This document shows, in pieces, positions 1 to 24,205 of a DNA stretch of 24,205 nucleotides. Below the pieces are notes generated by a model. It was not told the DNA's origin, ran no database searches, and worked only from the letters and a program-made list of their open reading frames with translations. How positions within the stretch are numbered: the first letter of the stretch is position 1; every line of letters begins with the position of its first letter. Position numbers and translations under genes: made by a program. Origin of the DNA: a virus (taxonomy: Duplodnaviria; Caudoviricetes); IMG/VR virus record IMGVR_UViG_3300047279_000032, positions 1 to 24,205 of that record; one strand, 5' to 3'.

Positions 1-289
1 CTTTACGGTTGCCGCTAATGAAACTTGGTTCATCAATAACAAGTCAGGCTCGACTTGCACTGTGACCTTACCTTCAGCGTCTTTGTATGTTGGTAGGTAT
101 CTGACTTTTAAGAACATGCAGGCACAGACTTTAGTGTCGGCATCTAGCAATGTTGTGCCAATCGACAGTACCAGTGCTGGCACAGCAATCCTCTTGGCAG
201 TTGTAGGAAATTGGGCGACAATGGTGTCTGACGGCACAAATTGGGTCATCATGCAACAAGCCGCTAATAACTGCCTCTTATTGGAGTAA
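1..289 (+). CDS. C-terminal part of a virion structural (tail/tail-fibre-like) protein, 5'-truncated
   Basis: Frame is open from position 2 (FTVAANETWFINNKSGSTCTVTLPSAS...MVSDGTNWVIM) to TAA at 287-289. Beta-rich 'TVTLP...SDGTNW' pattern is typical of phage tail proteins. Confidence 0.6.
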   Translation, partial: FTVAANETWFINNKSGSTCTVTLPSASLYVGRYLTFKNMQAQTLVSASSNVVPIDSTSAGTAILLAVVGNWATMVSDGTNWVIMQQAANNCLLLE

Positions 290-292
290 ACC

Positions 293-628
293 ATGACAGT
301 CACCGTCAAAGTCCTCGTACCGGCTAAATTTGCCGAGAACGCACAAACAACCCAGTACACCGCGACTGGCGTTACGGCCATTATCGACAAGTTCACCGCG
401 ACAAACATTAGCGCGTCTGCCGCCACAATCAGCGTCAACTTGGTCACATCCGCAGGCTCTGCTGGTAACACCAACTTGATCACCAAGACCAAGACTTTGC
501 AAGCGTCTGAGGTCTACACGTTCCCAGAACTGGTCGGTCAAGTGCTTGGCATTGGCGACTTTATCAGTACAATTGCAGGCACAGCCAGCGCAATCAACAT
601 TCGCGTTTCTGGACGTGAGGTGACCTGA
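293..628 (+). CDS. Putative virion structural protein (111 aa, Thr/Ala-rich)
   Basis: GGAG SD upstream, tightly coupled to neighbours, located in the tail/ejection module. Confidence 0.6.
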   Translation: MTVTVKVLVPAKFAENAQTTQYTATGVTAIIDKFTATNISASAATISVNLVTSAGSAGNTNLITKTKTLQASEVYTFPELVGQVLGIGDFISTIAGTASAINIRVSGREVT

Positions 629-1092
629 TGAGGATTGTCTACGGTAAAGGGTTTGAGGTTGACAAGCCCACTTCAATGCTAGACAAGGTGCAAGCCTTGC
701 AAGTCGAAGTGTCTAAGCTGCCTCAATACGAACCTGAGACAAAGCACTATTTCCATGGCGGTATGTACTGCCGTGAAGTGTTTCGTCATGCCGGAGTCTT
801 GGTCGTGGGCGCAGTCCACAAGAAAGAACACTTCTATCTAATCGTGTCTGGTACGGTTGCGATCACCACAGACGATGGGGTGCAAGAGGTTACTGGGCCT
901 CACTTGTTTTCAAGTAAACCTGGTACTAAACGTGCGGTGTATGCAGTTACTGATGCGCTGTGCATGACTTTCCACGCCATCGAGGCAAAAACTGTTGAGG
1001 AAGCTGAGGCCGAATTGGTTGAAGCAGAGCCTAATAGCATGTATAGTCTCGGTAATCAAGTTAAACATCAATCATTAGAGGTGCTGCCATGA
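628..1092 (+). CDS. Cupin-fold (RmlC-like) phage protein
   Basis: HYFHGGMYCRE...VGAVHKKEHFYLIVSG...PGTKRAVYA resembles cupin motifs. TGATG coupling to the upstream gene. Confidence 0.6.
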   Translation: MRIVYGKGFEVDKPTSMLDKVQALQVEVSKLPQYEPETKHYFHGGMYCREVFRHAGVLVVGAVHKKEHFYLIVSGTVAITTDDGVQEVTGPHLFSSKPGTKRAVYAVTDALCMTFHAIEAKTVEEAEAELVEAEPNSMYSLGNQVKHQSLEVLP

Positions 1093-1829
1093 CATTTTGG
1101 GTCGCTGGAGCCGTAGTCGTAAGTTCGGCAATTGGAAGCAGCGCGGCCAAAGGCGCGGCTAAAACGCAATCTGCCGCCGCAGACCGCGCTGCTGAACTTC
1201 AAAACGAACAGTTTCAACAAACTCGACAGGACTATGCGCCCTATCGTGAAGCTGGTTACAACGCCCTAGCCGAACTGCAACGCACTGCAGGTAATGTGCC
1301 TGGCGCGTTTAAGTTTGGCGCAGGCGACTATCAAGCTGACCCAGGCTACGCATTCCGTTTGTCTGAAGGCCAGAAAGCGCTTGATCGTCAGGCGGCTGCC
1401 CGTGGTGGCTTGATCTCTGGAGGCGCTTTAAAAGCAGCGCAACGCTATGGTCAAGAAATGGGATCGCAAGAATTTGGTAACGCATACAATCGAGCGTTAA
1501 CGTCATACAACACTGGCGTGTCTAGTGAAAATCAGTTGTACAACCGTCAAGCCGCATTGGCTGGTATTGGTCAAACCGCTACTGGTCAAGTAGCGCAGGC
1601 TGGCCAAAACTATGCAAACACTGCTGGCAATCTAATAACTGGTGGAGCAGCCGCTCAAGCGGCTGGTCAAGTTGGCCAAGCCAACGCAATTACTGGTGGC
1701 TTGGGTACATATTTAAACTACAGCCAAGGCAACGCATTAACTAACGCATTACGCGGGGGCGGTTATGGCGGCAACTATGCTACCGTTAGCAACCCCTATT
1801 TCACCCCTATGGGTGGCGGTACACCATAA
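1089..1829 (+). CDS. DNA ejection/transfer protein (P22 gp7-like pilot)
   Basis: Hydrophobic Ala/Gly N-terminus, 'APYREAGYNAL', 'DPGYAFRLSEG...AAARGGLISGGALKA'. First of three Ala/Gln/Gly-rich ORFs. Confidence 0.7.
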   Translation: MTFWVAGAVVVSSAIGSSAAKGAAKTQSAAADRAAELQNEQFQQTRQDYAPYREAGYNALAELQRTAGNVPGAFKFGAGDYQADPGYAFRLSEGQKALDRQAAARGGLISGGALKAAQRYGQEMGSQEFGNAYNRALTSYNTGVSSENQLYNRQAALAGIGQTATGQVAQAGQNYANTAGNLITGGAAAQAAGQVGQANAITGGLGTYLNYSQGNALTNALRGGGYGGNYATVSNPYFTPMGGGTP

Positions 1830-1838
1830 GGAACGACA

Positions 1839-3230
1839 ATGGCTATTGACCCAAACATTGCTCTTGGCGTTAGAGGTATTGAAGTCGCCAATCCTTTGGC
1901 GCAGTACAGCCAAATTGCGCAAATTCAAAACGCGCAAAATCAAAATCAATTGGCACAGTTTCAACTTGGTTCGGCTCAACGCGCAGAGAAATCGCAGAAC
2001 TTGTTAGCAGATGCGTATTCGCAAGCGACTGATCCAGAAACAGGCAAAATTGACTACAACAAGTTGACCGGCCTTGTGGCGGCTGGCGGCGGCGGCGCGC
2101 AAATACCCGGCATTCAAAAGACGCGTCTTGAGCAAGAATCCGCAAGCACTAAGTTGTTGACTGACAAGTTAGCCGTTTTACCTAACGCTTACAAATTAGC
2201 TGATACACCAGAAGCATATTTAGCGTTGCATCAATCTGTACACGCAGACCCAGTTCTTGGTCCTTGGCTTAAGAGCATAGGCGCAACGCCCGAAAAAGGG
2301 CTTGCAGCTTTGCAAAATGCTGTTCAAACAGGTAAGTTTGAAGATTTGCGTATGGGATCAATGCAAAGCGTTGGCCAATTACTTGACAGCATGAAACCAA
2401 TATCAGTGGCTGCGGGTAGTTCCGTGTTTGATCCAAGAACAAAATCGTTTACTCAAGCGCCAGAACGAGGCGACACTGATTTGATCCGAAACTATAACGC
2501 TGCTAAAGCGCAAGGTTTTACAGGTACTCTTTTTGATTACGAACGTAAAATTAAAGAAGCTAGTCGTACACCAGCGCCGCCTTCTGCGCCAGTTGCAGTT
2601 ATTGGTCCAGATGGTAGGCCAATGTACGTATCGCGTGAGCAGGCAATTAGTCAAAGAATGCAACCCGCATCTGACGCAACTAGTTTAAAACCTTTAACAG
2701 AAGGACAAACAATTAAATTGCGTACCGATGTTGGTAAAGACTACAAAGCGGCCACAACTGCTTTGTCGCAGATGGACGACTTGCTCGATTCAATTGATAA
2801 AGTTAAGACTGCGCCAGGCTTGTCAGCCGCTACTGGCTTTACCGGCAAATATTTGCCATCGTTCTCTGAAGGTAAAGCGGCCCAAGCTGAAACACGCCTT
2901 GCTAACTTACGAGGTAAAGTGACCGCGCTAGGTAAAGCGACTGCGGCCATGTCAGGCGCAATCGGGTCAATTGCAAACCAAGAGTGGAAAATTTTGTCTG
3001 ATCAAATTGCCGCGCTTGATGAAGTCAAAGGTAAAGGCCCGTTGCTTGAGCAGATTGACTTGGTTGAGCAACAAGCACTTGGCGCTATTAACCGCATCCG
3101 CGACACTTATGAAAAGACGCGCTCTGAAGACTTTCAACGCTTCCCTCAGTTTCGCGATTTACCTGCTCCACGCGGTAAGAAAGATTCCGGCGGTGGTGGT
3201 ATTGACGCACTTCTTGATAAGTACAAATAA
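1839..3230 (+). CDS. DNA ejection protein (P22 gp20-like position)
   Basis: 463 aa, Gln/Ala-rich and helical, AAGGA SD, second in the ejection trio. Confidence 0.6.
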   Translation: MAIDPNIALGVRGIEVANPLAQYSQIAQIQNAQNQNQLAQFQLGSAQRAEKSQNLLADAYSQATDPETGKIDYNKLTGLVAAGGGGAQIPGIQKTRLEQESASTKLLTDKLAVLPNAYKLADTPEAYLALHQSVHADPVLGPWLKSIGATPEKGLAALQNAVQTGKFEDLRMGSMQSVGQLLDSMKPISVAAGSSVFDPRTKSFTQAPERGDTDLIRNYNAAKAQGFTGTLFDYERKIKEASRTPAPPSAPVAVIGPDGRPMYVSREQAISQRMQPASDATSLKPLTEGQTIKLRTDVGKDYKAATTALSQMDDLLDSIDKVKTAPGLSAATGFTGKYLPSFSEGKAAQAETRLANLRGKVTALGKATAAMSGAIGSIANQEWKILSDQIAALDEVKGKGPLLEQIDLVEQQALGAINRIRDTYEKTRSEDFQRFPQFRDLPAPRGKKDSGGGGIDALLDKYK

Positions 3231-3232
3231 TT

Positions 3233-5476
3233 ATGGCCACACTCGAACAACTCAGCGCAGCGTTGGTCAAGGCCGATGCTGCTGGCAACACCGCAGACGC
3301 TAAAGCATTTGCTGATGAGATTCGACGCATGCGCGCAACCCAAGCGCCTGCCGAAGCGCCTGCCGCAAGAGGTCGTGCAGGTATGTTTGACATGTTGTCC
3401 GCACCGTTTGAGATGGGCGCCGCGCTTGCAGCCAAGCCACGCAAAGAACAAGTTGAGTTTATTGCGCCTGCTGTTGAAGCGCTAGGAAGTGCTGGCGGCG
3501 CAATAGTTGGGTCTAGCGCAGGCCCATTGGGCACCGTAACTGGCGCAGGTGCTGGCTATGCTGGCGCTAAAGAGTTGTTGCGTTTTGCCGCAGGCGAAAG
3601 CGGCAAAGAAACACTCCCACAATCCGCTGTACGTCAAGCACAGAACGTGCTTGAGGGCGCAACAATGGAAGCCTTTGGCCGTGGTGTTGTAAGCCCTGTC
3701 ATCGCCAAAGGGGCCGAATACGCAAACAAACTTAAAAACATCAAACTTGACCAATACGTTAAAGCTGTTGGCGACAAGGGCGAAGAGATTGTCAATGCTT
3801 TGCGTGGTCGCACACAAATCGTTCCAGGCACATCTCCAACTGCCGGCGAAGTCGCCGCGCCTGCGGGTAGCGTAGGACTGTCAGTATTGCAAGCGCGCGC
3901 TCGTCAAGTGCCAGGCGCAGCAGACATTTACGCATCCAAAGAAGCGCAAAACATTGTTGCCCGTCAAGAGCAAGAAGTACGTGCGGCGGCTAAATTTGAC
4001 GCATCTAAGCAACGCATTCAAGCAAAAATTGATCGCGGTTTAGTTAACGTAACGCCCGGCGAAGTTGGCAGCACATTAATTGACGCGGCCAAGGCCGAGC
4101 AAAAAGCAGTCAAAACAAACGTAATAAAACCCGCCTACGATGCGGCGTTTGACGCCGCCGGCGACGCAAAGATTGATGTATCAAAAGTTGTCAGTGAAGC
4201 CGAACGCATTTTGGACCGCAAGTTGTCCAGTTTTGCTACTGAGACTGCACCTGACACGGTTCGCAAGTTGCGCGGTTTTATGCCGTCAGTACCTGAAGCG
4301 GAAGCAGTAACTGTTGGTAAAGCAGGCTTTAAGACGGCCAAAGCGCCTACGCCGCCTCCAGCAACGCCTGAAGCAACTCTCTTGCAACTTGATGACGTTC
4401 GCAAAGCCATCAATGCAGACATTGCGGCGGCCTCGGCCAGCAACGCGCCTATGGCGGCCACAACATTGCGAAATTTAAAGCAGTTGCACGCTGCAATTGA
4501 CGACGCAGTTAAGTCAAGCACTACTTTGACCGACGAAGCTAAGACGCTGTATAAAGGCGCGCTGGACACCTATCGCACACAATACGCGCCGCGCTTTAAA
4601 GAAGGCATCAACGCAAACTTGTTCAAGCAAACAAACTTGCAAGAGACTAAGATCAAGCCAGAAGATGTCGTCAGCAAATACTTTCAGCCCAAGGGCGAAA
4701 GCGAAGCCAAAGACTTCTTGCGTTTGTTTGATAAGAACCCAGACGCAATGAAGATTGCCCGCACTGGCATTGAGGACCTATACCGCCGCGAAGTAACAGA
4801 TGCCGCTGGCCGCGTAACGCCAGAGTCGCACGCTACGTTTATGAAGAAGTATGCAGAGCCACTCAAAATTCTTGATGGCGCCGGCATGAACATTACTCAG
4901 CGCGTCGGCGTTGTTGCAAAAGACGCCGCTCGTTTGGCAAAAATTGAAGAGCTTGCCAAAGCCAGCGGCAATAAATTAGCGCCGGCATTACCAGCAGGCG
5001 CCAACGCGCTTGCAGTTGAACAGCGAATTGGTGAGTTGACCAAACAATTTACACCTGAACAATTAAGCCATGTAAACGCGGTGAGACAGGACCTGTTGCG
5101 TGAAGGCGAATATCAGCGCTTGGTCAAAGCTGGCGCCGATGCAGGCACTGACCTTAAAAGTTTGGCCACAAAAACTGGTAAAGAAGCTGGTCTGCCTTTA
5201 CCCAACTTTTTGTCTGTACCAATTACGGTGTTTAACAATGTCGTTAAGCGCTTGGCGCTACGCATGGACGATAAGATCGCGCTAGAGATTGCGCGTGAGT
5301 TGACCAACCCCGCTATTGCTGCTGATCAAATTGAAGCCGCTATCAAACTGCAAGCGGCTCGCCGTGCGGCGACGCCTGGCGTTGGTACTGCCGCAGGCTT
5401 GGCCGGCACACGGGCGGTCGGCGCTGAAATGTCGCGTCGCGCTGAACCTGAAAACCAAAACGCATTGGCTCGATAA
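3233..5476 (+). CDS. Large DNA ejection protein (P22 gp16-like position)
   Basis: 747 aa, Ala-rich and helical, with Gly-rich hydrophobic segment GSAGGAIVGSSAGPLGTVTGAGAG. Last gene before the lysis cassette. Confidence 0.6.
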   Translation: MATLEQLSAALVKADAAGNTADAKAFADEIRRMRATQAPAEAPAARGRAGMFDMLSAPFEMGAALAAKPRKEQVEFIAPAVEALGSAGGAIVGSSAGPLGTVTGAGAGYAGAKELLRFAAGESGKETLPQSAVRQAQNVLEGATMEAFGRGVVSPVIAKGAEYANKLKNIKLDQYVKAVGDKGEEIVNALRGRTQIVPGTSPTAGEVAAPAGSVGLSVLQARARQVPGAADIYASKEAQNIVARQEQEVRAAAKFDASKQRIQAKIDRGLVNVTPGEVGSTLIDAAKAEQKAVKTNVIKPAYDAAFDAAGDAKIDVSKVVSEAERILDRKLSSFATETAPDTVRKLRGFMPSVPEAEAVTVGKAGFKTAKAPTPPPATPEATLLQLDDVRKAINADIAAASASNAPMAATTLRNLKQLHAAIDDAVKSSTTLTDEAKTLYKGALDTYRTQYAPRFKEGINANLFKQTNLQETKIKPEDVVSKYFQPKGESEAKDFLRLFDKNPDAMKIARTGIEDLYRREVTDAAGRVTPESHATFMKKYAEPLKILDGAGMNITQRVGVVAKDAARLAKIEELAKASGNKLAPALPAGANALAVEQRIGELTKQFTPEQLSHVNAVRQDLLREGEYQRLVKAGADAGTDLKSLATKTGKEAGLPLPNFLSVPITVFNNVVKRLALRMDDKIALEIARELTNPAIAADQIEAAIKLQAARRAATPGVGTAAGLAGTRAVGAEMSRRAEPENQNALAR

Positions 5477-5697
5477 TGGACACTCAAGTTCTATTTAACA
5501 TAGCGGTCAGTCTCGCAGGGTTCTTAGGTGGTTGGGTGTTAAACAACATCTACCGATCACTGGAACGCCTCGACACGGACGTGCGGGCCATGCCTTTGAA
5601 CTACGTTACACGCGATGACTACCGCGCCGACATGCGCGATGTAAAAGACATGCTGGGCAAGATCTTCGATAAACTCGATAGCAAGGTTGACAAATGA
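5476..5697 (+). CDS. Small membrane protein (N-terminal TM plus coiled coil), lysis-cassette associated
   Basis: VLFNIAVSLAGFLGGWVL TM segment followed by heptad-like C-terminus. TAATG coupling. Confidence 0.6.
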   Translation: MDTQVLFNIAVSLAGFLGGWVLNNIYRSLERLDTDVRAMPLNYVTRDDYRADMRDVKDMLGKIFDKLDSKVDK

Positions 5698-5982
5698 ATG
5701 CGAGTACTGCTTTTTCTACTGCTGTTGCTGCTATCAAGGGCTACGGCCAAAGAGTCATGCTTCGTCTCCGACTTCTATGGTCTAAGCTGGCTCGGAAACC
5801 CGAGTGAGCGACACCAGCGTCTGTCTGAGTGGCTAACCACAAACGGCGACGCTTGTAGTTCGGAACAACTGGTAGGCATTTGGAATAACTTGGCGCTGTG
5901 GGCTGGCGTTGCGGATAGCGCAGAACTGCGGTCAAAAGTGCTGTATTACTATGCGAGGGCTGTGGAGAGGGAAAAGAAATGA
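5698..5982 (+). CDS. Putative exported protein with signal peptide
   Basis: MRVLLFLLLLLLSRATA signal-like N-terminus, two Cys in the mature part. Confidence 0.55.
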   Translation: MRVLLFLLLLLLSRATAKESCFVSDFYGLSWLGNPSERHQRLSEWLTTNGDACSSEQLVGIWNNLALWAGVADSAELRSKVLYYYARAVEREKK

Positions 5983-6215
5983 TTACCTTGAATAAATGGT
6001 ATCCGTTAGTTCAGCCGACCCACACCGCCACTCAGTTGGCATTTGACAAGGCGGTAGAAAAAGTTCAGGAAGACTACAGATATGCGGTGGAATGTCTTAA
6101 ACAAGTTAAAAAAACTGAAGATTTGGAAGTTGAACTTTACAACAAGCGCGGCAGACAAAACACAATTGAACTTGGATCCTTTGAAGACCGCAGACGATTC
6201 CAAATCTTTGTATGA
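5979..6215 (+). CDS. Hypothetical protein (78 aa)
   Basis: ATGA overlap with the upstream ORF and in-operon position. Confidence 0.55.
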   Translation: MITLNKWYPLVQPTHTATQLAFDKAVEKVQEDYRYAVECLKQVKKTEDLEVELYNKRGRQNTIELGSFEDRRRFQIFV

Positions 6216-6222
6216 GGGCAGC

Positions 6223-6465
6223 ATGGAAAACACAACAAGCACCAAAGAAAAGCTAACGCTGTATGTGACCTTGATGGTCAGCACCACGCTTTGCCTTTCC
6301 GTCTTGGCCATGGTTGTCGCGTTCATGCTAGGTCTGTGGGCCAAAGAGGTGGACAACGCCGAAATCTTCAAGATGATTAGCCCTGCCTTCTCAACGCTGA
6401 TCGGCGGCATGATCGGCTTTCTGTCAGGCATCAAACTAATGCAAAACGATGAGGAAAAGAAATGA
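6223..6465 (+). CDS. Two-TM membrane protein (80 aa)
   Basis: Start re-called at ATG 6223 after GAGG. Two hydrophobic segments (LTLYVTLMV...MLGLW and AFSTLIGGMIGFLSGI). Confidence 0.6.
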   Translation: MENTTSTKEKLTLYVTLMVSTTLCLSVLAMVVAFMLGLWAKEVDNAEIFKMISPAFSTLIGGMIGFLSGIKLMQNDEEKK

Positions 6466-6869
6466 TCGGACTAGATGCAATTCTAAACGTGGGCAGCAAG
6501 CTCATCGACAAGTTGATCCCTGACCCAGAGGCCAAGGCTCGGGCGCAGCTTGAATTACAAAAGATGGCGCAAGATGGCGAGTTGGCTAAGATGGCCAACG
6601 AAACCAAACTGTACGAGACTGAGCAAAACAACCTCACACAGCGCATGCAAGCCGACATGGCGTCTGACTCTTGGCTGTCCAAAAATATACGCCCTATGAC
6701 GCTTATATTCCTTTTGGTGGCCTATTCTGGCTTTGCCATCGCGTCCATCTTTGAATACGAGACGCGCGGCGCCTACGTTGAGTTGCTGGGGCAGTGGGGC
6801 ATGCTCGTCATGTCGTTCTACTTCGGTGGCCGCACCATGGAAAAGATCGCAGATAGGGTTAAAAAATGA
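6462..6869 (+). CDS. Holin (3-TM / GTA-holin-like family)
   Basis: KLIDKLIPDPEAK...DSWLSKNIRP...TM...SFYFGGRTMEK signature, directly upstream of the endolysin. Confidence 0.75.
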   Translation: MIGLDAILNVGSKLIDKLIPDPEAKARAQLELQKMAQDGELAKMANETKLYETEQNNLTQRMQADMASDSWLSKNIRPMTLIFLLVAYSGFAIASIFEYETRGAYVELLGQWGMLVMSFYFGGRTMEKIADRVKK

Positions 6870-7288
6870 CACCACACTTTACTCTTGAAGAACTAACGCA
6901 CACCGATCACCGTGAGTTAGACAACACGCCAAATGAATCCGAAATCGCAAATATCCAAAGGCTTGCTGAATTTCTTGAGCAAGTCAAAGAAGTATTGGGT
7001 GGCAAGCCCATCATGGTCAACTCAGCTTTCAGATCAAAGGCTGTCAATGACGCTGTGGGCAGTAAAGATACTTCTCAGCATCGCATCGGCTGCGCTGCTG
7101 ACATTCGTGTACCCTCTATGACGCCCGACCAAGTGGTCAGGGCAATCATCGCCAGTGATCTTGGGTATGACCAAATCATCCGCGAGTTTGACCGCTGGAC
7201 GCATGTGAGCATACCCAACACGCCAGAGGCCAAACCACGCAAGCAAGCGCTGATCATTGATCGGACTGGGACTCGGGCATTTGCTTAG
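6866..7288 (+). CDS. Endolysin, peptidase M15 family (Zn D-Ala-D-Ala peptidase-like)
   Basis: HFTLEEL...NSAFRSKAVNDAVG..SQH..G.AADI...WTHVS: SxH-x6-D and a distal His as Zn ligands. Confidence 0.85.
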   Translation: MTPHFTLEELTHTDHRELDNTPNESEIANIQRLAEFLEQVKEVLGGKPIMVNSAFRSKAVNDAVGSKDTSQHRIGCAADIRVPSMTPDQVVRAIIASDLGYDQIIREFDRWTHVSIPNTPEAKPRKQALIIDRTGTRAFA

Positions 7289-7439
7289 TCAGCGTGCGGT
7301 AAGCCTCAATCGCAGTCTTGAGGTCGCACTGCAAGTGCTGGATGATGTCATCTTGTTCGCACAGTTTGGCGTAAGCCTCGCCTGCGAACTTGGTCAGGTT
7401 GGCTTGGCTCCAGGTAGAAAAGTCTGGTCTGTTAGTCAT
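7254..7439 (-). CDS. Hypothetical protein (61 aa)
   Basis: AAAGAG upstream, last ORF of the leftward operon, overlaps the endolysin 3' end convergently. Confidence 0.55.
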   Translation of the reverse strand: MTNRPDFSTWSQANLTKFAGEAYAKLCEQDDIIQHLQCDLKTAIEAYRTLTKQMPESQSDQ

Positions 7440-7623
7440 TGATCTCTTTCTTTGATGGCGCGTCTAATTCAAGGCGGTAATACTTGGCGGGCATCTTGGC
7501 GTTCTTGTCCAAGTGTTTGCGCAGCCAGTCTATGCCGCCTAGTTCTTGGAAGATCATCATGTGACGATCTGTCAGCCTGATCTGGCGTCCTTTAAGCGGC
7601 TCTAGCGGTTTTGGGCGTGGCAT
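7432..7623 (-). CDS. Putative ribbon-helix-helix DNA-binding protein
   Basis: MPRPK...RQIRLTDRHMMIFQELGGIDWLRKHLD fits a beta-strand/helix/GG/helix pattern. Confidence 0.5.
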   Translation of the reverse strand: MPRPKPLEPLKGRQIRLTDRHMMIFQELGGIDWLRKHLDKNAKMPAKYYRLELDAPSKKEIND

Positions 7624-7753
7624 ATTGTTTCAAGTGTCTGTTGGTTGTTCGGTTAATCCAGCATCTTTGGCAGTGCCATTTAACCCCTATGTCTACGCCG
7701 CCTTCGGGCGGTTTGTCTGCTTTACACTCGGCGCAGAATTTAAATTTGTGCAT
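7592..7753 (-). CDS. Small zinc-finger-like protein (53 aa)
   Basis: MHKFKFCAECK...WHCQRC has two CxxC motifs. Start re-called at ATG 7753. Confidence 0.45.
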   Translation of the reverse strand: MHKFKFCAECKADKPPEGGVDIGVKWHCQRCWINRTTNRHLKQYATPKTARAA

Positions 7754-7899
7754 TGTTTTTGAAGTGATATGGGCATGTAGATGCACGCCTTGGATTTGCT
7801 GTTTTGCACGACAAGGCGGGCAGTGGGCGCCCGCCGTTTGCAGTTCATGCACTTGGCGCATGGCTGAACGGGCGCGCATTCGATGTAATTAAAAAGCAC
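7693..7899 (-). CDS. Cys-rich hypothetical protein
   Basis: GTG start overlapping the upstream stop. C-x5-C-x2-C-x2-C...C. Overlaps the next ORF by about 60 nt, so uncertain. Confidence 0.35.
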   Translation of the reverse strand: MLFNYIECAPVQPCAKCMNCKRRAPTARLVVQNSKSKACIYMPISLQKQCTNLNSAPSVKQTNRPKAA

Positions 7900-8068
7900 G
7901 GACTTTCTCAGGTGGGGGTGGTTGCATGTTTTCAGACGGTGGCGTCCAACCATTCTCACGCCAGCGTGCCTGCACGTCTGAGCCGCGCTGGTAGTTAAAT
8001 GTGGGGTCGTTCAGGCACTTGCTCGGGTAGGTTATTTTAGTACCTTGGGGTGGCGTCCAATTTATCAT
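7889..8068 (-). CDS. Hypothetical protein (59 aa, MINWTPPQG...GWTPPSE...), not in the ORF track
   Basis: Read by hand. AGGAG SD and ATGA overlap with the upstream ORF. Confidence 0.55.
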   Translation of the reverse strand: MINWTPPQGTKITYPSKCLNDPTFNYQRGSDVQARWRENGWTPPSENMQPPPPEKVRAF

Positions 8069-8256
8069 GGTTGTATTGCTCCTTTGAGTAGTTCTAGTCT
8101 CTCCCGCGCAACGCGCAGGGTGTTGTAGCGCTGGTGAAGGCGCTGAAGCATGGAGACGCGCTTGGCGCCTTCAAGTTCTTCGTTGAGCAGGCTGAGGACT
8201 TCTTCTTCGCTCAGACGGCTTAATTTGCTGTTAAGGCTTCGCCAGGTGTCGTTCAA
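8065..8256 (-). CDS. Hypothetical helical protein (63 aa)
   Basis: TTG start after GGAG. (M)NDTWRSLN...RLHQRYNTLRVARER. Confidence 0.6.
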   Translation of the reverse strand: MNDTWRSLNSKLSRLSEEEVLSLLNEELEGAKRVSMLQRLHQRYNTLRVARERLELLKGAIQP

Positions 8257-8392
8257 TTTTGTTCTCCAGTTCGGTGATCGTTGTTCTGACGTGCATGAGA
8301 GCGCGGATAGCCGCGTTGGCTTCTCGGTTGCGTATGCGTAGTTCTGCTTTGGCCACTTTGAGTTTGGCCTTCCATTGGTCAATTCGTTTCAT
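8231..8392 (-). CDS. Hypothetical coiled-coil protein (53 aa, MKRIDQWKAKLK...), not in the ORF track
   Basis: Read by hand. ATGA overlap with the glutaredoxin stop. Confidence 0.55.
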   Translation of the reverse strand: MKRIDQWKAKLKVAKAELRIRNREANAAIRALMHVRTTITELENKIERHLAKP

Positions 8393-8688
8393 TTCAATGC
8401 TTCCTGTAGTCCAGCCAAGCCGCCTACGCGCTGACCGTTGATAAAAATCTGCGGCATCTGGCGCACGCCTGTGGGCAAGTTGTCAAGTAGCGAGGGCATT
8501 GACTCAACGTCCATCTCAACATAGTTGATGTTCTTAGCCCGCAAAAGCTGTTTGGCCGCTGTGCAGTTGGGGCACTTGCGCTTGGTGTAGATAACCACTT
8601 CCATGGCGCTCCAGTAGTAGGGTTGACCTTTAAGATTGTTTTCCATGGCGATGCGGTCAAACTCGTCATCTTCGTCGGTGCGGATCAT
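8389..8688 (-). CDS. Glutaredoxin (Grx3/NrdH-like) with acidic N-terminal extension
   Basis: VVIYTKRKCPNC...VRQMPQIFINGQRVGG: CPxC active site, cis-Pro loop and GG motif. Confidence 0.85.
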   Translation of the reverse strand: MIRTDEDDEFDRIAMENNLKGQPYYWSAMEVVIYTKRKCPNCTAAKQLLRAKNINYVEMDVESMPSLLDNLPTGVRQMPQIFINGQRVGGLAGLQEALK

Positions 8689-8777
8689 AGTGGGGCGTCC
8701 TCAAAGTTATCAGGGTTAAACTTAGGCACGTTAGCGCCTTTGTCCTTGGGGTTTGGAAATGGTGGGAATGGCCACAT
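8685..8777 (-). CDS. Pro-rich micro-protein (30 aa, MWPFPPFPNPKDKGANVPKFNPDNFEDAPL)
   Basis: Fills the gap exactly, with TAATG coupling to the helicase and ATGA coupling to the glutaredoxin. GGAGG SD. Confidence 0.5.
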   Translation of the reverse strand: MWPFPPFPNPKDKGANVPKFNPDNFEDAPL

Positions 8778-10096
8778 TATTTAAGTTCCTCCATGGCAAT
8801 TTCAGAGATGGCGCGCTTGTCGTGAAGCGCCGCCCAGATTTTCTCGTCGACCGTTTTGTTGGTCAGCATCACGTAGCACCACACATCGTGCTTTTGCCCG
8901 CTGCGGTGCAGACGACCAATGGTCTGTTCGTACAACTCCAGACTCCACGGCAGTGACAAAAACACCATGTGACAGCCGCCGTGTTGCAAGTTGAGGCCGT
9001 GTCCGGCTGACTTTGGATGGACGGCCAGTAACCTGACCTTTCCAGCATTCCATCGCTCGATGACGTTTGCGTCATCAAGGGTTTGCAAGTGTCCGAAGCG
9101 TCGCTTGAGTTCGGCAAGTTCTTCTTGGTAGGTGTAAGCAATAATGGTGTTGGCATGCTGGTTCTCATCTAATAATTCTTCAAGGCGTTCAAACTTGTGC
9201 AAGCTGTACCAGATCGGACGCTGGGTAGATGTAAACTTGCCTGGTGAATCAGACGGCGCTGTGGTCGTGTCGTACACAAAGCCAGACGCCAGTTGTTGCA
9301 ACTTGCCCGTGACTACTGCCGCGTTGACTGCCGTGATGCCCTCTAGCACAAAGTCCTTTTTCATCTTGTTATAGGGCGTCAGATCCATGTTGCACTTGAT
9401 CTCAACAGTATGCAAAGGCGGCAGTTTGTCCTTATACTCACCTGCCTCCAAGACAAATGTGGCAGGCTTAATCACGCGCATGACCTTCTCAAGCGCGCCT
9501 ACTCGCGGCGCCCATTCGCCAAAGTCCTTGTTGATCAGCACGAAGTACTGCTGCATGAACGCGCCTTTAGAACGGCCAAGCAGGGATTGGTCAACGATCT
9601 TGCACTGACCGAAGACGTCCTCCAAGCCGTTGCTGGTAAACGAGCCAGTCAAACCCCAGCGTTTAGTCATGGGGTCAACCACTTTGAGGAACGCTTTGAA
9701 GCGTGTGCCTGATGGATTTTTAAGGCGTGTGAGTTCGTCAAACACAACGCCGTCAAAGTTCAGCTTTTGCTCGGCCAGCCATTGAAGGTTGTCGTAATTG
9801 GTCACAATCACTTGGGCGTTGCTCTTGAGCGCCGCCAAGCGCTGCTTAGGTGTGCCAACGCACAGAGCCATGCTCATGCGGTCAGCCCATTTGGGGCGCT
9901 CGACTGGCCACACGTCAGTGCAGACGCGCTTGGGCGCCAGAACCAGCCAGCGCTTGACGTGGCAGTCACGCAACATCTCCCACATGGCCGTCAGCGTGAT
10001 GGCGGTCTTACCCGCACCCACTGGCGCCAAGATCATGGCGCGGTCATGTTCGTAGAGAAAGTCAGCGGCTGTCTCTTGATAAGGCCTAAGTTTCAT
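8777..10096 (-). CDS. SNF2-family (SF2) helicase
   Basis: LRPYQ Q-motif, GAGKT Walker A, FDELT motif II, GHGLNLQ motif V, QTIGRLHRSGQ motif VI. Confidence 0.9.
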   Translation of the reverse strand: MKLRPYQETAADFLYEHDRAMILAPVGAGKTAITLTAMWEMLRDCHVKRWLVLAPKRVCTDVWPVERPKWADRMSMALCVGTPKQRLAALKSNAQVIVTNYDNLQWLAEQKLNFDGVVFDELTRLKNPSGTRFKAFLKVVDPMTKRWGLTGSFTSNGLEDVFGQCKIVDQSLLGRSKGAFMQQYFVLINKDFGEWAPRVGALEKVMRVIKPATFVLEAGEYKDKLPPLHTVEIKCNMDLTPYNKMKKDFVLEGITAVNAAVVTGKLQQLASGFVYDTTTAPSDSPGKFTSTQRPIWYSLHKFERLEELLDENQHANTIIAYTYQEELAELKRRFGHLQTLDDANVIERWNAGKVRLLAVHPKSAGHGLNLQHGGCHMVFLSLPWSLELYEQTIGRLHRSGQKHDVWCYVMLTNKTVDEKIWAALHDKRAISEIAMEELK

Positions 10097-10233
10097 TTTT
10101 TATTTAGGTATGCTGCAACTAATGCTTGAATGGCAAACACCACTTCGCGGTCAAGTTCATCCCACTTTATTTGGTTTCTTTCGTACAGCAGTACCACGAC
10201 TTCCCGCGCACGCGCTATTGGATAGCTTTCCAT
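10093..10233 (-). CDS. Hypothetical protein (46 aa, MESYPIARAREVV...), not in the ORF track
   Basis: Fills the gap between VRR-NUC and the helicase, with ATGA coupling. Confidence 0.45.
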   Translation of the reverse strand: MESYPIARAREVVVLLYERNQIKWDELDREVVFAIQALVAAYLNKK

Positions 10234-10234
10234 T

Positions 10235-10510
10235 TCATTTAACTGTTTTGACCCACTCATCAACTTGCTCCTTAGTCCATAAACATGCGTAGTTTTGACG
10301 CAACAGCATCATGTCGGTTTCAAATAATTTCTGGAGCGCAGACAATCTGCCGCCTTTGGTCTTTAACTCGACAAACCAAGTCTGGCCATCGGGTAAACAC
10401 GCAATGCGATCTGCTACACCTTTGCGTCCAGGCGAAGTAAACTTCCAAGTCCTACCGCCGATGCGCTGCACCGCCCAGTCAAAATAAATTTCAATTTCTT
10501 TTTCACGCAT
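10235..10510 (-). CDS. VRR-NUC domain nuclease (Holliday junction resolvase-like)
   Basis: MREKEIE...KFTSPGRKGVADRI...FVELKTKGGRLS.LQ PD-(D/E)XK signature. Start re-called at ATG 10510. Confidence 0.85.
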   Translation of the reverse strand: MREKEIEIYFDWAVQRIGGRTWKFTSPGRKGVADRIACLPDGQTWFVELKTKGGRLSALQKLFETDMMLLRQNYACLWTKEQVDEWVKTVK

Positions 10511-10517
10511 GCCGCAA

Positions 10518-10545
10518 AGTATACATGTAAAAAAGATTTGCACAA
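10518..10545 (-). promoter_or_regulatory. Sigma70-like leftward promoter (TTGTGC-16-TATACT), probably leaderless
   Basis: TATACT at 10523-10518 lies 7 nt upstream of the VRR-NUC ATG, and there is no SD. Confidence 0.55.
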
Positions 10546-10566
10546 CAATTATTTCTGTGCTACATT
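10538..10566 (+). promoter_or_regulatory. Sigma70 promoter of the replication operon (TTGCAC-17-TACATT, extended -10 TG)
   Basis: TTGCAC 10538-10543, 17-nt spacer ending TGC, TACATT 10561-10566. Confidence 0.65.
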
Positions 10567-10595
10567 AAAGTCTCATTAAACGAAAGGACAGTAAA

Positions 10596-10793
10596 GTGAT
10601 CGAACCAGCATTCCCCGCCATGCACTTTGACTTGGCAGACAACGAACATGGCTTGACCATGCGCGACTACTTTGCGGCCAAGGCCATGCAAGGCTTATTA
10701 GCCTCTGAAGTTAACGCACCCTTAAAAACATTTGCAAAGCAAGCTTACACAATGGCAGACGCAATGATGGAGGCACGCAATGCAGCACAGTAA
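10596..10793 (+). CDS. Conserved small phage protein (PAFP...GLTMRDYFAAKAMQG family)
   Basis: Recognisable widespread phage motif. AAAGGA SD with GTG start. Confidence 0.7.
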   Translation: MIEPAFPAMHFDLADNEHGLTMRDYFAAKAMQGLLASEVNAPLKTFAKQAYTMADAMMEARNAAQ

Positions 10794-11907
10794 TATCGTA
10801 GGCGGCTCGACAGCCAAGCGCGTCATCAACTGCCCAGGCAGTGTGGCGCTGGTGCAAAAGATGCCCCCGAAGCCATCTAGCGAACACGCCGACCGTGGCA
10901 CACTCTTGCACAACATGATGGAAGAGATCCTCACGTCAGGTGATGCGCCAGAGTCTTACATTGGCGCGCGCTACAAAGATCAGCTTCTCACGCAAGAGTT
11001 GATCGAAGAAAAAATCAAACCCGCCATGGAGGCACTCGATGCGATTGACCCCGATCAAACAATGGAATATGAAGTCGAAACACGGGTTGGGTTCGGCGAT
11101 CTTCTGCCTGGCGTCTTTGGTTCCACTGATCTTATTGGTCGGATTGGTAGCCGTGCCATTGTGTTGGATTGGAAATTTGGTGATGGTGTCATGGTTGAAG
11201 TGGAAGAGAACCCGCAACTGATGTTCTACGCCGCCGCTGCCATGCGTACCAAAGAAGCCGCGTGGGCGTTTGAAGGCGCAACTGAGATCGAGATGGTCAT
11301 TGTCCAGCCCCCTGAAGTGCGTCGCTGGGTGACAACGCCAGAGCGCATTGCCAAGTTTGAACTTGAGTTGGTGCAAGCCGTTAAGCAAGCCATGAAAGCC
11401 GATGCACAACTGGCCGTGGGTGACCACTGCCGTTGGTGCGCGGCCAAGCCAATCTGCCCTAAGATGACTGGCGCTGTTGACCGCGCATTGAAGGTGCAGA
11501 TCGACGCCCTGCCAGCCGCGCAGATCAGCAACTATCTTAAGAACGCTGACATGCTTGAGGACTGGATCAAAGACCTGCGCTCGCTGGCGCTCCAGATGCT
11601 TGAGTCAGGCGCTAAGTTACCCGAATACAAACTGGTGGCCAAACGTGCCATCCGTTCATGGTCAGACGAAGAAAAGGCCAAGGTCGCCCTCTTCGCATAC
11701 GGCCTCACAGAATCTGAAGTGATGGAGACTTCTGTCGTCTCCCCTGCGAAGGCCGAGAAGGCGTTGAAGAAACGCAAGCTCGGCCTACCAGAAGACCTCG
11801 TGGTCGCCATCTCGTCAGGTAACACTTTGGCAAGCGCGGATGACCCGCGCCCCGAAGTGATGCTCTTGGGCAAACAGTTATCTGCTGCCCTTTCTAAAAT
11901 CCAGTAA
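10780..11907 (+). CDS. Cas4-like PD-(D/E)XK exonuclease (DUF2800 family)
   Basis: N-terminal CPGS, GTLLH, GSTD...LDWKFG, QLMFYA, and CRWCAAKPIC (four-Cys Fe-S staple). Confidence 0.85.
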   Translation: MQHSNIVGGSTAKRVINCPGSVALVQKMPPKPSSEHADRGTLLHNMMEEILTSGDAPESYIGARYKDQLLTQELIEEKIKPAMEALDAIDPDQTMEYEVETRVGFGDLLPGVFGSTDLIGRIGSRAIVLDWKFGDGVMVEVEENPQLMFYAAAAMRTKEAAWAFEGATEIEMVIVQPPEVRRWVTTPERIAKFELELVQAVKQAMKADAQLAVGDHCRWCAAKPICPKMTGAVDRALKVQIDALPAAQISNYLKNADMLEDWIKDLRSLALQMLESGAKLPEYKLVAKRAIRSWSDEEKAKVALFAYGLTESEVMETSVVSPAKAEKALKKRKLGLPEDLVVAISSGNTLASADDPRPEVMLLGKQLSAALSKIQ

Positions 11908-11916
11908 AGGTATATT

Positions 11917-12549
11917 ATGAACTTAACTACATTCTCTCAAGCAAACCTGCCCGCAGTTTCAACCTTGTCATCTGCGCTTCGTTCAATCCAAGCTGAAGTC
12001 GGCCCTGCCGGTGTTGTCATCCTCAAGATGGACAAGACTGGCCACTGGGTCTTCGGTGCAGATCAGACCGAAGTCGAAGACGACGCTGTGTGGGCTGTCA
12101 ATCCTTTCTCTTTTGTCCACGGCTTTATTGCTTGGGGTGATGGTGAAGTGTTGGGCGAAAAGATGACCAGCGTTAGCAACCCCTTGCCTGCTTTGGATGA
12201 GGCGCCCCCTCAAGCTAAGAAGGGTTGGGAAAGCCAAGTTGGTATGTCTCTGAAGTGCATCTCAGGCGAAGACAAAGGAATGGAAGCACGTTTCACCACC
12301 ACGTCAGTGGGCGGTAAGCGCGCAGTTCAGACCTTGGCTGTTGCTCTGGCCGAGCAAGTCGAGAAAGACCAAAGCAAGCCAGTGCCAGTCGTGCGTCTGA
12401 AGAAAGACCACTACGCGCACAAGTCCTACGGCAAAATTTACACGCCAGTCTTTGAGATTGTCGAGTGGGTGTCGATGGATGGTGAGGAACCAGCCTTGGT
12501 GAAGGCCGAGCCGGAAGCTGCGCCAACGCGCCGCCGCCGTAGCGTCTAA
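11917..12549 (+). CDS. Putative single-stranded DNA-binding/annealing protein
   Basis: Sits between DUF2800 nuclease and polymerase. Aromatic/beta-rich, YGKIYTPVFEIVEW followed by a flexible tail. Confidence 0.6.
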   Translation: MNLTTFSQANLPAVSTLSSALRSIQAEVGPAGVVILKMDKTGHWVFGADQTEVEDDAVWAVNPFSFVHGFIAWGDGEVLGEKMTSVSNPLPALDEAPPQAKKGWESQVGMSLKCISGEDKGMEARFTTTSVGGKRAVQTLAVALAEQVEKDQSKPVPVVRLKKDHYAHKSYGKIYTPVFEIVEWVSMDGEEPALVKAEPEAAPTRRRRSV

Positions 12550-12614
12550 TTAAATAGGGGCTGAACAGGGTGAGGGACGTTATCTCCCAAGCCGTTAGTA
12601 AGCCCCGCCTTTTT

Positions 12615-14516
12615 ATGCTTTGGCTTGACTTTGAAACTCGCAGTACATGCGACCTACGCGCCAAGGGCGTGTACAACTACGCGCAAGACGCCAGCACCGA
12701 AGTGTTGTGCATGTCGTATGCGTTTGACGATGAGGATGTGATGACGTGGGTTCCGTCCCAGCCCTTCCCCGATAGCGTTCGCAACTACACCGGCCAGATC
12801 AGGGCGCATAACGCGGCGTTCGAGCGCTTGATCTTTTGGTATGTCTTACAAATAAATTTTAAACTTGAGCAGTTCTACTGCACCGCCACACAAGCCCGCG
12901 CCAACTGCGCGCCTGGCAGTCTGGAAGACGTTGGCCGCTTTGCTGGCGCGTCCATGAAGAAAGACCACAGAGGCGCGCAACTGATTCGCCTCATGTGCGT
13001 GCCGCCGTTCAAAGACTCGCCTGAACTCATGGCCGAGATGATCCAGTACTGTGAGCAGGACGTGCGCGCCATGCGTGCAATCAGTCAGGCCATGCGTGAC
13101 TTGAGCGCAGAAGAATTAGAGGACTACCACGTCAACGAGCGCATCAATGATCGCGGCGTGTTGGTCGATGTGCCGCTGTGCCATGCGGCTGTTAAGTTTG
13201 CGTCCGATGAACTGATCGAGATCGAAGAGATCGTCAAAGAAGTCACCGGCGGCGCAATCACTAGTGTTCGCTCCCCACGCATGCGTGAGTGGGTGCTTGA
13301 GCGCGTGGGTGATGAGGCTAAGAAGTTGATGGAAAAGGATGGCAAGTATTCCATCGACAAAACTGTGCGTGCCAATTTACTAACAATGGAGAACCCCGAT
13401 GAAGTCCCTGCCGATGTCCAAGAAGTTATCCAATGCGCCGACGACCTCTGGGCGTCCTCGGTGGCAAAGTTCAGCCGACTCGCGGCTTTGGCAGATGAGG
13501 AGGATGAACGAGTACGAGGAGCGTTCGTATTTGCTGGCGGCTCAGCAACAGGCCGCGCATCATCCTACGGCGCCCAAGTCCACAACTTCACCCGCAAATG
13601 CGCCGCCGAGCCAGAGGAAACCCGCAACGCCATGGTCAGAGGACACGCAATCGTGCCTCGGTATGGAAAGCGCGTTACCGATGTACTTAAAGGAATGCTC
13701 CGCCCCGCACTCATACCGGCCAAGGGAAAGCACTTCGTTGTTGCTGACTGGGCGGCTATTGAAGCGCGTGTCAACCCGTGGCTTTCCGGTCGAGGAGACG
13801 ATAAACTGGAACTATTCCGCACTGGGGAAGACGTCTATAAAGTCAATGCTGCCGCGACGTTTCACATACCCATTTCCGAGATTAACAAAGATCAGCGACA
13901 GATCGGAAAAGTTCAGGAACTTGCTTGCGGTTTTGCAGGTGGTGTTGGGGCTTTCGCTGCTATGGGCAGGGCTTACGGGATCAGTCTTCCCGAACCAGTC
14001 GCCAAGCGAATGGTTGATGGCTGGCGCCGTGCTAACCCTTGGAGCGTACCTTATTGGTCTGCGCTTGAAGAATCGTACACCCGCGCCATGAGAAACAAGG
14101 GGCGTGAATTTAAGGCTGGCCGTATAACATATTTGTTTGACGGCTTGCACTTATGGTATGCCCTACCCTCTGGCCGCATCTTGTGCTACCCCTATGCCAA
14201 ATTGGAATCGGAGGGCGTCACCTATGCCAAAGCGGCATGGAAGCCCGCGCAAGATGCAAAAGAATGGCCTAGAGCAAGACTCTGGAAAGGCTTGGCGTGT
14301 GAAAATGTGACGCAGGCGGTCGCCAATGATCTACTCAGACATTCCCTCAGACAACTCGATGACGTCGTGCTTCATGTGCATGACGAAATTGTTGTCGAGA
14401 CAGCCGACCCAGAAGCGGCAGAGAATTTAAAACGTGTGATGTGTACAGCGCCAGCGTGGGCAGATGGCTTGCCCTTGGCCGCTGAAGTTGAAACTATGAA
14501 AAGGTATGGCAAATGA
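12615..14516 (+). CDS. polA: DNA polymerase family A (APSE-like) with 3'-5' exonuclease
   Basis: Exo I WLDFET, Exo II AHNAAFER, motif A VVADWAAIEAR, motif B RQIGKVQELACGF, motif C HVHDEI. Start re-called at ATG 12615. Confidence 0.92.
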   Translation: MLWLDFETRSTCDLRAKGVYNYAQDASTEVLCMSYAFDDEDVMTWVPSQPFPDSVRNYTGQIRAHNAAFERLIFWYVLQINFKLEQFYCTATQARANCAPGSLEDVGRFAGASMKKDHRGAQLIRLMCVPPFKDSPELMAEMIQYCEQDVRAMRAISQAMRDLSAEELEDYHVNERINDRGVLVDVPLCHAAVKFASDELIEIEEIVKEVTGGAITSVRSPRMREWVLERVGDEAKKLMEKDGKYSIDKTVRANLLTMENPDEVPADVQEVIQCADDLWASSVAKFSRLAALADEEDERVRGAFVFAGGSATGRASSYGAQVHNFTRKCAAEPEETRNAMVRGHAIVPRYGKRVTDVLKGMLRPALIPAKGKHFVVADWAAIEARVNPWLSGRGDDKLELFRTGEDVYKVNAAATFHIPISEINKDQRQIGKVQELACGFAGGVGAFAAMGRAYGISLPEPVAKRMVDGWRRANPWSVPYWSALEESYTRAMRNKGREFKAGRITYLFDGLHLWYALPSGRILCYPYAKLESEGVTYAKAAWKPAQDAKEWPRARLWKGLACENVTQAVANDLLRHSLRQLDDVVLHVHDEIVVETADPEAAENLKRVMCTAPAWADGLPLAAEVETMKRYGK

Positions 14517-16810
14517 ATTTTCTTGATTTTTTAATTTCCTTGGCACCCGAGGGTGAGACTGCTTTGGTCGTGCGTCAAAAGCCCATTGGCAAAGAACTGC
14601 AATTTTTTCCTGATGGTGCGATCAAATGCACTTGGCCTGCTATGTTGCCCACCGCACGCATCAAGCCTGACTGGGCAATCTATGGCAACACTGCCAGCTT
14701 TATTGTCGACCGCTTCAAAGACGGCTATCCAAGCGCCAGCGTGGCGTGCTGTGAATATGTGCTGGTGATGGTGCTGGACGACGTGGGCGACCCTGACAAA
14801 GCTCCCAACATACCGCCGCTTGCGCCGACATGGAAAATTGAAACGTCCCCAGGTTCATTTCAGTGGGGCTATGCATTCTCAGAGCAGCCCACTAAGGCCG
14901 ACTTCGCCGCCGCCATTAAGTCCATCGCCGAGGCCGGTTACACCGACAAAGGCGCCGTTAACGCGGTGCGTAATTTCCGCTTGCCCGGCTCGATCAACTT
15001 AAAGCCAGGGCGCAACAACTTCGCCGCCAAGCTGGTTGAGTTTGAGCCTGCGCGTGAGTTTACCCTCGACGAAATTTGCACAGCGTTCAACGTAACCCCT
15101 GCGCCCGCCGACTCTATCGGCGTGCGTCCGATCCGCTTGTCAGACGACGGCGCTGATGATGTGATGGCGTGGCTGTCTAGCCATGGCGCGTTGCTGTCCA
15201 AGCCTAACCATGAGGGCTGGGCTGGCGTGATCTGTCCCAATCAGGCCGAGCATACTGACGGCAACCCCGAGGGCCGTTACATGCCCGCTAATCGTGCTTA
15301 CCGTTGCCTGCACAGCCATTGCGTTGACTTTGACTCTAATGCGTTCCTCAAGTGGGTGGCCGACCAAGGCGGCCCCAAGCATGCGCCTGGTTTGCGTGAA
15401 GAGTTGCTGACCTTGGCCATGGACCAAGCGCTGGCCAAGCTGACCCCGTCCGACATGTTTACCGATGACGCCTCCGCCGTGATCGCCGAGGTCGAGCGCA
15501 AAGAGTTGGGCCGTGTCGAAAAGGCGCAGTGGTATGAGCGCTTTGCGTACATTCAGGACGACGAGTCCTATTTTGATATGCAAGACCGCCGCGAGATCTC
15601 CCGCCAGACCTTCAACGCCTTGTTTCGTCACATCCCCTGCAAGTCAATCCACGGAAAGAACCCCAAAATTGAGGCGTCCGTGTCGTTTGACGAGAACCGC
15701 CAGAAGTACGGTGCCAAGGCCCTTGTCGGCATCACCTACGCCGCAGGCGAGTCGGTCATTGTGGCCCGTGATGGTGACCTGTTCGGTAACCGCTGGCGCG
15801 ATGCCCGGCCACCTGTGGCCGCTGGCGATGTGACCCCATGGATGGACCACTGCAAAACTCTAGTGCCCGATCAGCGCGAGTTGGACCATATCTTGAACGT
15901 GATGGCTTTTAAGGTCCAGCACCCTAACGTCAAGATCAATCACGCCGTGTTGCATGGTGGCGATCAAGGGTCCGGCAAAGATACCATGTGGGCGCCGTTC
16001 ATTTGGGCCGTGTGTGGCCCCCACCTTAAAAACCGTGGCCTGTTGGACAACGACACAATGAGCAGCCAATTTGGCTATGCCCTCGAGTCCGAGATCCTGA
16101 TTTTGAATGAGTTGAAAGAACCCGACGCCAAAGAGAGGCGCGCGCTGGCCAATAAGTTAAAACCTATCATCGCCGCGCCCCCTGAAATGTTGACAGTTAA
16201 CCGCAAGGGCTTGCACCCCTACCAAATGGCCAACCGTGTTTTCGTGCTGGCGTTCTCAAATGACCCCGTGCCGATTAGTTTAGATTCGCAGGACCGCCGT
16301 TGGATGTGCATTTGGTCCCATGCCCCGCGCATGGCCCCCGAGGCCGCCGCGCGCATGTGGGACTGGTACAAGGCCGGCGGGTTCGCCGCCGTGGGCGCGT
16401 GGCTTATGGCCCGTGACGTGTCCGCGTTCAATCCTGGCGCCGCTCCCATGATGACCGAATTCAAATTGAACTTGGTCGAGCATGGTATGAGCATGGCCGA
16501 ATCGTACCTTGTCGAGCTTATGCGCGGGCGCTTGGGTGAATTTTCTAAAGGCGTCGTGGCGTCGCCCTTCCATGCACTATGTGACCGCGTGGCGGGCGCC
16601 GCTCCCGCTGGCGTGAAGGTCCCCCAGCCCGCGTTATTGCATGCGCTCAAAGAGGCTGGCTGGCTGGATCTTGGCCGCGTGGCGTCGGGTGATTTCCCCA
16701 GCAAAAAGCACCTATTTTGCGCCCCTGACATGGTCGGCGTGAGCAAATCGGACCTTCGCCGCATGGTGGAAGACCTTCCAGCATTGCAAGCCGTCCGGCT
16801 GGTTAAATGA
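14513..16810 (+). CDS. Primase-helicase: RepB-like AEP primase, Cys/His Zn module and NrS-1-like (DUF5906) SF3 helicase
   Basis: VLDDVG...ETSPGSFQWGY...RNFRLPGS.N.K primase motifs, CP...H...CLHSHC, Walker A GDQGSGKD, Walker B ILNE, FSN motif C, DRRW. Confidence 0.85.
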   Translation: MNFLDFLISLAPEGETALVVRQKPIGKELQFFPDGAIKCTWPAMLPTARIKPDWAIYGNTASFIVDRFKDGYPSASVACCEYVLVMVLDDVGDPDKAPNIPPLAPTWKIETSPGSFQWGYAFSEQPTKADFAAAIKSIAEAGYTDKGAVNAVRNFRLPGSINLKPGRNNFAAKLVEFEPAREFTLDEICTAFNVTPAPADSIGVRPIRLSDDGADDVMAWLSSHGALLSKPNHEGWAGVICPNQAEHTDGNPEGRYMPANRAYRCLHSHCVDFDSNAFLKWVADQGGPKHAPGLREELLTLAMDQALAKLTPSDMFTDDASAVIAEVERKELGRVEKAQWYERFAYIQDDESYFDMQDRREISRQTFNALFRHIPCKSIHGKNPKIEASVSFDENRQKYGAKALVGITYAAGESVIVARDGDLFGNRWRDARPPVAAGDVTPWMDHCKTLVPDQRELDHILNVMAFKVQHPNVKINHAVLHGGDQGSGKDTMWAPFIWAVCGPHLKNRGLLDNDTMSSQFGYALESEILILNELKEPDAKERRALANKLKPIIAAPPEMLTVNRKGLHPYQMANRVFVLAFSNDPVPISLDSQDRRWMCIWSHAPRMAPEAAARMWDWYKAGGFAAVGAWLMARDVSAFNPGAAPMMTEFKLNLVEHGMSMAESYLVELMRGRLGEFSKGVVASPFHALCDRVAGAAPAGVKVPQPALLHALKEAGWLDLGRVASGDFPSKKHLFCAPDMVGVSKSDLRRMVEDLPALQAVRLVK

Positions 16811-16814
16811 GCAT

Positions 16815-16841
16815 AAAAAAAGGCCCCTGCGAAGGGGCCTT
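16815..16841 (-). terminator. Rho-independent terminator between convergent operons
   Basis: AAGGCCCCT-GCGA-AGGGGCCTT stem, followed by a T7 run on the minus strand. Confidence 0.85.
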
Positions 16842-16858
16842 GTGAGGTGTGGCAACCG

Positions 16859-16918
16859 CTAAAGGTCCAAAAGAACCGCCAGCAGCGCCCCCAGTATAAG
16901 CGCAATTAGTAGGACCAT
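16859..16918 (-). CDS. 19-aa hydrophobic peptide MVLLIALILGALLAVLLDL
   Basis: GGAGG SD upstream, ends just before the terminator. Confidence 0.4.
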   Translation of the reverse strand: MVLLIALILGALLAVLLDL

Positions 16919-17121
16919 TGCATAGCCTCCATGGCGCCTCGGTCCATTAGGCGCCGGGCCTCTGGACCTTCGGCCATGGCCATCTTATATTCGTGTTCTG
17001 ACACTTGGCCGCGCTCATGCCGATAACCCAGGTCTACATAATAGTGGTCCGCGTAGGTGAGCGGGCGCATGGGCGCGATTATCTCGCGCATAAGCGGGTG
17101 TAGATTATCCTTCGTTTTCAT
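16906..17121 (-). CDS. Hypothetical early protein (71 aa)
   Basis: GAGGA SD, overlaps the upstream stop. Confidence 0.55.
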   Translation of the reverse strand: MKTKDNLHPLMREIIAPMRPLTYADHYYVDLGYRHERGQVSEHEYKMAMAEGPEARRLMDRGAMEAMQWSY

Positions 17122-17425
17122 ATATATCCTCTTCAGTGTAGTAGGTGGTCGGCGCTTCGTTTAGATTCTCATAAAACCCGGTCAACGTGTTTTCGCCGCC
17201 GTAGGGCGCGCCCTTGCCCTTAGGCCAGCGCCCGCTATTTAACGCGTAATAACGCGTTACATAGTCCGCCGTAGAGTAAAAATAAGTAGGAAATTGGCGC
17301 TTTTCGGCGCCCTTACTTTTTACAATTTTGTGTTTACCGGTGCATTTGGCATGCTCATTCATTACCGCGCCGGCGTGGTCGTCGTTGACAATATAAATTG
17401 TCCGTCCTAGTCTCATTTTTAACAT
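17105..17425 (-). CDS. Hypothetical early protein (106 aa)
   Basis: Abuts the upstream stop, in operon. Confidence 0.55.
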   Translation of the reverse strand: MLKMRLGRTIYIVNDDHAGAVMNEHAKCTGKHKIVKSKGAEKRQFPTYFYSTADYVTRYYALNSGRWPKGKGAPYGGENTLTGFYENLNEAPTTYYTEEDIYENEG

Positions 17426-17641
17426 TTAACAGTCCCAATCTTCTACAGTTAATTTAATGTTGCAATGGTCCGCATGCGCCGCGTTGACGTGTTCGCGCAC
17501 CAGGGCGCAAATAGTATCGATTAACTCTCGGCCAACTAGGTCGTTGATTGTGAGAGTCGCGAAGGGTTCCGGGCTTATGCCCTCTGGCGTAAATGCATTA
17601 CCCCGGTGGAAGGTTAAAGTTGTTTTGTCGTAATGGTCCAT
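17426..17641 (-). CDS. Hypothetical early protein (71 aa, MDHYDKTT...)
   Basis: Start re-called at ATG 17641 after AAGGGG. Confidence 0.55.
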   Translation of the reverse strand: MDHYDKTTLTFHRGNAFTPEGISPEPFATLTINDLVGRELIDTICALVREHVNAAHADHCNIKLTVEDWDC

Positions 17642-17654
17642 AATTTTCCCCTTT

Positions 17655-17885
17655 TTAAATAGTGCAGCAGCCACAGCACGGCGCGTCGATGCACCGGCCG
17701 CGCGGGTTCCGGTGGAATACGGTCGCGCCGGTTTCACCGTAGAAAATAACGCGAGAGTCGCCCGGCTCTTCCAGCCATGCCCGGCGCGCGATAGTGTCAA
17801 ATTTAATATCATCGCCGGGGTTTATCCTGGCGCCGGACCGGCTGCAATAACCGGGGAATTTTGCGCGCATGCTTTTAATGGTCAT
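17655..17885 (-). CDS. Cys-rich early protein ending GRCIDAPCCGCC
   Basis: Start re-called at ATG 17885. AKFPGYCSRSG...I.PGD N-terminus and a C-terminal Cys cluster. Confidence 0.65.
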   Translation of the reverse strand: MTIKSMRAKFPGYCSRSGARINPGDDIKFDTIARRAWLEEPGDSRVIFYGETGATVFHRNPRGRCIDAPCCGCCTI

Positions 17886-18108
17886 ATATAACCCCATTGG
17901 CTAAAATTTTAGTTAAGTTGGCCGCCGGTACATACCGGACCGTGCCACCGTTTTCATGGGCGCGCCATGTACCCGCAAAATCAACGGCCACTACCGGACC
18001 GTCAACGGCCACCACGACGCCGCGCGCGTCGGCCGTGGCCTTGTCATGGCCCACGCGCCGAACCACGGCGCGCGCGAATGCTACCTTGTCATTTACAGAA
18101 AATTTCAT
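17875..18108 (-). CDS. Small SH3-like beta protein (77 aa, MKFSVNDKVAF...)
   Basis: GGAG SD, ATGA overlap. F.V.D.V...G.VV.V...V.V.F...NL pattern. Confidence 0.55.
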   Translation of the reverse strand: MKFSVNDKVAFARAVVRRVGHDKATADARGVVVAVDGPVVAVDFAGTWRAHENGGTVRYVPAANLTKILANGVIYDH

Positions 18109-18863
18109 GCTGCTACTCCAATTGATATAACCCGGCGCTGGTGGCCGCTTGCATGGTCCGCGATAACGATATCGCGCGCTTGCTTGCTGGTGCCAGCGCA
18201 TAATAAGCAACTGGCGCATGTTGCGCGCTTGCCACCTTCGGCGCTGGCCGGGCATGTTGTCTCGCCAGCTTGCTTATCGACGCCGATCGACACCCGAAAA
18301 ACCCGCATGCCTAACAAATTAGCATGCGCCGCGTCGTCGATAGAATCGGCGCTGGCCATGAGCAAGGGCGCCCATGCTGCATGGTCAAAATTAGGGTTTT
18401 TCCATGCATGCGAATAACCCGAATGACCGGCCACAAATTTAACCAGCGCTTGCCAATATTCGACCGGCGCCGCGAACGGGTCCCCATATGTACCGATTCT
18501 CAAGAGTAAACCGGCGATCGCGCGCGCGATAGTGTCGGCGCTGGCGCGTTCGTACCGGCCGCGCTTATATGCTTCAAAAACCGAACGGACCGAACGGCCG
18601 ACATTTACATAACAAGGCGGTTCGTCGCTTTGGCCGGTTTTGATCAAATACGGCCGGTGGCCACAATCGCCGCAAATCGACGCGTCGTCGCCGGTACGAA
18701 GCGCTTCGGTCGGCGCGATATCGGACCGGATAATAAACGTCTGCACCATGGCGCCAGTTTTCGCGTTATCGGACCCGTCGATTTTATTGACAATGACGAC
18801 GATCGGCGAACCGTCGATCATAGAAGGGCCTTCGTACAAAATATAGCCTAGGGGTTTTTTCAT
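18105..18863 (-). CDS. GP88-like / radical-SAM-like Fe-S protein
   Basis: NAKTG.M, CGDC-x14-CYV, LRIGTYGDP, GYSH, LMASAD, CPAS...CASCLLC. Confidence 0.6.
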   Translation of the reverse strand: MKKPLGYILYEGPSMIDGSPIVVIVNKIDGSDNAKTGAMVQTFIIRSDIAPTEALRTGDDASICGDCGHRPYLIKTGQSDEPPCYVNVGRSVRSVFEAYKRGRYERASADTIARAIAGLLLRIGTYGDPFAAPVEYWQALVKFVAGHSGYSHAWKNPNFDHAAWAPLLMASADSIDDAAHANLLGMRVFRVSIGVDKQAGETTCPASAEGGKRATCASCLLCAGTSKQARDIVIADHASGHQRRVISIGVAA

Positions 18864-18873
18864 GGCCAGCCCC

Positions 18874-18969
18874 TTATTTTGTTAAGACGTCAAAATAAGC
18901 CAGGGCGCCGATAAGCAATGCGCCAGCGATGATGGCCACGGCCAGTAGATCTAATAATGCTTTTTTCAT
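18874..18969 (-). CDS. 31-aa single-TM peptide MKKALLDLLAVAIIAGALLIGALAYFDVLTK, not in the ORF track
   Basis: Preceded by the repeated GTAAAGGCAAAA leader. Confidence 0.6.
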   Translation of the reverse strand: MKKALLDLLAVAIIAGALLIGALAYFDVLTK

Positions 18970-18973
18970 GTTG

Positions 18974-19293
18974 TTTTGCCTTTACTTTATTGAATTAGAT
19001 TGAAGCGGCCGCGTCGCGAAGCTGCGCCAGCATCGAACGGTCAACGGCGCCGTCATATTGATTCGCGTCATAAGACGCCATAATCTCGCGCTGGGTGAAA
19101 TAACCTAATTCCAGCACGTCCGCGCACGTTAACGCGCCGGCGCTTATGACGCCGTCAATTTGACGGTCAACGTCGACAAAAACAATGTCGCCGTTTTCTT
19201 GCAAGCTGGCCGCAATTCGCTGGCCATTGGCCGTATATTCGCGGCCGGTATTGAATTTGAGAATTGTCATTTTTTGCCTTTACTTTATTGAAT
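18974..19293. repeat. Perfect 22-bp direct repeat TTTTGCCTTTACTTTATTGAAT (18974-18995, 19272-19293); partial third copy at 19513-19530
   Basis: Read directly. Each copy contains the RBS of a minus-strand gene. Confidence 0.9.
18995..19270 (-). CDS. Hypothetical early protein (91 aa, FNTGREYTANGQRI)
   Basis: AAAGG RBS within the repeat, bracketed by the 22-bp repeats. Confidence 0.65.
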   Translation of the reverse strand: MTILKFNTGREYTANGQRIAASLQENGDIVFVDVDRQIDGVISAGALTCADVLELGYFTQREIMASYDANQYDGAVDRSMLAQLRDAAASI

Positions 19294-19322
19294 GATGGCC
19301 AGCGCGAAGCTGGCCGGTTTAA

Positions 19323-19511
19323 TTAAGCGATGAATTCGGGATGATTTGTGACGCCGAAAGCCAGGGCATGCGCGCGAAGCGCTTCGGCGCTTTTCTTAGA
19401 ACGGGCCGCGCGAATAAGCGCAGAGATAGCGCGCGCGACATAGTCAGGGCCTAAGCCAGCAGCGCTATATTTTGTAATGATTTGCAATTCGCGAATTTCA
19501 GATTTGGTCAT
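19323..19511 (-). CDS. Hypothetical early protein (62 aa), first gene of the leftward operon
   Basis: GAAAGG RBS, directly downstream of the promoter. Confidence 0.65.
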   Translation of the reverse strand: MTKSEIRELQIITKYSAAGLGPDYVARAISALIRAARSKKSAEALRAHALAFGVTNHPEFIA

Positions 19512-19563
19512 TTTTTGCCTTTCGTTTACTGTAGATTTTCCCTTTTCGCCGAAGCGAGCTTAG

Positions 19564-19591
19564 AGTGTAACAAATTCTTTTGCATTGTCAA
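19564..19591 (-). promoter_or_regulatory. Strong sigma70 early promoter (TTGACA-16-TACACT, extended -10 TG)
   Basis: Minus strand reads TTGACA atgcaaaagaatttgt TACACT, with A-rich sequence upstream. Confidence 0.8.
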
Positions 19592-19621
19592 CAACTATTT
19601 TCAATAACCCTTGCGACAATG

Positions 19622-20008
19622 TGGCTTTGGGTCTTTTGGGTCACGGTTAGGCCATGCTTTAAAAATGAATGACCCAAGGGCAAAGCGGCGCCAGCGCTAG
19701 AGAATTTGGGGTTTTAGGTCATTTGGGTCATGAAATACAAAAAACAAAATTGACAATTTTTATATAAGGGTTAATACCTATATGACTGTAAGGCGGCGCT
19801 GACACCTCGTCCGGCGCCGATTTTTGTAGCGTGACAAAATGACCCAAATGACCCAAAGCTTTAAAGCTTCGCGCGCGCCAGATCCATGCTTTTAGGTCAT
19901 TTGGGTCACGTAAAAAACAATGACCCAAATGACCCAAAGCCAGCCAGCCACTGGCGCCAGCTTGCAATTTAAAACCGTGACCCAAATGACCCAAATGACC
20001 CAAAGCCA
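19622..20008. repeat. Array of about 14 9-bp TGACCCAAA units in tandem groups of alternating orientation (putative origin or genome-end signal)
   Basis: Reverse copies at 19626, 19635, 19713, 19722, 19891, 19900. Forward copies at 19670, 19840, 19849, 19921, 19930, 19978, 19987, 19996. Confidence 0.9.
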
Positions 20009-20239
20009 TGCGGACATTTTGCCCTGGTGCATGCCGGCGCTGGCTGCAACATGTGGCATGGTGGCCGGTGGCCGCTGGCCGGTCCGCCGGCTGGCCGCTG
20101 GCAATACCCACAATGCAAATAGGGGTACCCGTAGGGCCGGCGGCACAGGGCCGGCAGAAACGTACGGCTTGTGAACAATTTTTATTTTTTAGTTTTTTGT
20201 TATAAACTCGCACCCACGTGCAAACAGCATGGAGAACAA

Positions 20240-20689
20240 ATGTTCCACTCGATTCCATTTACACCGCGCAAGGTCGAAGCGACCGAATCGCGTCTGAAGG
20301 CTGTCTATGACGCAGCCAAGCTAGGCCTCAAAGGCGACGCACTCGCATTGGCCGCAGGCATGCTCCCCACCGAATACCGACAACTCACGCAACTTGACCC
20401 CGTGGTGGAACTCGCCGCGCAAAAGGGCAAAGCAGACGCTGAGATAGAGATGGCCAACGTCCTCCGCAGTGCCGCCCTCCAAGGCGACGCTAAGTCGGCG
20501 TTAGAAGTCTTGAAGCACCAGCACGGCTGGGTGGCCAAGCAGGCTATCTCGGTTGAGGTCGACCAGCGCATTTCCATCACTGGCGCACTGGCCGAGGCGC
20601 AAAAGCGTGCCTTAGAGGCTATTGACGTGAGTGACGCCCAGATTATTGAACCATCGGTACAACATGCAATCGACCATATACAGCGCTGA
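20240..20689 (+). CDS. terS: Terminase small subunit
   Basis: Start re-called at ATG 20240 after GGAG. HTH-like N-terminus, helical, overlaps the terL start. Confidence 0.7.
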   Translation: MFHSIPFTPRKVEATESRLKAVYDAAKLGLKGDALALAAGMLPTEYRQLTQLDPVVELAAQKGKADAEIEMANVLRSAALQGDAKSALEVLKHQHGWVAKQAISVEVDQRISITGALAEAQKRALEAIDVSDAQIIEPSVQHAIDHIQR

Positions 20690-22190
20690 AGACGAACAGG
20701 AACTCATGGCGCGGCTATGGGCGCCAGCGATCAAGGACAACCCACTGGCGTTCGTCATGTTTGCGTTTCCTTGGGGCCAGCCTGGCACGCCATTGGAACA
20801 CTTCAAAGGCCCACGCAAATGGCAGCGTGAGGTACTCCAGCAGATTGCCACGCACATACAAGAGAACAAAGGCAAGGTCGACTTCAACACCTTACGGCAC
20901 GCCGTGTCTTCTGGCCGTGGTATTGGTAAGTCAGCCCTAGTCTCATGGATCACGATCTGGATGTTGTCCACAAGGATTGGCTCCACGACCATCATCTCGG
21001 CCAACTCGGAAAGCCAGCTCAGATCAGTCACATGGGCCGAGATTACCAAGTGGTTAGCGACCGCCATCAACAGCCATTGGTTTGAAGTCTCAGCCACCAG
21101 ACTGATGCCAGCCAAGTGGCTCACCGAACTGGTCGAGCGTGATCTTAAGAAAGGCACACGCTACTGGGGTGTGGAAGGCAGGCTCTGGTCAGCGGAGAAT
21201 CCTGACGCTTACGCGGGTGTCCACAACTTCGACGGTGTGCTGGTCGTGTTCGACGAGGCGTCAGGTATTGACGACAGCATCTGGGCGGTCACGTCAGGCT
21301 TCTTTACAGAGAACACGCCTAACCGCTTCTGGATGGCGTTTTCTAACCCCCGCCGCAACACGGGGTATTTCTACGAGTGCTTTAACAGCAAGCGGGAGTT
21401 TTGGTCGACCAAGGTCGTGGACGCCCGCACGGTCGAGGGGACGGATAAGCAGGTCTATCAGCAAATCATTGACGAGTATGGGCCTGAGTCATCACAGGCG
21501 CACGTTGAGGTCTACGGTCAATTCCCATCCGAAGGCGACGATCAGTTCATCTCGGCCTTGTTGGTCGATGAGGCTATGAAACGGCCCAAGTACAAGGATC
21601 TAAGCGCACCAATAGTGATCGGTGTTGACCCTGCGCGGTTCGGTGCAGACGCGACAGTCATCGCAATCAGGCAGGGGCGGGACATTATCTCCATTCAGCG
21701 GCACAGGGGCGACGACACCATGACCGTTGTTGGCCATGTGATTGAGGCGATTGAGGAATACAAGCCTGCGTTAGTGGTAATTGACGAAGGTGGGTTGGGC
21801 GCAGGCATTGTGGATCGGCTCAAGGAGCAGCGCTACAAGGTCAAGGGCATCAACTTTGGCAATAAGTCGACCAACCCCATCATGTACGGCAACAAAAGGG
21901 CTGAAATGTGGGGGAAAATGAAAGATTGGCTGAAAACAGCCTCAATTCCGCTTGACAGGTTCCTGAAAACTGATCTAATTTCGCCTATGATGAAGCCCGA
22001 CTCCAAGGGTACTATTTTCTTGGAGTCGAAAAAGGACATGAAGGCGCGCGGTTTGGCGTCGCCAGACGCGGCTGACGCGATCTGCGTGACGTTTGCCTTT
22101 GCCGTGGCCCACCGTGAGGCGCGTGAACCCACGCAGCGCCGCACATACAGTGATCGAAGCGTGGTGACTACATCTTGGATGGGATCATAA
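20664..22190 (+). CDS. terL: Terminase large subunit
   Basis: Walker A SGRGIGKS, Walker B VVFDEASG, SNP coupling motif, nuclease IGVDPARFGAD and SPDAADA. Probable ATG at 20664. Confidence 0.93.
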   Translation: MQSTIYSAEDEQELMARLWAPAIKDNPLAFVMFAFPWGQPGTPLEHFKGPRKWQREVLQQIATHIQENKGKVDFNTLRHAVSSGRGIGKSALVSWITIWMLSTRIGSTTIISANSESQLRSVTWAEITKWLATAINSHWFEVSATRLMPAKWLTELVERDLKKGTRYWGVEGRLWSAENPDAYAGVHNFDGVLVVFDEASGIDDSIWAVTSGFFTENTPNRFWMAFSNPRRNTGYFYECFNSKREFWSTKVVDARTVEGTDKQVYQQIIDEYGPESSQAHVEVYGQFPSEGDDQFISALLVDEAMKRPKYKDLSAPIVIGVDPARFGADATVIAIRQGRDIISIQRHRGDDTMTVVGHVIEAIEEYKPALVVIDEGGLGAGIVDRLKEQRYKVKGINFGNKSTNPIMYGNKRAEMWGKMKDWLKTASIPLDRFLKTDLISPMMKPDSKGTIFLESKKDMKARGLASPDAADAICVTFAFAVAHREAREPTQRRTYSDRSVVTTSWMGS

Positions 22191-22342
22191 TGGCTACCAA
22201 ACCCGGCTTGTACAGTAATATTCATGCAAAACAGGCTCGTATAGCTGCTGGCTCCAAAGAGAAAATGCGCCAGCCAGGCGACAAAGGCGCACCAACGGCC
22301 AAAGCGTTCAAAGAATCAGCTAAAACTGCGAAGAAGAAATAA
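22190..22342 (+). CDS. Basic micro-protein (50 aa, MATKPGLYSNIHAKQARI...AKTAKKK)
   Basis: TAATG coupling on both sides. Not in the ORF track. Confidence 0.65.
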   Translation: MATKPGLYSNIHAKQARIAAGSKEKMRQPGDKGAPTAKAFKESAKTAKKK

Positions 22343-22485
22343 TGCCACTCGTCAAGTCAAAATCACCCGAAGCCTTCCGCAAGAACGTCAAAGCTGAAGT
22401 GGCGGCTGGCAAGCCCGTGAAACAAGCGGTTGCGATTGCGTATTCCGTCAAGCGCGAAGCGCAGAAACCAATGAAGAAAAAATGA
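22342..22485 (+). CDS. Basic micro-protein (47 aa, MPLVKSKS...GKPVKQAVAIAYS)
   Basis: TAATG and ATGA coupling. QAVAIA motif is common in phage head modules. Confidence 0.65.
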   Translation: MPLVKSKSPEAFRKNVKAEVAAGKPVKQAVAIAYSVKREAQKPMKKK

Positions 22486-22715
22486 AAGCACTCCAAGACT
22501 GCATCATCATTGAGCGCGATGTTGAAAAACATCCCTTGTTTGTATTGCCTGCGAACTCACAGACCGAAACTGGCGTGGCCATCGCTGTCGGGCCAAAATG
22601 CCTAGACATCAAGGTCGGTGACCATGTATACTTTGGCGTAGGGCAAGAATTTAAACAAGACGGCAAGATGTATGTCGTCATGCGTGAGCCTCATATTTTA
22701 GGGGTTTTGGAATGA
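22482..22715 (+). CDS. groES: Co-chaperonin GroES (Cpn10)-like protein
   Basis: MKALQDCIII...GVAIAVGP...IKVGDHVYF...DGKMYVVMREPHILGV. Confidence 0.8.
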   Translation: MKALQDCIIIERDVEKHPLFVLPANSQTETGVAIAVGPKCLDIKVGDHVYFGVGQEFKQDGKMYVVMREPHILGVLE

Positions 22716-24205
22716 ATGATCCAACCGGAATAGTCGCAGCCGCTAACGTAGCTGCTGGCGGCAAACCACCAAAGTCTGATTCAGACATTCTGACAACCGC
22801 CCGCGCTCGGTTGGACATGGCCGTCTCCGCACTGGCCGAAAGCCGCGAAGATGAGATTGACGATCTGCGCTTTTATGCCGGAAGTCCTGACAACCATTGG
22901 CAGTGGCCCGCTGACGTACTGGCCACCCGTGGCGCGGTGCAGGGCCAGACGATCAACGCCCGCCCAACACTCACAATTAACAAACTGCCGCAGCACGTTC
23001 GTCAAGTGACGAATGACATGCGTCAGAACCGCCCAGGTGCAAAGGTCATCCCAGTTGATGACAACGCTGACGTGGAAGTGGCAGACATTTTCAACGGCAT
23101 GATTCGTCACATCGAGTACATCTCTGACGCTGACGTGGCCTACGACACCGCCTGCGAAAACCAAGTGTCTTACGGCGAGGGTTACATCACCCTGATGACC
23201 GAGTATTGTGACGAAAACACATTCGATCAGGACATCAAGATTGGCCGTGTTCGCAATTCCTTCTCGGTTTACATGGATCCGCTGATCCAAGACCCCACCG
23301 GCGCGGATGCTAAGTGGTGTTTCATCACCGAAGACCTGACAAAAGCAGAATATGAGCGCCAGTACCCCGATGCTGCGCCTATTTCGACCCTCCAGTCCCT
23401 CGGTGTAGGCGATCAGTCGATCAGCAACTGGCTGAACGAAGACACAGTTCGCATCGCTGGTTATTACTACATCGACTACGACAAAACCACGCTGAATCTC
23501 TACCCAGGCAACCAAACGGCCTTTGAAGGCACGCCTGAAGACAAGATGCTCAAGGGCATGTTCGGCAAACCCGTCAACAAGCGCATCTCTGAGCGCCCAC
23601 GGGTCAAGTATTGCAAGATAAACGGCTACGAAATCCTCGAAGAAAAAGAGTGGGCAGGCAAATGGATTCCCGTGATCCGTGTTGTTGGCAACGAATTCGA
23701 GGTTGATGGCCGTTTGTACGTGTCTGGCTTGGTACGTAACGCCAAGGATGCCCAGCGCATGTACAACTACTGGGTTTCGCAAGAAGCTGAGATGCTGGCT
23801 CTGGCTCCCAAGGCTCCGTTCATTGGCTACGGTGGCCAGTTTGAGGGCTATGAGGACAAATGGAAGACCGCCAACACGAACAACTGGCCTTACCTCGAAG
23901 TAAATCCTGACGTTACAGACGGCCAAGGTGCAGTCTTGCCACTACCCCAGCGGGCACAACCGCCAATGGCCTCCACGGGCCTATTGCAAGCCAAAGCAGG
24001 CGCATCTGAGGACATTAAGTCCACAACAGGCCAATATAACGCCAGTTTGGGCATGGGTTCCAACGAACGCTCTGGTAAAGCCATTTTGGCTCGCCAGCGT
24101 GAGGGTGATGTAGGTACTTACCACTATGGTGACAACCTGACCCGTGCCGTGCGCCATGTGGCTCGTCAGTTGGTGGACTTGATCCCCAAGATTTACGACA
24201 CACAG
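22712..24205 (+). CDS. Portal protein, P22-like, 3'-truncated
   Basis: Reading from ATG 22712: DDLRFYAG...QWP...RPTLTINKLPQHVRQV...GLVRNAKDAQRMYNYW. Absent from the ORF track because it runs off the window. Confidence 0.9.
   Translation, partial: MNDPTGIVAAANVAAGGKPPKSDSDILTTARARLDMAVSALAESREDEIDDLRFYAGSPDNHWQWPADVLATRGAVQGQTINARPTLTINKLPQHVRQVTNDMRQNRPGAKVIPVDDNADVEVADIFNGMIRHIEYISDADVAYDTACENQVSYGEGYITLMTEYCDENTFDQDIKIGRVRNSFSVYMDPLIQDPTGADAKWCFITEDLTKAEYERQYPDAAPISTLQSLGVGDQSISNWLNEDTVRIAGYYYIDYDKTTLNLYPGNQTAFEGTPEDKMLKGMFGKPVNKRISERPRVKYCKINGYEILEEKEWAGKWIPVIRVVGNEFEVDGRLYVSGLVRNAKDAQRMYNYWVSQEAEMLALAPKAPFIGYGGQFEGYEDKWKTANTNNWPYLEVNPDVTDGQGAVLPLPQRAQPPMASTGLLQAKAGASEDIKSTTGQYNASLGMGSNERSGKAILARQREGDVGTYHYGDNLTRAVRHVARQLVDLIPKIYDTQ

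Follow-up and report, generated by a model that had tools for sequence, protein, structure and literature searches.

Why is the rule that phages avoid palindromes inverted in one segment of a phage genome, and does this depend on where the segment lies or on what it encodes? We addressed this question for the window, i.e. the whole stretch of 24,205 nucleotides of IMG/VR record IMGVR_UViG_3300047279_000032. Its source is a P22/APSE-like freshwater podovirus, and the region concerned is a leftward early-type operon with a probable origin (Table 1).

Composition of the segment

Exact counts bear out the densities given in a preliminary description of this DNA. CCGG occurs 38 times in 16950-20155 (11.85 per kb) versus 29 times in the remaining 21 kb (1.38 per kb), and GGCC (13.1 vs 6.3 per kb), GCGC (25.3 vs 11.5) and CGCG (19.0 vs 6.5) are also dense. 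GAG/CTC is found 13 times in 17640-19570, which at 6.7 per kb is about one third of the density in the portal gene (21.4 per kb), and CCTC/GAGG is absent from 17600-19800, where about 12 are expected. Elsewhere in the window CCGG reaches at most 9 per 3,206-nt stretch (mean 4.3), while base composition alone predicts 15. In 17600-19600 the 4-bp and 6-bp palindromes amount to 2.16 and 2.72 times the base-composition expectation, compared with 1.00 and 0.65 in 31 distant windows; outside the leader, the phage avoids 6-bp palindromes.

The GC content of the segment is ordinary (0.48-0.56), and the bias survives correction for GC and codon usage. The leader genes contain 322 palindromic 4-mers where 180 are expected from the codon usage of the other genes and 209 from the leader's own; the corresponding numbers are 30 versus 9 and 17 for CCGG, and 200 versus 325 and 274 for GAG-type 3-mers. 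The bias is real, but the underlying shift is broader than first described: all four mixed W/S dinucleotide classes are lower, AG/CT most, and WW/SS steps are higher. The segment spans eight genes and not about ten, and its bounds are those of the maximal-scoring segment under an order-3 Markov model trained on the leaders of relatives. A weaker release of palindrome avoidance runs on into the 3' half of the primase gene, as seen in the primase profile. The strong promoter of the preliminary description is supported as a sigma70-like consensus match (10 of 12 positions) pointing away from terS; the scan gave five sites in total versus 4.1 in shuffles.

Table 1. Features of the leader region and its flanks. 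Densities per kb refer to 6-bp palindromes.
Feature	Position	Strand	Remarks
Primase-helicase	14513..16810	+	
Intrinsic-terminator-like hairpin	16820..16841	-	between operon and convergent primase gene
71-aa ORF, last of operon	16906..17121	-	found with and without the Gp88-like gene; 33.2 vs 9.2 per kb
Compositionally biased segment	17006..20207	.	palindrome-rich, AG/GAG-poor on both strands; maximal-scoring segment
106-aa ORF	17105..17425	-	occurs in either leader type; 34.3 vs 10.2 per kb
71-aa ORF	17426..17641	-	common to both leader types; palindrome-rich only beside Gp88-like gene (27.8 vs 6.3 per kb)
Small protein, Cys-rich C-terminus	17655..17897	-	phrog_2656/5664; possible partner of Gp88-like protein
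77-aa ORF overlapping stop of Gp88-like gene	17875..18108	-	11 gene-plus, 0 gene-less leaders
Gp88/DUF7227-superfamily gene, 252 aa, Cys-rich	18105..18863	-	phrog_2554; candidate anti-restriction enzyme
91-aa ORF	18995..19270	-	10 gene-plus, 7 gene-less leaders
62-aa ORF, first of operon	19323..19511	-	family in 31 gene-plus, 2 gene-less leaders
Sigma70-like promoter TTGACA-16-TACACT with TG	19564..19591	-	leftwards into operon; consensus match only
About 11 TGACCCAAA-type repeats	19620..20010	.	both orientations; probable replication-origin iterons
Probable terminase small subunit (terS)	20240..20689	+	position and synteny with DSL-LC05

The bias accompanies a Gp88/DUF7227-like gene

The bias had been thought to follow position rather than gene. 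A comparison of 157 dereplicated relatives with complete leaders, 96 with a Gp88/DUF7227-like gene (gene-plus) and 61 without it (gene-less), does not support this: position alone does not account for the bias. Relatives do show the bias in the syntenic region, in leaders that carry the gene: with a 6-bp palindrome O/E of at least 1.25 as threshold, 92 of the 96 gene-plus leaders are palindrome-rich and none of the 61 gene-less ones. The same holds where sampling did not start from the gene (a TerL scan gave 14/14 vs 0/23, a shared-gene scan 9/9 vs 0/50), and in the closest clade the O/E ranges do not overlap (1.47-2.56, n = 39, vs 0.51-1.15, n = 39). These 39 gene-plus leaders stand for far fewer than 39 independent events, since for the most part they have the primase clade and the repeat word in common; in relatives the repeat word goes with the primase clade.

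Shared neighbour genes are palindrome-rich only when they lie beside the Gp88-like gene. Subfamilies that are only about 21% identical nevertheless have an equal 4-mer spectrum (r 0.91), and Pfam GP88 members are also found in biased leaders. Four gene-plus leaders are unbiased (O/E 0.88-1.21), and two leaders, L078 and L068, have raised palindromes (1.53 and 1.27) without the gene in a 2.5-kb stretch. The gene-less leaders often carry acidic proteins instead, one family being present in 32 of 61 and in none of the 96 gene-plus leaders; from their charge we guess that these proteins are DNA mimics. A C5-methylase is encoded in seven gene-less and no gene-plus leaders. Gene-plus and gene-less relatives with near-identical terminases offer a ready-made natural comparison.

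The linkage block of the Gp88-like gene extends from the terS start to mid-primase. Within this block the bias is strongest at the gene and declines from there; the 3' two-thirds of the primase-helicase gene are genetically linked to the leader type and released from palindrome avoidance. As noted before, the bias stops at the terS start (edge at 20207), where terS recombines freely between leader types. Since this edge coincides with a recombination boundary, which explains it, it is no evidence of a genome end, and it leaves room for a linked-lineage or host effect. Genome ends were looked for in contigs, which show no pile-up of ends.

Depletion of asymmetric sites and excess of palindromes

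For REBASE asymmetric 5-7-mers the median O/E is 0.58 in gene-plus leaders, 0.88 in gene-less leaders and 1.00 in the background, and for asymmetric sites ending in AG it is 0.38, 0.64 and 0.78. The depletion is present on both strands, in agreement with the earlier proposal that asymmetric m6A-type sites were purged. Letter-shuffled REBASE sites are depleted too (0.65 vs 0.58). Two distal genes common to both leader types show hardly any difference in asymmetric sites (0.93 vs 1.02 and 0.91 vs 0.87), whereas palindromes differ 3-4x. Synonymous gains of GAG-type words proceed at 0.54-0.70 of the neutral rate (terL 0.89-0.93) and losses near neutral, as would be expected from purifying selection and not from destructive mutation. 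GC-only palindromes are lost at a reduced rate (0.31-0.51) even where no AG change is involved, so that palindromes themselves may be selected for.

In an exact, sequence-free equilibrium model with a cost on 368 asymmetric sites only, 6-bp palindromes rise to 1.5-1.95x and CCGG to 1.9-2.75x. The modelled shift correlates with the observed one at r 0.45-0.60, compared with 0.19-0.48 for shuffled and 0.05-0.21 for random sites. According to this model, a penalty on asymmetric sites alone would reproduce much of the palindrome gain. When the background Type IIP cost is kept, 6-bp palindromes reach only 0.9-1.1, and GGCC is never reproduced.

The Gp88/DUF7227-like protein

The product of the gene matches phrog_2554 (E 2.7e-61), a profile that also matches the DUF7227 member of L029 (E 1.6e-44). 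Pfam DUF7227 (PF23872) reaches only E 1e-3 and 19.2 bits over residues 202-245, below its gathering cut-off of 27 bits; we therefore do not assign the protein to DUF7227 proper but to a sister subfamily. Among BFVD structures a DUF7227 model matches with E 2.6e-6 and GP88 models with E 3e-3 or weaker. Both subfamilies have invariant NxKxG, C...CY, R...GD, CPA, CxxCxLC and H motifs. Invariant positions of the window protein are C64, C67, C84, C204, C216, C219, C222 and H237. Its PHROG score, its conserved motifs and the predicted structure place the protein in the GP88 (PF17338)/DUF7227 (PF23872)/phrog_2554 superfamily, for which the subfamily profile alone finds 3,559 clusters at 50% identity. 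We found no paper on DUF7227 or on phage gene product 88, and both families are without annotated function.

The predicted structure (pLDDT 93) is an alpha/beta fold. Its best 12 VIA neighbours are all radical SAM enzymes, with QueE at the top (Z 5.0, rmsd 5.6, 159 aligned residues; the tool's meaningful level is Z 8). Foldseek with the predicted structure gave nothing at E 0.001, and Pfam and NCBIfam radical SAM profiles gave no match at E 0.1. In place of the radical SAM motif CxxxCxxC there is an invariant C64-x2-C67-x16-C84-Y, three cysteines with non-canonical spacing. The predicted fold appears weakly radical-SAM-like; radical SAM enzymes are slow SAM consumers. SAM lyase is not among the matches listed in the sequence, profile and fold searches.

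Homologues are found in phages of Mycobacterium, Gordonia, Klebsiella, Pseudomonas, Caulobacter and Roseobacter. In T7-like phages they occupy the position of T7 gene 0.3; by annotation, that of Caulobacter phage S2B lies about 1 kb inside the terminal repeat, upstream of the RNA polymerase, and those of jiawei and CRP-403 are placed alike. Of 10 further phage records that contain homologues, only three have their palindrome maximum at the gene, and four have a flat profile.

Proposed function and alternatives

Composition, gene association, substitution pattern, linkage block and homologue position in T7-like records suggest that the Gp88-like protein is likely a new anti-restriction enzyme. 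The explanation we prefer, giving it about even chances, is that an early enzyme neutralises SAM-dependent asymmetric-site defences and that the leader is purged for the time until this enzyme is made. The segment would be a leftward operon, likely early-expressed and likely first-entering, which host RNA polymerase would transcribe from the promoter at 19591. The predicted enzyme would hold Fe-S clusters on two conserved cysteine sets and, comparable to T3 SAM lyase, remove SAM by binding or destruction or inactivate SAM-dependent enzymes in some other way, countering host Type I, IIG, III and BREX systems. The leader is poor in asymmetric GAG/AG words, likely because the protein neutralises defences only once made, and DNA entering earlier would have to be without sites. 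As asymmetric-site enzymes swap specificities, selection would act on the whole word class; palindromes and pure W or S runs would be what remains, and the pressure would outweigh ordinary Type IIP avoidance. The signal would accumulate only in DNA staying linked to the gene and fade downstream.

The same pattern could arise if the leader-origin-primase block belonged to lineages adapted to hosts with many asymmetric systems and few Type IIP enzymes; the Gp88-like gene, or a gene near it (e.g. the Cys-rich ORF 17655-17897), would then be a passenger or marker. The bias does cover a linked block, close gene-plus phages share primase clade and repeat word, and the homologues in AM24, Che12, CRP-345 and PAK_P1 are without palindrome excess. 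We nevertheless regard this as unlikely. Several primase clades contain gene-plus leaders next to gene-less sisters that are unbiased, and of ten sister groups with both leader types, as read from the terL tree, nine agree. Three to four subfamilies occupy one slot with the same spectrum, and inside the block the bias has its peak at the gene. Furthermore, terS, terL, portal and polymerase are freely exchanged by recombination between the two leader types, which implies that they have hosts in common. The Cys-rich ORF as cause is disfavoured by its presence in only 56 of 96 gene-plus leaders (0 of 61 gene-less). Somewhat less probable still is a modification of progeny DNA by the protein, or a stimulation of host methylation, at palindromes that contain C/G. 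IIP sites would then cease to cost genome-wide, which would show in linked DNA only, and the leader would be shielded by its dense modifiable palindromes. This would suit 6-bp palindromes at neutral level given 4-mer content (0.96 and 0.86 vs 0.65 and 0.54), the release through the linked primase with asymmetric words little changed, the slight relaxation of terS/terL (0.53 vs 0.40), the conserved GC palindromes, and the loss of Type II site avoidance described for hydroxymethylase phages in the accessible part of a survey (PMC6286503). It leaves the GAG/AG purge and its peak at the gene unexplained, though. Neither the annotation of DSL-LC05, a complete genome that encodes DUF7227, nor the window shows a modification pathway, neither CpG nor CCGG has decayed, and a cost on asymmetric sites alone is enough for much of the palindrome gain in the model.

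A double-stranded, short-range depletion that is strongest at the gene would also be expected if the protein damaged or modified host DNA at AG/GAG-rich words for takeover and the nearest phage DNA avoided such words. We consider this improbable, as the released palindromes are left unexplained, the depleted words fit REBASE asymmetric sites better than shuffles, and no nuclease fold is among the structural neighbours. Least credible is a local mutational bias from oxidative or UV damage, template switching or origin-proximal single strands: the segment flanks the probable origin and the depleted words are purine runs with G, but the suppressed gains and near-neutral losses have already weakened it, TT and AAA are enriched instead of depleted, only gap-0 palindromes are in excess and hairpins are not, and gene-less relatives with the same origin layout are without the bias.

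If the enzymatic anti-restriction reading holds, DNA composition would tell which defence class an uncharacterised early gene counters. It also offers a testable function for the large Gp88/DUF7227 family, which has none assigned. More tentatively, and with somewhat less than even confidence, the superfamily could be a widespread, unrecognised class of Fe-S, radical-SAM-derived phage anti-restriction enzymes against SAM-dependent asymmetric-site defences, representing one of two leader strategies that can replace each other (enzyme vs acidic mimics). It would leave an inverse, palindrome-rich DNA signature, by which the sequence alone could point to DNA that enters first and to anti-defence genes.

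Comparison with known systems

Ocr and ArdA are DNA mimics that act as early anti-restriction proteins. Acidic small proteins fill the gene-less leaders, but the window protein, with a net charge of about -0.02 per residue and a predicted enzyme-like fold, is not acidic, and we reject such a mimic as its identity. A GP88 gene adjoins ArdC, another early anti-restriction protein, in MW202796.

The SAM lyase of T3 gene 0.3, encoded in the DNA that enters first, is an early enzyme which overcomes Type I RM and BREX, both SAM-dependent (bioRxiv 10.1101/2023.02.27.530186, accessible part). Homologues of the window gene lie in the same slot in T7-like records, while the window protein differs in being a Cys-rich protein of 252 aa, predicted to be radical-SAM-like. 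The first 2 kb of T3 shift mildly alike (4-bp palindromes z +2.7, GAG-type words z -2.1), but the shift of the window leader is far larger (z +17 and -6); GAG-type depletion is also seen in the early regions of T3, T7 and phiKMV, where no homologue is annotated. As in first-injected leaders of the T7/T3/T5 type, a host-type promoter, recognised by consensus match only, drives small genes inwards; local restriction-site depletion is found for asymmetric sites, and palindromic sites are not depleted.

Selection against restriction sites in first-entering DNA, with tolerance elsewhere, is described in the accessible texts for Murciavirus versus Type I Mme2I (PMC12455610) and for the first-step DNA of T5/BF23 (PMC10644984). 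As far as these texts go, those cases concern single named motifs, whereas in the window leader a whole asymmetric word class is reduced; T5-type leaders must lack palindromic Type II sites too, whereas palindromes here are at or above neutral; and, unlike in those phages, the state of the leader switches with one gene family. Outside the leader the phage conforms to the orthodox Type II avoidance of the genome-wide survey (PMC6286503), which in its accessible part finds that whole genomes do not avoid Type I or IIG sites; the class-wide avoidance of asymmetric sites found here is local. A plasmid study reports, in its accessible part, palindrome depletion in some leading regions (bioRxiv 10.1101/2025.04.03.647016), and the leader of this phage shows the inverse pattern.

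Compositional bias of the leader

The preliminary description had portrayed positions 16900..20160 as rich in palindromes and poor in asymmetric motifs, and every one of its counts was exact on recount. The shift is present, but it extends further than stated, all mixed W/S dinucleotides being down and AG/CT most of all. Elsewhere in the window, 6-bp palindromes are avoided as usual (CGGCCG: 0 vs 9.5 expected). Because the bias persists after amino-acid and codon-usage correction, a GC or codon artefact is ruled out. Depletion on both strands rules out mRNA-level selection (Shine-Dalgarno or RNase sites), the limitation of the enrichment to ungapped (gap-0) palindromes rules out hairpins or template switching, and the enrichment of TT/AAA rules out avoidance of UV lesions. 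No DNA bending or 10-bp helical period was seen, and in the context around AG, where MmeI/BREX sites have a long 5' arm, only the adjacent bases differ. The compositional signature is real, strong and heritable.

Layout of the region

The window phage is a podovirus whose portal and ejection proteins are P22-like in profile matches. Profile matches also identify its replication set, consisting of PolA, primase-helicase, DUF2800 exonuclease and a helicase; we take the set to be APSE-like and the helicase to be SNF2-type. The phage belongs to a large family, some 3,500 IMG/VR stretches matching the window terminase, and freshwater metagenomes are its best holders. The terminase resembles those of epsilon15 and phiV10 (38%), which use headful packaging. 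No pile-up of ends was seen in the 4 of 22 runs examined, all available as contigs only, contig ends in 197 loci do not cluster, and no termini are given in the accessible text of the papers on Ab31 and the related complete phage DSL-LC05.

The repeat words in the arrays of relatives (GACCCAA, GTCCACA, GACTCA, GCCAACA) largely track the clade of the primase C-terminus, as would be the case for origin iterons to which the primase-helicase binds. The 22-nt start-region repeat, which carries AAAGG instead of GGAG, may be a cassette-exchange joint.

Features of the window and of other phage loci (window positions unless a locus is named)
Feature	Position	Strand	Remarks
Early-type operon		leftward	eight ORFs, behind sigma70-like promoter
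sigma70-like promoter	19591-19564		
Terminator-like hairpin	16820-16841		
Repeat array	19620-20010	both orientations	directly upstream of terS; ~11 TGACCCAAA-type repeats
22-nt repeat	18974-18995, 19272-19293, 19513-19534		forms the translation-start region in each of three consecutive early genes
Gp88/DUF7227-like gene	18105..18863	-	252 aa
Small protein	17655-17897	-	ends in CxxxxCCGCC
Primase	15173-16810 (linked part of the gene)		
GroES-like co-chaperonin gene	22482-22715	+	directly before portal; also in DSL-LC05
Glutaredoxin/thioredoxin-like gene	8389-8688	-	leftward cluster, after helicase
Acidic 110-aa protein	L006:2856-3188	-	gene-less leader
C5-cytosine methyltransferase gene	L003:4121-4738	-	early operon of a gene-less relative
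C5-cytosine methyltransferase gene	L082:30041-31018		MW202483
Palindrome peak	L082 ~36000-37000		MW202483; 4-bp O/E 1.8; inside the DNA polymerase region, outside any early operon
GP88 gene directly upstream of ArdC anti-restriction gene	L356:15863-17411		MW202796, unrelated freshwater phage

The bias follows the Gp88/DUF7227-like gene

Relatives found through a matching terminase fall into two classes in the syntenic region. Bias is as a rule present beside a Gp88/DUF7227-like gene (gene-plus leaders) and absent from leaders lacking one (gene-less); the unbiased gene-less relatives contradict the earlier view of a pure position effect. One of them, L003, has a TerL 99% identical to that of the window, yet no bias.

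Of 345 loci, 224 had the leader in full, and dereplication left 157 of these; the observed/expected ratio (O/E) of 6-bp palindromes was at least 1.25 in 92 of 96 gene-plus vs 0 of 61 gene-less leaders. Samples not ascertained by the gene gave 14/14 biased vs 0/23 and 9/9 vs 0/50. In strongly biased leaders the same slot is filled by one of four distant subfamilies, namely the 252-aa protein of the window (phrog_2554), DUF7227 proper and two Pfam GP88 types. In each of the 80 loci retrieved with the window protein, the first 500 nt of the gene contain 10 or more six-bp palindromes (mean 19.9 vs 3-5 far upstream), and 80 DUF7227 loci show the same 4-mer spectrum (r 0.91). Genes common to both leader types carry 6-bp palindromes 3-10x more densely beside the Gp88/DUF7227-like gene. 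Exceptions are four gene-plus leaders at only 0.88-1.21, and L078/L068, which are raised in a 2.5-kb window though they lack the gene. Eight loci with TerL 82-84% identical (L034, L035, L037, L039, L045, L062, L064, L065) have a wholly different upstream replication module and layout, and no bias.

The leaders also differ in their small genes. The protein ending in CxxxxCCGCC occurs in 56 gene-plus vs 0 gene-less leaders and is a possible metal-binding partner of the Gp88/DUF7227-like protein. Acidic small-protein families mark gene-less leaders (32/61 vs 0/96 gene-plus; 26 vs 1; 11 vs 0), and a C5-methylase is found in 7/61 gene-less vs 0/96 gene-plus leaders. The strongly acidic 110-aa family, present in L006 and 31 other gene-less leaders and never with the Gp88/DUF7227-like gene, is a candidate DNA mimic for which no named relative was found.

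Words purged and released

Depleted words were compared with the sites of REBASE 404 in its Biopython version, leaving out four degenerate words which we take to be modification-dependent sites; the k-mer pools took in 49 of 58 leaders and 31 of 69. Asymmetric 5-7-mers are scarcest in gene-plus leaders, with a median O/E of 0.58, gene-less leaders reaching 0.88 and background 1.00, in line with the purging that the preliminary description had proposed. In the same order, letter-shuffled sites reach 0.65, 0.80 and 0.90, sites ending in AG 0.38, 0.64 and 0.78, and bipartite sites 0.49, 0.63 and 0.81. Classic IIP sites are strongly avoided in gene-less leaders (GGWCC 0.07, CCWGG 0.17), while gene-plus leaders show no such avoidance (1.40 and 0.62).

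With 4-mer content accounted for, 6-bp palindromes are at a neutral level in gene-plus leaders (0.96, 0.86 vs 0.65, 0.54), the CCGG share of GC-only 4-mers is about neutral as well (0.067; elsewhere 0.022), and 4-bp palindromes stand at 1.20-1.25x order-2 expectation. Therefore the palindrome "enrichment" is composed of released avoidance, W/S clumping and a modest true excess.

An equilibrium model, calculated exactly and free of phage sequence, with a penalty on 368 asymmetric sites alone, yields 6-bp palindromes at 1.5-1.95x, CCGG at 1.9-2.75x and GCGC at 2.4-3.4x. Its output correlates with the observed shift at 0.45-0.60 (shuffled sites 0.19-0.48, random sites 0.05-0.21). The model fails on GGCC and, when the background IIP cost is kept, gives just 0.9-1.1 for 6-bp palindromes. 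In two distal genes common to both types, palindromes differ 3-4x while asymmetric sites hardly change. From the output of the model together with its misses, a palindrome gain as by-product of asymmetric-site avoidance appears plausible, but as an incomplete account.

The Gp88/DUF7227-like protein and its homologues

The window subfamily profile matches 3,559 clusters at 50% identity. Invariant are C64, C67, C84-Y85 and NxKxG, as well as a C-terminal set of C204, C216, C219, C222 and H237. The predicted structure has a pLDDT of 93, and its first model matches the DUF7227 and GP88 models. The top 12 solved structural neighbours are all radical SAM enzymes, at Z of 5.0 or below (QueE: rmsd 5.6, 159 aligned). 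Foldseek against the PDB gave no match at E 0.001 for either model, PDB sequence search and NCBIfam none for the protein, SAM lyase is absent among the fold comparisons listed, and the canonical radical SAM motif is absent from the protein. We treat it as radical-SAM-like and not as a member of that superfamily. No function for Gp88/DUF7227 was found in the literature, mostly open-access main texts, nor any account of the inverse signature.

T7-like records have a homologue at the gene-0.3 position. Phage S2B carries its copy ahead of the RNA polymerase gene, some 1 kb into the annotated terminal repeat; the copies of jiawei and CRP-403 are placed likewise. The Che12 homologue is close to the right end. 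Palindromes around the homologue peak in three of 10 records, rise weakly in three and are flat in four. GAG-type words are at or near their minimum there in 8 of the 10, within the sequence fetched, and the early regions of T3, T7 and phiKMV are mildly depleted of them as well, so the GAG-type component is not gene-specific.

Explanations and known systems

Our best reading, to which we give about an even chance, is an early enzyme disabling SAM-dependent, asymmetric-site defences, the leader being purged meanwhile. We infer that the leader enters the cell first. Type IIG enzymes depend on SAM. A Gp88/DUF7227-like enzyme, made early, would disable defences of this kind; DNA due to be read before the rest would be cleared of their words, and palindromes would remain as safe space.

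That the bias reflects lineage or host is unlikely. In the terL tree gene-plus and gene-less types are intermixed, and 9 of 10 sister groups that we read off it agree. Among closely related gene-plus phages, however, a single primase clade and a single repeat word predominate (the primase tree displays 78 of 140 loci). In a piecewise comparison the primase segment listed above belongs to a linked block, a gene-less relative being nearest neighbour for 0-3% of gene-plus pieces, vs 25-80% for polymerase, exonuclease, ssb, terS, terL and portal. Because of this block and the shared clade and word, independent origins perhaps number five to ten primase clades rather than 96, and since the block ends at terS, the sharp bias edge there may be a recombination boundary. 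Within the block the effect weakens with distance, from a leader median of 2.16 vs 0.76 (gene-plus vs gene-less) to 1.4 dropping to 1.0 vs 0.4-0.8 in the primase.

A DNA modification that protects palindromes is quite improbable. We consider self-avoidance by a host-damaging enzyme very unlikely. Hardly any weight falls on mutation. Counted on terminal branches, synonymous changes create GAG-type words in leader genes at 0.54-0.70 of the neutral rate (terL: 0.89-0.93) and remove them at close to that neutral rate, and GC-only palindromes are lost at 0.31-0.51 in leader genes vs 1.12-1.23 in terL. These rates come from parsimony on recombining genes, with tens to hundreds of events. They point to selection rather than mutation.

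According to the accessible parts of the sources, Type I RM and BREX are SAM-dependent and defeated by T3 SAM lyase (bioRxiv 10.1101/2023.02.27.530186; PMC6286503, Type III too), site-free first-entering DNA is already established (PMC12455610; PMC10644984), and whole-genome surveys saw neither Type I nor IIG sites avoided (PMC6286503). For the putative anti-restriction leader of the window there is now a named candidate enzyme family, Gp88/DUF7227. In the portion available of a plasmid study, some leading regions are depleted of palindromes rather than enriched in them (bioRxiv 10.1101/2025.04.03.647016), whereas the window leader gains palindromes and thus bears the inverse signature.
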